Source: an uncultured Thermoplasmata archaeon
GTDB taxonomy: Archaea; Thermoplasmatota; Thermoplasmata; RBG-16-68-12
Length of the DNA stretch: 64,000 bases
Assembly: GCA_963768855.1 (NCBI GenBank)
Contig: CAVYJM010000018.1
Location: 111,626 to 175,625, forward strand
Direction of reading: 5' to 3'
Part shown: one piece after another, positions 1 to 64,000 of the stretch
Numbering within the stretch: position 1 is the first letter of the stretch
Layout of the letters: the number at the start of each line of letters is the position of its first letter
Program-made: the position numbers and the translations under genes
The notes under the pieces: generated by a model
Seen by the model: the letters and a program-made list of their open reading frames with translations, nothing else
Database searches by the model: none
What the model was told of the DNA's origin: nothing

Positions 1-1
1 G

Positions 2-853
2 GTGGTCACGGCACCGGTTGGCGCAGGCGTATTGAGGGCAGTAGGACTCGAGTCGAGAAGGAGCCCGCTCCTCGTCGAGCGGCCGTTGCGGCTGAAGGGG
101 ACAATCGGCCGTCCCGAGGACACCCTCGTCTACTTTTCCGATATCTACGCCCGGTTCAACCGCCCCGAGGTCGGTCGGCTCACGGAACGAATCCTCGCTG
201 CCCTCGGCTGGAACCTATTCCATCCCAGAGGGCAGACCGAGGCCGGCATGCCGTACCTCTCCTACGGCATGGTCCAGGCCGCGCGGCGCTCCGCCCAGCA
301 GAACCTGCGTGTCCTGGCTCCTTATGCAGAACGCGGATATCGGATTGTGGTCACGGAGCCCACGGCCCTGTACCTGTTGCGGAAGGTGTATCCGAGGTTG
401 GTGCCGGGTCCTCGGGCGGCGACCGTCGCGGGACGAAGCCTGGGCATCGATGAGGTCATTCTCCAGGAAATTCTACGAGGTGGACTCCAGCTCGCGAAGA
501 CGCGGCCTGCGTCCTCCCTTTTCTACCACGTCCCCTGTCATGCTCGGTCCATGGGTGCCCAGGCGTACCCAGGACTGCTGGAGCGCGCGGGCTACAAAGT
601 AACCGGGAGCGACGTAACATGCTGCGGGATTGGTGGATCCTTTGGGTACAAACACGGGCCTCTCGGTTACGACCTTTCGATGGTCATTGGAGAGGAGCTG
701 TTCGACCAGGCACGGAGATTCACTCAAGGGATTATCGCCACCGAAAGCTCGGTCTGTGCCATCCAGCTTAAGGATGGATTGGGTCTCCGAAAGGTGTTCC
801 ATCCCCTTGAGCTGTTCGAGGCCAAGCCGCCGAATCAAGCTCGGCCGGATTGA
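2..853 (+). CDS. Fe-S oxidoreductase, CCG-domain (GlpC/HdrD-like), C-terminal part; 5' end outside window
   Basis: YHVPCHAR and CCGIGGSFGY cysteine motifs typical of CCG domains; ORF open from the window edge. Confidence 0.75.
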   Translation: MVTAPVGAGVLRAVGLESRRSPLLVERPLRLKGTIGRPEDTLVYFSDIYARFNRPEVGRLTERILAALGWNLFHPRGQTEAGMPYLSYGMVQAARRSAQQNLRVLAPYAERGYRIVVTEPTALYLLRKVYPRLVPGPRAATVAGRSLGIDEVILQEILRGGLQLAKTRPASSLFYHVPCHARSMGAQAYPGLLERAGYKVTGSDVTCCGIGGSFGYKHGPLGYDLSMVIGEELFDQARRFTQGIIATESSVCAIQLKDGLGLRKVFHPLELFEAKPPNQARPD

Positions 854-895
854 AAGATGCGGTTCGCCTTCAAGCGGGTTTGCAGCGGGAGAGGA

Positions 896-968
896 CGCCC
901 CGGTCGGGATTCGAACCCGAGCACCCGGCTCGACAGGCCGGGATCATAGACCGCTAGACCACCGGGGC
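896..968 (-). tRNA. tRNA-Asp(GTC)
   Basis: Reverse complement GCCCCGGTGGTCTAGCGGTCTATGATCCCGGCCTGTCGAGCCGGGTGCTCGGGTTCGAATCCCGACCGGGGCG folds as a cloverleaf with GTC anticodon and GGTTCGAATCC T-arm. Confidence 0.95.
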
Positions 969-995
969 AGTGGGCGATGGCAACTGAAGGGGGCT

Positions 996-1006
996 AATTA
1001 GGCTTT
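996..1006. repeat. Left copy of 11-bp direct repeat AATTAGGCTTT; putative att core overlapping the tRNA-Asp BRE/TATA
   Basis: Identical 11-mer at 8396-8406; lies 28-38 nt upstream of the tRNA 5' end and 35 nt beyond the integrase stop. Confidence 0.6.
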
Positions 1007-1041
1007 GGGACCGATATCGTGCTTTCCCGTGGTGCCAAATT

Positions 1042-2115
1042 TCAGTCCAGGGCAAGCGACTTCACCGCCTCGCGGTACGTCTCCATGGGCTGGAGGCAGT
1101 ACGCGTCCCATGCGTCGCGGACCGCCCAGGCGCCCTGTCGTTGCAGGAAGAGCTCGGGTACGCCTTGGAGGAGTCCGTGGGTGTTCGCGGACCGCCGGAG
1201 GGTGTGCGAGGACACACGGACCTTCAGCCCGGCCCGCGCGGCGTACTCCTTGAACCTCCGGTTGTAGAGGTTCAGGTACACCTTCTTCGATGTCAGCGGG
1301 TCCCGGAAGACCGGGTCCTCGGGCTGCGGGTCCTTGAGCCGTTTCCACTCCTTGAGCCGCCGGGCCAGGCCCGCGTCCAAGAGTTTCTCCGCGTTCCAGC
1401 CGTGCTTTGACGGCCGCGGGTACGTCACCTTGGGCGGGGGTCCGAGTTCGACCTGGCCCCACGTCACGGTCCACAGGTCCTCGTGGCGGCCGATGGTCGT
1501 CCATTGGAACCGCGCGGCGAGGGACCAGGCGAAGTCCGATTCGGCCTCGGCGACGGCGAGCACGCGCTGGAGGTCCTCCTTGGAGATAGGCGCCCGGTTC
1601 TCCTTCGCCCGGTTGACCTCCTCTAGGGAGTACCGCTCCAGCTTTCGCCCCAGGTCGCGCACGCCGAGCCGGTCGAGTTCGAGTCGGTCGACCGCGTGCC
1701 GGAAGAAGCTCTGAATCGCGGAGACCCACACGTTGACCGTGTTCGGCTTCAAGGGTCGCCTTGAGTTCCAGGCACGCCGGTAGGCCTCGAGGTCTTCCCA
1801 GGTGACCTCCCGGAGGTCGGACTTCCCGAGGGACGCCTCGACCCACTCGAACGTCGCCCGCGCCTTCTGCGTGTACTCCCGGCGCGTGCCGGGAGCCTTC
1901 CGCTCGAGGTACGCGTCCCACTTGTCGAAGACCGGGCGCCAGGCCACGCGGACCGTGTGCTCGTCGGGTCCGTTGTCGGTGTCGCTTGCCGCGGGCTGCA
2001 TCTCCCACGGATTTCGGTCGTCGTTCCTCAGAATGGGCTGAGGCAGCTCGTCGAGCGTCACGACCATGGAGACGGTCGCGCCGCTGGCGCTCTGCCACAC
2101 TTGGGTTTCGCCCAT
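1042..2115 (-). CDS. int: Tyrosine recombinase/integrase
   Basis: Catalytic set recognisable: TIGRHEDL (R), PSKHG (K), SHTLRR (HxxR), QGAW, DAYC (Y). Start at 2115 or 2067; the 487-aa ORF call over-extends the N-terminus. Confidence 0.9.
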   Translation of the reverse strand: MGETQVWQSASGATVSMVVTLDELPQPILRNDDRNPWEMQPAASDTDNGPDEHTVRVAWRPVFDKWDAYLERKAPGTRREYTQKARATFEWVEASLGKSDLREVTWEDLEAYRRAWNSRRPLKPNTVNVWVSAIQSFFRHAVDRLELDRLGVRDLGRKLERYSLEEVNRAKENRAPISKEDLQRVLAVAEAESDFAWSLAARFQWTTIGRHEDLWTVTWGQVELGPPPKVTYPRPSKHGWNAEKLLDAGLARRLKEWKRLKDPQPEDPVFRDPLTSKKVYLNLYNRRFKEYAARAGLKVRVSSHTLRRSANTHGLLQGVPELFLQRQGAWAVRDAWDAYCLQPMETYREAVKSLALD

Positions 2116-2212
2116 CTCTGCGCACGACGACGGCATGGGCCTCGGAGGCTTAGAACCTTCGGGAGGAGACCCGCCGGTCCGACGAGCGACAAAACTGTTG
2201 TGCGCAGAGATG
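2113..2212. repeat. Perfect 13-bp inverted repeat CATCTCTGCGCAC / GTGCGCAGAGATG, 74-nt spacer
   Basis: Arms at 2113-2125 and 2200-2212; one arm contains the putative integrase ATG. Confidence 0.7.
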
Positions 2213-2260
2213 TCGTGACGAGGGCCGACGGGTCGGTCATCGGGAGAGGCGGGCCGCGCC

Positions 2261-2509
2261 TTAGGACTTTCCATGGAGCCTCCCGAGGGCTTCGTGTACA
2301 TGCGCGTCCGTGAGCCGGCGGACGGGCTCGAGGCGCTGCATGGCGCGGAGTTCGTTCTGGGACTGGAGGGAGCGGGCGGATTCCTCGGCGAACATCGCGG
2401 CGAGCTCCTCGAGGGCCGCGCTGAAGGCGACGACGGCGGACTCGGCGACCTGGCCGTCGGCGAGGCGGAGCCGGAGGAGGCGGCGCACGTCCGCGGGGCG
2501 GACAATCAT
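2261..2509 (-). CDS. Histone-fold protein (82 aa)
   Basis: Three-helix pattern aligns by eye to archaeal histones: ADVRRLL (a1), QVAESA...LEELAAMFAEES (L1/a2), RRLTDAHVHEAL (L2/a3); ATGA overlap with the upstream RHH gene. Confidence 0.6.
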   Translation of the reverse strand: MIVRPADVRRLLRLRLADGQVAESAVVAFSAALEELAAMFAEESARSLQSQNELRAMQRLEPVRRLTDAHVHEALGRLHGKS

Positions 2510-2721
2510 CGCCAGCGCTCCCCATGGCGGATGGTCGCGAGCTCCTTCTCCTTGTAGGCCAGGAAGCTCAGGAGAGCGGCTCGGACAAAATTCGCCCGGT
2601 CCCGGAAGTGGAACTCTGGGGCATCGACGAGGGCGTCCATCCGCTCGATTTCGAAGCGGGTGACGCTGACCGTGACGATGTGCTCAGCTTCGACCTCGGC
2701 GCTCGCGTTCGTCTCGTCCAT
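2506..2721 (-). CDS. Ribbon-helix-helix (CopG/Arc-like) DNA-binding protein
   Basis: IVTVSV strand, RMDALV helix, RDRANFVRAALLSFL helix; GGAGG RBS upstream of ATG 2721. Confidence 0.75.
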   Translation of the reverse strand: MDETNASAEVEAEHIVTVSVTRFEIERMDALVDAPEFHFRDRANFVRAALLSFLAYKEKELATIRHGERWR

Positions 2722-3032
2722 GCTTGTCCTCCTGTTCTGGTCTGAAGGCCTTCGTCTGGACCACAAGCTCGATGAGGAACTGGGGCTCGCGTCTCGGCGG
2801 GCGGTCCTCGGGGCTCACGGTCGGTCTCTCCTTCGCCGCATGGCGGCCGTCGTAGGGGGTGCTCGCCAGAAGCGGTTCCAGCGCATCCTGGGCCTCTCGG
2901 GCTCCTGGCAGGCCCTCGGGCCCGTCTGGGGCGGAAGCGTTCCCACGGCCCTTCTCGTCGTTTTTCTACCGAAGTAGAAGGTGGGTGCGGGCCGGGCTGG
3001 ACCCGACACGACCCGCACCGTTGATTCGGAAC

Positions 3033-3253
3033 TCACGCCCGCCCTCCGGCGCGGCAGGGAGCACAGACGACCTCGACCGCCTCGACCTCGGTCACGGGAC
3101 CGCCGCGGTTCTTGGCCCCGAACCCGCTGCCGAGGAGGAGCGTCGTGATGAACGGCTTCCGGCATCGCTGGCACGCCGCGAGGGCGGAGAGCTCGAAGAC
3201 CAGGCCGCTGGTCCGCGCCCCGAACGCCTCCCGGACGAGCTTGAGGTCGCCAT
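3033..3253 (-). CDS. Small zinc-finger protein (CQRC...CAPC); start region apparently frameshifted
   Basis: GC3-rich frame with two CxxC pairs; ATG at 3253 directly follows the previous TAG but is one base out of frame. Confidence 0.45.
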
Positions 3254-3436
3254 CTAAATCGCCGCCGTCACGACCAAGTTCAGTCGCTCGGAGACCCGCG
3301 CGTGTCGCTCGACGACCACGTTCTTGACGTTCATGTCCGTGATGCCGTTCGCCACGAGGAACGCGTCGATGGCCGCCTTCTGCTGGGCGTCGGTCTTCGT
3401 CGCATCGACAGTCAAGACGAAGGCGTGCAAGACCAT
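3254..3436 (-). CDS. Hypothetical 60-aa protein of the element
   Basis: GC3-biased codons, GGAGG upstream of ATG, protein-like composition. Confidence 0.6.
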   Translation of the reverse strand: MVLHAFVLTVDATKTDAQQKAAIDAFLVANGITDMNVKNVVVERHARVSERLNLVVTAAI

Positions 3437-3438
3437 GC

Positions 3439-3569
3439 TCAGGCCTCCCGCCGCCCGCGGACCCGAGTGACTCCCGGAGGAGGCGGAGCTCCGCGCGGTA
3501 CGGGGCGACCGCCTCCTCGACGGCGAGTCGCGTCAGCCGCGACGGGCCTGGGCTGGCCTGCGAAGACAT
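3439..3569 (-). CDS. Small helical hypothetical protein (AVEEAVAPYRAELRLLRESL); stop requires one extra G
   Basis: N-terminal part of the 178-aa ORF 3033-3569; out-of-frame TGA at 3439-3441 just before the next ATG. Confidence 0.3.
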
Positions 3570-3880
3570 TCTACGCGCACCTCGACTACTTGGTGCGCCG
3601 CGGCGATGCGGCCCGCTCCGTGACCCGCACGGAGCGCGGCGGCGTGCGAGGCGTTTACCTGGAGGCGACCGAGGACGGCGATTGCGCGAGCGCCCGCGCC
3701 CGCGCGACCGCCTGGCGGGAAATCCAGGATGTCACGGGGCGGGCGCGATGGCAAGGGAGGGGCCTGACGCCGCGGGAGTACTTCGACTGCCTGGAGGCGC
3801 TGGCCCGCGCCGGGGGCTTCCCCCGAAGCCCGGGCCGGGGACAGCGACGCGCGGAGTCGGGCGTCACGTGGGGCGAGTGA
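3467..3880 (+). CDS. Possible winged-HTH protein; start uncertain
   Basis: ASAATGLGWPAKTFYAHLDYLVRRG resembles a wHTH recognition helix followed by a wing; GC3-rich frame. Confidence 0.35.
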   Translation: MTPGGGGAPRGTGRPPPRRRVASAATGLGWPAKTFYAHLDYLVRRGDAARSVTRTERGGVRGVYLEATEDGDCASARARATAWREIQDVTGRARWQGRGLTPREYFDCLEALARAGGFPRSPGRGQRRAESGVTWGE

Positions 3881-3883
3881 CGG

Positions 3884-4140
3884 ATGCCCGGAGGTCCGGT
3901 CGCCATCGCGGGCGGTATCCTCCTCGTCGCGGAGCGGTCTTCCTGGTCCTCGCCATCCTCCAGGCGCAAGCGGGCTGCCTCGTCAACGCGACGTGGATGC
4001 TGGGCGCGGCCGCACTCGGACTCGGGCTCGGCGGCAAGGCAACCGTCAACCTCCCCGGAGGCCTCGTCGTCGCGGGCCCCATAGGCGTCGCCCTCATCGT
4101 CGCCTCGCTCGTCATCGGCCGCATGTACGGCGGCTGCTAG
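3884..4140 (+). pseudogene. Small 3-TM membrane protein with a -1 frameshift at 3931-3932 (pseudogene or sequencing indel)
   Basis: MPGGPVAIAGGILLVA joins GAVFLVLAILQ...GRMYGGC if one G is added to GCGGAG, giving about 85 aa. Confidence 0.55.
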
Positions 4141-4413
4141 CGGCCCTCCCGTTTCGCCTCGAGGGCCTCGCCGCGACCCCAGGGCCGCTCCCAGGGCGTC
4201 CCGGTCGCGGGACGGGCCCGAGGCCGTCCTCGAGGCCGGGCGCGTAGGGCGGGTCTCCTGCGCGTTTCTCCACCTGACATCCCCCTCCATGGACGGACAG
4301 CGGTCCCTCCATGCGGGACGACGCGCTCATTCGCCGGGCGTCGGGCAGCCTGGCGTATGCTTCGGAAGGCCCTCGAAAGGACTATATCTCCGGGAACGGG
4401 GTGGGGAGCCTCC

Positions 4414-4881
4414 ATGCAACCACCGTCGGAACCGCCGAAGAGCCACATCTGGCAGCGGCACCCGGGGCCCGTGGCGGGTCTGGTCATCGTGGGCCTGTTC
4501 GTCGTCGGCCTGACGGTCCTCATCGCTTGGCACGGTTACGGACTGACCGAGCCGCAGGCCAACGACTTTCTCAGCGCCACGCTGACCGTCACCGTAGGGC
4601 TCCTGGCTGGCGTCTTCTTCGTCGCGCAGCTGGCCATCTCGTCGCTCGCACGGCATCCGGCCGACCCGCGGCTGGGAGACCGGGAGGGCTGGGTCCTCGT
4701 ATTCCTCCTCGACATCGGCGCATTGTCCCTCGCGCTGCTATTCGCGGCCGCGGGCCTCGTGGGCGCTTGGTCCGCGACCTCAGCCGTCGCGGCCGTGGCG
4801 TTCAGCTGGTTGGCCGGAATGTTCCTCATCGCCTTCGGCATCTTCTTCTTCTTCGGGCGTGCCCCGCCGGGCGCGAGCTAA
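4414..4881 (+). CDS. Hypothetical membrane protein (about 4 TM)
   Basis: Four hydrophobic segments; AAAGGACTATAT promoter-like motif about 30 nt upstream. Confidence 0.7.
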   Translation: MQPPSEPPKSHIWQRHPGPVAGLVIVGLFVVGLTVLIAWHGYGLTEPQANDFLSATLTVTVGLLAGVFFVAQLAISSLARHPADPRLGDREGWVLVFLLDIGALSLALLFAAAGLVGAWSATSAVAAVAFSWLAGMFLIAFGIFFFFGRAPPGAS

Positions 4882-6710
4882 ACTCCCGGATTCTGAAGCC
4901 CGGCGGGACACCGGGCGTGCCGTCTCGCGTTCGCACCAACGTACTCCTGGCCGGAAACGATGGGCTGATGACACGTCTCGCACACGCCGAGGACGAGCGG
5001 CCGCTCAGGAGGCCGATGCCGCTCCAGGAGGGGCCGGGGCGATGCGGGGCCGAGCGTCGACCAGGTGCTCGGGAAGACGACGGGGCCCGGCTTCCCGCGC
5101 TCCCGCGTCAGGGTGCGGGACGCCAGGGCGAGGGAATCCGGGAAGTCGTCGTGCCCTCCCGCGGCCGCGTGCAACATGAGGTTGCCGCTCGCCGAGATGC
5201 GGTACTCGAAGGACGCGAGCTCGCGGAGGAGGTTCGCTTGCTGGGGCAGCGTGAGCTTGTCCGCCTCGAGGGCGGCCTTCAGGCGCGAGTAGAGCTCGAC
5301 CTTGGACGGTAGGCTGAAGGTCACGGGCTCGACTGGGAGGCCCTTCGCCCGGAGGAGGTCGTTGACCGCGTGCGCGGAGGCGTCCGAGTAGATGCGGCGG
5401 AAGCGCCAGAGCCCATGCAGCCACGCGACGTAGGCGACCTGGTCGACGTACGACGTCCCCTCGAAGGTCTTGAGCCAGAGGACGCGGCCGTGGCCCGACG
5501 CGTCGACGCCGACGACCGTGAGCACGGTGCGGTCGCCGCCCTCGACCCTCGCCCAGTCCGCGCCGAGGTACCTCGTCATCGCGGCGTGCTCCTCGAGCGG
5601 CGTCTCGACCAGGGGGTAGGCCTGCACGGCGCGGGCGACGAGCTCGGAGGGGAAGTACGCGTTCTGCGAGGACAGGAACGCGGCGTGGTACTCGGACTCG
5701 AAGGACAGGGAGTCCATGGACGCCCGCTCCTTCTCCAGGAACGCGGGGGCGATGAGGGGACAGCGTTCCGCGGGGACGTGCGACCGTGCGTACAGCTCCG
5801 AGTTCCACGCCCTCCAGAGGAAGCCGCTCTGCCCGAACGGCGTCGAGATGAGGACGACCTTGCCGCCCTCCGACGCCGCCAGGAACGGGCCCGCGGCCTG
5901 GTACACGGACTCGTCGACCCACGCGGCCTCGTTGAAGACGAGGAGGGAGACGCGGCTGAAGCCGCGGATGGTCACGCCGCCGGACATGCCGCCCGGCAGG
6001 GAGTACACGCGGCTCGCGTTCGTCAGGGAGAGTTCGGAGGAGGAGAGGTCGACAACGGACTCGCGGAGCTCGCGCCGGGAGAGGGCGAAACCCTGGAGGC
6101 GTTCCATCCACAGGTCGCTCTGCCGCTGGGAGGGTGAGACGCACACGACGACCGCGCCGGGACGGACGACGGCGAGCCAGAGCGCGTACAGCGCGGTCAG
6201 GTGGTCCTTGCCGCTCTGCCGCGACCACACGAGGGCCGTGCGGTCGTGTCCGCGGATGAGCTCCAGGGCGTCGGCCTGGTAGTCGAAGAGGGAGACGCCG
6301 AGCCAGGTCAGGAACGCGGCCGGGTCCTCGACGAACCGGCGGACGAGGTTGTCGTCAAGACGCTCTATCGCGGGCTCCGGCTCTGGGGCGAGGCCGAGGA
6401 GGGACGCGACGCGGGCCGCCAGGCCGCCCTCCTCCCGCCGGGGGCGAGGCGGGCCGCCCGAGCCGGCGAGGGTCGAGGGCCTGCGGACGCCGAGGCGCGA
6501 CAGCCGCTGCCGGATGTTGTCCCGCGACGTGTCGAAGCGGTCCGCCAGGTACGCGGTCGACTTGCCCTCGAGGTACAGGTCCCTCAGGAGGGCGTCCTCC
6601 TGGGCCGTCCACTCCCTCGGACGGCCCGGCTTCCCGGTCACGACGGCACCTCGCTCCTCCCTGGAGAGGCCCGTGAATCCTCGAGGCGCGACCTCGACGG
6701 TTGAGGGCAA
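4878..6710 (-). CDS. terL: Terminase large subunit (Terminase_6-like) with N-terminal HTH and C-terminal Zn finger
   Basis: Walker A WSRQSGKD, Walker B LLVFNEAA, coupling motif ISTP, RNase H-like nuclease motifs YLGADWA / YSDAS / HDDFPDSLALA. Confidence 0.88.
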   Translation of the reverse strand: MPSTVEVAPRGFTGLSREERGAVVTGKPGRPREWTAQEDALLRDLYLEGKSTAYLADRFDTSRDNIRQRLSRLGVRRPSTLAGSGGPPRPRREEGGLAARVASLLGLAPEPEPAIERLDDNLVRRFVEDPAAFLTWLGVSLFDYQADALELIRGHDRTALVWSRQSGKDHLTALYALWLAVVRPGAVVVCVSPSQRQSDLWMERLQGFALSRRELRESVVDLSSSELSLTNASRVYSLPGGMSGGVTIRGFSRVSLLVFNEAAWVDESVYQAAGPFLAASEGGKVVLISTPFGQSGFLWRAWNSELYARSHVPAERCPLIAPAFLEKERASMDSLSFESEYHAAFLSSQNAYFPSELVARAVQAYPLVETPLEEHAAMTRYLGADWARVEGGDRTVLTVVGVDASGHGRVLWLKTFEGTSYVDQVAYVAWLHGLWRFRRIYSDASAHAVNDLLRAKGLPVEPVTFSLPSKVELYSRLKAALEADKLTLPQQANLLRELASFEYRISASGNLMLHAAAGGHDDFPDSLALASRTLTRERGKPGPVVFPSTWSTLGPASPRPLLERHRPPERPLVLGVCETCHQPIVSGQEYVGANARRHARCPAGLQNPGV

Positions 6711-6784
6711 ACTGTCATTATGTCACCAGGGGCCGCGTCACGGGCCCGGGGTTGCCCCGGCGACCTTTTTGTACGTGGGGAGCC

Positions 6785-7387
6785 GTGTCCGAGCCCGTGA
6801 AAGTCGCCACTGTCCTGGCAATCCTCGACCTCGCCATGATGGTCGTCCTCGGGGCCATCCTCATCCTCGGGTGGCTGTTTGCGCTGGCCTTGCGCGATGC
6901 GGCCTGGGCCGTCGCGGCAGCGACGATTGCCTTGGCCATGGCCACGATGTTCCAGCTGCGTCACTCGGCGGCCCTGTCGAATCAAACCAAGGCGCTCACT
7001 GAGGCCACCCGCGACCTCAACCGAATCGAAGAAAAGCGGGACCTCCAGGCCCGTCTCGGGAGGGCGATTGCCGCCGCGGACGCCTTTCTGCTCCTCAGCC
7101 CGGACGCGGTCAAGGTCAAATTCACACAGGGGATGGTCGACGCTCAATTCAGGGGCGGTCTCTACGCGCTCGCTAACTACACGGACCTGTTCTCCGACGA
7201 CGCCCGCAAGTCGCTGATGACCTGGCGTGACTACGTCGAAGGGCTCCATCCGTTCGAGGCGGGAAAGTACCTGTTCTCCTCGCCCTCCGGTGCGGACGGG
7301 GCGAAGCAGCCGGGCGAGGTTCGAGACCTTCAGACGCTCGTCGAACGCGAGGCACGCGCCTGGCGCGAGAGGCTCGTCAAGCTCTGA
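6785..7387 (+). CDS. Membrane-anchored hypothetical protein (2 TM, coiled coil, soluble domain)
   Basis: N-terminal hydrophobic helices then amphipathic helix; GTG start at 6785. Confidence 0.65.
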   Translation: MSEPVKVATVLAILDLAMMVVLGAILILGWLFALALRDAAWAVAAATIALAMATMFQLRHSAALSNQTKALTEATRDLNRIEEKRDLQARLGRAIAAADAFLLLSPDAVKVKFTQGMVDAQFRGGLYALANYTDLFSDDARKSLMTWRDYVEGLHPFEAGKYLFSSPSGADGAKQPGEVRDLQTLVEREARAWRERLVKL

Positions 7388-7419
7388 CGGGGGGTCGGGG
7401 TTCCCCGGCGAGTCGTTCG

Positions 7420-8310
7420 TCATGGCGATACCTCGGGAACCTTTCGGGGAACCGCACCCGCCTTCCCTCCCGTGCGAGCCGGGGAACCGTCCGGGGAACC
7501 GTGCTCCTTCATGTGCCGCTTGACCTCCCGGCGGAGCATGAGCATGGCCTCGGAGTTCTCCCGGACCTGGAGGGCGAGCGCCTCGAGCTTGGCGTCGCGT
7601 CCGACGGGCTGCCGCCGCTCGAAGAAGGCCTCGAGCTCGTCCCACGAGAGCTTGACCGCGGGCGGACGCACCTCGACGCGGGCGAGGGTGCCGCGTCCGT
7701 CCTCGTGGTTGTACGCCTTGAGGAGGAGACCCTCCGCGTCGAGGTAGGTCCGCGCCTCGACTCCCTCGAACCTCGCCGACGCCCCGTCCCGGAAGGCCTC
7801 GAAGGTCAGGGTGGCCTCCGCGTCCCGGTCGAAGGGGAGGCCGAGGAGGGCGAGGACGAGGTGTACCTCGGACAGGGTGAAGCCCCGCGGGGAGAGGAGC
7901 CGCAGCTCGAGGGTCGAACCGCCCACGACGACCTCCGCGGCCCCTTCGAGATGCGGCAGTGGGACCGCGGCGGTCAGCTTGTGGTCTCCGCGGTCCTTCC
8001 AGGGGCCGAGGGCCGCGAGCCGACCCGACGAGGGGAGGGAACCGGGGGAGACCGTGTCTGGGTCGGTTCCCCCGACGATGCGCACGTTCTGCAGGAGGAC
8101 GGGGCCGAGGAGCGAATCGAGGCTCGGCCGGTGAGCCTTGCGCCAATCATGAAGGAGCCGCTTCGCGTACCCCGTCGTCACATGGAGACGGGCTGCGACC
8201 TCGCCAGGTTTGCGGGCGAGCTCCGGGTGCTCGTCGAGGTAGGCGAAGACGCGAGCTCTTGCCGTGGGGGACGCGGTCGACGTTCGTTCGTCCCCCTGGT
8301 AAAGGTTCAT
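7420..8310 (-). CDS. HTH-containing protein, possible Rep_trans-like rolling-circle initiator
   Basis: N-terminal HTH (PGEVAARLHVTTGYAKRLL); TFEAFRD / KAYNH / ARVEVR echo Rep_trans motifs; GGAGG RBS before ATG 8310. Confidence 0.45.
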   Translation of the reverse strand: MNLYQGDERTSTASPTARARVFAYLDEHPELARKPGEVAARLHVTTGYAKRLLHDWRKAHRPSLDSLLGPVLLQNVRIVGGTDPDTVSPGSLPSSGRLAALGPWKDRGDHKLTAAVPLPHLEGAAEVVVGGSTLELRLLSPRGFTLSEVHLVLALLGLPFDRDAEATLTFEAFRDGASARFEGVEARTYLDAEGLLLKAYNHEDGRGTLARVEVRPPAVKLSWDELEAFFERRQPVGRDAKLEALALQVRENSEAMLMLRREVKRHMKEHGSPDGSPARTGGKAGAVPRKVPEVSP

Positions 8311-8395
8311 GGAACCCTCCGCGTCGACCATGTCAGAGAGTCCTCCGGCTGTCCGTCGAAAAATGAGAAAAAGGGTTCAGGGAACGACTATTTCG

Positions 8396-8406
8396 AATTA
8401 GGCTTT
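8396..8406. repeat. Right copy of 11-bp direct repeat AATTAGGCTTT; putative att core
   Basis: Identical to 996-1006; lies between the last element gene and the first host gene. Confidence 0.6.
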
Positions 8407-8490
8407 TGTCTCCACGGTCCGGAATGTCGCTATCCTCTGGCTCCGGAGCGGCGCCCGCTGACTCGAGAACCTGAAGGCGCGCCCCCTTCG

Positions 8491-9075
8491 CTACGATTCG
8501 CGTCGCTCGAGGAGAGGCCACAGGGCCAGAAGCAGGATGACGCACACGAGGGCGGCCGCCAGAACGAGGGCCGTGGGGATTGTGGTCACAGGGAGCGTGC
8601 CCGCGAGGGCAAGGTCCGCCGCGAGGGTCGATCCCAGGAACGCGATCCCGGAGACCGCCACGATCCGGACGAGGGAGCGCTGCAGGGCGGACCCGAGCCG
8701 CTCCCGATCCTCTGCCTCCAGGGAGCCCACGTAGAGCGGGACGAAGCGGTCTGCGACGAGCCGCAGCTCCACCGCGAAGAGCGCCAGCGTCAGGAACCCG
8801 ATCGAGGACGCCGCGTCCAGAGGCAGGAGGACAATGTGCACCGTGAGATAGGCCGCCACCAGGAGACCGAGGCCGAAGCGGCGAAGCGGGCCGTACTCGA
8901 TCCGGATCCCCAGGAGGGTCGCCGCGAGCGCGACCAGGAGGGCGACCACGAAGTCCTGGCGAAGCGCCGTCGACGGGATGTCCAGGAAGTCGACCAGCGC
9001 CCACGCGAACAGCGCGAGCGCGACGAGCACGGGCAGGACCGAGAGGATGATCGCGGTCAGGCGGGACGAGGCCAC
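8491..9075 (-). CDS. Hypothetical membrane protein of the MoxR cluster
   Basis: Multi-TM; GTG start with GGAGG RBS; overlaps the DUF58 gene end. Confidence 0.7.
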   Translation of the reverse strand: MASSRLTAIILSVLPVLVALALFAWALVDFLDIPSTALRQDFVVALLVALAATLLGIRIEYGPLRRFGLGLLVAAYLTVHIVLLPLDAASSIGFLTLALFAVELRLVADRFVPLYVGSLEAEDRERLGSALQRSLVRIVAVSGIAFLGSTLAADLALAGTLPVTTIPTALVLAAALVCVILLLALWPLLERRES

Positions 9076-10325
9076 GATCGCATCCTCCGGAGCGGCAAGG
9101 CAAGCGGCGTCTGCGGGTCCCAGTCCACGACCTGTGCCACCTGCCGCATCTGGGAGATCAGGTTGTCCCGCTCCATCCGCAGGATCCGGTACGCCGTCTC
9201 GCGCTGCGTCGACCCGGCGAAGACGTGCCGCTCGATCTCTAACGGCGACGGAGAGAGGACGGACACGTCGTAGCCGCGCGCGGCGAGGACCATCACCGCC
9301 TCGAGCGCGGACCGGTCCGTGAGCGGAGTGATGAGCACAACGAGCGCGTCCCGCGGAAAGTACCGCGTCAGGACCCAAGTGACGAAGGAGAACGGCCACT
9401 CGCCGCCTGCGCGCACGTGGATCAGGTGGTCCAGGATGCGGTAGAGCTGCTTCTTCCCGAATGCGGGCGGGACCCAGTCGAGCACGTCCCGCTGGACGAT
9501 GAGCCCGACGCGGTTCTTCGAGGCGAGGACGTGCTCCGCGACCCCGAGCGCGGCCCGCACGCCGACCTCGACCGCGTTCGCCGTGGTCGTGCCGACCGCG
9601 CTCTCCGCCCGCGCGTCCAGGAGGATCACGACGTCTCCAGACCGGTCGCCCTGGTACTCGTTCGAGTAGAGGTCGCCCAGCCGGGCGGAGACCTTCCAGT
9701 TGATCCGACGGACATCATCCCCGGAGACATACTCCCGGACGCCCCAGAACTCGGATCCCGCGCCGATGTGCCGCGACGGCACGTGTCCGAACCAGGGACG
9801 CGTGCGGCGGGGCCCGAGCTGCGCCCGTCCGAGGGACTCCATCGCCGGGGCCACGGTGAGGGTCGTGGTCGCGGGGACGATGAGGTCCTCGACCCCGAGG
9901 CCCAGCGCATCGAGGGCCCGGAGCCGCAACGGCCCGATCGGATATTCGCCTTTCAGGGTGGGCCGCACGACGTACGTGATGTCCACGGTCTCCCCCGCGG
10001 CGAGCGGGAGGATCGTGTGGTTCGACCCGCGGACGACCGCGAGCTCCGGCGGCAACGTGTCGAGGCATTCGAGGAGAGCGATCGCCGCGCCCTCGTTCTT
10101 CAGCTGGACGGCCACCTTCGCCTCCATGCCGACGGAGAGGCGGTCCCGCGACACGGTGCGCGCGACCGCCACGCCGGGCCTCGGCGGCGGGTCCAGGGAC
10201 CCGAGGGCGAGGAAGACGAGGGGCGGGAGGGACAGAAGCACGAGGGGCCAGCTGCGCAGCGCGAGTCCGGCAAGGAGGGCCGCCAGGGCGATCGCGACCA
10301 GGCCGCTGGCCAGCGGGGTCCGCAT
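9057..10325 (-). CDS. DUF58 domain protein (MoxR-associated, vWA-like)
   Basis: EFWGVREYVSGDDVRRINWKVSAR motif; downstream of moxR. Confidence 0.9.
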   Translation of the reverse strand: MRTPLASGLVAIALAALLAGLALRSWPLVLLSLPPLVFLALGSLDPPPRPGVAVARTVSRDRLSVGMEAKVAVQLKNEGAAIALLECLDTLPPELAVVRGSNHTILPLAAGETVDITYVVRPTLKGEYPIGPLRLRALDALGLGVEDLIVPATTTLTVAPAMESLGRAQLGPRRTRPWFGHVPSRHIGAGSEFWGVREYVSGDDVRRINWKVSARLGDLYSNEYQGDRSGDVVILLDARAESAVGTTTANAVEVGVRAALGVAEHVLASKNRVGLIVQRDVLDWVPPAFGKKQLYRILDHLIHVRAGGEWPFSFVTWVLTRYFPRDALVVLITPLTDRSALEAVMVLAARGYDVSVLSPSPLEIERHVFAGSTQRETAYRILRMERDNLISQMRQVAQVVDWDPQTPLALPLRRMRSWPRPA

Positions 10326-10326
10326 G

Positions 10327-11283
10327 TCACGGCACCTTGGGCACGGGCACCTGGTTCAGTACGTCCTGGAGGACCGCGGTGGTCCGCACCCCGCGAATCC
10401 ACGGGTCGGGCTTCAGGATGATCCGGTGGGCGAGGGCATACGGCGCGACGGCCTTGACGTCGTCCGGCGTGATGAAGTCGCGCCGCGCGAGGGCCGCGCG
10501 GGCCCGGGACAGCTTGAGGAGGGCCAGGGAGCCGCGGGGGCTCGCGCCGATCTCCACCTGGGTGTGCATCCGCGTGCCCGCGACGATGCTGACGATGTAC
10601 CCGTCGACCGCGGGGTCCACGTGGACCGTCTCGACGGCCGCCTGGAGGGCACGCACCTCGTCCCCGGTGGTGACTGGCCGGATGGGCATGTCGTCGGACT
10701 GGCGGGCCTCGCGACGGCGGAGCATCTCGACCTCCTGCTCCGCGGTCGGGTAGCCGACGTCGATCCGCAGGAGGAACCGGTCGACCTGGGCCTCGGGCAG
10801 CGGGTAGGTGCCCTCGTGCTCGATCGGGTTCTGGGTCGCGAGGACGAAGAACGGCGGGTCGAGCGGGAACGTCTGTCCCTCCAGGGTGGCCTGCCGCTCC
10901 TGCATCGCCTCGAGGAGCGCGGACTGGGTCTTCGGCGGCGCGCGGTTGATCTCGTCCGCGAGCAGGACGTTCGTGAAGATGGGGCCGCGCCGCATGACGA
11001 ACTCCCCGCTCTTGCGGTCGAAGACGTACGTGCCCGTGATGTCAGCCGGCAGCAGGTCCGGCGTGAACTGCACGCGGCGGAACTGGAGGCCGAGCGCGGC
11101 CGCGAAGGACTTCGCGATCAGGGTCTTGGCGACCCCGGGGACGTCCTCGATCAGGACGTGCCCGTCCGACAGGACGCCCCACAGCACGCGTTCGAGGACG
11201 GCCCGTTTCCCGACGATGACGGTCTCGAGCTCGTCCATCACGGCCTTCCCGCGCTCCGCCACGTTCCCGAGATTCACCGCCAA
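10327..11283 (-). CDS. moxR: MoxR family AAA+ ATPase
   Basis: EDVPGVAKT, RVQFTPDLLPADITG, LADEINRAPPKTQSALLEAM, ATQNPIE. Confidence 0.95.
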   Translation of the reverse strand: MAVNLGNVAERGKAVMDELETVIVGKRAVLERVLWGVLSDGHVLIEDVPGVAKTLIAKSFAAALGLQFRRVQFTPDLLPADITGTYVFDRKSGEFVMRRGPIFTNVLLADEINRAPPKTQSALLEAMQERQATLEGQTFPLDPPFFVLATQNPIEHEGTYPLPEAQVDRFLLRIDVGYPTAEQEVEMLRRREARQSDDMPIRPVTTGDEVRALQAAVETVHVDPAVDGYIVSIVAGTRMHTQVEIGASPRGSLALLKLSRARAALARRDFITPDDVKAVAPYALAHRIILKPDPWIRGVRTTAVLQDVLNQVPVPKVP

Positions 11284-11885
11284 GCCTCCATGTGGTCCAA
11301 GACTTCATCGAGCGCCGTCTCGAACCCGCCGCGCATCCGGCACTCCTGCACCCACCGGTAGCGCTCGTCCGAGTCGGTCGTCGCCAGGAAGAGGAAGTTC
11401 TCCAGGAGCGGGTCGTGGATCGTCCGCCGCAGCGCGGCCCGATCCGCCTGGAGCCGCCGCATCGCCTCGGGCGAGATGCCCCGGGAGAGGCGAGCGTGTT
11501 CCGCGAACGCCTCCCGGGCGCGCGAGGAGACGGAGACCTCGCTGTACGTCAACCCGGCGTTCGCCCGGCGGACCGCAGACGCGAGGACCGTGAGTTCGCC
11601 CGTCCGGGCACGGGGCCGTGGCACCGGCTTGACGAGAGGCTTCGGCTCCGAGGTCCGCTTGGCCACGCTGGACCATACGAAGGCCGCAAGGGCCGCGATC
11701 ACCGCGAACCCGAGGATCCATCGCACGCTGCCGCTGAACTGCGCGGCGTACAGCATGTACCCGAGCAGGAAGACGAGGCCCACGATGATCGCTGCCTCGA
11801 CGAAGAGGCGCCTCAGGAGGCGCTGGTCCTGGACTCCGCGCATCTGGGCTTCCATGCGGCTGTAGAGGTCGTTGCGGCCGAGCAC
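11274..11885 (-). CDS. Hypothetical membrane protein of the MoxR cluster
   Basis: Two N-terminal TM helices; operonic position. Confidence 0.7.
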   Translation of the reverse strand: MLGRNDLYSRMEAQMRGVQDQRLLRRLFVEAAIIVGLVFLLGYMLYAAQFSGSVRWILGFAVIAALAAFVWSSVAKRTSEPKPLVKPVPRPRARTGELTVLASAVRRANAGLTYSEVSVSSRAREAFAEHARLSRGISPEAMRRLQADRAALRRTIHDPLLENFLFLATTDSDERYRWVQECRMRGGFETALDEVLDHMEAWR

Positions 11886-11886
11886 G

Positions 11887-12843
11887 TCACACCTCCAGGT
11901 CCGCCCGGATCCGCCCGAGGCTCTGGACAGCGCGGTCGCGGTCCGCCTCCCCGAGCGCGTGCTCGCTGTACCGCGCCTCCTCGAACAGGGAGGTGAGGGA
12001 CTCCGCGGAGTCCGGCGACACGGAGAGCCGCGACACCGCGAGGTCCTCCAGCTCGTGGGGGGTGAGCGGCTCCTGTTGGGAGACGCCCCGCGCGAAGAGG
12101 AAGTAGCAGAAGCGCTCGTAGCACGCCAGGATCACCGTGCGCACGTCGCCCCCGATCTGAAGCTCGGAAATCGCGGCCTGGACCGCCTGCGCCGCGCCCA
12201 GGCGCCGCTGGTTGAGCCCCCCCATGTCCTTCGGTCGTCCGAGATTCAGGCCGACGCGCAGGAAGAGGGCCATCGCGACGATCGAGACGAAGAGGGCTCC
12301 CGCCAGGAAAACGCCGAGCGGGATGCCGCCCGGCGCCTGGACCATCGTGATGTTCGACGTCCCGTTCTGGGTCGCGTTCCCCCCGGACGAGGGAGGAGTC
12401 ACCTTCGTCACGATCTGAGGCCAGAGGAGAAGGACCGCCAGGAGCATCCCAAACGCCAGGAGCGTGGCGAGGACGTCCGCCCAGGTCGTCGGCCGCACGA
12501 TCCGCTTGACCCGAGTCCCCCGCTGCCGCAACAAGACTGAGAGGATGAACGCCAACACCAACCCGCCCAGGATCACGACGAACAGGACGGCGGCGGTGTG
12601 CGGGTCGAGGAGGCCCCAGGGGTTCGAGGAGGTCGTCCCCGAGTTGTCGGGGCCGGGCACCTGCTCGCCCCCCGTGTCAAGGTTCGCGAGGTTGAACGCC
12701 AGGGCGGCCGCGAGGAGAATCGCAAGGAACAGGAGCAGGGGGATGACCCAGGCGGCCCTCCCCCGCGGGATCCGCGGCACACGGAGGCGAACGCGGGAGG
12801 GTGACATAACGGTTTGCGGTATTGCGCGCGACGCGCGGGTCAC
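11887..12843 (-). CDS. DUF4129 domain membrane protein
   Basis: C-terminal LTPHELE...LTSLFEEARYS motif; several TM helices. Confidence 0.8.
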   Translation of the reverse strand: MTRASRAIPQTVMSPSRVRLRVPRIPRGRAAWVIPLLLFLAILLAAALAFNLANLDTGGEQVPGPDNSGTTSSNPWGLLDPHTAAVLFVVILGGLVLAFILSVLLRQRGTRVKRIVRPTTWADVLATLLAFGMLLAVLLLWPQIVTKVTPPSSGGNATQNGTSNITMVQAPGGIPLGVFLAGALFVSIVAMALFLRVGLNLGRPKDMGGLNQRRLGAAQAVQAAISELQIGGDVRTVILACYERFCYFLFARGVSQQEPLTPHELEDLAVSRLSVSPDSAESLTSLFEEARYSEHALGEADRDRAVQSLGRIRADLEV

Positions 12844-12852
12844 GGCCTCCCT

Positions 12853-13428
12853 TCATGCGCCGGCGAGCTCGGAGAAGAACCGCTTCCGTCGCCGGCTCCC
12901 GAGCCAGTACAGCACGACGGCGGCGGCCGCGGCAGCGGCTGCGAGGACCAAGGCGATCGCGCCGCCCGCCATCGCCGGGTTCGCAAGGCCGAGGAACTCC
13001 TGGGCGGCGGCGGGGGGAGCGAGCGTGGCGTTCGTCGGGCCGGACCCGGGGCCGGCGATGAGTCCACCCGAGCCGACCGCGAGCAACAGGAACGCCCCGA
13101 TCGCCGCCAAGACTCCCGCGCCCGACAAGGCAAGCACGATCGCGACCTTCTCGGGGTGCAGGAGCTTCCTCCCCTTCTGGGAGAGCTCGTAGTAGATCCA
13201 CTTGCGGCCCTCGTCGACGCGCTTCACGAGCCCCGCGGCCTGGAGCTTCTCGAGATGCTCGAGGAGGGTCGGCTTGCTCAGGGCCAGGAGCGCGCTGAGG
13301 TCCGTGACCGTCTGTCGGCGCTCGTCGAGCTTCTTCAGGATGTCCACGCGGACCTCCGAGGCGAGAGCCTTGAAGCTCTCCTGGTCCAGGGTGATCGTCG
13401 ACGGCCCGGGGAGCATCGGGGTTCGCAT
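12853..13428 (-). CDS. ArsR-family wHTH regulator with C-terminal TM helices
   Basis: FKALASEVRVDILKKL...SKPTLLEHLEKLQAAGLV plus two hydrophobic C-terminal segments. Confidence 0.85.
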   Translation of the reverse strand: MRTPMLPGPSTITLDQESFKALASEVRVDILKKLDERRQTVTDLSALLALSKPTLLEHLEKLQAAGLVKRVDEGRKWIYYELSQKGRKLLHPEKVAIVLALSGAGVLAAIGAFLLLAVGSGGLIAGPGSGPTNATLAPPAAAQEFLGLANPAMAGGAIALVLAAAAAAAAVVLYWLGSRRRKRFFSELAGA

Positions 13429-13558
13429 GGCCGGAAGGCCTCTTCAGGACATCCCCGTGATTCGGGATGAACCTAACGACCGCGTTGCGCACGTCGCACG
13501 GCCCGTGCCGGCCACAACGATAAGCCGAGGACGGTCCTCCCCCCTGCGAGGTCGATCC

Positions 13559-13927
13559 GTGACCGCGCCGGTGAAGGTGAACCTCGACGAGAAGCTCGGG
13601 GCGTTCCGCGAGCTGTGGGATCCGAAGATCGTGGCCCAGGTGAACGACGCGTCCGTGAAGCTCGTGAAGGTGAAAGGAGAGTTCGTGTGGCATCACCACG
13701 AGGAGGAGGACGAGCTGTTCCTGGTCGTCCGAGGGCGGATGATCATCCAGACCCGGGACGGTGACGTCCCGCTGCACGAAGGCGAGCTCGTCGTCGTGCC
13801 GCGCGGGGTGGAGCACCGACCCGTCGCCGAGGAGGAAGCCGCTGTCCTCTTGCTCGAGCCGAGCTCGACCCTCAACACGGGGAACGTGCGCGATTCCAGG
13901 ACGCGGGACCGGCCTGAGCGGATCTGA
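13559..13927 (+). CDS. Cupin domain protein
   Basis: GEFVWHHHEEEDELF and VPRGVEHRP cupin motifs. Confidence 0.9.
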   Translation: MTAPVKVNLDEKLGAFRELWDPKIVAQVNDASVKLVKVKGEFVWHHHEEEDELFLVVRGRMIIQTRDGDVPLHEGELVVVPRGVEHRPVAEEEAAVLLLEPSSTLNTGNVRDSRTRDRPERI

Positions 13928-13931
13928 GTCG

Positions 13932-14579
13932 CTATTTCGGGACCTTCTGCCAGTCGTCGAGGAAGCGCTTCAGCCCGACGTCGGTCAGAGTGTGCTGGGT
14001 CATCTTCTTCAGGACGTCGAACGGCACGGTCACGACGTCCGCGCCGAGCTTGGCGGCCTCGATCACGTGGAGTGGGTGGCGGATCGACGCGACCAGGACC
14101 TCGCAGTCCCAGTCGTAGTTCCCGAAGATCTGGACGATCTCCCGGATGACCTGCATGCCTTCCTGGCCCTGGTCGTCGAGGCGCCCGATGAACGGGCTCA
14201 CGTACTTCGCGCCCGCCTTGGCCGCGAGGATGGCCTGATTCGCGCTGAAGATGAGGGTCGTGTTGACCCGGATGCCTTCCGACGAGAGGACCTTGATTGC
14301 CTTCAGCCCCTCCGTCGTCATCTGCACCTTCACGACGACGTTCTTGTGGAGCTTCGCGAGCTTGCGGCCCTCCTTGATCATCTCCTCGGCCTGGGTCGAG
14401 GTGACCTCGAGGCTGATCGGTCCGTCCACGAGGGCGAGCACGTCCTGGACGACCTCGGACCACTTCCGGCCGGTCTTCGCCACGAGGGACGGGTTCGTCG
14501 TGACGCCGTCCAGGACGCCCCACGAGGCGGCCTCGCGAATCTCATCGACGTTCGCGGTGTCGAGGAAGATCTTGACCAT
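13932..14579 (-). CDS. tal: Transaldolase (TalC/FSA family)
   Basis: [34 protein letters not shown]. Confidence 0.92.
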
Positions 14580-14703
14580 GGCGCATCGCCCGCCGCGTGC
14601 CGATAGCAGGCCCCGGTTAAGAGGGTTTCCTCCCTGAAGGAGAGCCGCCCCGACAAGGGACGGAGCAAGCTACTTATGCGGTGGCCGCGGTCCGCGCGGC
14701 TCG

Positions 14704-15945
14704 TTGGCGTCCCCCGCGTCCCTCTGGCGGCACCGCGACTTCATGCTCCTCTGGATCGGCCAGAGCGTCTCCCAGGTGGGCAACCAGTTCACGGGGCTGG
14801 CGCTGCCGCTCATCGCGGTCCTGACGCTCGACGCGACCGCGGGAGAGATGGGCCTCCTGGGCGCGATGGGCACCCTCCCGTTCCTGCTCTTCGGCCTCCT
14901 GATCGGCGTCTGGGTGGACCGTCATCCCCGCCGGCCGATCCTGTTGCTGGCGGACCTCGGGCGCGGGGCGATCGTCGCGGCGGTCGCGGCGCTGGCCCTC
15001 GTGCGGCTCCTCGGAATCCCCACCCTGTACGTCTTCGCGTTCCTCGTCGGCATCTTGACCGTCTTCTTCGACGTCAGCTACCAGGCCTACCTGCCCTCCC
15101 TCGTGGACCGCTCGCAGCTCGTCGAAGGAAACAGCAAGCTCGAGACGTCCAACGCGATGGCGGCCGTGGGCGGCCCGGTCCTCGCCGGGGTCGTGATCCA
15201 AATCCTCTCCGCCCCCTTCGCCATGATCTTCGACGCGCTCACGTTCTTCTTCTCGTCGGGCACCTTGTGGCGGATCCGCAAGGTCGAACCGCCGAAGGAG
15301 GCCCTCGTCCACGGCTCCGTCCTGCACGACGTGAAGGAGGGCTTGGCGGTGATCTTCCGCGACCGGCGCCTCTGGTCCATCGCCGGGTGCACGGGCACCT
15401 CGAACTTCGCGAGCGGCGCGATCTTCGTCGCCCTCCTCGTGTTCTACGCGGTGCGGTACCTCGGGATGAACGCTGCCACGCTGGGCGTCGCGACGGGCAT
15501 CGGCGCCCTCGGCGGAATCGTGGGGGCCGTGAGCGGCGGGGCGATCGCGGAGCGTCTCGGCGTCGGCCCGACCATCGTGGCCTCCGCCTTCCTCTTCGGC
15601 CTGGGGCCCGCGGGGCTGCTCTTCGCGACCCCCGCCACGGCCATCCCGTTCATCGCGATTGTCACGGCGGTCACCGCCTTCGGCTCCGTCATCTACAACA
15701 TCAACCAGGTCAGCCTCCGCCAGGCCCTCGTCCCGCTTCGCCTGCAGGGTCGGATGAACGCGTCCATGCGCTTCCTCGTCTGGGGCACCCTGCCCATCGG
15801 GAGCGTCGTCGGCGGCGTCCTGGCGAGCGTCCTCGAAGTGCGGACCGCCATCCTGCTCATGGTCGTCGTGGGCCTCGGGTCGTTCCTCTGGGTGTTCTTC
15901 TCGCCGGTCCGTCGGCTCCGGACCGTGCCCGAGCCGCTTGCCTGA
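14704..15945 (+). CDS. MFS transporter
   Basis: About 12 TM; GVWVDRHPRR motif A. Confidence 0.9.
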   Translation: MASPASLWRHRDFMLLWIGQSVSQVGNQFTGLALPLIAVLTLDATAGEMGLLGAMGTLPFLLFGLLIGVWVDRHPRRPILLLADLGRGAIVAAVAALALVRLLGIPTLYVFAFLVGILTVFFDVSYQAYLPSLVDRSQLVEGNSKLETSNAMAAVGGPVLAGVVIQILSAPFAMIFDALTFFFSSGTLWRIRKVEPPKEALVHGSVLHDVKEGLAVIFRDRRLWSIAGCTGTSNFASGAIFVALLVFYAVRYLGMNAATLGVATGIGALGGIVGAVSGGAIAERLGVGPTIVASAFLFGLGPAGLLFATPATAIPFIAIVTAVTAFGSVIYNINQVSLRQALVPLRLQGRMNASMRFLVWGTLPIGSVVGGVLASVLEVRTAILLMVVVGLGSFLWVFFSPVRRLRTVPEPLA

Positions 15946-15971
15946 CCGGGCTCGCGCTCGAAGGCCGACAG

Positions 15972-16027
15972 AAAAAAGGGGGAAGGAGGTAATCAGAAAA
16001 GGGGAAGGGAGGGGCCACAAGGGCCCC
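15972..16027 (-). terminator. Putative terminator of the DoxX gene
   Basis: GGGGCC/GGCCCC hairpin followed on the minus strand by pyrimidine/T tracts. Confidence 0.5.
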
Positions 16028-16037
16028 TTGTAGTCGT

Positions 16038-16619
16038 CTAGCCGAGGGTCGTCGCAATCCGCTTCAGGAGCGGCCGGCGCTCGACGAACGAGGTGTTCTG
16101 GAGGATCCCGTCCAGGCCGAAGAACCGGCCGGGCACCAGGAAGATGAACGCAACGAACACCAAGATGTAGATGATGTACGAGCTGACCAGCGCATTCTTG
16201 GAGAGCAGGAAGTCGAAGTACGAGCCTGCGAACCCAGCGGTCATCGCCGGAAGCGTGGACAGGTACAGGAGGCTCGACAGGAGGGCGCCACTGAGGCCGC
16301 CGACCCGCGTGAGGACCCCGAAGATCAGGGAAATCCCGATCAGCAACTCGCCGTAGACGAGCAGGTACTCGACGGCAGGGTTGCCCGACATGCCCGTGAA
16401 CACGGCCGCGAACGGTCCGGCCACGTGGGACAAGAAGCCCTGCGTCGCCATGCCCCCGCTCAACTCAGTCTCAATCTTTTCGTAGCCCCCGTACAGAAAC
16501 ATGAACCCGAGTGCCAGTCGCAGGGCGAAGATGGACCACGCCGTGCCGGACTTCAGGTTCTTTCCGAACAGGGTCTTCGTCAACGTCTTGTGCTCGCTCT
16601 CGCTTGCATAGGCCCCCAT
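16038..16619 (-). CDS. DoxX/DoxD family membrane protein
   Basis: LRLALGFMFLYGGYEK and GELLIGISLIFG motifs; GAGGTG RBS before ATG 16619. Confidence 0.8.
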   Translation of the reverse strand: MGAYASESEHKTLTKTLFGKNLKSGTAWSIFALRLALGFMFLYGGYEKIETELSGGMATQGFLSHVAGPFAAVFTGMSGNPAVEYLLVYGELLIGISLIFGVLTRVGGLSGALLSSLLYLSTLPAMTAGFAGSYFDFLLSKNALVSSYIIYILVFVAFIFLVPGRFFGLDGILQNTSFVERRPLLKRIATTLG

Positions 16620-16681
16620 CGGCTTCACCTCGGGAACGACCAATCCGGCGGTCGGCTAAGAGAAGTATTGACATACACTTC

Positions 16682-16706
16682 ATTCGAATATATACGGATT
16701 CGAAAT
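16682..16706. promoter_or_regulatory. TATATA box flanked by two ATTCGAA sites (putative operator of the doxX gene)
   Basis: ATTCGAAT-ATATACGG-ATTCGAAAT; AT-rich island in GC-rich DNA. Confidence 0.4.
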
Positions 16707-16806
16707 ATGGAAGGATACCACCCCCGCGACCGAGCCCCTCTCCCGGTCCCGGGGTCCTACAGACGTAGTCGATGGGCGGGGTATGTACTTGCCATTTAGG
16801 TGGACG

Positions 16807-17100
16807 TCACACGGCGAGGAGGGCCTGGACGAGCACCAGACCGCCGGCGACGACGAGGACGACCCCGATCGCCCGGGACGCGAAGGGGGGCCGCCAGCCG
16901 ATCTTCTCGACGAAGATTCGCGATCGAGATCCCGCCCATCCAGACGAGGCTCATCGCGCCGGAGACGAAGAGGACGAGTATGAAGAGCCAGCAGCACCCG
17001 ATGCAACACGGCGCATGGTGCATCCCCATCCGCCATGCGCCCCTCCGCCCGCTGCGCCAGTGCTCCATGACGAACCCGAGCGGGGACTGGCAGTGGATCA
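16807..17100 (-). pseudogene. Truncated, frameshifted DUF2182 (metal-binding membrane protein) remnant
   Basis: HCQSPLGFVMEHWRSG...CIGCCW...GAMSLVWM then a frameshift into FVEKI; N-terminal half absent. Confidence 0.7.
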
Positions 17101-17126
17101 GAACCCACCCTGGGCGTGCAGGGCGG

Positions 17127-18086
17127 TCAACGCGCTCGGCGCTTGACGACCGCCCGCGCCGCCTCGGCCACCTTCGCCGCGGTCAGGCCGTACTTCGCGA
17201 ATAGCTCCTCGGACTCCCCGCTCTCCCCAAAGACGTCCTGCACGCCGACGAACGCCATGGGCACGGGATGGTTCTGGACCACCACCGAGGCCACCGCGCC
17301 GCCGATGCCGTGGACCACGGTGTGCTCCTCCGCGGTCACGATGCCGCCGGTCTCCCGCGCCGCCTTGTCGATCGTGGCCACGTCGAGCGGCTTGACCGTC
17401 GAGAGGTTGATCACGCGCGCGCTGATCTTCTCCTGGGCGAGGGTCTCGGCCGCCTGAAGGCAGCGGGCCACCATCACGCCGCAGCCGACGAGCGTGACGT
17501 CCGATCCGTCCCGCATCACGGTCGCCTTCCCGATCTGGAAGCGGTCCTCGGGGCCCGTCAGCGTGGGCACGTTCGACCGAGAGAAGCGGCAGTAAACGGG
17601 TCCCTGGACCGCGACGGCGGCCTCGACGCATCGGCCCGTCTCGGGCCCGTCCGCGGGGACGAGGACCGTCATCCGCGGCAGGCCGCGCATGAGTCCGATG
17701 TCCTCATTGATCTGGTGCGTCGCCCCGTCCGGCCCGACACTGAGCCCGGCGTGGGAGCAGAAGATCTTCACGTTCAGCCTCGTGTACGCCACGTTCTGCC
17801 GGATGATGTTGTACGTGTGCGCGCTCCCGAAGACGGAGTAGGTGGAGGCGAAGGCGATCTTGCCGGCCGCCGCCAGGCCCGCGGCGATGCTCATCATGTT
17901 CGGCTCCGCGATGCCGACCTGGAACAGCCGGTCGGGGAACGCCTTACCGAAGTCGACCGTCTTGATGGACTCGGTCGTGTCCGCTCCCACCACGACAAGG
18001 TCCGGGTTCGTCTTCCCGAGCTCCACGAGCGCCTTGCCGAAGTAGCCGCGCATGCTCTCCGATTTCCACGGCTGCGGCAGCGTCAT
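17127..18086 (-). CDS. tktB: Transketolase, C-terminal subunit
   Basis: VGIAEPNM, GPDGATHQ, TAEEH motifs. Confidence 0.92.
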   Translation of the reverse strand: MTLPQPWKSESMRGYFGKALVELGKTNPDLVVVGADTTESIKTVDFGKAFPDRLFQVGIAEPNMMSIAAGLAAAGKIAFASTYSVFGSAHTYNIIRQNVAYTRLNVKIFCSHAGLSVGPDGATHQINEDIGLMRGLPRMTVLVPADGPETGRCVEAAVAVQGPVYCRFSRSNVPTLTGPEDRFQIGKATVMRDGSDVTLVGCGVMVARCLQAAETLAQEKISARVINLSTVKPLDVATIDKAARETGGIVTAEEHTVVHGIGGAVASVVVQNHPVPMAFVGVQDVFGESGESEELFAKYGLTAAKVAEAARAVVKRRAR

Positions 18087-18919
18087 GGCGGCACCACCAG
18101 TTCCGCGAGGGCCTCCTTGTACTCTTCGTCCGTCGTCGCGGCCCCGTGGTACTTGATCTTGTTCTCCATGAACGAGACGCCCTTCCCCTTGACCGTGCGG
18201 GCGAGGATCACGGTGGGCCGACCCTTCGTCCCCTGGGCCTCCTCGATCGCCGCGAGGATCTGGCGGAAGTCATGCCCGTCGATCGTGAGGACGTTCCAGT
18301 TGAAGGCCCGCCACTTTTCGGCGAGCGGCTCGAGCGGCATGATGTCCTCCGTGCGGCCCTCCTGCTGGATGCCGTTCCGGTCCACGAAGGCCGTGAGGTT
18401 GTCGAGGCCGTACTTGGCCCCCGCCATCGCGGCCTCCCAGGTCTGCCCGACGTCCTGCTCGCCGTCGCCCATGATGCAGTAGACCCGCCAGGGCTTGTGG
18501 TCCGTGCGCGCGGCGAGCGCGAGGCCGACGGAGAAGGAGAGACCCTGCCCCTCCGCGCCCGCGGCGTTCTCGATCCCCGGGGTCGTGCCGAGCTCGGGGT
18601 GGCCCTGGAGGCGGCTGTTGATCTTGCGGAACGTCAGGAGCTCCTCAACCGGGAAGAAGCCGCGCTCGGCCAGGGCGGCATACCACACCGGGCAGGCGTG
18701 GCCCTTGCTCAGGACGAACCGATCGCGATCGGGCCACGTCGGGTTCTTCGGGTCCACGCGCAGCGTCCGGAAGTAGAGCGCGGTCACGAGGTCGCACGCG
18801 CTCAGCGAGCCGCCGGGGTGGCCGCTCTGGGCCGCGTGGGTCATCTGGATGATGTGGCGCCGGAGGATCGTCGCTTGTCGCTTCAGATTCGCGATCGTCT
18901 CTTCCGTGATTTCGCCCAT
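18083..18919 (-). CDS. tktA: Transketolase, N-terminal subunit
   Basis: GHPGGSLS, DRFVLSKGHA, GDGEQDVGQTWEA (TPP-binding). Confidence 0.93.
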   Translation of the reverse strand: MGEITEETIANLKRQATILRRHIIQMTHAAQSGHPGGSLSACDLVTALYFRTLRVDPKNPTWPDRDRFVLSKGHACPVWYAALAERGFFPVEELLTFRKINSRLQGHPELGTTPGIENAAGAEGQGLSFSVGLALAARTDHKPWRVYCIMGDGEQDVGQTWEAAMAGAKYGLDNLTAFVDRNGIQQEGRTEDIMPLEPLAEKWRAFNWNVLTIDGHDFRQILAAIEEAQGTKGRPTVILARTVKGKGVSFMENKIKYHGAATTDEEYKEALAELVVPP

Positions 18920-19165
18920 GGCCGCCTCCCACCCGCTCGCCCCTTCCCTCGGGGGATGCGGCGGGAGAAGACCCCTTGGACTTAAGGGCTTTGGTCGTCC
19001 GTGGCGGTGGGACCCATGTCGTTGAAACAAAGAGCCCGTGACGCCCTCGTCCCCCGGCGCGGCCGTCGCCCCCGAGCGGCTGCACGCCATCGTAAGTTTC
19101 TTGTAACGACGACCCGATGGGTACTACGTGGAGTCGATGCCGCAATCGCCGGAGGGAGTGATGTC

Positions 19166-19840
19166 ATGCGGACGCTGACGGAGCGGGGGCTTCGGTGGAT
19201 CGTGGTCTCCTTGGCGCTTGCACTCGGCGCGAACGCCGTCTTCTTTGGGTTCTCCGTGGTCGTCATCGGTGGCCCCGGACTTGACCTTGGAACTTGGACG
19301 CTCGTTCTGGGGCTCTGGGAAGCTCTCCTCTTCGCAAGCGTCGTGCCGGGATTCCTCGGGTTCTGGCGAATGTGGCAGGGCAAGCGCGAATACAACTCGA
19401 AGCGCGATCACGACATGAAATGGGCCAGCGCCGCATTCGTCCTTGGCGCGGTGAGCGCCCTCATGTTCTTTGGCACCGGCGTGGTCCTCGGGCTCTTCTA
19501 CGTGCAGGCGACGTCCGCGCCAGGCTGGACGCTCCGGGCAGCGCATCAGAGTGCGCCGGTCCTGCTCGTGATCCTCGTCGGTTTGTTCCTGCTTTGGACC
19601 ATCTGGCGGCTGGGAACGACACTGTCTCGGTGGGTCGCCGCCGGGGCGTTTCTGTCCGGGGTTCTGGTGCTGGTCCTCGGCACACTTACCGTGGCGTATT
19701 CGCTTCCCATGAGCGTATGGGACATCGCACTCGCGCTGCCGGTCCTTTCCGTTGGCCTGTGGCTAGTGGCATATCTGCTCGTCACGGCGCACCTTCGGGA
19801 TGGCAGTCCCCGACCGTCCGCGAGTCCCGCGACGACCTGA
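19166..19840 (+). CDS. Hypothetical multi-pass membrane protein
   Basis: About 6 hydrophobic segments; less GC3-biased codons. Confidence 0.6.
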   Translation: MRTLTERGLRWIVVSLALALGANAVFFGFSVVVIGGPGLDLGTWTLVLGLWEALLFASVVPGFLGFWRMWQGKREYNSKRDHDMKWASAAFVLGAVSALMFFGTGVVLGLFYVQATSAPGWTLRAAHQSAPVLLVILVGLFLLWTIWRLGTTLSRWVAAGAFLSGVLVLVLGTLTVAYSLPMSVWDIALALPVLSVGLWLVAYLLVTAHLRDGSPRPSASPATT

Positions 19841-20125
19841 GGCAGCATCGCACTACCGTCGTTGGCGTCCGCCCTCGTCGCCCCCGAGCGGACCACCCGC
19901 CTCCGGAATGCATTTGGGAGCGATATCCTGGATGAATCCTGCATGAGGACCATTTGGGTGTGCAGGTAGGGGGTCGGAAGCGGGATGGGAAGATGCTAGG
20001 GTCGCCCTCATGGGTTGGACAGGCGGCGAAGACTGCCAACTGGTGCGCTCGTCGCCTCAAGTTCGGCCGTCAGGGTTGCCCAAAGAGCATTGGCCGCGCC
20101 GGAGCAAAGTCCGCGAGGACGCGCA

Positions 20126-20353
20126 CTATCGGGGATGCGCCGGCCGCCGCACCGCTCCCCGGATCAGGAGGCCCACGAACGCGGCCAGGAAAGCGACGGT
20201 GATCGCGAGGGTGGCGAACTCGGGAGCGTCGGATGCGGACGAGGCGAAGGTCAGCACCACGATGACCGCCACGGCGAACGGCACGAACCAGAACCCCGCG
20301 ATCCAAAGCGGCTCCAGGACCCAGCGGTTGGGGCGTGGCTCCGAGCCCGTCAC
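20126..20353 (-). CDS. Small 2-TM hypothetical protein; start uncertain
   Basis: Two hydrophobic helices in a GC3-rich frame. Confidence 0.4.
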   Translation of the reverse strand: MTGSEPRPNRWVLEPLWIAGFWFVPFAVAVIVVLTFASSASDAPEFATLAITVAFLAAFVGLLIRGAVRRPAHPR

Positions 20354-20399
20354 GGACCCGAATGGAGGGACGGGGTAGATACGCCCGCCGCTCGCCGAC

Positions 20400-21095
20400 T
20401 CAGCTTGGGCCGCGGGCCGCCTCGTCCGCGACCTTGCGGATCCGGGCGATGTTCTCCGCCACGTGGTCGGGAAACACCCCGGAGCCGGACACGAGGATGT
20501 CGGCGCCCGCGCCTGCCGCGGCCGCGGCCGTGTCGGCCTTGATGCCGCCATCCACCTGGAGTTCCACGCGGAGGCGGTTCCGATCGATGAACGAACGCGC
20601 CTCGCGGATTTTGGGAAGGACATCAGCGCGGAAAGCCTGGCCCGCGAAACCCGGGTGGACTGTCATCACCAGGAGCAGGTCCACCTCCTTCAGGTAGGGG
20701 ACCGCCTTCTCGAACGGCGTCGCGGGGTTCAGCACGAGCCCGGGCCTCACGCCCGCGTCGCGGATGGCCCGGATCGTGGCGTGCGGGTCGTGGTCGCTCT
20801 CCACGTGCACGGTCAGGTCATCGACGCCCGCCTCGGCGAACGCCTTCACGAAATCCTGGGGTCGTGTGACCATCAGGTGGGCGTCGAACGGGACCCGGGT
20901 CAGCGGGCGGATCGCCTTCACGATGGCCGGGCCCATCGTCAGGTTCGGGACGAAGTGGCCGTCCATGACGTCGATGTGGAGCAGGTCCGCGCCTGCGTCG
21001 ACGGCCTCTTTGACCTGCTCCCCGAGGCGGTCGAACCGGGCGGAGAGGATCGAGGCCGCGATCTTGATGGCCACGGGCGCGGCGAATGCGCGCAA
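20400..21095 (-). CDS. rpe: Ribulose-phosphate 3-epimerase
   Basis: LHIDVMDGHFVPNLTMG, DAHLMV, MTVHPGFAGQ, VDGGI. Confidence 0.95.
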   Translation of the reverse strand: MRAFAAPVAIKIAASILSARFDRLGEQVKEAVDAGADLLHIDVMDGHFVPNLTMGPAIVKAIRPLTRVPFDAHLMVTRPQDFVKAFAEAGVDDLTVHVESDHDPHATIRAIRDAGVRPGLVLNPATPFEKAVPYLKEVDLLLVMTVHPGFAGQAFRADVLPKIREARSFIDRNRLRVELQVDGGIKADTAAAAAGAGADILVSGSGVFPDHVAENIARIRKVADEAARGPS

Positions 21096-21152
21096 GGAGA
21101 ATAAGGGTTCCCTCCCCCGCGGGGGCGCCGCGGAGGAGGTTGGGTCCCGGGC

Positions 21153-22139
21153 TCAGGGATACGTGTACGCGACGAGGTCCGCCCGGAGCGACAGGTCGTC
21201 CCACGGGCCGAGGGTCGCCTGCGCCTTCACGACGTTGCCGACCTGGCCGCTGTACCAGAGCACGGCGAGCGCCTGGGACGGCTCCATCTCCACGGAGGTC
21301 GTCACGTTCATGACCTCGCTGGCCACACGGTCGGAGAGGTCGTCATCGTGGCCGGCGGCGACCTGGACCGGGATCGCGCCGAAGGTCCCCGCGGGGACCG
21401 TCACGTTCGACGCGGAGCCGGTGTGGACCGCGAGATCGAGGGCGAACGTCTCGTTCGACGAGCGGTTCCAGGTGTACGTGTGGTTGCCGTACGTCACGAG
21501 CGCCTCGGACCGGTGGTGGACCGACACGTTCGACGCGGCCGCCCAGCTCGCGTTCGCGGTCACCGGAAACTGCCACAGGGCGAGCGCAGGCGCATAGGCC
21601 GTCCAGGTGCTGGCCGTGTACACGTAGCTGAAGGTCTGGTTCTCGTACGTGTACGAGCCGTTCATCGAAAGGGTCCAAGCCGCTCCCACGCGCGCGAGGT
21701 CCGACGTCCGGTAGAGGATGTACCCGGCCACGCTCGCGGTGCGATACGTGGCGGAACTGTCCTCCCTCGAGCAGAAGGAATCACTCAGCGTGTACGACGC
21801 CGTGACGGTCACGTTGTAGACGGAGCCCGCGGGGTTCGACTCGGTCCCTGCGACGGCCTCCTTCACCCAGCCATGCAGCAGGGGGGATCCGTCCGCGTCC
21901 TGCGTGTCGATCCCGGATCGACCCACCGTCACGTTGTACGTCCACGAGTCGCCGGAGTCCCAGGCGGGGACGGAGTAGTTCCCGACGTTCCCTCCAGTAC
22001 CCGGGTTCGACGGATTGCTCGTCGGGGCCCCGGGGGTGTTCGGCGTCTCTTTCTGAACGTTCGGCGACAGAACGAGTCCTGCGAGGATGACCGCGACGGC
22101 GATCACGACCGCGAGGACGATGTATCGTTTCCCCTTCAT
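21153..22139 (-). CDS. Exported/membrane-anchored hypothetical protein, paralog A
   Basis: N-terminal TM; WxxGDxWTYNV and NVTVPAGTF motifs. Confidence 0.75.
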   Translation of the reverse strand: MKGKRYIVLAVVIAVAVILAGLVLSPNVQKETPNTPGAPTSNPSNPGTGGNVGNYSVPAWDSGDSWTYNVTVGRSGIDTQDADGSPLLHGWVKEAVAGTESNPAGSVYNVTVTASYTLSDSFCSREDSSATYRTASVAGYILYRTSDLARVGAAWTLSMNGSYTYENQTFSYVYTASTWTAYAPALALWQFPVTANASWAAASNVSVHHRSEALVTYGNHTYTWNRSSNETFALDLAVHTGSASNVTVPAGTFGAIPVQVAAGHDDDLSDRVASEVMNVTTSVEMEPSQALAVLWYSGQVGNVVKAQATLGPWDDLSLRADLVAYTYP

Positions 22140-22310
22140 CCATGCACCTCCTGACGGGTGCGGCCAGACACGGGGCGGGTATTTCCGTTTTGTAGAACAC
22201 CTGTCGAACAAATGTCTGACATTGACAAAACGTCGGACGCCACGGACCGAGGTTCAGAAAGAGATCCCTCCCCCGGCGGATGGTGCCGGGAGAGGGCGGG
22301 GCGACTTCGC

Positions 22311-23330
22311 TCAGCTGAAGGCGTAGGACACGAGGTCCAGTTCGACGCGCGGCCTGTCGAAGAGTCCAGACCCGAAATCCGCCCGAACGACGTTCCCGGC
22401 CTGGGCGCTGAACCAGGCCGTCGCGAACGATCGGGGCATCTCGAAGTCCATCTCCCCGGTCAGGTTCATCATCGCGCTTGCATCCCGATCCGGAATCTCT
22501 CCGAACCGGAGACCGTGCGAGGCCCACGCCGGGAGGGCACGGAACGTGCCCGCGGGCGTCGTCACGTTCTCGAAGAAGCCCGTGTGCATCGCGACGTCCA
22601 CCGGAATCGTGAAGTTCGCGAAGTGGTCCGCCTCGTACGTGACGTTCGGTCCGAGGATCCGGAACGCGGACGCATAGTGGATCGTGGCGTTCGAGCTCGC
22701 GTTCCACGAGGCGTTCTCCTCGAGCGGGAACTGCCAGATCGCAAGGGGTGGGGCATACCAGACCTGGGTCGTCGCGTCGTAGCTCAGGGAATACGTCGTG
22801 TTCGCGAGCATGCCGTACCAGCCCGATAGGCCGTCCCATAGCGTCCAGTTGCGATCCAGGTGCACCGTCTTCAGGGAGTAGATCGGGGCGAGGTCCGACT
22901 GGCGTAGCCAGACGAACCCGGACGTCTTCACCGCGGGCATCGAGAGGGACTGGACCGTCGGCTCCGTCGACAGCATCGCCGGCGGAGATTCGAACCCGAA
23001 GCTTCCGTCAAGCGTGACGTTCCATGCCTCGCCGGACGGCGTGGAGACGCTGCTCACGACCGTTTCGGTGAGCGTCCCGACGACGAACGACTCATTCGAG
23101 ACTGTCGCCACGGGCATCATCGTGACCGGAAGGATTTCTTTCTCTCCCGTCGAGGTCAGCGAAACGTTGTAGGTCCAGCGGTCCCCGACGTTCCAAGCAG
23201 GGGCCGAGACCGACGTCGAGGGCGGACCTTGGGAGAGGCCTGTCAGAATCCCCGGCGCGATCGCCAGCGAGGCGACCACAAGGACTAGCACCAACGTGGG
23301 CAGGGCGATTACCAGAAGGCTCTTTCGCAT
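22311..23330 (-). CDS. Exported/membrane-anchored hypothetical protein, paralog B
   Basis: Shares WNVGDRWTYNV, LAIWQFP, NVTTPAGTF, QAGNVV with 21153-22139. Confidence 0.75.
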   Translation of the reverse strand: MRKSLLVIALPTLVLVLVVASLAIAPGILTGLSQGPPSTSVSAPAWNVGDRWTYNVSLTSTGEKEILPVTMMPVATVSNESFVVGTLTETVVSSVSTPSGEAWNVTLDGSFGFESPPAMLSTEPTVQSLSMPAVKTSGFVWLRQSDLAPIYSLKTVHLDRNWTLWDGLSGWYGMLANTTYSLSYDATTQVWYAPPLAIWQFPLEENASWNASSNATIHYASAFRILGPNVTYEADHFANFTIPVDVAMHTGFFENVTTPAGTFRALPAWASHGLRFGEIPDRDASAMMNLTGEMDFEMPRSFATAWFSAQAGNVVRADFGSGLFDRPRVELDLVSYAFS

Positions 23331-23453
23331 CGTGCTCCGCCTCCTCGCAAGACTCGATAGGCATCAGATCGGGAGGCTATTTCCCGCTTATTGGACGCCT
23401 GTGGAAGACCGGCCGCACTCCCGGACTTCGGTGTCCCGAAACGCGGAGCCGGA

Positions 23454-24065
23454 TCAGTGGCGAGCGGGCTGCCGGATCACCGTCTTGAGCTTCTCCGGCG
23501 CGGAACGTCGCGGGTCGCCGAGGTAAATCTCGTGGTGCTTCCCCGAGAGGCGGTAGCCGCTCTCGCGGATGAACGCGTGAACCCGCTCGATCGTCGGGCG
23601 CTCCGCGGAGTACGGGCCGATGTACATGATCTGGGCCACCGTGCCCTCCCGCCACCGCTCGAAGCGGACCTTCGTCAAGGCGGGCGGATCCTTCTTCTCG
23701 CGCAACTGGGACGCCGCGTCCTCGAAGTCTTTGCGCCTGACCACGTCGGGCTGCATGATCAGGGAGGTCCACTTCCACTCATCTTTCGCATCGATGGAGA
23801 ACCCGCCATCGTCCTCCGTCCACCACAGGCTCTCCAGTGGGCCTGCCTTGTAGTCCGCGACGCCGGCGTGCTTGAGCATGAACTTGAGTGTGTACGAGAC
23901 GCCGAAGAGCGCTTCGAGCGCCTGGATGTAGTCCGGACTTCCGTTCGGGTTCCCGACCCCATCGACCATGGCGAACTGCATCGCGGGCACATCCACGAGG
24001 ACGACGTCCTTTGCGCCGGGAAGGTACAGGTGCCCGAACTCCTTCTTGAAATCGATCTTCTTCAT
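23454..24065 (-). CDS. GyrI-like small-molecule-binding domain protein
   Basis: KIDFKKE start, PLESLWW, YIGPYSAE, GKHHEIYLGDPRR. Confidence 0.85.
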   Translation of the reverse strand: MKKIDFKKEFGHLYLPGAKDVVLVDVPAMQFAMVDGVGNPNGSPDYIQALEALFGVSYTLKFMLKHAGVADYKAGPLESLWWTEDDGGFSIDAKDEWKWTSLIMQPDVVRRKDFEDAASQLREKKDPPALTKVRFERWREGTVAQIMYIGPYSAERPTIERVHAFIRESGYRLSGKHHEIYLGDPRRSAPEKLKTVIRQPARH

Positions 24066-24232
24066 TGCGGCCACGCCCCCTGAGACTCGCGGTCCCAAGG
24101 AGAGCACCACGGCCGCCATGTAGGATTCGCAACGGCCATGCCGGACGGTACATACCGCGACGAGGCCGGATGCGTCGGAAAGGGAGGCGTCGCAAACCTT
24201 TAAGCGCACGAGGTCATCGAGGCGCCCCGTCC

Positions 24233-24400
24233 ATGGCCCGGATCCCGTGGTCCCTCATCGTCGGCCTCGTCATCCCACTGATCCTCATCGTGGTCAACCT
24301 CGTGTGGAACCTCGGCGGGATCTTGATCCTCATCCTGTTGTTGCTGTGGCTCGGCCTCGGCGTGATCTTCGTCACGCCAGAGGACCGCGGGACCGCCTAG
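24233..24400 (+). CDS. Small membrane protein
   Basis: Two TM helices in 55 aa; TTTAAG promoter-like motif upstream. Confidence 0.6.
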   Translation: MARIPWSLIVGLVIPLILIVVNLVWNLGGILILILLLLWLGLGVIFVTPEDRGTA

Positions 24401-24759
24401 CCTTCGAGGGAATCGCCGGAGACGCTCAGCGCCACCCATTCATCGATGGACTGCACGTCCTCCAGGAGGACCGTCAACATCTCACCTTGTTCGTCCTCTA
24501 CGATCAGGGAATCGAGAACGTCCTCGGCCTCCACGGTGTCCCGCACGACGCCGAGGAACTCTCCGTCGCTGTCCACGACGTTCAGCCCCGCGAGAATCTC
24601 GACGAGCGGCCCCTTGAGCGTCACCTTGTCCGCGATCGACCCTAGGTACCGCCGCCCGAGGCGCAGGGTGCCCGTGGACCCGTCCCCGATCACGAGGAAG
24701 GCCTCTTCTTCCGAGGAGACGTACCCGAGCTCGATCCCGTCTGGGTCCACCACCGCCAT
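24397..24759 (-). CDS. PRC-barrel-like protein
   Basis: Two GxxVVDxDGxxLGxV repeats. Confidence 0.6.
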   Translation of the reverse strand: MAVVDPDGIELGYVSSEEEAFLVIGDGSTGTLRLGRRYLGSIADKVTLKGPLVEILAGLNVVDSDGEFLGVVRDTVEAEDVLDSLIVEDEQGEMLTVLLEDVQSIDEWVALSVSGDSLEG

Positions 24760-25022
24760 CCCGATGAGGGATGCACCCCTTCGAGCTGCCAACCCATGAC
24801 CTCCCCGGACCGCCCCGGCGGGACGGTCGGGTCAGCGGCCGATGAAACCGGGCCTACTTGAAGCTTTTCGGCATGCCGCCGTTCCCGCGGACGAGGCGGC
24901 CCGAGAGGGCTATATCGTTATCGCCCTCGATATCGAGGGCGCTTCTTTTATACCCGAAACCCCGCCATCGCGACGGTCGTCCCTCCTCTCCTATACAGGG
25001 GAGAATCGACTCGGTCGGTAGC

Positions 25023-28000
25023 ATGCCGCGATGCGTCCTCTGCGAATCCGAAGTCCCCGACGGGCGGACCACATGCGACGCCTGCGGACAGCCGCTCGAT
25101 CGGCCCGTGACCGGCGCGGCCTCGGCCGGCGCGGTCCGCAAGGCCCTCGAGGGAGCGCGCAAGGACCTCGCCGCGGCCACCCATGACCGCGTGGACATCG
25201 CCTTCGCCCGGGGACTCGTGGAGCGGGCGGAGCAGACGGAGGCGGCCGGGGAGCTCGGACGCGCCCTGGACCTGGCCCGCGCCTCCCGGCGGGCGATCGA
25301 CCTCACGAAGCGCCGCGCGCGCGTCGCGGACGCTTTGGCCCGAGCGGAGGCCGTCCTCGCGGGGGCCAAGCAGGCCGGCATCGAGACGACCGCCTTCGAG
25401 TGGAACATCGCGAAGGCGAAGGCCCGCGCCAACACGGGCGACGCGGCAGGGGCCGAGAAGCTCCTGCGCCGCATCTCCATCCGCACCCTCGACCAGCGTC
25501 GGGAGCGGCTCCTCCAGAAAGTCCTCGACAACGCCCAGGCCCGCGTGAACTACGCACGGGAGCGTGGAGGCAGCGTCATGGACGCCGAGGCGGTCCTCGC
25601 CGACGCCCGGGAGGCACTCGCCCTCCGCGACTACGCGAAGATCCGACCCCTCACCGCCAAGGCGATCGAGAAGGCGGAGGCCGCCCGGAAGTACGCCCGA
25701 GCGGAACGGATCCTGGACGGCGCGGCCGTCGAGGTGGACTCCGCCCGGAAGGCGGGCGTCAACATCACCGATTCCCGAAAGCATCTCACGAGCGCCCGCG
25801 ATGCCCTGAGGAAAGGCGTCTTCGCGGACGTCCAGACCCTCGCGCAGAAGGCCCGGCACGGGCTGCAAGAGGCCCGGCGCCGCGCCGCCGCGGAGGGCGT
25901 GCTCCGCGAGGCCGAGCGGGAGACAGGCCGGGAAGGGCACAAGGGCGTCGATGTCACTCATGCGGAGGCCTTCCTCCAGGAAGGCGGCAAGGCCCTGCAG
26001 AACCGGGACTACCCGAAGGTCCGCGAGAACGCGGCGGACGCCCATGATGCCGTGCGGGAAGCGGTCCTCCTGAAGCGTGTGGAGGACTCCCTAGCTGCGC
26101 TGCGTCTCGACCTCGAGGATCTGCAGAAGCTCGGCGCGGACTCCTCCGAGTTCGAGTCGGTCCTCGCCGACCTCACCAAGGCGGTCGGCTCCCATGATCT
26201 CGGCGGAGCCCGGAGGCTCGTGGCCCATGCGCGGCACGCGGCGGAGACCGCCCGCGATGCCCACTACCGCGGCGTCATGGAGCGCTCCCTGAAGGTCATC
26301 CTGATCAACGCATCCCGCGGGCTGGACCCAGAGGTGGGCCGGCAGCTCCTGCGCCAGGTCGACGACGCGATCTCGCTCGGGAAGACCGTGGACCTCCAAT
26401 CCCTCATCGACCAGCATCTCCAGACCGCGGACACGGAGACGGAAAGGAAGCTCAATGACCGCGTCCTGGTGGCGCGCGACGAGATCGTCAAGCTGCGCCA
26501 GGCCGGGCAGGACACCGTCGCCATGGAAGGGAAGCTCGCGGACGCCGCAATCGCGATCCAGGAGGGGCGGTTCCCCAACGCGGACGGCCTCCTCGACGCG
26601 GTCGAGCACGATTTCCAGACGATGCGCGAGACCCTCCGAGGCGAGGCCGCCGAAGTCCTCGGCCGCGCGCGCGGGGAAATCGACCATGCCCAGGCCGCCG
26701 GCGTCCCGGTGGATTCCCCCGTTCTGATGATGCTCAAGGAGGCCGAGTCGGCCTACGCGGAGAGCCGCTACGGCGACACGGTCTACGTCGGCAAGTCGTG
26801 CATCGACGAGGTCCAGCGGATTACGACGGAGGCGCGGCAGGTCAAGGCCGCGTCGACCCAGCAGCAGGCCCGTGTGAAGGCGGAGCGGATCCAGGGGCTC
26901 CGCGACCGGATGCAGACCCTCGGCACGGAGGTCCAACGCCTCGTCGAGGAGAACCTGGACCTGGCGAAGGCGATGTCCCTCCTGTCCAGCGCAGAGCTGG
27001 CCATCAAGGACGACGACCTCGACCGCGCGGAACGGTACGTGTCCGCGGCGGAGGGACTTGTCGACGGGGCGAAGACCGCACTCACGCGGGAGGCGACCGA
27101 GGCGATCGAGCGGCTGAGGGAGAAGGTCGCCGCGGCCCGCGACGAGGGGTTCCTTTCACCCGAAATGGAGTCGGGTCTCGCGGAGGCGGAGACCCACCTC
27201 AAGGAGGACCGGGCGGGCCACGCCCTGCGCGCCGCCAAGGCCCTGGAGCAGACGATCGAGGCGAAGCGCCACGAGCGCCTCGTCGAGCAGCAGCGGGTCG
27301 CCATGGACAAGGCGAAGTCCGCAGCCACGAAGTTCATCGCGGTCAAGAAGATCATCGAAGACCTCCGCAAGGCGGACATCGACATCACCGGCGCGGAAGA
27401 GGATCTCCACAAGGCGGAAAAGGCGCTGGACGAGCGCGCGTTCGATGATGTGGACGCGATCCTCACTGAACTCGACGAAACCGCCAAGGAGCTCATGGAC
27501 GAGCTCGTCGCCGCGGCCCGCGCCCTCATCCAGCGGGCCGAGAGGCGAATCCAGGAAGGCAAGGAGAAGGGCATCGACACCGCAGAGGCGTCGGAGCAGC
27601 TCGCACGGGCCCAGGGTCACTTCGACCACACCGAGTACGCGGACGCCGTGGAGTTCGCGCGGGCCGCCGAGACGAAGGTCACCGAGGCTCTCAAGATCAT
27701 CGAGGACACGAAGGCGCTCGAGGCCCGCCGGGCACAGGAGACGGCTCGCGGGGAGCTCCAGTCCCTCCGCAAGGTCATCGCCGACCTGGCGCGTGCCGAC
27801 ATCGCCATGGTGAACGCGGACGGCGCGATGGCACGGGCGGAAAGAGCCTTCGAAGAGGGGCGCTACTCCGAGGTCCACGCAGAGCTCGCGGAGACCAAGG
27901 AGATGGCCCATGGTCTCACGATCGGCCTCGAGGCCGCCGCTCGCGACCTCGTCGGGACCGCGGAGCGCGACGTCGAGGAAACCCGCACGGCCGGGTTGGA

Positions 28001-31000
28001 CCCCGGGCGTGCCGCTATGGTCCTCCTCAACGCCCATGAAGCGATCGACGACGGCCGATACGTCGAGGCCATCGAGTACAAGAAGGTCATCGAGGACATC
28101 CTCACGGACGCGAAGCGCGTCCGCGCCACCCGATCCATGAAGGACGACCTGTCGGAACTCAAGGCCCGCATCGACGCCCACGCGAAGCTCGGGGCCGACA
28201 TGCGCATCCCCCAGGAGATCTGGGACAAGGCCGACGTCCGCGCCGCCCAGGGCGACCTGGAGGAGATGGACAGCTACCGCAAGGAGATCTCCGAGGCGAT
28301 CGATATCGCCTCGAAGGCCCACCTGGACAACCTCGTGGGCTCACTCACGCCCCTCGTCGAGGAGGGGACGGAGCTCGGACTCCGGACCGAGGACCTCGAG
28401 GAATCGAGACAGCACGCCTCGGAGGCGGCGCTCGCGGGAGACCTCGAGAGCGTCTATCGCATTAAGGGCGACCTCCAAGAGAAGGTGCTCGAGGCGAAGC
28501 AGCGCGCCCTCCAACGCCGCTCCCTGCAGGAGGTCCAGACCCTCGAAGACCTGCTCGTCCAGAGCGAACGCCTCGGGATCCCCGTCACGGATGCTCGCAC
28601 GCGCCTCGACGAGGCGCGCCGCGCCATCGAAGCGGGAGACGTCCCCGGGTTCCAGAACGGCGTCGCCTCCGCGAAGGAGGCCCTCGATCAATCGAGGAAC
28701 GATCACTTCATCAGCCGCTACCAGTCCCGCATGCACGCCGTGTCCGCGATGATCGCGAACGCGAAGCGCCTCGGCGCGGAGATCGGCGAGTCGGAATCCT
28801 CTTTGCAGCAGGCGGAGGACGCGGTCCGCAAGAACGACCTGGCGATGGCGGACATCCTGATCAAGCAGGCCGAGGTCTCCATCGGGATGCAGATCGCGAA
28901 CTTCATCAAGAACCGGTACCCCAACCTGTCCCTCCACCTCCCGACCACGGGCTTGCAGGCGAACAACTGGAACCGGTACGTCTTCGAGGTCGAGAACAAA
29001 GGCAAGCTGCCTGCCCGCAACGTCGAGTTCGGGTTCGAGGGGGACATCGAGGTCAAGGGCTCGACGCCGATCGGCGAGCTCGGCGTTGGCGAGAAGAAGC
29101 TCGTCGAGGTCGGACTCAAGCCGGGGAGCTCGGGCGAACTGCCGATCACCGTCGATGTCGCCTACCAGCGGATGTTCGATGAGAACCGCTACGAGCTCAA
29201 GGACCGCCAGGCCGTCAAGGTCGAACCCGAAGGCACGTACCTCGTCGAGGACGTGTTCCTGATCCACTCGGACGGGCGGCTCATCTGCCACCACTCCCGC
29301 AAGTTCCGGGAGGAGATCGACGAGGACATCTTCTCCGGCATGCTCACGGTCGTCCGCGACTTCGTCAAGGACTCCTTCAAGCGCGCGCGCAAGGGGCTCG
29401 ACCGCCTCGGCTTCGGCGACGAGAAGGTCTTGATCGAGCGGTCCGACCACACCTACCTCGCGACGGTCCTCGTCGGCGAGGAGCCCAAGCTCTTGCCCCT
29501 CTACATGGCCCAGATCCTCGAGGAGGTCGAAACGAAGTACGGGACCGTCCTCGAGAGGTGGACCGGCCTCCTGCACCAGCTCGAGGGCATCGACGACATC
29601 ATCAAGAAGCTCCTCCTGGTCGCGAGCGACCCCAAGGCGGACATGGGCCCCCTCGCGAACAGTTCGATCACGCTCACCGCGAAACTCATCGACGCCCTCG
29701 GCGTCGAGCAGACGATGGAGGCGAACGAGCTCCTCAGCAAGGCCGAGTCCACGCTCGACACGGACGTGCGGCTCGCCCTGCAGTTCATCGAGCAGGCGAA
29801 GGCCCAGGCGGACGCCGCGCAGCAGCAGCTGCAGGGGAGGATGAGCGACCTCCTGGCGGCCGCACGCGACACGGTCGCGGAAATGCGGACCCTCGGCGTC
29901 GACGTCAGCCAAGCGGAGCTCCTGTTGCGGGAGGCCGAGGAGGCCTACAACGAGGGCAAGTACGAGCGCGTCCGCGAGATCCATGCCGGGCTGCACGAGT
30001 CCCTCGAGCGTGCCAAGGGCGAGATCGCCGCGAAGCGCGTCGAGATCGAGCTCGCATCCCTGATCAACGACATCCAGATCGCGAAGAGCCAGAACCTCGA
30101 CGTCCGCGAGGCGGAATCGTACCTCACGAAGATCGAGGCTGCGATCCAGCGGAAGAACTACCGCCAGATGGAGGACTACCTCCGGCGGGCCAAGGAGAGC
30201 CTCGCGCGCCAGCGGCGGCACACCGTGCTGACCCGCGCGAAGGAGGAACTCACCCGCCTCCAGGCGACCGTCACGGAGGCCAAGGAGGTCCATGCGGACC
30301 TCGGCGACGTGGAGGTCCTGCTGGCCAAGGCGGAGGACGCGCTGAAGGCGGAGGACTTCAAAGGGCTCGAGCCCCTCATCGACCGCGCCGAGGCCACCGC
30401 GAAGGCGCGGGTCGAACAGATCCTGCGGGACCGGTATCCGCGGCTCTTCCTCGAGGAGAAGAACGCGGGTCTCCAGGCGAACCGCTGGAACCGGATGGAG
30501 CTGCAGATCGAGAACAAAGGCGACTGGCCTGCGCGGAACATCATGCCCGTCGTCAACGGCCCCGCGGACGTGCAGGGCCTCCACAGCGTCGACAAGCTCG
30601 ACCCCGACGAAAAGGTCTCCCTCGAGTTCGGCGTCCGCCCCCGGGAAGCGGGCACGATGGACCTGGACTTCGAGGTTCACTACTCGCGTCCCCTGGATGA
30701 TGCGAAGCACCAGGTCACGGACTCGAAGGTCGTCCGCGTGGAAACCGAGGATGGGTACTCCGTCGAGGACGCCATCCTCTTCCACGAGGGCGGGGTCCTC
30801 ATCTGCCATGAGAGTCGGCTCTACCTCGCCCCGGAGGAGTCGGCGAAGGCGACGAACCTCCAGGCCCAGGCGAAGGCCCTCGTGACGAAGGCGTACGCGG
30901 ACCCTGCCGTGAAGGGGGTCCAGCGCGCCCAGATGGGGGACAAGGACTTCTTCGCTACGCGCGGGCCGCGTGTGTTCCTGGTCCTCGCCCTCCGGGGCGC

Positions 31001-32177
31001 GGAACCGAAGACCTTGCCGCTCTACGCCGTCCAGGTGCTCAAGGAGATCCACGACCTGTACGGCATCCGCCTCGAGAACTGGAGCGGGGACCTGAACGTC
31101 CTCGGAGGCATCCAGGACCTCGTCCGCAAACTGCTCTTCGCGACCGAGGTCGAAGGCGTGTCCCTCGGCCCGCTCGAGGACACCCCGGTCAGCAAGATCG
31201 AGTTCCTGCTGGGCCGCGGGTTCCTTGGCGGCAAGGAGGGCGACTTCCTGGCGTCCGCCCGCGCCGCGATCGAGACGAGCGGCTACGAGGCCGGGACGAA
31301 GATGCTGCAGAAGGTGATTGAGGCGACGGCCGGCCCCGCAGAGGAGATCCAGAGCCAGATCCAGCGCGAGGTCCTCACCGCGAAGGAGGCGGGGACCCTC
31401 CAGCTGTCGGACGAGCAGGTCAAGGCGTTCGTCGACGTGCTGCGGCGCGCCCTGGAGGCGAGCTTCCAGGCGAAGATGCGCGCGGGGATCGAGCGCTACT
31501 GGCCCGTTTCCCGTCTCGCGATCAAGGCGGACGACCCGCTCGTCTACGATGCGGTCAGCGCCTTCCGGAAGATCATCGTCGGGCAGAGCGGCGCGAAGGA
31601 GCTCGACATCATCCCGCCGAACGAGACGTGGCGGGGCATGAGGATCGACATCGACGTCCACATGGACTCCGTATCAGCGGCCTACAAGCTCTGGGCCAAG
31701 AAGATCGAGATCCTGCTCCGGTCCCAGGACGCCTGGAAGATCAAGGCGGGCCTCGAGAAAGGCGAGTACTCCGTCGGCATCGAGGGCCAGAAGGTCCGGA
31801 TCGATCCAAGCATGGTCTCCTTCGTGGAGAGCATCCCGGAGCACGTGGTCGAGGAGCCCTTCGAAGGCGGCGTCGTCTTCCTCGACACGCGGCTGAACAA
31901 AGACCTGCTCGCGGAGGGCTACGCGCGAGAGATCGTGAGCATCGTCAAGGACTCCCGGAAGGAGATGAAGCTCGGCGACGACAGCGTCGTGGAGCTCGAG
32001 ATCGTCGGGACGGCGGACGTCCGGAACATGCTGAAGCCGTGGCGGGACATGATCCTGCGCGAGTCGAACGCCCTCGAAGTGCGGTTCGGCTCCAAGGCGC
32101 CGCAGGACGCCTACGTCGTCGAGGCGGTCCTCGGGAAGGACACCTTGTACCTGGGGATCCGTCAGGCGCAGATGTAA
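25023..32177 (+). CDS. Giant multidomain protein: Zn ribbon, helical repeats, 2x(Ig-like + longin/roadblock-like), IleRS C-terminal-like domain
   Basis: CVLC/CDAC; repeated A..AG.D..EAE..L..A helices; VENKGKLPARNV and IENKGDWPARNI; DEDIFSGML; VFLDTRLNKDLLAEGYAREIV. Confidence 0.8.
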   Translation: MPRCVLCESEVPDGRTTCDACGQPLDRPVTGAASAGAVRKALEGARKDLAAATHDRVDIAFARGLVERAEQTEAAGELGRALDLARASRRAIDLTKRRARVADALARAEAVLAGAKQAGIETTAFEWNIAKAKARANTGDAAGAEKLLRRISIRTLDQRRERLLQKVLDNAQARVNYARERGGSVMDAEAVLADAREALALRDYAKIRPLTAKAIEKAEAARKYARAERILDGAAVEVDSARKAGVNITDSRKHLTSARDALRKGVFADVQTLAQKARHGLQEARRRAAAEGVLREAERETGREGHKGVDVTHAEAFLQEGGKALQNRDYPKVRENAADAHDAVREAVLLKRVEDSLAALRLDLEDLQKLGADSSEFESVLADLTKAVGSHDLGGARRLVAHARHAAETARDAHYRGVMERSLKVILINASRGLDPEVGRQLLRQVDDAISLGKTVDLQSLIDQHLQTADTETERKLNDRVLVARDEIVKLRQAGQDTVAMEGKLADAAIAIQEGRFPNADGLLDAVEHDFQTMRETLRGEAAEVLGRARGEIDHAQAAGVPVDSPVLMMLKEAESAYAESRYGDTVYVGKSCIDEVQRITTEARQVKAASTQQQARVKAERIQGLRDRMQTLGTEVQRLVEENLDLAKAMSLLSSAELAIKDDDLDRAERYVSAAEGLVDGAKTALTREATEAIERLREKVAAARDEGFLSPEMESGLAEAETHLKEDRAGHALRAAKALEQTIEAKRHERLVEQQRVAMDKAKSAATKFIAVKKIIEDLRKADIDITGAEEDLHKAEKALDERAFDDVDAILTELDETAKELMDELVAAARALIQRAERRIQEGKEKGIDTAEASEQLARAQGHFDHTEYADAVEFARAAETKVTEALKIIEDTKALEARRAQETARGELQSLRKVIADLARADIAMVNADGAMARAERAFEEGRYSEVHAELAETKEMAHGLTIGLEAAARDLVGTAERDVEETRTAGLDPGRAAMVLLNAHEAIDDGRYVEAIEYKKVIEDILTDAKRVRATRSMKDDLSELKARIDAHAKLGADMRIPQEIWDKADVRAAQGDLEEMDSYRKEISEAIDIASKAHLDNLVGSLTPLVEEGTELGLRTEDLEESRQHASEAALAGDLESVYRIKGDLQEKVLEAKQRALQRRSLQEVQTLEDLLVQSERLGIPVTDARTRLDEARRAIEAGDVPGFQNGVASAKEALDQSRNDHFISRYQSRMHAVSAMIANAKRLGAEIGESESSLQQAEDAVRKNDLAMADILIKQAEVSIGMQIANFIKNRYPNLSLHLPTTGLQANNWNRYVFEVENKGKLPARNVEFGFEGDIEVKGSTPIGELGVGEKKLVEVGLKPGSSGELPITVDVAYQRMFDENRYELKDRQAVKVEPEGTYLVEDVFLIHSDGRLICHHSRKFREEIDEDIFSGMLTVVRDFVKDSFKRARKGLDRLGFGDEKVLIERSDHTYLATVLVGEEPKLLPLYMAQILEEVETKYGTVLERWTGLLHQLEGIDDIIKKLLLVASDPKADMGPLANSSITLTAKLIDALGVEQTMEANELLSKAESTLDTDVRLALQFIEQAKAQADAAQQQLQGRMSDLLAAARDTVAEMRTLGVDVSQAELLLREAEEAYNEGKYERVREIHAGLHESLERAKGEIAAKRVEIELASLINDIQIAKSQNLDVREAESYLTKIEAAIQRKNYRQMEDYLRRAKESLARQRRHTVLTRAKEELTRLQATVTEAKEVHADLGDVEVLLAKAEDALKAEDFKGLEPLIDRAEATAKARVEQILRDRYPRLFLEEKNAGLQANRWNRMELQIENKGDWPARNIMPVVNGPADVQGLHSVDKLDPDEKVSLEFGVRPREAGTMDLDFEVHYSRPLDDAKHQVTDSKVVRVETEDGYSVEDAILFHEGGVLICHESRLYLAPEESAKATNLQAQAKALVTKAYADPAVKGVQRAQMGDKDFFATRGPRVFLVLALRGAEPKTLPLYAVQVLKEIHDLYGIRLENWSGDLNVLGGIQDLVRKLLFATEVEGVSLGPLEDTPVSKIEFLLGRGFLGGKEGDFLASARAAIETSGYEAGTKMLQKVIEATAGPAEEIQSQIQREVLTAKEAGTLQLSDEQVKAFVDVLRRALEASFQAKMRAGIERYWPVSRLAIKADDPLVYDAVSAFRKIIVGQSGAKELDIIPPNETWRGMRIDIDVHMDSVSAAYKLWAKKIEILLRSQDAWKIKAGLEKGEYSVGIEGQKVRIDPSMVSFVESIPEHVVEEPFEGGVVFLDTRLNKDLLAEGYAREIVSIVKDSRKEMKLGDDSVVELEIVGTADVRNMLKPWRDMILRESNALEVRFGSKAPQDAYVVEAVLGKDTLYLGIRQAQM

Positions 32178-32216
32178 CGACAAGGCTTTACGCGCTCCCG
32201 CCGTTCGACCGCCGCC

Positions 32217-33239
32217 ATGGGAATCATCCTCTCCGACATCGTCACGCCGGAGCGGCGGACGCTTGAGGACTTCTCGGGGAAGATCCTCGCCATCGACGCG
32301 TTCAACACGCTGTACCAATTCCTCGCGATCATCCGCCAGCCGGACGGGACGCCCCTCATGGACAGCCAGGGCCGCGTGACGTCGCACTTGAGCGGCCTGA
32401 TCTACCGCCTCTCCAACTTCGTCGCGGCGGGCATCCGGCCCGTGTTCGTGTTCGACGGGCAGCCGCCGAGGCTCAAGGCGCGCACAATCGAGGCCCGGAT
32501 CGAGGTCAAGGCGCGGGCCGAGCGGGAGTGGAAGGAGGCGGTCGAGATCGGAGATCTCGCGACCGCGCGGACGAAGGCGATGCAAACCTCCCGGCTCACG
32601 GGAGAGATGGTCGACCAGTCCAAGCGGCTCCTCGACCTGCTCGGGATCCCCTGCGTCCAGGCGCCGAGCGAGGGCGAGGCCCAGGCCTCCGCGATGGCCC
32701 GCGCGGGCAGCGCGTACGCGGCCGCCTCCCAGGACTACGACGCGCTCCTCTTCGGCTCGCCGCGGCTCGTGAAGAACCTCGCGATCACGGGGCGCCGTAA
32801 GCTCCCTCGCAAAGAGGTCTACGTGGATGTCCAGCCGGAGGAGATCGGGCTCGAACCGACGCTCAGCGCGCTCGGCATCAGCCGCGAGCAGCTCGTCGAC
32901 ATGGCCCTCCTGATCGGCACGGACTTCAACGAGGGCGTGCGCGGCATCGGGCCGAAGAAGGCGCTCCACCTGATCCGAAAGCACGGATCCCTGGAGCCCG
33001 CGCTCGCGGAGCTCAAGGTGGACATCGAGTCGAAGGACGAGGTGCGGGAGATCTTCCTCCAGCCGCGCGTCCTCGCGGAGGTCCGGGTCGAGTTCCGGGA
33101 CCCGGACGCGGACGGGGTGCGTCGGATGCTGTGCGACGAATTCGCGTTCTCGCGGGAGCGAATCGACCAGGCCCTCGCGAAATTCGCCGGGGCGAGAGGG
33201 CAGCAGAAGCAGAAATCCCTCGACACCTGGTTCGGCTGA
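32217..33239 (+). CDS. fen: Flap endonuclease 1
   Basis: LAIDAFNTLYQFL, TSHLSGL, APSEGEAQA, SQDYDALLFG; C-terminal QKSLDTWF PIP box. Confidence 0.97.
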   Translation: MGIILSDIVTPERRTLEDFSGKILAIDAFNTLYQFLAIIRQPDGTPLMDSQGRVTSHLSGLIYRLSNFVAAGIRPVFVFDGQPPRLKARTIEARIEVKARAEREWKEAVEIGDLATARTKAMQTSRLTGEMVDQSKRLLDLLGIPCVQAPSEGEAQASAMARAGSAYAAASQDYDALLFGSPRLVKNLAITGRRKLPRKEVYVDVQPEEIGLEPTLSALGISREQLVDMALLIGTDFNEGVRGIGPKKALHLIRKHGSLEPALAELKVDIESKDEVREIFLQPRVLAEVRVEFRDPDADGVRRMLCDEFAFSRERIDQALAKFAGARGQQKQKSLDTWFG

Positions 33240-33309
33240 CGGGGCTGGGAATCGCTTTCCGGCAATCGAAGGAAAGCCTTTATCCCGTACGCCCCGTGCC
33301 GGGGGGGCC

Positions 33310-34098
33310 ATGGTCTTGGACGTCGTCACGTCCGCCCTCGTCAGCACGGGTCTCTGCGGGGTGCTGTGCTATCTCGCGTACGCGGAGGACGTGCTGACGC
33401 TGGACGGCACCGTCGCGGCGTTCGGCGTGGGGATGGTCATCGGGATCTTCGGCGACGTCACGTGGCTGCTGCTCCTCCTCTTCTTCCTCCTCTCGAGCTT
33501 CCTCGCGACGCGGTACAAGTTCGCCCTCAAGGAGGCCATGGGCGTCCAGGAGGGCGTGAAGGGGGAGCGGCGCGCCTCGAACGTCCTGGCCAACGGCATC
33601 GCGCCGATGGCCGCGGCCATCCTGTCCTTCGTCGATCCGCCCTGGTTCCCGCGGGCGCTGAGCGGCATCGTCTTCCTCTCCGCCCTCGCCGTCGCGGGCT
33701 CCGACACCCTCGCGAGCGAAATCGGGGTCCTCCAGCGGAACGCGTACCTCATCACGACGTTCAAGCGGGTCCCTCCCGGGACGGACGGCGGGATTTCCCT
33801 GCTCGGGCAGGCGTGCGCCCTCGGCGCCGCCCTGTACACCGCGGTCGTCGGATGGTTCGTCCTCGGGGACCTCGCGCGCATGTACAACCTGTCCGTGACG
33901 ATGCCCGTGGTCGCGGGCTACCTCCTGATCCCCGCGGTCATCGGGTTCGTGGGCTGCCAGATCGACAGCGTCATTGGCGCGACCCTGGAGAGGAAGGGGC
34001 TCGTGAACAAGAAGACGACGAACCTGCTCGCCACATGCGCGGGCACGATCCTCGCCTACGTCGCCCTGGCGGCTTGGACCCCCGGGCTCACGCTCTGA
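33310..34098 (+). CDS. DUF92 family membrane protein
   Basis: RRASNVLANG, DTLASEIG, GTDGGISLLG, DSVIGATLE. Confidence 0.88.
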   Translation: MVLDVVTSALVSTGLCGVLCYLAYAEDVLTLDGTVAAFGVGMVIGIFGDVTWLLLLLFFLLSSFLATRYKFALKEAMGVQEGVKGERRASNVLANGIAPMAAAILSFVDPPWFPRALSGIVFLSALAVAGSDTLASEIGVLQRNAYLITTFKRVPPGTDGGISLLGQACALGAALYTAVVGWFVLGDLARMYNLSVTMPVVAGYLLIPAVIGFVGCQIDSVIGATLERKGLVNKKTTNLLATCAGTILAYVALAAWTPGLTL

Positions 34099-35443
34099 CC
34101 GCGCGGCGCACCAGGTCCGCGCCCTCCGCGGCGAGCGCCTTCGCGCGCTCCGCGGTCCGCGCCTCCGCGTAGATCCGGAACAGGGGTTCCGTCCCGGAAG
34201 GCCGCACGAGGACCCAGCCGTCCTCTTCGTGAATCTTGACGCCGTCGATCGTGTCCACACGGCGGCCCTTCACGAGCGCGACGAGCGCGTCCAGGGTGGC
34301 CTCCCGCTTCGCGACCGGGACCTCGACCCCCGCCTTCGAAAGACTGTACTGGGGAAGCTCCGCGACGAGGCGGGAGAGGGGTTTTCCCTCCCGAGCGACG
34401 ACCTCGAGCATCTTCGCGAGCGTCATGCCGCCATCCCGGCAGAACTGGTGCTCGGGGAAGATGATGCCCCCGTTCTCCTCCCCGCCGAACGCGGCGCCCT
34501 GGGCGAGCATCGTGCGCGCGACGATCGGCGATCCGACCTTCGTTCGCAGGACTCGGCCGCCCGCCTCCTTGACGACGTCGTCGAGGACGCTCGACGTGCT
34601 GACCGGGGTCACGACCAGCCCGCCCCGCTTCGCGAGCTCCGACTTCGCGATCAAGGCGAGGCTCCGGTCTCCATACAGGAACGCCCCGGTCTCGTCGATG
34701 AAGATCGCGCGATCCGCGTCGCCGTCGTGGGCGACGCCGAGATCGGCCTTGGATTCCCGGACCACGTGCATCAGGTCGCCGAGGTGCTCCACGGTCGGCT
34801 CGGGGAGTCGGCCAGGGAACGCGCCGTCCGGCTGGCCGTTGAGCGTCAGGACACGGCAGCCGAGCATCCGCAGGAGGTACGGCGTCGTGACGCAGCCCGC
34901 GCCGTTGGCGGGATCCGCCACCACGGTGAGCTTCTTCCGGCGGATGAGCTCGACATCGACCCGGGAGAGGATGCCCCGGAGATACAGATCGACCGCGCCC
35001 GAGTCGCTCCGGAGGTCGCCCACCCCGGACCAGTCCGCGGCCCGGGACCGGTCTTCGAAATAGATTGCCTCGATGGCCTCTTCCTCCTCGCGGGCCATCT
35101 CCATGCCGAGCCCGTCGAGGACCTTGATCCCGTTGAACTCCCGCGGATTATGGGAGGCGGTGATCACGACGCCGCCCCGGAGGTCCCCGCGCGTGTGAAC
35201 GTAGTACTGGGCACAGGGCGTCGGGACCATCCCCAGGTCGATCACCTCGAGGCCCGCGGACATGAGGCCGGCCGCGACGGCCCGTGCGAGCATCGGCCCC
35301 GAGAGGCGAGGATCCCGTGCCAGCGCGACGGAGCCCGGCCCGAAGTGCGTGCCGATCGCGCGGCCCACGCGGACCGCGAGCTCCACCGTCATGTCCTGGC
35401 CGACGACCCCTCGGATCCCGTTCGTCCCGAAAAGGCGGGTCAT
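34088..35443 (-). CDS. glmM: Phosphoglucosamine mutase / PMM-PGM family
   Basis: LFGTNGIRG, TASHNP, DGDADR, GEENGG, RPSGTEP. Confidence 0.9.
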   Translation of the reverse strand: MTRLFGTNGIRGVVGQDMTVELAVRVGRAIGTHFGPGSVALARDPRLSGPMLARAVAAGLMSAGLEVIDLGMVPTPCAQYYVHTRGDLRGGVVITASHNPREFNGIKVLDGLGMEMAREEEEAIEAIYFEDRSRAADWSGVGDLRSDSGAVDLYLRGILSRVDVELIRRKKLTVVADPANGAGCVTTPYLLRMLGCRVLTLNGQPDGAFPGRLPEPTVEHLGDLMHVVRESKADLGVAHDGDADRAIFIDETGAFLYGDRSLALIAKSELAKRGGLVVTPVSTSSVLDDVVKEAGGRVLRTKVGSPIVARTMLAQGAAFGGEENGGIIFPEHQFCRDGGMTLAKMLEVVAREGKPLSRLVAELPQYSLSKAGVEVPVAKREATLDALVALVKGRRVDTIDGVKIHEEDGWVLVRPSGTEPLFRIYAEARTAERAKALAAEGADLVRRAVRA

Positions 35444-36450
35444 CGGTCCACCCTCGCCCCGACGAGCTTCGCGTGGGGGGGAACCTGCACGCCGTCGCCC
35501 ACGATCGTGTTCCGGACGACTGAGCCTTCCCCGATCGCGGCGCCCGCGCCGATGATCGCCCCGTCCAGGTCGGCCTTGTCGTCCACGCTCACACCGTCGA
35601 ACAGGGCCGCGTTCCGGATCGCGCAGCGTCCGATCTTGCACCCTCTCCCGAGGACGACGTTGGGCCCGAGATGCCCCTCGACGAAGGAACCGCCGGCGAC
35701 CAGGACCGGGGACCGGACCTGTGCGCGGGACGCCTCCGCCCCGGCCGCGATCCCGGCCTTCCCGTTCTCGAGCAGCAGGCGCTGCGCTTCGAGGTAGGCG
35801 GGGAGCGTCCCCGCGTCCGACCAGAAGCCCGTCTCCCGGAACGCGTGGAGGCCGAGGGGGATGAGCTTCGGGAAGACCTCCCGCTCCAGGGAGACCGCGC
35901 GGCCTGCCTCGATGAAATCGAAGACGTCGGGCTCGAAGAGGTACCGCCCCGCGTTCACGAGGTTGCTCGGGGCCTCCGTCTCCTGGGGCTTCTCGACGAA
36001 CCGCGTAATCCGCTCCCCGTCCAGAGCGACGACCCCGAACGCGGTCGGGTCCTCCACGGATCCGACCCCAAGGGAGCCGATCCCGCCGTGACGGCGGTGG
36101 AACTTGAGGAACGCCCCGAAGTCGATGTTGTCGATCACATCCCCGTTCGCGACCGCGAACGTGCCGGAGACGTGGGCCTCCACGTTCTTGATGGCCCCGC
36201 CCGTGCCGAGGGGCGTCGACTCGTTCACGACGACGACCTCGACGTCGGAGTCGAGGGCCTCGAAGTAGTCCCGCACGGGCTCGTACAGATAGTTCACGGC
36301 CACGATGATCCGCTCACAGGAAGGGGGAAGGCGGTCCAAGACATGGAGGATCTGCGGACGATTGAGGAGGGGCACGAGCGCCTTGGGGCGCTGAAGGGTC
36401 AGCGGGCGGAGCCGGGTCCCGAGTCCGCCCGCGATGACGATGAACTCCAC
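35440..36450 (-). CDS. Sugar-phosphate nucleotidyltransferase (GlmU/GMPP-like)
   Basis: AGGLGTRLRPLT, PKALVP, PLGTGGA; C-terminal hexapeptide repeats. Confidence 0.88.
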   Translation of the reverse strand: MEFIVIAGGLGTRLRPLTLQRPKALVPLLNRPQILHVLDRLPPSCERIIVAVNYLYEPVRDYFEALDSDVEVVVVNESTPLGTGGAIKNVEAHVSGTFAVANGDVIDNIDFGAFLKFHRRHGGIGSLGVGSVEDPTAFGVVALDGERITRFVEKPQETEAPSNLVNAGRYLFEPDVFDFIEAGRAVSLEREVFPKLIPLGLHAFRETGFWSDAGTLPAYLEAQRLLLENGKAGIAAGAEASRAQVRSPVLVAGGSFVEGHLGPNVVLGRGCKIGRCAIRNAALFDGVSVDDKADLDGAIIGAGAAIGEGSVVRNTIVGDGVQVPPHAKLVGARVDR

Positions 36451-36498
36451 ACCCGCGCGGATGTAGGGTCGCGGATATCTATTTTCTGCCCGCGGCGG

Positions 36499-36714
36499 TC
36501 ACTTCGGGACGATCGTGACCACGTTGTTCCCGCGGAGGACCACGGTGCCGACGCGCCGCACGTTGTCTTCCTTCGTCTCTTCCGTGTCCTCGAGGACCAT
36601 GTTCATGTAGTCGTCGTAGCCGACGAGCTTGCCCTCGAGCAAGCGGTTGTCCTTGAGGAGGAGCTGGACGCGTTTGTTGATAGATTTTTCTAGGACGTTG
36701 AGTGGCATCACCAT
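36499..36714 (-). CDS. Sm-like archaeal protein (SmAP/LSm)
   Basis: EGKLVGYDDYMNMVL and VLRGNNV. Confidence 0.93.
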   Translation of the reverse strand: MVMPLNVLEKSINKRVQLLLKDNRLLEGKLVGYDDYMNMVLEDTEETKEDNVRRVGTVVLRGNNVVTIVPK

Positions 36715-36865
36715 GAAAGGCCGTTCCCCCTTCTGTGGCGGCGGAAGCGAGTGGGCGGTCTTAAACCTTTTCGTCTCGTCCCCGGAGAACCGGGGGTTGC
36801 ATGGAGGGACCGACGGCGGGGACGAACGTATTTATCGCGAGGCGCCGGTTCGCCGGGCGGAGATC

Positions 36866-37126
36866 ATGGAACGAGTGAAGGTCGGGGAGGTCTTCCACTA
36901 CTTCGGGAAGATCGGCGTCGCGGCCATCCGCCTGACGGACGGCGCGCTAGCGGTTGGGGACACGATCCAGGTGCAGGGACCGTCCACGAACCTGACGCAG
37001 GTCGTCGACGCGATGCAGATCGAGCATGGCGTCGTCGCGCGCGCGGAGAGGGGCCAGGAGGTCGGCGTGAAGCTGAACGACCGCGCGCGGGAACGGGACC
37101 TCGTGTTCAAGGTTCTGCCGGGTTGA
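36866..37126 (+). CDS. EF-Tu domain II-like / U32 C-terminal-like beta-barrel protein
   Basis: VGEVFHYFGKIGVA...VGDTIQVQG...GQEVGVK. Confidence 0.75.
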   Translation: MERVKVGEVFHYFGKIGVAAIRLTDGALAVGDTIQVQGPSTNLTQVVDAMQIEHGVVARAERGQEVGVKLNDRARERDLVFKVLPG

Positions 37127-37135
37127 GCAGCGCGC

Positions 37136-37600
37136 TCAGAGCAGCCAGCCACGCAGCACGGTGTAGAGAGCGAGCAGGCTGCCGACGACCGCGAGGCCGT
37201 GGAACAGGGCGCTGATCCCCTTCTCGCCGCGGTGGTGCGTGAGCTCCGCCGCCATGTAGGTGAACCGGTGCGCTCCGTGGAGGAGCGCGCCCGCGATCAG
37301 GACCAGGAAGAAGAGGCGCACGAGCAGCCCCTGGAAGTTCGGGGCCGCGGGGTTCATCGCGGAGGCAAGCCACGTGTACTCGATCCGGTCCGGCGTCCAG
37401 AACCCGAACGGGACGAGGAAGGACAGGGCGACGATCGTGACGGGCAGGAGGAACGCGGTCAGGAAACCGCCCAGGGAGAAGAGGCCCCAGAAGAACGGTT
37501 CGAGGACCACGCCGCCTTCCTTCTGCGCCGCCTCGACCCGGATGGCCCGGTGGCCGGGGTTGTAGCGGGGGTCGAACGTCCCGGCGGGCTCCTCGGCCAC
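37136..37600 (-). CDS. frdD: Fumarate reductase subunit D
   Basis: EPFFWGLFSLGG resembles the FrdD EPVFWGLFGAGG motif; operonic. Confidence 0.8.
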   Translation of the reverse strand: MAEEPAGTFDPRYNPGHRAIRVEAAQKEGGVVLEPFFWGLFSLGGFLTAFLLPVTIVALSFLVPFGFWTPDRIEYTWLASAMNPAAPNFQGLLVRLFFLVLIAGALLHGAHRFTYMAAELTHHRGEKGISALFHGLAVVGSLLALYTVLRGWLL

Positions 37601-37601
37601 G

Positions 37602-37997
37602 TCACAGCCCCCCGAACACGAGGAAGAGCACGCCGACGGACGCGGCCACGAAAATCACGATCATGAGCCCGAAGATCCGCGTCCACTCCGGCGCGCGGTA
37701 CGCGGACATCACGGCCTGGCTCTTGCCGATCAGGTAGAACCAGGTGAAGGCGTGGACCAGGACGAAGGCGAGGATCACCGCCTGGATCGCGAGCATGGCG
37801 GGAGTCTGGAGGAACGCGAGGTAGTCCTCGTACGAGGCCTGTCCCATGTCGAACGTGACCAAGAGGCCCAGGAGGAGAATCCCGTAGACCGCGGACAGGG
37901 AGCCGCCGACTTCCCGGAGCATGAACAGGAGGTAGTGCCCGTTCTGGGTCCACCATCCGCTCCGTCGCCTCCAGACCGCTTCGCGCACCTCGACCAT
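37602..37997 (-). CDS. frdC: Fumarate reductase subunit C
   Basis: WW...FMLRE and HAFTWF motifs; operonic. Confidence 0.8.
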   Translation of the reverse strand: MVEVREAVWRRRSGWWTQNGHYLLFMLREVGGSLSAVYGILLLGLLVTFDMGQASYEDYLAFLQTPAMLAIQAVILAFVLVHAFTWFYLIGKSQAVMSAYRAPEWTRIFGLMIVIFVAASVGVLFLVFGGL

Positions 37998-38001
37998 CCG
38001 C

Positions 38002-38757
38002 TCACCTCGACGCGAACTTCGGCATGAGCAGCTTGCGCATGTGGCGGATCGTCGCGAGGACCTTCAGGCTCTGGATCGCGCCCGCCGGGTCGACCTCCTT
38101 CGGGCACACGACGGAACACTCGCCGACGAACGTGCACTCCCAGATCCCGTGCGGGGTTGAGAGGAGGTCGAGGCGCTCGTCCGCTCCCTCGTCGCGCGTG
38201 TCGCGGATGTACCGCAGCGCGAGGGCCAGGGAGGCGGGCCCGACGAAGTGGTTGTCCCCCTGGAACACGGGGCACGCGGCGTAGCAGAGGGTGCAGTTGA
38301 TGCAGAGGCTCTGCTGGCGGTACGCCGCGAGCTCCTCGGGGAACTGGGTGTACTCGCCCTCCGAGAGAGGCCGCTGCTTCTCGCGGATGACCCACGGCTT
38401 CACGTAGAGGAAGTGCTCCATGAACGGGTCGAAGTCCGCGACGAGGTCCTTGATTGAGTTGAAGCCCGTGAGCGGGTCCACCTGGACGATGCCGCCGGGA
38501 CTCACGTCCCGGATGAACGTGCCGCACGTCAGGCGAGGCTTGCCATTCACGTCCATGCCGCAGGAGCCGCAGATCCCCATCCGGCAGGACCATCGGAAGG
38601 TCAGGCTCGGGTCGAGGTTGTCCTTGATGTAGTTCAGCCCGTCCAACACGACCTCGTCGCTGCGGTACGGGACGCGGAAGTCCTGGTAGTACGGGCCCTT
38701 CGTGCCCTGAGGCTGGTAGCGGCGGACTCGGAACACGACTTGGTTCTCGGCGGCCAT
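38002..38757 (-). CDS. frdB: Fumarate reductase/succinate dehydrogenase Fe-S subunit
   Basis: SCRMGICGSC, CINCTLCYAAC, CTFVGECSVVCP. Confidence 0.93.
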   Translation of the reverse strand: MAAENQVVFRVRRYQPQGTKGPYYQDFRVPYRSDEVVLDGLNYIKDNLDPSLTFRWSCRMGICGSCGMDVNGKPRLTCGTFIRDVSPGGIVQVDPLTGFNSIKDLVADFDPFMEHFLYVKPWVIREKQRPLSEGEYTQFPEELAAYRQQSLCINCTLCYAACPVFQGDNHFVGPASLALALRYIRDTRDEGADERLDLLSTPHGIWECTFVGECSVVCPKEVDPAGAIQSLKVLATIRHMRKLLMPKFASR

Positions 38758-38758
38758 A

Positions 38759-40468
38759 TCAATACTTCCTCTCGGCGGGCTGCCACTTTGTGATCTTGAC
38801 GGGGAGATAGTCGATCCGCGGCGCGCCGTCCGTGCGGTACGCCAGGGAGTGCTTCAGGTAGTTCGCATCGTCCCGGTTCGCATAGTCCGTCCGGCTGTGC
38901 GCCCCGCGAGACTCCCGCCGGTTCAGCGCGCTCCAAGCGATCGCCTGGGCCACGTCGAGCATGAAGTCGAGCTCGAGGGCCTGGGTGAGGTCCGTGTTGA
39001 AGACGCGGTCTTTGTCCGCGACGCTCACGTTCGCGAAGCGCTGACGCAGGGTCGCGAGCTTCGCGCAGGCGTCCGTCAGGCCCTTCTCGTCTCGGAAGAT
39101 GCCGACGTCCCGCTCCATGATCTGCTGCATCTCGCGCCGGATGCCCGAGAGGCTCTCGCTCCCCGTCTCCCGCTTCAGGAGGCCGCCGAAGATCCGCGCC
39201 TCCTCCTTCGCGAGCGCGTCCCGCGCGGCTCCCCCGCGCGGCCAGCCCGTCCGCTTGACGAACGCCGCGACGGCCATGCCCGCGGACTTCCCGAAGACGA
39301 GGCACTCGCTCAGGCTGTTCGACCCGAGCCGGTTCGCGCCGTTCATCGAGACGCAGGCCGTCTCGCCGACCGCGTAGAGGCCCTTCACCGGCGTTTCGCC
39401 GACGAGGTTCGTGGAGACGCCCCCCATGATGTAGTGCTGGCCCGGGCGGACCGGGATCGGCTCGTGGATCGGGTCCAGGCCGAGATACTTCTCCGCGAGC
39501 TCCCGGACCATCGGGAGGCGCTCGTCGATCGCCTGCTCCCCCAGGTGGCGGAGGTCCAGCCCCATGTAGTCGCCATGGGGCCCCTTGAAGCCGCGCCCCT
39601 CGCGGATCTCGATCATCTCGGAACGCGACAGGATGTCCCGCGGACCCAGCTCCATCTTGCTCGGGAGGTACCTCTTCATGAAGCGCTCCCCGTCCTTGTT
39701 GATGAGGGTGCCACCCTCGCCGCGCGCCGCCTCCGTGATCAGAATCCCGGTCCCCGGGAGGCAGGTCGGGTGGAACTGGACCATCTCCATGTCCTTGAGC
39801 GGCGCTCCGGCCCGGTACGCGAGGGCCATCCCGTCCCCAGTCTTGATGAAGCCGTTCGTCGTGAACTCGTACACGCGGCCGCAGCCGCCCGTCGCCAGCA
39901 CGACCGCTTTCGCATTGATGTAGCTCAGCTCGCCGCGGCGGATGTCTAGGGCCACGACGCCTGCTGCCGCGCCGTTCTCCTGGATCAGGTCCGTCACGAA
40001 CCACTCGTCGAACCGCACGATCTGCGGGTGCCGCATGGACTCCTGGAAGAGCGTGTGGAGGATGTGGAAGCCGACCTTGTCGGCGGCGAAGCACGTCCGC
40101 TTGACGGACATGCCGCCGAAGGCCCGTTGCTGGATCTTGCCGTCGTCGTCCCGCGACCAGGGGCAGCCCCAGTGGTCCAGCTGGACGATCTCGTCCGGGC
40201 ACTTGGCGACGAAGAACTCGACCGCGTCCTGGTCCGCGAGGTAGTCAGACCCCTTGATCGTGTCCAGCGCGTGCAGCTCGAAGTTGTCGTAGTCCCGCAT
40301 GACCGCCGCGGTCCCGCCCTCCGCGGAGACCGTGTGGCTCCGCATCGGGTACACCTTGGAGACGAGGCCGATGGTCAGTTTCGGGTCGGACTCTGCGGCG
40401 GCGATTGCGGCGCGCAGCCCCGCCGCTCCCCCGCCGACCACGACGATGTCGAAGGTGAGCTGGTCCAC
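38759..40468 (-). CDS. frdA: Fumarate reductase/succinate dehydrogenase flavoprotein
   Basis: GGGAAG, RSHTVSAEGG (covalent-FAD His), QFHPT, GANRLGSNSL, RRESRGAH. Confidence 0.95.
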   Translation of the reverse strand: MDQLTFDIVVVGGGAAGLRAAIAAAESDPKLTIGLVSKVYPMRSHTVSAEGGTAAVMRDYDNFELHALDTIKGSDYLADQDAVEFFVAKCPDEIVQLDHWGCPWSRDDDGKIQQRAFGGMSVKRTCFAADKVGFHILHTLFQESMRHPQIVRFDEWFVTDLIQENGAAAGVVALDIRRGELSYINAKAVVLATGGCGRVYEFTTNGFIKTGDGMALAYRAGAPLKDMEMVQFHPTCLPGTGILITEAARGEGGTLINKDGERFMKRYLPSKMELGPRDILSRSEMIEIREGRGFKGPHGDYMGLDLRHLGEQAIDERLPMVRELAEKYLGLDPIHEPIPVRPGQHYIMGGVSTNLVGETPVKGLYAVGETACVSMNGANRLGSNSLSECLVFGKSAGMAVAAFVKRTGWPRGGAARDALAKEEARIFGGLLKRETGSESLSGIRREMQQIMERDVGIFRDEKGLTDACAKLATLRQRFANVSVADKDRVFNTDLTQALELDFMLDVAQAIAWSALNRRESRGAHSRTDYANRDDANYLKHSLAYRTDGAPRIDYLPVKITKWQPAERKY

Positions 40469-40559
40469 GAGTTGTCCGGATTCACGACGGGGGCATAAGG
40501 CTTTGGCACGTATCCGCCGATTTCGCCGAACCGAAAAACGAATCGCGTCAGCGCGGGTC

Positions 40560-41552
40560 TCACGGGAGGAATTCAACGAGCAGGGAGCCGAATCTCGCGT
40601 CGGCGGAATACTGAACGCGAAGGGTGGTATCCTTCTGCGCGGTCAGCGTCCAGCCAAGCCAATACCCGTCCGCGGGGCTCCACTGAAACTCGGAGCTGAG
40701 CGACACGGAGACGTTGCCGGCAGTTCCTGCGTCCAAGGCGATCGGAGGAAGGAGGTTGCGGAAGGGACCGGCGGTCACCAGGGCCACGCTGACGTCGGCG
40801 AGTTCCCCCAGAGTGGAGCCTTTGGAGAGGTTCTCCTCCCGGACGCCACCCATGGACAGCAGATTGGCGCCGCTCGGGAGGGATGTGTTCGCGGAGGGCA
40901 GCGAATCGCCGTAGGCTCCCCATCCGAAGAGGGAGTAGTTAACCTGGATCCACCTCTCCTCGACGGACGCGACCGTGGCCGCCACGCGGGAAATCGTGTA
41001 GTTCATGAGCCACCGCTCGTGGTAGACCATGTTGATCCCGGGCCCTTGCGAACCGACCGCCCACGAATGGCGGGCTCCGGACTCGGAGCAGTTCCCGGCC
41101 GGCATCGCCAGGAATGTGTTGGGGCCTCCTTCCCGGAAGGCGGTCGCAGCGGATGGCCCAATGGTAGGGGCGAGGACGAAGCGGACGGGATCGGTCGGCC
41201 CCGTGACATTGGCCCAGCGGAGGATGAATGTCGAGTTCGGTTCGGCGGTCGCGGACGAGACCGACCAGGACATGTTCGCCTCGAAGCCTTTGTTCTGTGG
41301 CGCAGACGGCGTGTAGAACGTCATCAGAGGGACGTCAAGCCACGTCGAACCGTTCGCGAGGAGTTCCAGGACATGAGGCGGGATGTGGACAGGGGGGGCC
41401 GTTGGAGGCGAGACATACAAGATGTATCCCGCGATTGCAGCAACTACCAACACCGCGGCAACGGCTAGGGCCCCCAGCCACAATCCGCGGCGCAATCTCG
41501 CAGGGGGCTTCATCGGAGTAACATCGCCAGACGCGGGCGGCGACATGAGCAT
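40560..41552 (-). CDS. Membrane-anchored exported hypothetical protein
   Basis: Single N-terminal TM, many NxS/T sequons, weaker GC3 bias. Confidence 0.55.
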   Translation of the reverse strand: MLMSPPASGDVTPMKPPARLRRGLWLGALAVAAVLVVAAIAGYILYVSPPTAPPVHIPPHVLELLANGSTWLDVPLMTFYTPSAPQNKGFEANMSWSVSSATAEPNSTFILRWANVTGPTDPVRFVLAPTIGPSAATAFREGGPNTFLAMPAGNCSESGARHSWAVGSQGPGINMVYHERWLMNYTISRVAATVASVEERWIQVNYSLFGWGAYGDSLPSANTSLPSGANLLSMGGVREENLSKGSTLGELADVSVALVTAGPFRNLLPPIALDAGTAGNVSVSLSSEFQWSPADGYWLGWTLTAQKDTTLRVQYSADARFGSLLVEFLP

Positions 41553-41711
41553 CCCTCGCCCCTCCCCATCGCTCGGAGCGACCCAAATACCTTGCTATGT
41601 ACTGTCGACGCAATCAGGGAGCCGCTGCGCAACTTCCATCTCCCGTCAGGCGGAAGATGCATCCAAGTCGGGCGAGGAACCCTCAAGTACCCACTCGGCA
41701 TCGAAGGCGTA

Positions 41712-42590
41712 ATGAGCGTCATCGAGGTGGCGGGACTCGGGAAGACCTACCCAGGCGGGACGGAGGCCCTCCGGGACGTGTCCTTCGAGGTCCAGAAGGG
41801 AGAGGTCTTCTGCCTCCTCGGGCGGAACGGGGCGGGCAAGACGACGCTCCTGCGAATCCTCGCGACGCAGCTCCGGCCGACGACGGGCCGTGTCACGGTC
41901 CTGGGCCACGATGTCGTCAAGGAAGCCAAGGCCGTCCGCGAGCGGATCTCGGTCGTCCCCCAGGAAGCCCGCCCGCAGATGATGCTCTCCGCGTACGACC
42001 ACATCTACCTTATGTGCCGGATCCGCGGAACGCCGCGGGCGGAGGCGAAGCAGCGGACGAGGGCCATCATGGAGGAGTTCGATCTCTGGGAGCACAAGGA
42101 CAAGCTCACCGCGGACCTCAGCGGTGGCCTGCGGCAGCGGGTCATGATCTCGATCGCGCTGACGATCGACGCGGAGCTCCTGTTCTTGGACGAGCCCACG
42201 ATCGGCCTCGACCCCCTCGGCCGGAGGCAGGTGTGGGCCCTGATCCGCCGCCTCACGAAGGAAGGCGTCACCGTGCTGCTCACGACGCACTACATGGACG
42301 AGGCGGAGAAGCTCTCGGACCGGCTCGCCATCGTGGACAAGGGGCGGACCGTCTACCTCGGAGGCGTCGAGGAGGCGAAGGCCCGCGAGGGCCACGGGAT
42401 GCAGGTCATCATCGAATCCCTGAACGACGGAGGGGAGCGGCAGGTGCTGAACCCCACGTCGGACCAGGAGATCGTCCAGATCGTCCAGCGAGGCATCCAG
42501 GAGGGCCGCAGGGTGACGTTCAAGCCGCCGACCCTGGAGGACGCGTTCATCGCGATGGTGGGAGGTGGGATCGATGATGAGAACTCGTGA
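41712..42590 (+). CDS. ABC-2 type transporter ATP-binding protein
   Basis: GRNGAGKTT, LSGG, LFLDEPT, TTHY. Confidence 0.93.
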   Translation: MSVIEVAGLGKTYPGGTEALRDVSFEVQKGEVFCLLGRNGAGKTTLLRILATQLRPTTGRVTVLGHDVVKEAKAVRERISVVPQEARPQMMLSAYDHIYLMCRIRGTPRAEAKQRTRAIMEEFDLWEHKDKLTADLSGGLRQRVMISIALTIDAELLFLDEPTIGLDPLGRRQVWALIRRLTKEGVTVLLTTHYMDEAEKLSDRLAIVDKGRTVYLGGVEEAKAREGHGMQVIIESLNDGGERQVLNPTSDQEIVQIVQRGIQEGRRVTFKPPTLEDAFIAMVGGGIDDENS

Positions 42591-43311
42591 AGCCCTCTAC
42601 ATTGGCCTCTTCGACTCCCTCCCGCTTCTGCGGGACCCGATGCTCATGATCCTCCTCAGCCTCATCTCCTTCCTTCCCGTCCTCTTCATCTTCGCGTTCG
42701 GAGTCGGAGGGACCGCCCTCTTGCAATCCGTCGTGGGGGCCATCGTCCTCAGCCTCGCGTTCGCCGGCATCGGAAGCGCGCAGTCCGTCTACTTCAACAA
42801 GCACTGGTTCCGGTTCCAGGACATCTTCGTGGCTTCCAGGGTCTCTCCGATCTCCTATGCCCTCGGCCTCAGCGTGAGCACGCTCCTCGTCTCGATGCCC
42901 GCCCTCGTCGTGGCGCTCGTGGTCCTCCTGCTCGGAACGTCCATGGGCATCCTCGGGCTGCTCGCCCTCCTGGCGGTCTGCGCGATCACGTGGATGGCGA
43001 TGCTCCTCATGGGCTTCGCCCTCGGCGCGTCCACGAAGAACACCCGGCGCGCGAACTCCCTGCCGCAGCTCCTCGGCCTGCTGCTCGGGTTCCTGCCCCC
43101 GGTCTACTACCCGCTCAGCCAGCTGCCCTCGTACCTCCAGCCCTTCGCGCTCCTCATCCCGACGACCCACGCGGCCCAGCTCGCGAAGTACTACGCGGGC
43201 CTCATCCCGCTCAGCTCGTTCGACATCGGGCTCAGCTGGGCCTACCTGATCGGCTTCGTAATCCTCCTGGTCATCATCGCCTCGAAACGAGCCCACTGGA
43301 CCGACCCGTGA
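42565..43311 (+). CDS. ABC-2 type permease
   Basis: About 6 TM; PPVYYPLSQLP...LIPTTHA motif. Confidence 0.85.
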   Translation: MGSMMRTREALYIGLFDSLPLLRDPMLMILLSLISFLPVLFIFAFGVGGTALLQSVVGAIVLSLAFAGIGSAQSVYFNKHWFRFQDIFVASRVSPISYALGLSVSTLLVSMPALVVALVVLLLGTSMGILGLLALLAVCAITWMAMLLMGFALGASTKNTRRANSLPQLLGLLLGFLPPVYYPLSQLPSYLQPFALLIPTTHAAQLAKYYAGLIPLSSFDIGLSWAYLIGFVILLVIIASKRAHWTDP

Positions 43312-43357
43312 GGCGGCGGGACAAAAGGTAAACGTGGCCCGTCCCCATCGCCTGGGC

Positions 43358-43810
43358 ATGAAGGTCAGCTTCGTGTACACGGGAGTCCGCGTGAGGGACA
43401 TGGACCGCGCGGTTGATTTCTTCACCCGCGTGCTCGGGATGAAGCTCGAAGGTCGAGTCAGGGTGCGGTGGACGAAGGGGGAGTTCGCGAACCTCCTAAG
43501 CGGGGACGGAAAGCACTGGTTGGAGCTGAACTGGTACGCGGACGACAGTCCCGTGGCGGGACCCTACCGAGAAGGCGACGAGCTGGACCACCTGGGGTTC
43601 GAGGTCGAGGACCTCAACGCCGCCCTGGAGCGGCTGAAGGAGGAAGGGTACACACCCAAGCACGGCCCGTTCCATGGAGGCGGCTGGCATGTGGCCTTCG
43701 TGCCCGTGGTCGACGGCCTGTGGCTGGACGTGTTCCACCGCGGCCCGGCGAAGCCAGAGAAGAAGGCGAAGCCCAAGGCGAAGCGCGCGAGGCACGCGAA
43801 GCGGCGCTGA
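43358..43810 (+). CDS. VOC/glyoxalase family protein
   Basis: YTGVRVRDMDRAVDFF, LELNWY, DHLGFEVED. Confidence 0.85.
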   Translation: MKVSFVYTGVRVRDMDRAVDFFTRVLGMKLEGRVRVRWTKGEFANLLSGDGKHWLELNWYADDSPVAGPYREGDELDHLGFEVEDLNAALERLKEEGYTPKHGPFHGGGWHVAFVPVVDGLWLDVFHRGPAKPEKKAKPKAKRARHAKRR

Positions 43811-43819
43811 ACGAGCCGC

Positions 43820-45754
43820 TCAGCTCTTCGCCGTCGGCGTCGGGCGCTCGAATCGCACCCGCAGCTGGTAGTTCCCCGCGGACGCGATCGTCTCGACGGG
43901 GAAACCAAGCTTGTGGAGCACCTTCATCGCGGCCGGGTTGTCCGGTAGGATTTCGGCCTCGAATCCCGCGATGCCGTTTTCGCGCGCGATCCGTGCGAGG
44001 TATTTCACCAGGTATGACCCAATCCCGCGCTTCTGGTAGTCGTCCCGCACGAGGTACGAGACCTCGGCGATGTTCGTGGCTCGGTTCAGGTAGTACCGCC
44101 CGATGCAGATGATCTCCTCGCGCTCCGGCTTGTCCGGGTCCTGCACGATGCCGACGATCCCCATCTCGTTCGTGTAGTCGATGTGGACGAAGTGGACGAG
44201 ATCGCGGTGGGGCATCGACTTCAGGGAGCGGAAGAACCGGTGGTAGATCGTCTGCTCGGAGAGGCGGTAGAAGAGGTCCTTCATCATCTCCTCGTCCGTC
44301 ATCTTGATCGGGCGGAAGAAGAGGCGCGTGCCGTCCTCGAAGGTGTGGCTCATCTCCCAGCGCTCCGGGTAGACCATGCCAATCTCCGAGATCTCCGGGA
44401 CGTCGTCCGCGATGTACTTGAAGCGCTTCGCCTCGCGGATGAGCTCGGGCCGGAACTTCGGGTGGGCGATCGAGATGAGGGCGAGGGCACGCTCCTGGAT
44501 CGTGCGGCCGTGGAGGTAGGCGACGCCCCATTCCGTGACGACGTAGTGCACGTCGCCGCGGCTCGTGACGACGCCGGCACCGGGCTTGAGCTGCGCGGCG
44601 ATCCGCGAGACGGAGCCGTCCGCCGCGGTGGAAGGCAGCGCGATGATCGGCTTCCCTCCCTTGGACCGGGCGGCGCCGCGGACGAAGTCCACCTGCCCGC
44701 CGATCCCGGAGTAGAAGTAGGCGCCGAGGCTGTCCGCGCAGACCTGGCCCGTGAGGTCCACCTCGAGCGCGCTGTTGATTGACACCATCCGGTCGTTCTG
44801 CGCGATGACGAACGGATCGTTCGTGTACGAGACGGGGTGGAACTCGATGAACGGGTTGTTGTCCACGAACTCGTAGAGCTTTTTGGAACCCATGCAGAAG
44901 GCCGCGATGATCTTCCCGCGGTGCAGGGACTTCTTCATGTTCGTGATGACGCCGAGCTCGACGAGGTGCATCATGCCGTCGGAGAACATCTCCGTGTGGA
45001 TCCCGAGGTCCTTCTTGTCCCGCAGGTAGTACAGGACGCTGTCCGGGATCGTCCCGATGCCCATCTGGAGCGTCGAGCCGTCCTCGATCAGGGTCGCGAT
45101 GTACTTCCCGATGTTGCGGGCGGTCTCGTCCGCGACGCCCACCTGAGTCTCGAGGATCGGATAGTCCACGGGAACGAGGAAGTCGATGTCGTCCACGTGG
45201 AGGAAGGAGTCACCGAGGGTACGCGGCATCTGTGTGTTGACCTCCGCGATGACGAGGTTGGCCGCTTCCGTCGCGGGCTTGACGACGTCCGTGCTCACGC
45301 CGTACGAGCAGTATCCGTGCCGGTCCGGCGGGCTCACCTGGATCAGCGCGACATCGATCGGCACGCGGCCGGTCTCGAAGAGCCGCGGGATCTCACCGAG
45401 GAAGATGGGGGTGTAGTCTGCGCGGCCCTGGGCGACCGCCTCCCGAACGTTCGGGCCGATGAAGAGCGCGTTGTGCCGGAAGTTGTCGCCCCACTTCGGC
45501 TCCGCGTAGGGCGCGATGCCGAGGGTCATGATGTGGACGATCTCCGTCCCGAACACGGCGTTCGCGCGACGGACGAGCGCCTCGACGAGCTTCTGCGGTT
45601 CCGCGGCGCCCGAACCGATGAAGATGTGGTCTCCGCTCTGGATCGCGCCGACGGCCTCGTCCGCGGATCGGACCTTCTCCTCGTACACCTGCTGCCAGTC
45701 CGGTGCGGAGGTCGAATCGGGTCTCTGCGTCGGGATCACCTTCAGGGCTCGCAC
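43820..45754 (-). CDS. Acetyl-CoA hydrolase/CoA-transferase fused to a C-terminal GNAT acetyltransferase
   Basis: LQMGIG, HTEMFSDG, GIGGQVDFVRGA; GNAT motif VRDDYQKRGIGS. Confidence 0.88.
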   Translation of the reverse strand: MRALKVIPTQRPDSTSAPDWQQVYEEKVRSADEAVGAIQSGDHIFIGSGAAEPQKLVEALVRRANAVFGTEIVHIMTLGIAPYAEPKWGDNFRHNALFIGPNVREAVAQGRADYTPIFLGEIPRLFETGRVPIDVALIQVSPPDRHGYCSYGVSTDVVKPATEAANLVIAEVNTQMPRTLGDSFLHVDDIDFLVPVDYPILETQVGVADETARNIGKYIATLIEDGSTLQMGIGTIPDSVLYYLRDKKDLGIHTEMFSDGMMHLVELGVITNMKKSLHRGKIIAAFCMGSKKLYEFVDNNPFIEFHPVSYTNDPFVIAQNDRMVSINSALEVDLTGQVCADSLGAYFYSGIGGQVDFVRGAARSKGGKPIIALPSTAADGSVSRIAAQLKPGAGVVTSRGDVHYVVTEWGVAYLHGRTIQERALALISIAHPKFRPELIREAKRFKYIADDVPEISEIGMVYPERWEMSHTFEDGTRLFFRPIKMTDEEMMKDLFYRLSEQTIYHRFFRSLKSMPHRDLVHFVHIDYTNEMGIVGIVQDPDKPEREEIICIGRYYLNRATNIAEVSYLVRDDYQKRGIGSYLVKYLARIARENGIAGFEAEILPDNPAAMKVLHKLGFPVETIASAGNYQLRVRFERPTPTAKS

Positions 45755-45772
45755 GGCTTCCGGAGGACACTT

Positions 45773-47734
45773 CTACGGAGCCTTGCCCTCCACAGCCGCC
45801 AGCCACTTGCGTACTTCCTCGACCGCGCCCGGGTCCTCCAGCGTCGTCGTGTCGCCGATCTCCTGTCCGCTCACGAGGGCGCGGATCACGCGGCGCATGA
45901 TCTTCCCGCTGCGGGTCTTCGGGAGCTTGTCCGTGATGTAGATCGCTTCCGGGGCGGCGATGGGCCCGATCTCCTGCCGAACGTGCCTCTTGAGCTCCGC
46001 CTTGAGCTCCTCGGAACGGACCTCGTTGCCCTTGAGGACGACGTAGGCCACGAGGACCTGCCCCTTGAGCTGGTCCGGCTTCCCGACGACCGCGGCCTCC
46101 GCGACCTTGGGATGGCTCACGAGGGCGGACTCGACCTCCATCGTCCCGATCCGGTGGCCGGCCAGGTTGATCACGTCGTCGATGCGGCCCATGAGCCAGA
46201 AGAATCCGTCCGCGTCGAGCCGGCACCCGTCCCCCGTGAAGTACTTGCCCTTGATCTGGGACCAGTACGTCGCCTTGTACCGCTCGGGGTCCTTGTAGAT
46301 CGTCATGAGCATCGCGGGCCAGGGCTTCGTGATCACGAGATACCCCCCGTGGTTCGTGGTCGCGACCTTGCCGGTCTCGTCCACGACCTCGGCGAAGACG
46401 CCGGGGTACGGCCTCACCGCGGACCCGGGCTTCAGCGTGCTGATCCCGGGGAGCGGCGTGATCAGGATCATCCCCGTCTCCGTCTGCCACCAGGTGTCCA
46501 CGACGGGACAGCGGCTGTTCCCGATCGTCTTGTAGTACCACCGCCACGCCTCGGGGTTGATCGGCTCACCGACGGAGCCGAGGAGACGCAGGGACGACAG
46601 GTCGTGCATCCGGGGCCACTCCTCGCCCCACCGCATGCATGCGCGGATCGCGGTCGGGGCCGTGTACATGATCGTGATCCCGTACTCCTCGACGAGCTGC
46701 CACCAGCGGTCCTGCTTCGGGAAGTCCGGGGCGCCCTCGTACATGAAGGACGTCGCGCCGATGGCCAAGGGCCCGTACACGATGTACGAGTGTCCGGTGA
46801 CCCAGCCGATGTCGGCCGTGCACCAGTAGAAGTCGTCCTCGTGCATGTCGAAGATGAGGCGCTGCGTCGAGGCGACGCCGACCAGATAACCGCCCGTGGA
46901 ATGCACGATCCCCTTGGGCTTGCCCGTCGTCCCCGAGGTGTACAGGATGAAGAGCGGGTCCGTGGCGTCCAGGGGCTCGGGCGGGTACCAGGACTCCGCC
47001 TTCGCCATCGCGTCGTGCCACCAGAGGTCGCGGCCCTCCTTCATCGCGCAGTCGCCCGACGCGCGCTTGAAGACGACGACGTGCTTCACGATCGGCAGGT
47101 CCGCAATCCCCTCATCGACCGCCTTCTTGAGGGCCACCAAGCCGCCGCGACGATAGCCGTAGTCCGTCGTGACGACGACGCGCGAATCGGCGTCCACGAC
47201 GCGGTCGTGAACCGCCTTGGAGCTGAAGCCACCGAAGATGACGCTGTGGATCGCGCCGATGCGGGCGCACGCGAGCATCGCGATCGGCAGCTCGGGGATC
47301 ATGGGCATATAGATCGTGACCCGGTCCCCGCGCTTCACGCCAAGGCCCTTCAGGACGTTCGAGAACTTGTTGACCTCTCGCCAGAGCTGATAGTAGGTGA
47401 AGATCTTCTTGTCGCCCGGCTCGCCCTCCCACACGATCGCGGCCTTGTTGCGCCGCCCGTCGTGCAGGTGACGGTCTAGGCAGTTCTCGGAGACGTTGAT
47501 CTTCCCGCCCACAAACCACTTCGCGAAGGGGGTCTCCCACTCGAGGACCTTGTCCCACTTCTTGACCCAGTGGAGGGACTCCGCCTCGCGGGCCCAGAAC
47601 TTCTCGAAGTCCTTGTCGGCTTCGCGGTAAATCGAGTCATCCTTCACGAGCGCCTGCTCGGTGAACTCCTTCGGCGGGACGTACTTCTCGCCTTCCTTGA
47701 GCAGGCTGTCGATCGTTGCACTGGACACGACCAT
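45773..47734 (-). CDS. acs: Acetyl-CoA synthetase (AMP-forming)
   Basis: YTSGTTGKPKG, VDTWWQTETG, GRIDD, PKTRSGKIMRR. Confidence 0.96.
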   Translation of the reverse strand: MVVSSATIDSLLKEGEKYVPPKEFTEQALVKDDSIYREADKDFEKFWAREAESLHWVKKWDKVLEWETPFAKWFVGGKINVSENCLDRHLHDGRRNKAAIVWEGEPGDKKIFTYYQLWREVNKFSNVLKGLGVKRGDRVTIYMPMIPELPIAMLACARIGAIHSVIFGGFSSKAVHDRVVDADSRVVVTTDYGYRRGGLVALKKAVDEGIADLPIVKHVVVFKRASGDCAMKEGRDLWWHDAMAKAESWYPPEPLDATDPLFILYTSGTTGKPKGIVHSTGGYLVGVASTQRLIFDMHEDDFYWCTADIGWVTGHSYIVYGPLAIGATSFMYEGAPDFPKQDRWWQLVEEYGITIMYTAPTAIRACMRWGEEWPRMHDLSSLRLLGSVGEPINPEAWRWYYKTIGNSRCPVVDTWWQTETGMILITPLPGISTLKPGSAVRPYPGVFAEVVDETGKVATTNHGGYLVITKPWPAMLMTIYKDPERYKATYWSQIKGKYFTGDGCRLDADGFFWLMGRIDDVINLAGHRIGTMEVESALVSHPKVAEAAVVGKPDQLKGQVLVAYVVLKGNEVRSEELKAELKRHVRQEIGPIAAPEAIYITDKLPKTRSGKIMRRVIRALVSGQEIGDTTTLEDPGAVEEVRKWLAAVEGKAP

Positions 47735-47972
47735 GTTGTCACGTACCCCGGTATAGAACGAATCGACGGCGTTCTCCCTTTTATAAGGGCTAGTCAAGCA
47801 CAATCCTTAGAAGGTATATAGCGTGAGCGCATTTGGCCGTCCGCAAGGTCTCGGCGCGCACGCTCCCCGTCCCCGTACGGTATGTTCCATAGCTCTTTGC
47901 GTCTAGGAAGCTCACCGGGCGGAGAAGTCCACAGGAGATACGGTGGACCGAAATGGACGGAGGTAGAGGAAA

Positions 47973-48602
47973 ATGAGTCAGCAGGTGGTGTTCCCGAATC
48001 CGAGCGTTCATGACAAAGCCCTCATGGCAGACCCCGCGCCGCTCGGTCTGGCGGGCTTCGCGTTCACGACGTTCCTCCTCAGCTTCGTGAACGCCGGGTG
48101 GATCCAGGAGGGCGACGCGATCGGGACGATCATTCCGCTCGCGATCTTCTGGGGCGGCCTCTGCCAGCTCCTAGCGGGCATGTTCGAGATGCGCAAGGGG
48201 AACACATTCGGGTTCACGGCCTTCAGCAGCTATGGGGCCTTCTGGCTCTTTGTCGCGTTCCTGCTCATCCTAGGGAACATAGGCGTCGTCACGGTCACGG
48301 CCCTGGGACTCGGCACCGCGCTCTTGCTCTTCGGGATCTTCACCTTCTACATGTGGATCCCCGCGATGTTCGCGAACCTGTCGCTGAACCTGACCTTCCT
48401 GTTCCTGTGGGTGGCGTTCGTCCTCCTGGGCCTCGGCGACGTGCTTCCGAACGGGACGGTCACCCAGGCCGGCGGATACGTGGGCATCCTGGCGGCGACC
48501 GCCGCGGCATACGCGAGCTTCGCCATCGTGACGAACTCGAACCTGGGGCCGGGGACCATCCCGCTTGGACCGGGGATGCGCCGCCGGCACAGAGCTGCGT
48601 GA
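47973..48602 (+). CDS. satP: Acetate uptake transporter (SatP / GPR1-FUN34-YaaH)
   Basis: ADPAPLGLAGF, GNTFGFTAFSSYGAFW. Confidence 0.92.
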   Translation: MSQQVVFPNPSVHDKALMADPAPLGLAGFAFTTFLLSFVNAGWIQEGDAIGTIIPLAIFWGGLCQLLAGMFEMRKGNTFGFTAFSSYGAFWLFVAFLLILGNIGVVTVTALGLGTALLLFGIFTFYMWIPAMFANLSLNLTFLFLWVAFVLLGLGDVLPNGTVTQAGGYVGILAATAAAYASFAIVTNSNLGPGTIPLGPGMRRRHRAA

Positions 48603-48669
48603 GCGCCTCCGAATCGGCCGCCGGCCCGACGCCGGCGGTCCCCTTCCTCTTTTCAGCGAGGGCCCCTGC

Positions 48670-49689
48670 TCAGGGACGCAGGATGACCTTGATCGAGTCT
48701 TGAGCCGTGGAGACGAGACGGAAGCCCTCGCCGGCTTGTTCGAGCGGGAGGCGGTGGGTGATCAGGTCGTCCACGCGGACCTTGCCGCCGCGCAGGAGCT
48801 CGATCGCGGCCCGGATGTCCTGGGGCGCCCCGCCGTACGACGAGGCCATCGCAATCTCCTCCCGCCACAAGGCGTTGAAGGGCAGGTCGACCCGGGCGGC
48901 GGGGTCGATCGGCGCGAAGAAGAGCACCCGGCCCCCGCGGTCCACGGAGGACAGCCCCTGCGTGATCGCCTTCGGCGCGCCCGTGCAGGTGATGGCCAGG
49001 TCTGCGAACCGGCCCCCGTTCGCCGATTTCACCTGGGCCGGCACATCCTCGCGCCCGTCGATGACCACGTCCGCGCCCGAGCGGATCGCGGCCTCCTTGC
49101 GGAAGTCCACGACGTCCGTCGCGATCACCCTGCCAGCGCCGGAGGCCTTCGCGAGGCGGATGTGGAGCAGGCCCGCAATCCCGCTCCCGAGGACCAAGAT
49201 GGTGCCTCCCGCGGGCGGGCCGACGAGCCGCTGCCCCCTCGCCACGCAGGCCAGGGGTTCGATGAAGACGGCCTGGTCGTCGGAGACCTCGGCCGGGAGC
49301 TTGAACACCCCCTGGGCCATGTTGATCTTCGGGACCCGGACGAACTCGGCGAACCCGCCGGGATCGAAGTTCGTGGTTCGCAGGGTGTCACAGACGGTCT
49401 CGTGCCCCGCCTTGCAGTAGCGGCATTCGCCGCAGGGGACGTGGTGGGAGACGAATACGCGGTCCCCGACCCGGACGTTCGCGACGCCCGCTCCGACCGC
49501 GACCACCTCGGCCGCGATCTCGTGGCCCAGGACGAGGGGCGCCTTCGGCTTGCGGTACCACTCCATGACGTCGGAGCCGCAGATCCCGCTGGCCCGCACG
49601 CGGACGAGACACTCCCCCGGGCCGATCGTCGGCTTGGGTAGGTCGACAATTCGCACGTCGCTGTTCGAGTAGTACATCGCGGCGCGCAT
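48670..49689 (-). CDS. Zn-dependent alcohol/polyol dehydrogenase
   Basis: GICGSD, GHE, CGECRYC, EPLAC, GSGIAG. Confidence 0.9.
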   Translation of the reverse strand: MRAAMYYSNSDVRIVDLPKPTIGPGECLVRVRASGICGSDVMEWYRKPKAPLVLGHEIAAEVVAVGAGVANVRVGDRVFVSHHVPCGECRYCKAGHETVCDTLRTTNFDPGGFAEFVRVPKINMAQGVFKLPAEVSDDQAVFIEPLACVARGQRLVGPPAGGTILVLGSGIAGLLHIRLAKASGAGRVIATDVVDFRKEAAIRSGADVVIDGREDVPAQVKSANGGRFADLAITCTGAPKAITQGLSSVDRGGRVLFFAPIDPAARVDLPFNALWREEIAMASSYGGAPQDIRAAIELLRGGKVRVDDLITHRLPLEQAGEGFRLVSTAQDSIKVILRP

Positions 49690-49708
49690 GGAGGGACGCC
49701 CGCCACGC

Positions 49709-50506
49709 TCAGCGCTTGCCGCCTTTCACGGACTTCACGTACTCGAGAGCCTCCTTCGCGGAAGCGTGCTCGTGCACGATCGCCCGCACGGCATGGATCA
49801 TGCCCAGCGCGTTCGGGGCCTGCCAGATGTTCCGTCCCATGTCCACGCCGGAGGCCCCCGCCTCGATGCAATGCTGCGTGAGCTCGAGGGCGTCCAGCTC
49901 CGTCTCGAGCTTCGGACCGCCGGCCACGACGAGCGGCACGGGGCACGCCTCGACGACCTTCTCGAAGTCCTCGCAGTAGTACGTCTTCACGAACCGCGCC
50001 CCGAACTCCGCGGCAATCCGGCACGCGAGGCTCAGGTAGCGCGCATCACGCTTCTCGAGCTCCTTGCCCACCGCGGTCACGGCGAGCACGGGTATGCCGA
50101 CCTCCTCGCCCTCGTCGACGAGCTTCCCGAGGTTCACGAGGCTCTCGTGCTCGTGCGGCGCACCGACGAAGATGGACAGGGCGACCGCGGAGGCGTTGAG
50201 GCGGACCGCCTCGCGCATGCCGGTCGTGATCGCCTCATGGGAGAGGTCCTCTTTCAGGACGCTCGTGCCGCCCGAGACGCGGAGGACGATCGGCGTCGTG
50301 AACGTGGGCTCGATCGAGGAACGCACGAGGCCGCGTGTAATCATGACCGCGTCGGCATAGGGCAGCAGGGGCTCGATCGTCTTGCGCGGCACTTCGAGCT
50401 TGTGCGTCGGCCCGAGGAAGTACCCATGGTCGACGGCGAGCATGACCGTGCGTCCATCTGTCGGCCGGAAGATGCGTGAGAGGCGGTTGTTCAGTCCCCA
50501 GCTCAT
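49709..50506 (-). CDS. lsrF: LsrF-like thiolase / class I aldolase (DhnA family)
   Basis: WGLNNRLSRIF, MLAVDHGYFLGPT, VKTYY, GVDMGRNIWQ. Confidence 0.82.
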   Translation of the reverse strand: MSWGLNNRLSRIFRPTDGRTVMLAVDHGYFLGPTHKLEVPRKTIEPLLPYADAVMITRGLVRSSIEPTFTTPIVLRVSGGTSVLKEDLSHEAITTGMREAVRLNASAVALSIFVGAPHEHESLVNLGKLVDEGEEVGIPVLAVTAVGKELEKRDARYLSLACRIAAEFGARFVKTYYCEDFEKVVEACPVPLVVAGGPKLETELDALELTQHCIEAGASGVDMGRNIWQAPNALGMIHAVRAIVHEHASAKEALEYVKSVKGGKR

Positions 50507-50617
50507 AAGAGTCCCTCCCGGAGGGAGTCGACGCAACCGATTCGATGCGGGCTATATAGCCTTTCCCCGCGAGCCCGGGAGCGCGGGACGGGCGGGCCGG
50601 GAGGGCGGGTCGTACCC

Positions 50618-50785
50618 CTACTTGATCGCGCTCTCAATCTTCGCCTTCAGGTCCTCGGGGAACGCGGTAATCTTGTGGACGTCGGAGGCGTGCTCCTCGA
50701 TCTTGTGCATGAGGCCGTTCTTCGTGAAGGCCTTCGCGGCGAACTTGCAGTCCATGCCGATGTCCGCACACCTAAAGCTCGGCAT
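50618..50785 (-). CDS. DUF1059 small metal-binding protein (55 aa; below the ORF-track cutoff)
   Basis: Manual translation MPSFRCADIGMDCKFAAKAFTKNGLMHKIEEHASDVHKITAFPEDLKAKIESAIK. Confidence 0.85.
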   Translation of the reverse strand: MPSFRCADIGMDCKFAAKAFTKNGLMHKIEEHASDVHKITAFPEDLKAKIESAIK

Positions 50786-50898
50786 AGGGGCATCCACGGC
50801 GGAAGGGGGTCAAGAACATTTCGGGCCGCCGAGAATCGTCGGGAGCGGAGCGGCCTGCGCGGCGCAAGCCTCTTTCGCCAAAGGCCCGATGCCCCCCC

Positions 50899-51639
50899 AT
50901 GGCGCTCGACGTGTGGATGGAACGGGAGCGGATCGCAGGCGACCTGCGGAGCCTCGGGCGACCCGGGGGCGACCCGAAACTCCAGGCCTATCTCGGGTCC
51001 CCGTATCCGGTGCTCGGCCTGTCCTCCGCAGAGTTCAAGGAAGTCCACCGGCGCTTCAAGACGGCGCACCCTGACCTGAGCACCAAAGAGGTCAACCTGC
51101 TCGCCGCGGCGCTTTGGTCCGGCTCGACCTGCGAGGAGAAGATGTTCGCGATCGGACTCCTGTCGCGCAACGCGAAGGCGCTCGACGAACGGTCGTGGGC
51201 GCTTGCGGACCGCTGGGTGGACGAGGCAATCGGCTGGGCGTTGAGCGACGGCCTGGCCTCGGGGCCGATCAGCTTGATGGCGCACGCGAACCCAAAACGG
51301 TTCGCCGAACTTCTGCGGTGGACGAAGGCGAACCACTTCTGGCGCCGGCGTGCATCGACCTACGCACTGAACGACTGGGTGCGCGCGGGCGATCTCGAGA
51401 AACCGTTCCGCCTCCTGGAGCGCCTCCTGTACGACGACGAGTTCTGGGTTCAGCGCGCGGTCGGTACTTGGTTGCGAGAGTGCTGGAAGCAGGACGAGCG
51501 ACGCACCGCGGCGTTCCTGCGTGAGCATGTGCGCGGTCTCCCGCCCGTGACGATCACGGTGGCGACGGAGCGGGCTCCGAAGGCGTTCCGCGAGGAGTTG
51601 CGGAAGAAGAGCAAGGCGGCCCAGGCGGGACGCCGCTAG
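50899..51639 (+). CDS. DNA alkylation repair protein (AlkD-like HEAT repeat)
   Basis: HFWRRRAS, DDEFWVQRAVGTWLRE. Confidence 0.85.
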   Translation: MALDVWMERERIAGDLRSLGRPGGDPKLQAYLGSPYPVLGLSSAEFKEVHRRFKTAHPDLSTKEVNLLAAALWSGSTCEEKMFAIGLLSRNAKALDERSWALADRWVDEAIGWALSDGLASGPISLMAHANPKRFAELLRWTKANHFWRRRASTYALNDWVRAGDLEKPFRLLERLLYDDEFWVQRAVGTWLRECWKQDERRTAAFLREHVRGLPPVTITVATERAPKAFREELRKKSKAAQAGRR

Positions 51640-51648
51640 GCGATGCGC

Positions 51649-52179
51649 TCAGCCCGGGGAGGAAGACATCCGCCGGAGGAGGACCTCGAGGTCCTCCGGG
51701 TAACGGGCCTTCCTCATCCCGGAGAGGAGTTCCGCCTGGGCTTCGCGCACGCCGGACGGGAGGCCCTTCCAGAGGGCACGCACCTGTCGGTCCAGCTTCC
51801 GCTCCGCCTCCGCGACCGAGTCGGCCACGACGGACAGGTCGAAGCCCCGCACGGGGCCGTAGTACGCGTAGACGTAGAGGTTCCCCTTGAAGAAGCAGGC
51901 GCTGTACGGGATGGACTGGACCCCGGCGTGCTCCGCGACCTTTGCGAACCGCTCCACCTCCTCGGGCGTCGCGCGGGCCGGCGCCCCGATCTCCGTGAGG
52001 ACCTCGGCGGTGGACACGTACCACGACTCCTTGCGGCGCGTGTCGACGATGAGCGGGAGGCCTTCGACGACGAGGCTGCCGCACGACGTCTCCTGGGTGT
52101 CCGCGTCGAAGACGGTGAGGCCGTGGTCCTCCGGGGCGAGCCGCCGAAGAAGGAGGAAGTCGTCCCGCTCGATACTCAC
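51649..52179 (-). CDS. Hypothetical protein
   Basis: GC3-rich frame, globular composition, no family recognised. Confidence 0.6.
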   Translation of the reverse strand: MSIERDDFLLLRRLAPEDHGLTVFDADTQETSCGSLVVEGLPLIVDTRRKESWYVSTAEVLTEIGAPARATPEEVERFAKVAEHAGVQSIPYSACFFKGNLYVYAYYGPVRGFDLSVVADSVAEAERKLDRQVRALWKGLPSGVREAQAELLSGMRKARYPEDLEVLLRRMSSSPG

Positions 52180-52304
52180 GCGGCGGTCACGGACGAGCGG
52201 CTACTTGAGCCTGCGGCGAACGTCGAGCAACGCGGCGCCCCCATCGTACGGGCCGCAAGCTTATACGAAGGATGTCATTTGGGAATCCGAACCGGGGCGA
52301 AGAG

Positions 52305-53390
52305 ATGGCCGACAAGATCCTCATCCAGGAGCGATCGCTCAGGAGCTTCTGCGAACAGGTCCTCATGAAGCTCGGCGTCCCCGCGGACGACGCGCGGGTG
52401 ACGACGGACGTCCTCGTCCTCGCGGACCTCCGCGGGATCGACAGCCACGGCGTCGCGCGCCTCCAGCGATACGTATCGGGCCTCCAGGAAGGCTACATGA
52501 AGCCCACGGACCACAGCACGATCGTCCGGGAGACCAAGGCCACCGCCCTCCTGGACGGGGGCCAGAGCCTCGGCCAGGTCGTCGGCAAGAAGGGGATGGA
52601 GCTCGCGATCAGGAAGGCGAAGGAGACGGCGGTCGGGATCGTCACCGTCCGCAACTCGAACCATTACGGCATCGCGGGCTACTACGCGCTCATGGCCCTG
52701 GAGCACGACTTGATCGGGATGAGCATGACGAACGCGGCTCCGCTCGTCGTGCCGACGTTCGGGCGCACCGCGATCCTGGGTACGAACCCGATCAGCATCA
52801 CCGCGCCGACTTCGAAGGAGACGCCCTTCGTCTTCGACATGGCCACCTCCACGGTCCCGCGCGGGAAGGTCGAGGTGTATAACCGCCTGGCCAAGCCCAT
52901 GCCGAAGGGCTACGCGGTCGACGAGACCGGCGCCGACTCGACGGACCCGGCGCGCGTCCTGAACGCCCTCGCGAAGCGCCTCGGCGGCGGATTGCTCCCC
53001 CTTGGCGGGGCGGGTGAGGAGTTCGGTGGACACAAGGGCTACGGGCTCGCGCTCATGGTCGACGTCCTCTGCGGAGTGCTCCCGGGCGCGGCAACGGGCC
53101 TCCAGGTGTACGCGGACGAGAAGAAGCCCGACGTCGGGCACTTCTTCCTGGCGATCGACCCAGCGGCCTTCCGACCCCTCGAGGAGTTCAAGCGGGACAT
53201 GGACCGGCTCGCACGGGAGCTCAAGGACAGCCCGAAGGCGCAGGGCCAGCCGCGGATCTACGTCGCCGGCGAGAAGAGCTACGCGCGCATGGAGAAGTAT
53301 CGGAAGGAAGGCATCCCACTGGGCCCGAAGGTCGTCGAGAACCTGAAGCAGATCTCGGCCCAGCTGCGCGTCCCGTGGCCCGGCCCATGA
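52305..53390 (+). CDS. Ldh_2 family (malate/L-lactate/ureidoglycolate/ComC-like) dehydrogenase
   Basis: DLRGIDSHGV, SNHYGIA, GTNPI, DMATS, GGHKGYGL. Confidence 0.9.
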   Translation: MADKILIQERSLRSFCEQVLMKLGVPADDARVTTDVLVLADLRGIDSHGVARLQRYVSGLQEGYMKPTDHSTIVRETKATALLDGGQSLGQVVGKKGMELAIRKAKETAVGIVTVRNSNHYGIAGYYALMALEHDLIGMSMTNAAPLVVPTFGRTAILGTNPISITAPTSKETPFVFDMATSTVPRGKVEVYNRLAKPMPKGYAVDETGADSTDPARVLNALAKRLGGGLLPLGGAGEEFGGHKGYGLALMVDVLCGVLPGAATGLQVYADEKKPDVGHFFLAIDPAAFRPLEEFKRDMDRLARELKDSPKAQGQPRIYVAGEKSYARMEKYRKEGIPLGPKVVENLKQISAQLRVPWPGP

Positions 53391-53440
53391 TACGTGCGCA
53401 GGCTAGATAAGCCCCTCATGCTTCCCGAGGCCGCGGGACC

Positions 53441-54832
53441 ATGGAGACCTGGGACGTCGCGATCGTCGGAGGCGGCATCCTCGGCACCTCCCTCGCCTAC
53501 TGGCTCGCGAACCGCTACGAGGGACGGATCGCCGTCCTCGAGCGGGAGCGGAAGGTCGCGCAGCACGGCTCCCGCCGCAACACGGGCGTCATTCACCGGC
53601 CCTTCTACCTCGATCCGGAGAAGCGCCGCATCTTCGCCCGGAGCTCCCAGGTCGCCTACGGCATGTGGAAGGCCTATGCCCCGGACCGTGGCCTCCCGTT
53701 CTCCCCCGTCGGGACGCTCGAGGTCGCGACGGAGGAGTGGATGGTCCACAAGACGGAGATGTACTACGAGTGGGGCCAGAAGAACGGAATGAAACCGGAG
53801 GAGCTGGAAGTCCTGTCCGCGCAGGACGTCCGCCGCATCGAGCCGAACGTCGAGTGCTACGGCGCGATCTGGTCCAAGACGGACACCGCGGTGGACTACG
53901 AGCTGTACACCGCCTCCCTGAAGGAGGACGCGGAGCGGATGGGCGCGCGCTTCCTGACCGGGGTCGAGGTCGAGTCCGTGGAGGTCGCCGGGGATGTGCT
54001 CAACATCCATGTCGAACCGACCGCCGGCCCGGCCGCGTCCGTGTACCTCGACTCGCGCGAACGGGTGCGGGCCGTCCCAGACTGGACGCACGAACCGATC
54101 CAAACGCGCTTCCTAATCAACGCCGCGGGCGGCAACTCAATCGACATCGCGCGCATGCTCGACCTCGGCACGGAGTACACGGACCTGCATTTCCGCGGGG
54201 AGTACTGGACCGTCGACCCGGCGTACCACTACCTCGCGCGCCGCAACGTCTACAGCGTCGCGAAGCATCCCGACCTCCCGTTCCTGGACCCGCACTGGAT
54301 CGTGCGGGCGAGCGGCCGCGTGGAGATCGGACCGAACGCGGTGCCCATCACGGGCCCGCACACGTACCACGGCTTCTTCGAGGATCCCGCGGACGTGGTC
54401 AAGAAGTTCTTCGAACCGCCGGTCTGGAACAAGATCGCGGTCCTGTTCAACCCGGACTTCATGACCCTGGCGACCGAGGAGTGGGCCTCCTCGATCTCAA
54501 AGACCGTGATGGCGAACCGCGTGCGGCGATTCCTCCCGGCGATGCGCGTGGACTTCCTCGACGGCCCCGGGACCGCAGGGGTCCGTTCGAACGTGCTCGA
54601 TCACGAGGGCAACTTCCTCAAGGAGGCGATCGAGCTCACCGGGCCCCACTCCTACCACATCATCAACTACAACTCGCCCGGCGCCACCGGCGCGCCCGCC
54701 TATAGTGCCTGGGTTGTGAAGAACCTCGCATGGAAGGGGCTGCTCGATCATCTGAACAAGAAGGCCGCTCCCTCGACGAAGCCCTGGGACTTCGACGCGG
54801 TGGTCAAGGGCGTCGAGTCACCGGATTGGTAA
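53441..54832 (+). CDS. FAD-dependent oxidoreductase (L-2-hydroxyglutarate oxidase-like)
   Basis: GGGILG, SRRNTGVIH, FRGEY, SPGAT. Confidence 0.82.
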   Translation: METWDVAIVGGGILGTSLAYWLANRYEGRIAVLERERKVAQHGSRRNTGVIHRPFYLDPEKRRIFARSSQVAYGMWKAYAPDRGLPFSPVGTLEVATEEWMVHKTEMYYEWGQKNGMKPEELEVLSAQDVRRIEPNVECYGAIWSKTDTAVDYELYTASLKEDAERMGARFLTGVEVESVEVAGDVLNIHVEPTAGPAASVYLDSRERVRAVPDWTHEPIQTRFLINAAGGNSIDIARMLDLGTEYTDLHFRGEYWTVDPAYHYLARRNVYSVAKHPDLPFLDPHWIVRASGRVEIGPNAVPITGPHTYHGFFEDPADVVKKFFEPPVWNKIAVLFNPDFMTLATEEWASSISKTVMANRVRRFLPAMRVDFLDGPGTAGVRSNVLDHEGNFLKEAIELTGPHSYHIINYNSPGATGAPAYSAWVVKNLAWKGLLDHLNKKAAPSTKPWDFDAVVKGVESPDW

Positions 54833-54888
54833 CGTAAGCCGCCGCGACGGCGCCAACCTCTTAGGCGGAGACCGCCTTCGCACCTGCT

Positions 54889-55386
54889 GTGCCGATAGAA
54901 TCGGTCCGGTTCCGGAAGTGGGAGCTCAATGCCGACCCGGAGGCCACCCGCGAAGCGTACGAGGCGATCGAAATCGGTTGGCCCGAGTTCTGCGGGTGCG
55001 TGCACTGCAGGAACTTCGAGCAGGCGCGTCCGAGGGTCTATCCGCGGGATGCCCTCGAGCTCATGCAGCTCCTGGCCATCCCCCCTGCGCGGGAGCAGGA
55101 GGTCATCCCCGTCGAACCTATCGGCGACAACGCCTACTTCTACACGGGTTCGTTCTCGTTCGTGGGCACGCTCGTCTCGGGCCCGGATTTCTGGGGGCCG
55201 AAGCCGGGAGGCGGGCTGATGAACGACCGCGCCGCGACGGAGTTCCTGACCGACACGTTCCGGATGGGCTTCACGACGCACCTCACCCGCACGCCGAAGC
55301 CGTTCCGCGACAAGCCGGTCGTGCAGTTCGAGTTCGCGGCCGAGGTCCCCTGGGTGATCCCGAAGCGGATGCCGGACCGCCCATAG
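54889..55386 (+). CDS. Conserved-type hypothetical protein with CxCxxC motif
   Basis: CGCVHCRNF; GC3-rich frame. Confidence 0.65.
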   Translation: MPIESVRFRKWELNADPEATREAYEAIEIGWPEFCGCVHCRNFEQARPRVYPRDALELMQLLAIPPAREQEVIPVEPIGDNAYFYTGSFSFVGTLVSGPDFWGPKPGGGLMNDRAATEFLTDTFRMGFTTHLTRTPKPFRDKPVVQFEFAAEVPWVIPKRMPDRP

Positions 55387-55393
55387 TCCTGGA

Positions 55394-55504
55394 TGTCGGG
55401 GGCGGGAGTTGAACCCGCGACCTCCGGATGCCTCAGGAGCGCCGTGGTCTAGCTACGGCACAACCCTATGAGTCCGACGCTCCACCAGGCTGAGCCACCC
55501 CGAC
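55394..55504 (-). tRNA. tRNA-Met(CAT) with a 37-nt intron at position 37/38 (55430-55466)
   Basis: Cloverleaf GTCGGGG...TCGGA CTCATA^A TCCGG...GGGTTCAACTCCC...CCCCGAC; BHB-type intron ends. Confidence 0.93.
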
Positions 55505-55617
55505 GGCCCGGCCCATGGACCGGAGCGTAATAAAGGATACGGGGACGGACGCGACTCGACGACCGCAGCGCGTATCTTCCCTACGCCATTAAATAGCCCG
55601 AGTCCCGTCGATTCCCC

Positions 55618-56631
55618 GTGGACCCGGAATACGCGGCTCGCGACGCGCGCGCGGTGGAGGACCCGATCGCCGCGACCTTCGACCTCGCGGAGTCCGTGGA
55701 CCGCCAGACACCGAAGATCCGCCGCATGCTGCGGTACGTCTGGTGGTTCGTCTTCGTCTGGCTGGTGCTGGACTTCTTCATCATGCTCATCGTCTCCGAG
55801 GACAAGGCGCTCACCCTCCTCCTGTTCGCGCCGGTCGTCGGGCTCCTGTTCGCCCTCCGGTACGCAAATTCCGCGAGCACCCGATCCGTCGTGTTCGCGG
55901 TCGCCCTCGTCTTCGGCATCCTCCAGGTCCTCTCGTTCCGGGGCACGCTCGTCATCGGGACGGTCCTCGAGATCCTCTTCTTCCTCGGGTTCCTGATCCT
56001 GGAGCTCCTCCGCGACCTGCGCTCCTTCTTCGACTACTTCGCCCTGCGGCACCGCGTGATCCAGCATCTGCGCAACGCGGACCCCGTGGTCTACATCCCC
56101 GAGGGCAAGGACTCCGTGCACCGCATCCTGAACCACCTCGCCGCGACGAACCCGGACGTGCGCGCGGTGATCGCAATCCCGGGCGCCATGACGGCTCCCG
56201 CCCTCCTCACCGGGAAGAGCGGTCTCGTGTACTCGTTCGACGCGTACGTTCGCTCGCCGCCGTCCGCGGTCCGACGCATCACGGGATTCGGCCATGCGGG
56301 GTTCGCGATCTTCGCGAAGGCCTTCGACCACACGCCCACGCTGGCCGATGTGCAAGCCCTCAAGGCGGCCGTCGCGGACGCCTCCGCGGCCACCCGGATC
56401 CCCCCCGCCCGCGTCCTCGCGATCTGGAAGGGGAAGGGCACGGAGACGGTCACGCCCGACGTCTACGAGTTCGTCACGAAGGACGCAATCCGGGTCACCC
56501 TCCGCGGCTCCACGTTCGTCTGCACGCTCGAGCTCGTGCGCGAGGGCGACGACGGCATCTACGACTTCATCCCGGTCGTCGTCGAGCCGTCCGTCGCGCC
56601 GACCTCGCCTCCGGCGCCGTCCAAGGCTTGA
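55618..56631 (+). CDS. Membrane protein with C-terminal degenerate PD-(D/E)XK-like domain
   Basis: About 4 TM, then GKSGLVYSFD...IFAK. Confidence 0.55.
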   Translation: MDPEYAARDARAVEDPIAATFDLAESVDRQTPKIRRMLRYVWWFVFVWLVLDFFIMLIVSEDKALTLLLFAPVVGLLFALRYANSASTRSVVFAVALVFGILQVLSFRGTLVIGTVLEILFFLGFLILELLRDLRSFFDYFALRHRVIQHLRNADPVVYIPEGKDSVHRILNHLAATNPDVRAVIAIPGAMTAPALLTGKSGLVYSFDAYVRSPPSAVRRITGFGHAGFAIFAKAFDHTPTLADVQALKAAVADASAATRIPPARVLAIWKGKGTETVTPDVYEFVTKDAIRVTLRGSTFVCTLELVREGDDGIYDFIPVVVEPSVAPTSPPAPSKA

Positions 56632-56637
56632 GGCCCA

Positions 56638-57021
56638 TCAGTCCCGGAGCCAGAACGGCGGTTTCGTATAGCGGTAATGATCCCGGATCTGCTCCTGGTA
56701 GATCTTGCGATAGAACTCGTTGTACTTCCGGATGTGGAGCACGCCCGCCTTCGTGATCCGCACACGGTAGTGCCCGTCGATCGCCTGGACGGTCACGTGG
56801 TCCTCCTTCACGAGCGCCTCGAGGACGCGCTCCGTCATGAAATGGTTCGACTTGATCTCCCGCTTCACCTCTTCCTTGGAGATGCCTTCCTGCGACGGGA
56901 GGATCGCGTCGAGCTTGGGCTCCAGGTTCTCCTGGTACAGGTCGATCCGCATCTCGGCCACGAGGCGGTTCAGGACGAAGCATCCGTAGATGACCAAGTC
57001 CTTGTAGGGCCGGGAGGGCAT
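56638..57021 (-). CDS. Hypothetical winged-helix protein
   Basis: TERVLEALVKEDHV...YRVRITKAG wing motif. Confidence 0.6.
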   Translation of the reverse strand: MPSRPYKDLVIYGCFVLNRLVAEMRIDLYQENLEPKLDAILPSQEGISKEEVKREIKSNHFMTERVLEALVKEDHVTVQAIDGHYRVRITKAGVLHIRKYNEFYRKIYQEQIRDHYRYTKPPFWLRD

Positions 57022-57158
57022 GGGGGCGGCCGGCGATGCGGGATAAGGATAATGAATGCGTCGCAGCCATTCGCGAGGAGTCGGACCGGAAGGATTTTCA
57101 CGTTCGCACACCTCTGTGGGCAGACGCTATGCCGTCCCGCACGCTGACGCCTTCTCCG

Positions 57159-57557
57159 ATGGGCATATTCGCAGTCCGCGTTCGTGTCTACAGCCTACGC
57201 GATGCGCGGAAGAGACGGGAGATCGAAGCGACGGTAGACACCGACGCGCTGTTTCCCGTGATCCCTCGAGCGCTCCTGGAGGAGTTGGATGCGGACCCAA
57301 TCGAAACCCGCACATTCGTCCTGGCAAATGGGGAACAGATACGAAGGGACGTTGCCCAAGTTGGTGTGGAATATGAAGGGCATCTGGCGGCCACCTCGGT
57401 CATCCTGGGAGAACCGGGGGATGCGACCCTCCTCGGTGCGCTGGCCTTGGAGGGCCTCGGGTACGAAGCCGATTCGGTTCACCGGACGCTTCGACCCACG
57501 ACCCTGTACTTGTTGGGCCTTGGAACGATGACCGGGCCGCGACCCTCGACGACTTAA
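57159..57557 (+). CDS. Clan AA (retropepsin-like) aspartic protease homolog with DTG changed to DTD
   Basis: EATVDTDA, LANG, LLGALALEGLG. Confidence 0.75.
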   Translation: MGIFAVRVRVYSLRDARKRREIEATVDTDALFPVIPRALLEELDADPIETRTFVLANGEQIRRDVAQVGVEYEGHLAATSVILGEPGDATLLGALALEGLGYEADSVHRTLRPTTLYLLGLGTMTGPRPSTT

Positions 57558-57618
57558 AGCCATCGGGAAGACTCTTGCCCGTCCGGATATCCCGCCTGGG
57601 TCGCATCGCGTCGGCAAG

Positions 57619-59736
57619 GTGCGACCGATGCAAGCCCTGTGCGTCTCCCGACGCCCGCCCCGTGCCCTGTACCTCGCGATTGCCATCGCCGTGGGAGCCG
57701 TCGCCGTAACCGCGGCATTCCTCCCCTCCGTGTTCCAGGGAGGGTTGTCCCACAACCCGATCTTCCTGCGGCTCCTCGGATTCGAGCCCGCATCGACCGG
57801 CGCGTCCCTGAGCGCTCAGAGCGTCGGGGACGCGCACACGGGGCGGATCATGCTTGCTTCGGCTGCCTTGCCCGGCGCCACCCCGGCGCCTCCCGCGGTG
57901 ACCGCACAGACGGCCCCGCCCACCGATGCACCCGCGAGCGCCGCCACCCTCCCCGCTTCCGAGGCGGACCGAAACCCGGATCCCCTCGGGACAACGAGCC
58001 CCGCCCTCCAGGAACTCAATGAGACGCGGGACAACCTCACCGCGAACCCACTTGACAGCCTCGGCTTCGGCGTCCTCCCTGCGGACGCGGGGAACGTGAC
58101 GGGCGCGCCCGACGTGGGCCACTTCGTCGATCCGTCTGTCAATGAGAGCGCGTGCACCTGGACGAAGGAGATCACCTCGAAGGACGCGGACCACGACGGC
58201 CACCCTGAATACGTCGAGATCAAGATGCTCGGGACCTGCACGGAGACCCGCGAGGGGACCGTGATCGCCACGGCGACGGTCGCTCGGGATGTGCAGGCCT
58301 GGGACAACGACTCGAGCGGCATTTTCAACGCGCTCGAAGCCCGCCAGGGCCTCGAAGCGAGCGCGGGCCCGCTCAACGGCACGTACCAGTACCACGCGCA
58401 GGCGACGTGGACCCTCACTGTGAAGGACGCGGATGAGGACCAGCAGCCCGAGGTCGCCTCCGTGACGTTCTCGGGCGAGCAGTCCTTCGACCGCAACGCG
58501 AACGGGAACCCGGAGTTCGTCCGCACGGTCACCGCGGATGTGGCGTACGTCCACAACGCGGGCGCCGACGTGCCGAACACGGCGGACGTGGCTCTGCGTG
58601 TCTACCAGACGTACGACCTCGAGGACGACGGCGGCAAGGAGTACCAGGGCGTCCTCGAGATCGCCGCGCACACAATTGACGCGAACCACGACGGACGCAA
58701 CGAGACCGCGAACGCTTCGATCACCGGATACGAGACGCTGGACCGCGACCTCGACGGCCGCCCGGAGCTGGCCCGCGGTGTCGAGCTCTCCCTCGACGCC
58801 TCGAACCCCGACTCCTTGCCGAACCCCACCCGGGCGGACTTCCGCATCTACCTGTACGGCTGGTCGGACCCCTCGGGCACGGGCGTTCTGGAGTACCGCA
58901 AGGCGCTCGAGCTGACGGGGCTCGCGACGGACGCGAACGGGGACGGCCACCCGGAGTTCGCGCAGCTGGCGATCCACGCGGCCGCGCTCCGCAACATGAG
59001 CGATGGCCAGCCGAACATGAATGCGACCCTCGACGGCACCTTCGCCGCATACGACAACGACTCGAACGGCATCGCCGAGAAGGCGACGCTTCACATGCAG
59101 GCGGAGGCCCTCGTCACGGAGAACGGAACGGTCGCCCACGCATACGCCACCCTGGACGCGCTCGTGCTGAACGAGATTCAGGATGCGAACCCGGAGCGGG
59201 TTGAGCTGCGCTTCATTGCCACGGAGACGATCGACCAGAACGGCGACGGGATGACGGACGAAACCCGCGGCCTGACCATCGACCTCCTCGCGGTCGATGC
59301 GAACTCGAACGGTCACGCGGAGTCCGCAAACCTGACCATCCACGCGACGGACGTGGCGGACCTGAATCACGATGGCATCGCGGAGTACCAGGCGTCCTTC
59401 GACCTGTACGCGCAGTCCACGGACCTGAACGATGACGGCCATCCAGACTACGTGAACGTCACGGCCCGCGGGTTTGTGGTCCAGCAGAGCGAGAACGGCA
59501 CTCCCGAGATGACCGCCTCCCTGAGCTACGAGACCCGTCTCGTCGACGCAGATTCGAATGGCGTCTTCGAGAACGCGACCGTCACGTTCCGCGCCGAGAA
59601 GATCGTCTATGGGCCGGACGGGACGATCGCGAGCCACGAATGGGTCGCGTACGACTACTCAGGGCAGGACGTGAACCAGGACGGCACGATGGACAACGTG
59701 ACCCTGTTGTTCGAGAAGCACATCGTCTCCACCTAA
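57619..59736 (+). CDS. Membrane-anchored exported protein with about 16 Dx[DN]x[DN]G repeats
   Basis: N-terminal TM, Ala/Pro/Thr linker, then DADHDG, DRNANG, DANHDG, DRDLDG, DANGDG, DQNGDG, DLNHDG, DLNDDG, DVNQDG etc. Confidence 0.85.
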   Translation: MRPMQALCVSRRPPRALYLAIAIAVGAVAVTAAFLPSVFQGGLSHNPIFLRLLGFEPASTGASLSAQSVGDAHTGRIMLASAALPGATPAPPAVTAQTAPPTDAPASAATLPASEADRNPDPLGTTSPALQELNETRDNLTANPLDSLGFGVLPADAGNVTGAPDVGHFVDPSVNESACTWTKEITSKDADHDGHPEYVEIKMLGTCTETREGTVIATATVARDVQAWDNDSSGIFNALEARQGLEASAGPLNGTYQYHAQATWTLTVKDADEDQQPEVASVTFSGEQSFDRNANGNPEFVRTVTADVAYVHNAGADVPNTADVALRVYQTYDLEDDGGKEYQGVLEIAAHTIDANHDGRNETANASITGYETLDRDLDGRPELARGVELSLDASNPDSLPNPTRADFRIYLYGWSDPSGTGVLEYRKALELTGLATDANGDGHPEFAQLAIHAAALRNMSDGQPNMNATLDGTFAAYDNDSNGIAEKATLHMQAEALVTENGTVAHAYATLDALVLNEIQDANPERVELRFIATETIDQNGDGMTDETRGLTIDLLAVDANSNGHAESANLTIHATDVADLNHDGIAEYQASFDLYAQSTDLNDDGHPDYVNVTARGFVVQQSENGTPEMTASLSYETRLVDADSNGVFENATVTFRAEKIVYGPDGTIASHEWVAYDYSGQDVNQDGTMDNVTLLFEKHIVST

Positions 59737-59763
59737 TCTGGTCCCGGAACAGTTCGGCCGAAC

Positions 59764-59804
59764 GGGGCCGCCTCACGGTCGGGTGTGGCCCCTTTTCTCC
59801 CTTT
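59764..59804 (+). terminator. Putative terminator hairpin with T/pyrimidine tract
   Basis: GGGGCC...GGCCCC followed by TTTTCTCCCTTT. Confidence 0.5.
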
Positions 59805-59844
59805 CGCCGATCAGGGGGACTTCGGCGTGGGCGCCGGGCCGAGT

Positions 59845-60627
59845 TCAGAGTTCGTCGACGTCTTCGGGTTTGAGCTCCTCGGGAGGCAGCTCTTCCGGTG
59901 TGGGCTCCTCGGGCTTCGGCTCCGCGGGTGCGGGAGCGGCCAGTTCGGCGGGGGGAACCTCGACGGGCACCTCCGCGGGCTTCTCCTCCGAGGCGGGCGC
60001 GGCGGCCATAATCGTCTCCGTGGAGATCTCGCCGGCGGCGGAGACCTCGGACTTGCGGACCTCGACGCGGGAGACCGGGTGGATCGGCTTGCAGCCCAGG
60101 GCGATCGTCTTGGCGAGCTCGCCCGAGATGATCCCCTTCACGAACTCGCCGACGGACTGCTTCGCGGCCGTGTCGGCGATGATCTTCGTCATGATCGCGC
60201 GGATCACCCGCTGCTTCGAGGACTGGATCCGGCGGTCCGTGATCGCCATGGGCTTCACGCGGATGCGCCAGTTGTCCTTCGTCTTCACGTCGACCGTGAG
60301 GTCCGTCCGCGTTCGCTTCCGGCGCGTCAGGCGGCGGATGTAGTCCGACGTCATGTCGTGCCCCACGAACTGGGTGAGCGCGTCCTGGCCCTGGACCTGG
60401 TTCACGCGGAAGAGGAGCTTGATGTGCATCTTGCTGAAGTCGCCCGTGAGGTCCTGGACCGTGACCTCCGCGATGCGGCCGATCAGCTTGTCCGGGGTGT
60501 CGGTCGGCGTCTCGCCGAGCAGCTGCTTGTTGAACATGTCGGGGGCGAGGAGGTTGTACCAGACCTTCGCCTTCCACTTGTCCTTAATCTTGCGCGCTGC
60601 CGCGCGGGACTTCTTCTCGGCCGGCAT
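59845..60627 (-). CDS. rps3ae: 30S ribosomal protein S3Ae (eS1) with acidic Pro-rich tail
   Basis: KDKWKAKVWY, GRIAEVTVQDLTGD, TQFVGHDMTSDYIRRL. Confidence 0.95.
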   Translation of the reverse strand: MPAEKKSRAAARKIKDKWKAKVWYNLLAPDMFNKQLLGETPTDTPDKLIGRIAEVTVQDLTGDFSKMHIKLLFRVNQVQGQDALTQFVGHDMTSDYIRRLTRRKRTRTDLTVDVKTKDNWRIRVKPMAITDRRIQSSKQRVIRAIMTKIIADTAAKQSVGEFVKGIISGELAKTIALGCKPIHPVSRVEVRKSEVSAAGEISTETIMAAAPASEEKPAEVPVEVPPAELAAPAPAEPKPEEPTPEELPPEELKPEDVDEL

Positions 60628-60648
60628 GGGTGAGCCGCTCGAAAGGGC

Positions 60649-60666
60649 GGGGGCTATTTAAGGCTT
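60649..60666 (-). promoter_or_regulatory. BRE/TATA promoter of rps3ae (AAGCCTTAAATAGCCCCC on the minus strand)
   Basis: About 25 nt upstream of the ATG; near-identical to the tRNA-Asp upstream motif AAAGCCTAATTAGCCCCC. Confidence 0.6.
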
Positions 60667-63018
60667 GCCCGGTGGGCTCGCGGGACGCGTCGGCGGCGGC
60701 TCTCCTTGAGCTCGTGTTCGCCTTCGCCGCAGGAGGAGGAACGCGACCGCGACGGCGGAGACGAAAACCGCGACGAGCACCGAAGCGATCACGAGCGGCG
60801 TGAACGTGTCCACGATCCGCACGGGCGAGGACCCCGCGACCGGGGCCCTCGCGGAGTTCCCCCAGGTGTCGTTTGCCACGACCACATACACGACCGTCCC
60901 CGTGCGCGGCTGCGCGGGAATCGTCGCCGTGAAGTTCGCCCCGTTGTCCTCGATTTGCATCGGGATGGAGCGGAACGGTCCACCGTCAACGCCTTGGTAC
61001 AGGAGGGTCACGTTCGCGATCGCGCTCGCGTCCGTGACGTTCGCGGTGATCGGGATGGGCTGGCCCACCTCCGCACTCGCGGGGGGCGCGGAACGGATGA
61101 CGGGCGGGAGGGCGTCGGGCTTCGGGAGAACGAGGATCGGGGTCGTCCAGTTGTCGGTGAGGCCCGCCGAATCCTTCACCTCGAGGCGGATCGAGTGGAC
61201 CCCGGTCGTTCCGAACACGTGGGTCGCGTCCTTCGTGGCCGTCCACGGGGTTCCCGCGTCGTCGTCCCAGAACCACCGCACCTGGAGGACTCCCAGTGGA
61301 TCCTCCAGATCCGACGAGAGGTTCGCGGTCACGTGGAAGGGGGTGATGGGATACCCCTCCGGGAACCCGACAAGGAACAGGGCCTCCGGGGGGACATCCG
61401 CGGTCACCGGCGGGGACATGAGCGGGTAGTGGTCGACCGCGTTCACGTCGAACATGTACGGCGTGTCCCCGATCCCGTCAGCGCCGGAGAGATTCTGCCC
61501 GACGCCCTGGAACACGTCGACGCCTCCGTAATTCCCCCACGAGTTCCCTCCGGCCGGATAGCCTCCATCCCAGGCGTCACGGCTCCCCTGTGCGTCGTAG
61601 GCGTTGTCGACCGATCCGCCGAAGAGGTTGTGGACGAACTCGACCCCGGATGAGGCCGAGAGGTTCGCGCCCGTCGTCGCGATGCCCAGGAGTGCGTTTT
61701 GCGCGAACGTCGCGTTCGTCACGTTTTCAAGACGCAGTCCCGCGGAGTCCTGGACAATGAGGTTCCCCGACACCTGGAAATCGCGAGATTCGGACACGTT
61801 GAGGCCGAGGACGCTCAGGCCCGCAAGGTTGTCGACGAGGCTCAGGTTCCCCGAGCCGCTGACGAAGATGGCGTTGCGGTGACGACGGATCACATTGCCC
61901 GTGACATTCACTCGGTCGGAGTCCCGGATGATCACGCCGTCGTTCGGATCCGCGTTGGCGAACGGGGCCGAGATCTTCGAGGCGGAGACCCGCACGTCGG
62001 TCGAGGCGTCGATTTCGATGCCGACCCCGGTGTTCAGGACCTGCACGTCCACGACCTGGACCGCAGAGGTTTGCAGGATCTCGACTCCGACGGCTGCGCC
62101 GGAAACGAGAACGCCCGGGCCCAGGACGGCATCGGTACCGAATGCGATCTCGACGCCGACGTCCCCTCCGGTCACGGTGAGGTTCGAGATGCGGACGTGG
62201 CGGCAGCCCGCCAGGAGGAGCTGCCCAAGGGTCATCTCGGCCAGGGTGAGCCCGCTGCAGTCCTTCTCGTACAGGATGGGGAGCCCCGCGACGAGGTTGT
62301 CCGGCGTGATCGTGTGGGAGTCGAAGAACGGCAAACTGTCGCCGGCGAGAACGACCCCGTTCGCGATGAAGCGGTTCGCGCGGACCACGTCACCCGTGGT
62401 GAAGCTCAGGTCGATCCCGCGGCCCGCTCCACTGAAGCCGTTGTAGAGGAAGTCATTGGCTTCCAGCGTGACGTTCGGGGATCCGGTGATCGCGACGCCG
62501 TCCCCCGAGTTCGCGGTGAAGCTCGTGCCGCGGACGATCCCATCCGCGGAGTTGATCAGGACGAGGCCGGCCAGGTTCGCCGTGAGGTTGCTCTCGACGA
62601 TCGAGAACGCATGGGATTCCTCGAACCGGATGCCCTCCCCCTCGTTCACATAGGCCGTCACGTTCGACAGGGTGACATTGGTCGCGTTGAAGAAGTAGAA
62701 CGCGTCGATGGGCGCATTCGAGACGGACACGTTCTCGAACACCGCATGGAGGCGGGTGTTCCGGACCTGCACGCCGAACGCAGGAGGCGACGTGATCGCC
62801 CAGTCCGCAATGAGATACGGGTCTGGGAGGGTCCCCTGGCCTCCCACGACCCCGTTGGACGAGGTGAAGCCGGCATCGCCCTCGATGTCGATGGGCAGGT
62901 GAGGCTGCAGGGAGCGGACGGTCGTCGCGGCGGGGGATGCGCGGGCAGGAGTCAACGGGAGGGCCAGCGAGGCGATCACGATCGTCATCGCGACCAGAAC
63001 AACCCGCGCGAGCCTCAA
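60658..63018 (-). CDS. Surface protein: NosD/right-handed beta-helix, PKD domain, C-terminal TM anchor
   Basis: HLPIDIEGD, GNSWGNYGG, DGIGDTPY, DHYPLM, WFWDDD; signal peptide after TTG 63018. Confidence 0.85.
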   Translation of the reverse strand: MRLARVVLVAMTIVIASLALPLTPARASPAATTVRSLQPHLPIDIEGDAGFTSSNGVVGGQGTLPDPYLIADWAITSPPAFGVQVRNTRLHAVFENVSVSNAPIDAFYFFNATNVTLSNVTAYVNEGEGIRFEESHAFSIVESNLTANLAGLVLINSADGIVRGTSFTANSGDGVAITGSPNVTLEANDFLYNGFSGAGRGIDLSFTTGDVVRANRFIANGVVLAGDSLPFFDSHTITPDNLVAGLPILYEKDCSGLTLAEMTLGQLLLAGCRHVRISNLTVTGGDVGVEIAFGTDAVLGPGVLVSGAAVGVEILQTSAVQVVDVQVLNTGVGIEIDASTDVRVSASKISAPFANADPNDGVIIRDSDRVNVTGNVIRRHRNAIFVSGSGNLSLVDNLAGLSVLGLNVSESRDFQVSGNLIVQDSAGLRLENVTNATFAQNALLGIATTGANLSASSGVEFVHNLFGGSVDNAYDAQGSRDAWDGGYPAGGNSWGNYGGVDVFQGVGQNLSGADGIGDTPYMFDVNAVDHYPLMSPPVTADVPPEALFLVGFPEGYPITPFHVTANLSSDLEDPLGVLQVRWFWDDDAGTPWTATKDATHVFGTTGVHSIRLEVKDSAGLTDNWTTPILVLPKPDALPPVIRSAPPASAEVGQPIPITANVTDASAIANVTLLYQGVDGGPFRSIPMQIEDNGANFTATIPAQPRTGTVVYVVVANDTWGNSARAPVAGSSPVRIVDTFTPLVIASVLVAVFVSAVAVAFLLLRRRRTRAQGEPPPTRPASPPGKP

Positions 63019-63080
63019 CCCCCGAGACCGGTCTCGATGTAGGGAAAGCGTCCATATTAGCCCTTGCCCAGAGAGTCGGT

Positions 63081-64000
63081 CTATCCCAATCCCGCGAGCT
63101 GGACGACGTAGATCCGATCCCCGACGGATCCCGCGACGTAGACGATCCGGTTCGCACTCAGGAACGCCGCCAACGCGGGGACGGACAGCACGACGTTCGG
63201 TTGCGGATGGATCTGCGCGCCGACCGTCGTCCACCGGTCCATGACGAGGGCGAAGGCAGGGCCCGAGACGGTCCGGTTTCCCTGAAGGACGAAGGGCAGG
63301 TTCGGATCCGTGGAGAGCCCGAACCACATTCGCCCGACGTCTGCGAGCCGCTGGTCCGTCGTGACGTTCCCCGCATGCAGGGAGGCGAGGACGGCGAGGG
63401 CCTGGTACTCGGAGGGTGTCGTGACGTTGTCCACGCCGAACACGGCCTGGGTGTTCCAGGCGATGGGCGTCGTGGCGAGCAGGATGCCGAGGAAGCCCGC
63501 GACCAGGAGGAGCCGCGCCGCGTCCCGCCGCCGCAGGCGCCGCCATACGAGCGCGAACCCCGCGCCGACGGCCACCGCGAGCCCGCAGTCCAGGAAGTCG
63601 AAGCTCCGATACACGAGGACCTGGCTCAGGCCGTCGAGTCCGCGGAGGAAGGCGAAGAGGATCAGCGCGACGGGAGCGATGCCCATCGCGATCACGAGGT
63701 CGGAGAAGCGGTTGGCCGTCCGCCGGAGGAGCTGGTATCCGAGGAACGCGAACGCGACGAGCGCGACGACGGCGACCATGATCGGCTCGAGGGCGGGTTG
63801 CGTCTCGAGCACGCCCGCGAAGAGGTCCATGCGGGCGTTGACCAGGAGCGCCGCGAACGCGACGACGGGCACGAACAGGATCGGGCCGGCCGGGCGCACG
63901 AGCCGCGCGCCGGTCCGGCACGGACGCCGGGCGGGTCATGTGGACCAGGAGGGCGGACAGCAGGAGGGTCACGCCGAGGAACAGGGCGAGCGCGTCCGGC
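63081..64000 (-). CDS. Multi-pass membrane protein, 5' end outside window, apparent frameshift near 63915
   Basis: Hydrophobic frame DALALFLGVTLLLSALLVH switches to GARLVRPAGPILFVP by one base. Confidence 0.6.

Follow-up and report, generated by a model that had tools for sequence, protein, structure and literature searches.

How does a mobile element come to lie beside an intact tRNA gene without a second piece of that gene at its far end? A split or duplicated tRNA gene is the usual guide when integrative elements are mapped in bacteria and archaea, and no such mark is to be seen around the 7.4-kb mobile element considered here, which is found in a soil and wetland Thermoplasmata archaeon. 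The element lies within a 64,000-nucleotide stretch of DNA (hereafter the window; C18:111626-175625 of the G000 assembly, a genome that is 93.6% complete), next to the gene for tRNA-Asp(GTC) at 893..969 on the minus strand. This gene is called intact by ARAGORN, has the same sequence in 10 same-genus genomes, and is both the only tRNA in the window and the only tRNA-Asp found in the genome. An earlier, sequence-only reading of this DNA had suggested that the integration site is the tRNA promoter and not the tRNA gene, and had pointed to a short repeated sequence that would bracket the element.

Both copies of this repeat are where that reading had placed them. The 11-mer AATTAGGCTTT occurs at 996..1006, between the tRNA and the integrase gene of the element, and again at 8396..8406, both times on the plus strand, so that the two are in direct orientation and 7400 bp apart. 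They are the sole copies genome-wide (2,865,160 bases in 24 contigs), and the reversed sequence, used as a control pattern, has a count of 0. Simple base frequencies at ~70% GC lead one to expect ~0.06 copies of such an AT-rich 11-mer per genome, and a second direct copy only 7.4 kb away is therefore not due to chance. Between the copies lies an element body of 7389 bp (1007..8395), or 7400 bp when one core is included. With the mature 5′ G of tRNA-Asp at ~968, the left copy is 28-38 nt upstream of the gene, in agreement with the distance claimed earlier. A search for tRNA-Asp fragments at the far element end or inside the element returned chance 11-mers only, so that the claim of no duplicated fragment also held. 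With its core upstream of the gene and no tRNA fragment, the element is thus not one of the classical tRNA-gene kind.

Some traces of tRNA-Asp do occur on the other side of the gene. A 21/22-nt copy of the tRNA-Asp 3′ end and the bases downstream of it is found at C18:103605-103626, ~8 kb left of the window start and 8.9 kb past the tRNA 3′ end, in the same orientation, and 13-mers from the same 3′ region are found at C18:102884 and 109436. Additionally, the gene to the left of the tRNA, which encodes a CCG-domain protein (window 2-853), does not adjoin tRNA-Asp in relatives. To judge by these matches, classical islands may occupy the 3′ side of the same tRNA-Asp.

To the right of the element there is a host membrane-protein gene (8491..9399, minus strand) with orthologs in 25 of the 40 relatives searched. 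In the 10 same-genus genomes that we inspected, tRNA-Asp shares a short locus with this ortholog, and the two are mostly direct neighbours. The closest relative, G009, in which the ortholog has 72% amino-acid identity, has an empty site that reads GGGGGGCT-AATTAGGCTTT-TGTCTCC and contains one copy of the core. The spacer between tRNA-Asp and the ortholog in this genome (...GGCAACTGAGGGGGGCTAATTAGGCTTTTGTCTCCGGAG...) is 122 nt long, compared to 121 nt predicted from joining the window flanks. Metagenomes provide two further examples. A ~96%-identical contig from a wetland run (X2) passes from position 995 to 8396 and so lacks 7400 bases, the 11 letters at the joint fitting either side, and a 100%-identical contig from a freshwater-sediment run (X1) stops at 1006 and continues with TGTCTCCACGGTCC, which is window 8407-8420. 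The second run also has 100%-identical pieces of the element, and occupied and empty alleles were found together at 100% flank identity. The empty site that had been predicted from the sequence of the occupied one, ...GGGGGCT-AATTAGGCTTT-TGTCTCC..., is thus seen in G009 and in both contigs, all of which lack the element body.

The whole element was also recovered a second time, on Logan contig L025 (8164 bp; run ERR12035932), which spans 977-8425 at 99.8% identity and carries 706 extra bp (L025:4894-5599) at window ~3535-3539. The insert includes a 133-aa gene that is not in the window copy. The contig ends at 977 and 8425, exactly 19 nt past the core on each side. Logan contig graphs are built with k = 31, and since 19 + 11 = 30 = k-1, these ends are what a branch of the assembly graph at the core would produce; as a supporting point only, they fit a mixture of occupied and empty alleles in run ERR12035932. 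A different arrangement is seen at locus L005 (G013:C65, 395-1500), where ~1.1 kb separates tRNA-Asp from the membrane-protein gene, compared to ~120 nt in G009, and where the promoter motif reads CTAATTAGCTTTT; something else may sit inside this spacer.

To see what the core corresponds to, we took 70 nt of upstream sequence for each of the 40 tRNA calls in the genome and refined from these a 14-nt promoter matrix. Its consensus, AAAACCTTTATATG, is a purine-rich BRE followed by a TATA box, and this BRE/TATA motif is found for ~30 of the 40 calls, with starts from -33 to -43 and a mode of -38. For random 70-nt genomic pieces the 99th percentile of the best score is 9.8 bits. The tRNA-Asp promoter, AAAGCCTAATTAGC (993..1006, minus strand), starts at -37 with a score of 14.9 bits and is kept in ten relatives, where the plus strand reads CTAATTA followed by either GGCTTT or TCCTTT. 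By position (counted from the tRNA 5′ end), score and conservation, 993-1006 is thus an archaeal BRE/TATA element. The att core makes up positions 1-11 of the 14-nt motif, which is to say the BRE and the first five TATA bases, and as it consists of the BRE and the 5′ half of the TATA box this argues for a crossover within the promoter, outside the tRNA gene. Once the element is integrated, the tRNA-proximal junction has the sequence AAAGCCTAATTAGCCCCC again, and nothing has changed but the stretch preceding the BRE, which is now the tail of the integrase gene. Around the core we saw no clear dyad symmetry other than the TATA palindrome CTAATTAG, and when the predicted attP was scanned for dyads or repeated arm-type sites, the palindrome CGATATCG and one 7-mer were all that came up.

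The suggestion that the integration site is the tRNA promoter is thus borne out, both by a core that fills 11 of the 14 positions of the BRE/TATA motif and by empty sites that break at the 11-mer. The promoters that had been offered for comparison are also present, as AAGCCTTAAATAGCCCCC at 60649-60666 (minus strand) and AAAGCCTTTAT at 33273-33283. The promoters of this genome have AAAGCC-type BREs in common, and both copies of the 11-mer score as promoters, from which it might be argued that the two are independent promoters that match the BRE/TATA consensus by chance, with the true borders elsewhere, for example inside the tRNA gene. However, G009 and the two metagenome contigs break exactly at the 11-mer and leave one copy, there is no further copy in 2.87 Mb, and there is no duplicated tRNA fragment, so that we give this explanation next to no credence.

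Between the repeats there is an intact tyrosine integrase together with about ten other genes, several of them small. The integrase (357 aa; 1042..2115, minus strand), whose 3′ end points toward the tRNA, is fixed at these coordinates by an identical 357-aa protein (P0001). It matches PF00589 with 29.6 bits (cut-off 27.1) as well as SAM-like N-terminal domains, and scores far under the equivalog cut-offs for XerA, XerC and XerD. In an alignment of 9 homologs, R210, K237, H304, R307, W330 and Y339 are invariant, which identifies it as a tyrosine recombinase, and because these catalytic residues are all present the enzyme looks active, as far as its sequence can tell. The reading frame is whole and its stop codon is followed by the core at a distance of 35 nt, which distinguishes the element from the “suicidal” SSV/pTN3 type, where attP lies within the integrase ORF and integration splits the gene. 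Directly upstream of the integrase are two small overlapping ORFs (2261..2766, minus strand; from the ORF list), which have homologs at the same position in two related elements, G019 and L034, and no family match in Pfam or NCBIfam. More speculatively, these may be candidate accessory proteins or recombination directionality factors, by analogy with SNJ2 (PMC5861418). A 587-aa protein (4878..6641, minus strand) resembles a large terminase (phrog_2, terminase large subunit, E 5.7e-38) and is 36-38% identical to homologs in G019 and L034. We recognised neither a capsid nor a portal gene in the element, which may be satellite-like or a reduced provirus.

At the distal end the junction reads, on the minus strand, GGAGACA-AAAGCCTAATT-CGAAATAGTCGTTCCCTGAACCCTTTTTC..., and the core with its next 3 bases is AAAGCCTAATTCGA, which scores 13.1 bits compared to 14.9 for the tRNA copy. 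This lies 75 nt upstream of an ATG at 8331, itself preceded at 10 nt by GGAGG. This ATG and another at 8310, both named in the earlier reading, head a 303-aa ORF, the first gene of the element (7420..8331, minus strand), which has high GC3 in frame and is 49% identical to the first gene of L034. The “rep-like” label given to it is unsupported, as the 303-aa protein belongs to no Pfam, PHROG or NCBIfam family and has no usable Atlas match (best 0.78). Six nucleotides after the core lies a conserved motif, AGTCGTTCCCTGAACC, followed by a T-rich run (8374..8389, minus strand); it is exact in the window and in G019, and found with two mismatches at the same position after the core of L034. One could speculate that it is an integrase binding site, or else part of the first-gene promoter. 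The junction had also been thought to place a second promoter core ahead of the first element gene. Such a core is indeed present, but it is not created by the junction and belongs to attP: since the core is common to attP and attB, it precedes the first gene in the circular form too, and the junction changes only what stands upstream of this promoter-like sequence. Its matrix score and the conserved motif downstream make it plausible that the first gene is transcribed from the distal copy.

Relatives of this integrase are few. We found one in 37 other genomes of the genus, 8 proteins in a set of 5.8 billion, and 8 metagenome loci. A search of genome contigs with the single integrase gave no match, while a search with the alignment found only G019 in genome contigs and nothing in viral contigs. 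Both junctions could be placed for two of these relatives, as for the query integrase of the window. The G019 element (15.6 kb, integrase 42-43% identical) and the L034 element (9.0 kb, 42%) both lie in the promoter of an operon with a small ORF and deoxyhypusine synthase, for which there are empty sites in 7 genomes. The former is flanked by the 18-bp repeat CGCGCCGGAATAGTATTT and the latter by the 14-bp repeat CCGGAATAGTATTT. For G019, the left junction runs from ...CGCGCCGGAATAGTATTT into CGGTCCAGTCGTTCCCTGAACC... and the right one from ...CGCGCCGGAATAGTATTT into ATACGGTCGG..., the second having been located by mapping the flank of an empty-site genome, G003, where the site runs from GAGCCGGAAGAGTATTT into ATACGC and the neighbour gene is 97% identical. 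Here the TATA-distal half, ATAGTATTTATAC, falls outside the core. In L034, CGGACGTCGCTCCCTGAACC comes after the left copy of the core. Each of the three solved elements has a shared core that stops at the fifth base of the TATA box (TAATT or TATTT) and a host gene in the same orientation, so that the order is integrase, core and then host gene, with the host promoter restored exactly. Beyond the core they read CG, a few bases, the motif GTCGYTCCCTGAACC and a T-rich run, and they have a common backbone of the first gene, the terminase-like gene, the small ORFs and the integrase.

The same layout is seen at other host promoters, though for three of the five targets only a single junction is available. 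The closest of these integrases (L028, 67% identical) lies at the promoter of pgk, where homology to five empty-site genomes begins 20 nt past the integrase stop codon. A second (L026, 54%) lies at the promoter of a tRNA-Leu(TAA), AAAGGCATTATACCG, which is kept in seven genomes of the genus, and a third (L031, 44-45%), for which there is no empty site, lies at a promoter-like motif before a gene that by eye resembles UDP-GlcNAc 2-epimerase. The exception is L027 (48%), which has no promoter target; a convergent gene follows its integrase gene, after which no promoter-like motif was found. Overall, 7 of the 8 loci have a promoter-like motif (9.0-14.9 bits) at a distance of 25-38 nt past the stop codon of the integrase gene. 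Second core copies for L026, L027, L028 and L031 were not found on their contigs, which are too short to reach the far end. These loci point to a group of archaeal integrases that uses promoters as landing sites.

The solved relatives also bear on whether the repeat is an att core at all. Transposition likewise leaves short direct repeats around an insertion, and the 11-mer could accordingly have arisen as a target-site duplication, through the action of an enzyme resembling a transposase or Cas1. We consider this very improbable, since the element has no transposase or Cas1 gene, its ends are not inverted repeats as would be found in a transposon or casposon, and the intact tyrosine integrase ends just 35 nt from the core. 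Moreover, the length of the repeat varies (11, 14 and 18 bp) within one integrase family, as would be expected of identity between attP and attB and not of a duplication with a fixed length. G019 and L034 agree in the sequence on the integrase side, from which it follows that the element carries the core.

A different objection concerns mobility and preference, namely that the element is a fixed, immobile relic and that its integrase family does not prefer promoters as such, most AT-rich DNA in a genome of 70% GC being promoter DNA anyway. L027, which is at no promoter, agrees with this, as does the fact that AT-rich overlap regions are frequent for tyrosine recombinases, compare the intergenic site of PsiM100 (PMC8371274). 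Additionally, the attP junction that had been predicted (...GACTATTTCG-AATTAGGCTTT-GGGACCGATATC...) was not observed among the joints and loose ends listed for the contig runs; these comprise contigs and no RNA runs, and none of them returns from 8395 to 996 as a circle would. The empty sites, for their part, could stem from strains that were never infected. Against this, the integrase and all of the genes are intact, the two copies of the element are 99.8% identical and differ by a 706-bp indel, occupied and empty alleles lie side by side at 100% flank identity, and every solved core stops at the same TATA position with the host gene co-oriented. On balance a relic without promoter preference seems unlikely to us, and the element may still excise.

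What we propose instead is integration into the promoter: the 7.4-kb element has very probably entered the tRNA-Asp BRE/TATA by conservative site-specific recombination at an 11-bp core common to attP and attB. The two sites would have only this core, AAAGCCTAATT on the tRNA strand, in common, and an identity of 11 bp is short. Exchange inside the shared core would leave the tRNA with a complete BRE/TATA and its start site, with only the DNA upstream of the tRNA-Asp BRE swapped for the integrase gene's 3′ end. The second copy of the core would remain ahead of the first element gene, as in the circular form, and because the distal core fronts this gene there too, attP itself would be embedded in promoter-like sequence. 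The reaction is probably catalysed by the integrase that the element encodes. Tyrosine recombinases have an overlap region of 6-8 bp that must match in both partners. By analogy, this region would lie inside the 11-bp core, where strand exchange presumably occurs, and the integrase would bind flanking sequences that differ between attP and attB.

As to why promoters should be chosen, one thought is that the clade has specialised on the BRE/TATA since TBP and TFB, when bound there and bending the DNA, act as architectural or targeting cofactors. These would be roles comparable to those of IHF for lambda and TFIIIB for Ty3. We think this is improbable. Were it true, integration and excision would be coupled to promoter occupancy, and new targets could be gained by switching among host promoters that resemble the attP promoter of the element.

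The genes whose promoters appear to serve as attachment cores in this group are essential or conserved ones (tRNA-Asp, tRNA-Leu, pgk and the deoxyhypusine-synthase operon). Targeting such promoters would bring the same benefit as targeting tRNA genes, a conserved site with preserved host function, though by another route, and site-specific integration by a tyrosine recombinase with promoters and not gene bodies as targets is a new twist on a known process. There is also a practical consequence, as an element that recombines in a promoter leaves no split or duplicated tRNA and would therefore be missed, or given the wrong borders, when such marks are relied upon. The arrangement raises the questions of whether expression of the host gene changes on insertion, and whether transcription factors take part in the recombination. 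Short promoter-embedded cores with varied specificities might also be of use in archaeal genetic tools.

Our literature search, which was limited, brought up no integrase from a prokaryote with a tRNA promoter or a TATA box as its target. According to a 2021 review of archaeal tyrosine recombinases, tRNA genes are the main targets, with pTN3-like enzymes using the 5′ half, and a few coding or intergenic sites are listed but never tested (PMC8371274). A text search of this review gave no mention of TATA and no promoter-embedded att sites (PMC8371274).

Several known systems nevertheless resemble the element in part. As in the non-split integrases of the pNOB8 and SNJ2 type, the integrase gene is intact after integration, attP lies tens of nucleotides downstream of it and the core is short. 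SNJ2, for instance, has a 14-bp core and an integrase co-transcribed with two small accessory proteins (PMC5861418), and two small ORFs also precede the integrase here, a likeness of description and not of sequence. Unlike the element described here, whose core is wholly in the promoter, those of the pNOB8 and SNJ2 type recombine inside tRNA genes and leave a duplicated fragment. The position of the element on the 5′ side of the tRNA is shared with the pTN3-like integrases of Thermococcales, for which this arrangement has been called unique in archaea (PMC8371274). In contrast to these, the present element has an unsplit integrase and leaves the tRNA with an unaltered gene body and its own BRE/TATA. 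Another partial match is the PsiM100 prophage of Methanothermobacter wolfeii, which also has an AT-rich att site outside any gene and is reported to leave transcription of the neighbouring genes unaffected (PMC8371274). That site is not described as a promoter, whereas the core found here coincides with the BRE/TATA, as do those at several targets of related integrases. In outcome the nearest parallel is the yeast retrotransposon Ty3, whose insertions fall within narrow limits just ahead of tRNA genes, without disrupting them (10.1101/2021.07.27.453949). The likeness is one of outcome only, as Ty3 uses a retroviral-type integrase in a eukaryote, whereas here a tyrosine recombinase would act on a core that is defined by its sequence.

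Follow-up and report, generated by a model that had tools for sequence, protein, structure and literature searches.

An 82-residue protein encoded upstream of a tyrosine integrase gene, in a 7.4-kb mobile element of an uncultured Thermoplasmata archaeon, is almost certainly a histone fold, as judged from profile searches and predicted structures. We analyzed the 64,000-nt stretch of DNA that carries the gene (the window) together with related loci from the same phylum. The protein is a tail-less, high-GC member of the already catalogued 'Thermoplasmatota histones', matched on that category's description. The best explanation for our observations is an integrase-linked Thermoplasmatota histone that serves either as an att-site cofactor or as a regulator of int, a reading to which we give an even chance. 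Gene order and conservation make it quite likely that the function is tied to the integrase in some manner; that the protein is specifically a recombination cofactor, a proposal made by analogy, we put at a little under an even prospect.

Homologues and a predicted histone fold

The gene is located at 2261..2509 on the minus strand, where an open reading frame and its codon-position GC are joined by homologues, a profile, an AlphaFold2 model and fold searches. Its codon-position GC (0.80/0.45/0.89) is of the coding type, and its ATG shares 4 nt (ATGA) with the stop of the RHH-like ORF upstream. That the ORF arose by chance in GC-rich DNA, or is only a shadow of the antisense ORF 2273-2557(+), would be compatible with the similar GC pattern of that codon-aligned antisense frame and with a word-indexed protein search that returned no match except the query. 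However, HMMER, run exhaustively over 1.84 billion representatives, found 13 full-length homologues at 33–57% identity (lengths 56–94 aa, all but one 74–94 aa), the family numbers more than 35 members with conserved synteny, and the start/stop overlap with the upstream gene and the confident fold also oppose that reading. Homologues and a confident fold are seen for the minus-strand product alone, which identifies it as the real gene. The absence of a functional gene is thus exceedingly improbable, and the homologues and fold refute it for practical purposes. Single-protein and subfamily scans of genome contigs and IMG/VR yielded 0 relatives, with a method that detects close relatives only and says little on viruses.

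Compared singly to Pfam PF00808, the 82-aa protein scored 18.6 bits (E = 0.0023) and did not reach the gathering cut-off of 21.4 bits; 7 of the 14 sequences (the protein and its homologues) matched PF00808 singly, and one relative, L009, exceeded the cut-off (26.4 bits). When the alignment of the protein and its 13 homologues was used as a profile (A1), the PDB sequences returned were exclusively histones, including HPhA (E = 2.4e-5), HMfA (2e-4), HMfB (1.2e-3) and many H2A chains. The alignment falls within residues 7–58 and places residues 8–47 on HPhA 12–50 and on HMfA/B 8–46, with Q20-V21-A22 falling on R19-V20-S21 of HMf. The register that the initial annotation had drawn by eye against HMf-type histones was therefore reproduced by HMMER with profile A1.

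The AlphaFold2 model, calculated with alignment A1, has a pLDDT of 93.4 and helices at residues 5–15, 23–57 and 68–78, giving the helix–loop–long helix–loop–helix architecture (alpha1-L1-alpha2-L2-alpha3). The top Foldseek matches in the PDB were all histone-fold chains (NF-YB/C, H2A, NC2 and TAFs) with a probability of about 1, TM scores of 0.6–0.75 and modest E-values (0.05–0.2), as expected since the protein has only 82 helical residues. A Foldseek-independent comparison by VIA-align with 48,161 representative chains gave histone folds in all of its best 50 rows (a SAGA/TAF chain, Z 8.7; TAF11, 8.6; NC2, 8.2; HPhA, 7.8), and the HPhA match had an rmsd of 1.5 A over its complete 66 residues. 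Its neighbours in the ESM Atlas were PF00808 clusters; in BFVD, there were weak matches only, to giant-virus histones. The initial annotation had allowed that structure prediction might give another fold and that profiles might lack histone similarity; profile, AlphaFold2 model and Foldseek all returned histones. The distant member L125, which is 15% identical and has no Pfam match, is predicted to fold alike (alpha2 of 36 residues, L2 of 9) with a disordered tail (residues 81–97, pLDDT below 50), and its fold search was again topped by histone folds (TAF11, Z 9.3; HPhA, Z 7.6).

Departures from nucleosomal histones

The nucleosomal archaeal histones (HMfA/HMfB and HPhA; PF00808) share the three-helix fold with the window protein, with alpha1-L1-alpha2 aligned at E = 2.4e-5 to 1.2e-3, and the L2 Arg-x-Thr is kept in the window protein's subfamily. 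Compared to HMf-type histones, alpha2 is about 7 residues longer in the 82-aa protein (35 residues in the AlphaFold2 model) and L2 has 10 residues, so that the insertion of about 10 aa before L2, as first described, is real and consists of about two added alpha2 turns and the 10-residue L2. The compact alpha2 and short L2 that permit tetramer and hypernucleosome stacking are not kept. The RxTxxxxD motif is incomplete: R65 and T67 are retained, and His72 (T67+5) occupies the position of the conserved Asp59, as had been noted from the sequence; this position is mostly Lys or Arg across the family. The position of the L1 'sprocket' Arg (HMfB R19) is Q20 in the window protein and Q, P, H or D in its relatives. 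With a pI of 8.5 and a net charge of +1, the protein is no more than weakly basic, and some relatives are acidic. It has no C-terminal tail, ending 4 residues past alpha3, with many relatives tailed. It is encoded in a mobile-element operon, whereas HMf-type histones come from a chromosomal single gene. With alpha2, L2, the L1 Arg and the alpha3 Asp all altered, the earlier classification as a non-nucleosomal histone variant is supported.

The L1 Arg of HMf-type histones enters the minor groove. As this residue is replaced (by Gln or Pro) and the alpha3 Asp is absent, DNA binding by the family may differ or be weak.

We derived a residue signature from an alignment of 36 family sequences (A3). 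The most conserved polar positions are N52 (35/36), R55 (basic in 34/36), R65 (basic in 33/36), E34 (29/36) and Q58 (25/36). Positions 9, 10 and 13 are basic in 26–28 of the 36 members, and basic residues at 9, 10, 13, 64 and 65 are kept in 25–33; R10 and R13 align with the DNA-binding positions R10 and K13 of HMf. The alpha2 extension carries N52, R55 and Q58 as a family-specific patch. Dimer–dimer contacts in face-to-face histones are made by a conserved Asn and Arg close to where alpha2 ends (PMC11390915). By analogy, N52 and R55 might make such contacts, or dock the integrase, which we regard as a lead only.

The integration module of a mobile element

The RHH-like gene, the histone-fold gene and the integrase gene make up an integration module that occupies the left end of the 7.4-kb element. 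The RHH-like gene (2506..2721, minus strand) has a weak match to RHH_8 (E = 0.016–0.028); its longest ORF begins at TTG 2766, and ATG 2721, which is preceded at 8 nt by GGAGG, is the likely start. A 66%-identical homologue of its product is found upstream in L003/L004. The integrase (1042..2115, minus strand) has a SAM-like N-domain (Phage_int_SAM_1, E = 2e-5) and a tyrosine-recombinase catalytic domain (PF00589, E = 7e-7), and probably starts at ATG 2115, with alternatives at 2067 or 2274. The 11-bp sequence AATTAGGCTTT occurs only twice in the window, as exact direct repeats at 996..1006 and 8396..8406, and bounds the element. A tRNA-Asp(GTC) gene, detected by ARAGORN at 893..969 on the minus strand, lies 73 bp past the integrase stop and flanks the element on its integrase side; the tRNA region itself gave no direct repeat, and the 11-bp repeat sits just outside the tRNA. 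These features agree with the initial annotation, which had placed the protein in an RHH–int block of a mobile element.

A public contig, L132 (ENA ERZ25039477 contig_139496, 7962 bp), carries a 99%-identical copy of the element that corresponds to window positions 1018-8349 and is circularly permuted, with the element's ends joined such that window position 1018 adjoins 8349. An excised circle, or a tandem form, would be expected to look like this. The junction lacks 68 bp around the 11-bp att core; the contig, which contains many indels, has a 707-bp insert at window position 3535/3539. Elsewhere in the element, a 610-aa ORF at 4878-6710(-) has a weak match to Terminase_6N (E = 0.0012), and no capsid or portal gene was found among the ORFs scanned.

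Linkage to integrases across the Thermoplasmatota

We searched a profile of the family in 401 genomes of the class and 401 genomes of the phylum. Every full-length hit was followed directly, on the same strand, by a PF00589-type integrase gene (35 of 35 loci: window, L003, L005, L007-L013, L100-L117 and L122-L127), and the loci range from 30 to 69% in G+C content. The gap between the two genes varies from -34 to about +400 nt, with many at -4, -1, 0 or +1, and the integrases that follow the histone-fold gene in L003, L005 and L007 are 42–67% identical. The same gene pair was present on two further public contigs. The five hits that had no integrase matched model positions 1–46 only; four look like ordinary histones of 65–72 aa, and the fifth, of 314 aa, contains two histone-fold matches.

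Distances between histone-fold proteins and distances between their integrases were correlated (Mantel test, r = 0.46; 0 of 5000 permutations as high). The correlation indicates that the two genes have diverged in step, as one module. The family is patchily distributed: 8/401 genomes of the class and 24/401 of the phylum carry it, some in several copies, as does 1 of 28 other genomes of the genus. A tRNA gene lies just 3′ of int in 12 of the 33 other loci. The genome of the window has about six recombinase loci, and a histone-fold partner is present at one only.

Several loci have additional features. In L111, a canonical histone gene (PF00808, 52.5 bits; 1227-1439) precedes the family's histone-fold gene (1459-1782) and the integrase gene (1752-2795), and in L102 a second, weaker histone-fold ORF lies upstream of the family gene; these extra histones may be heterodimer partners. 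L012 has a 51-aa ORF (1148-1303(-)) between the histone-fold gene and the integrase gene that by eye resembles an AbrB/SpoVT-type swapped hairpin. In L130 (6249-6791 and 10291-11346), and on the contig of the relative P0013, a partial integrase ORF is found at most a few kb upstream of the pair, and could reflect tandem elements or integrase remnants. An apparent fusion of histone fold and integrase (the 778-aa product P0036) was rejected as artefactual, having arisen from frameshift errors on a contig rich in indels.

A conserved, structured stretch upstream of the integrase

In the window's subfamily, the stop of the histone-fold gene and the probable start of int are separated by about 145–190 nt. 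In the window, this spacing contains a conserved, non-coding-looking stretch (2113..2260, minus strand) with two covarying helices. We compared it in an alignment of four or five sequences (A6: window, L003/L004, L005 and L007), in which the matching stretches are L003:3283-3455, L004:607-780, L005:8244-8417 and L007:1741-2022, and found 71 of 172 columns to be invariant. The spacer was also considered as an N-terminal extension of the integrase, and its frame is open in five loci, with an insertion of 108 nt in L007. However, its codon GC (0.64/0.67/0.68) lacks periodicity and third-position bias, unlike the body of the integrase gene (0.67/0.45/0.90), and its substitutions are spread evenly over codon positions; this candidate was rejected.

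Helix 1 has 15 bp (2222-2238 with 2166-2180), with compensatory changes in three pairs and G-U pairs that fit the sense RNA strand. Helix 2 has 13 bp (2200-2212 with 2113-2125), with compensatory changes in five pairs, and was derived from the same four or five sequences that score its covariation. Across both helices, 98.6% of cells are paired and 8 pairs are compensatory, a result equalled in 0 of 500 shuffles and compared to 33–44% in slid controls. The 5′ arm of helix 2 is inside the loop of helix 1, a pseudoknot-like arrangement, and in every locus an in-frame ATG or GTG stands at the end of the 3′ arm of helix 2 (ATG 2115-2113 in the window). Rfam had no match to 2113-2260. A reasonable reading of the alignment is that the spacer may be a leader that masks the int start codon when transcription reads through. 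About 40 nt ahead of the probable int start, an A/T-rich box hints at an internal promoter for int. The spacer may, as a whole, be a translational control element of the integrase.

Chromatin proteins of the host

The initial annotation had pointed out that Thermoplasma acidophilum lacks histones and uses the HU-like HTa, and this comparison carries over in part: histones are indeed rare in the class, with PF00808 present in 5/201 genomes, two of them owing to the present family, leaving 3/201. But the host is not T. acidophilum. The window's G+C content is 64–71%, a host MoxR gene has its closest named relatives, at about 80% identity, in MAGs of uncultured Thermoplasmata/Thermoplasmatota, most of them from soil, and neither HU/HTa nor MC1 was found in the host genome (2.87 Mb, 93.6% complete) at the thresholds used. 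A published survey likewise describes histones as very rare in Thermoplasmata (PMC13260811). When the same genome was searched with PF00808, as had been proposed at the outset as a check for histones on the host chromosome, this ORF was the sole match and no canonical histone was detected. Alba (C8:46359-46544) was the only chromatin protein found.

Function of the histone-fold protein

The fold, the basic residues of alpha1 and L2 and the invariant place beside int together point to a dimeric DNA-binding protein that would work with its cognate integrase. By reference to other histone folds, a handshake dimer would bind and bend about 30 bp of DNA. One possibility is that it then serves the att sites as an architectural or directionality cofactor, taking the part of lambda Xis/IHF though built on another fold; the other is that it regulates int expression. 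Contacts through the alpha2 extension would be with the integrase or with a second dimer. That the protein bends DNA and affects recombination is purely inferred. Nevertheless, conserved gene order indicates that it is probably a helper or regulator of integration and not a packager of the chromosome. A recombination-related role had been listed initially alongside silencing of the element and condensation of its genome, and we favour it over silencing or packaging because the integrase linkage is strict across the 35 loci.

Among the specific models, an architectural or directionality cofactor at att sites is the most economical, by analogy with lambda xis–int and IHF. Several observations weigh against it. 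The protein is weakly basic and lacks the L1 Arg and alpha3 Asp, with some relatives acidic; a review finds that characterised archaeal integrases work without directionality factors, naming as helpers only the non-essential SNJ2 Orf2/Orf3 (PMC8371274); and an integrase tree that includes the genome's other recombinases has long branches and gives no resolved clade of histone-linked integrases. In addition, about 145 nt separate the two genes in the window's subfamily, where operon coupling is not certain.

It is unlikely, if still deserving of weight, that the protein is instead a sequence-specific, NF-Y/NC2-like transcription regulator of int or of its own operon, acting alone or with the RHH protein and having no part in recombination. 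Such a regulator would fit the translational coupling to an RHH-type gene, the NC2, NF-Y and TAF chains among the top structural neighbours, the regulatory-looking stretch with its A/T-rich box just downstream, and the name of one family member, 'NFYB/HAP3 family transcription factor subunit', which was assigned by PGAP and is the one exception among public records that label the family's proteins hypothetical. But similarity among histone folds cannot tell functions apart, the genes upstream of the histone-fold gene vary among family members, and in most of them the histone-fold and int genes overlap, leaving no room for an operator. An element-encoded chromatin protein, one that coats, compacts or silences DNA or replaces the absent host histones and sits beside int incidentally, is improbable. 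The host's possession of Alba only, the basic residues kept at the DNA-binding positions of HMf alpha1 and the adjoining canonical histone in some elements (L111) would accommodate it; the invariant position 5′ of int and the co-divergence with the integrase are unexpected for a general packaging protein, and its low net charge and altered tetramer and hypernucleosome features (extended alpha2, no RxTxxxxD Asp) also disagree. A TAF-like protein–protein adaptor that does not bind DNA, and instead binds the integrase or a different protein of the element, for instance to set its stability or oligomeric state, is quite improbable. Its best structural matches are of the TAF11/TAF type (Z 8.6–9.3), its most conserved polar residues (N52, R55 and Q58) belong to the alpha2 extension rather than to the classical DNA-binding loops, and charge varies across the family, all of which an adaptor would explain, yet the conservation of basic residues at 9, 10, 13, 64 and 65 fits contact with DNA.

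A broader form of the cofactor model is that the Thermoplasmatota histone folds are dedicated mobile-element integrase cofactors, in which the N52/R55 extension would dock the integrase or a second dimer and the pseudoknot-like leader would add a layer of control. We hold this composite proposal tentatively and consider it somewhat more doubtful than not. If true, archaea would gain their first recombination directionality or architectural factors, and site-specific recombination its first example of a recruited histone fold. A histone fold that travels with integrases bears both on the rarity of histones in Thermoplasmata and on the view that characterised archaeal integrases are helper-free. 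As a candidate archaeal integrase cofactor, the 82-aa protein is concrete and easy to express, and such a function is testable in a simple in vitro recombination system.

Comparison to known systems

The proposed arrangement resembles that of lambda Xis/IHF, where a small protein is likewise encoded directly upstream of int, often with overlap, and where a role in shaping att DNA would be the expected counterpart. The folds differ: lambda uses a winged helix or the HU/IHF fold, and here the predicted fold is that of a histone. Consistent with this difference, the 82-aa protein matched no HTH family in Pfam, including the HTH_17/winged helix of the Xis/Cox type, and no arm-type sites were identified. 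In the haloarchaeal SNJ2 system, as summarized in the review (PMC8371274), Orf2 and Orf3 are likewise small proteins in the integrase operon of an archaeal element, and they raise Int-SNJ2 integration by about 30% (Wang et al. 2018, via PMC8371274). According to the same summary, Orf2 is a coiled-coil protein, Orf3 is MarR-like and the host is a haloarchaeon, in which respects SNJ2 differs from the present system.

The closest precedent is a category of histones defined by Schwab et al. 2024 (Nat Commun 15:7950, Supplementary Table 2; PMC11390915), the "Thermoplasmatota" histones, which have a considerably extended alpha2 and occur in an operon with a "Xer-like recombinase". The category is described in one line that notes an often present, disordered C-terminal tail and gives no function or mobile-element context. 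Its description fits our family feature by feature (the phylum, an extended alpha2 of 35–36 residues, the recombinase neighbour and the tails of relatives), and this kind of protein is therefore already catalogued; the window protein lacks the C-terminal tail, which is optional in the definition. The family is not mentioned in the main texts of two large surveys (PMC11390915 and PMC13260811), and our full-text search of the literature on histone folds with integrases, RDFs or Thermoplasmatota found nothing, leaving the supplementary table as the only prior description. The Cluster 5 histones (PMC13260811) were considered as the same group and rejected, as they are acidic quadruplets.

Two other minor prokaryotic groups in Schwab et al. 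2024, the 'IHF histones' and the 'phage histones', are likewise defined by an operon partner or a viral context. The former differ in being bacterial, in having a dimerising C-terminal domain and in being paired with an IHF-like gene, and the latter in having a truncated alpha3 and a tetramerising C-terminal helix. Beyond the catalogued description, we add the family's residue signature, the co-divergence of histone fold and integrase, the covarying stretch between their genes, and the identity of the recombinase, which is a mobile-element integrase and not a chromosomal Xer. The recombinase-linked "Thermoplasmatota histones" belong to the integration modules of mobile elements, not to chromosomal Xer systems.
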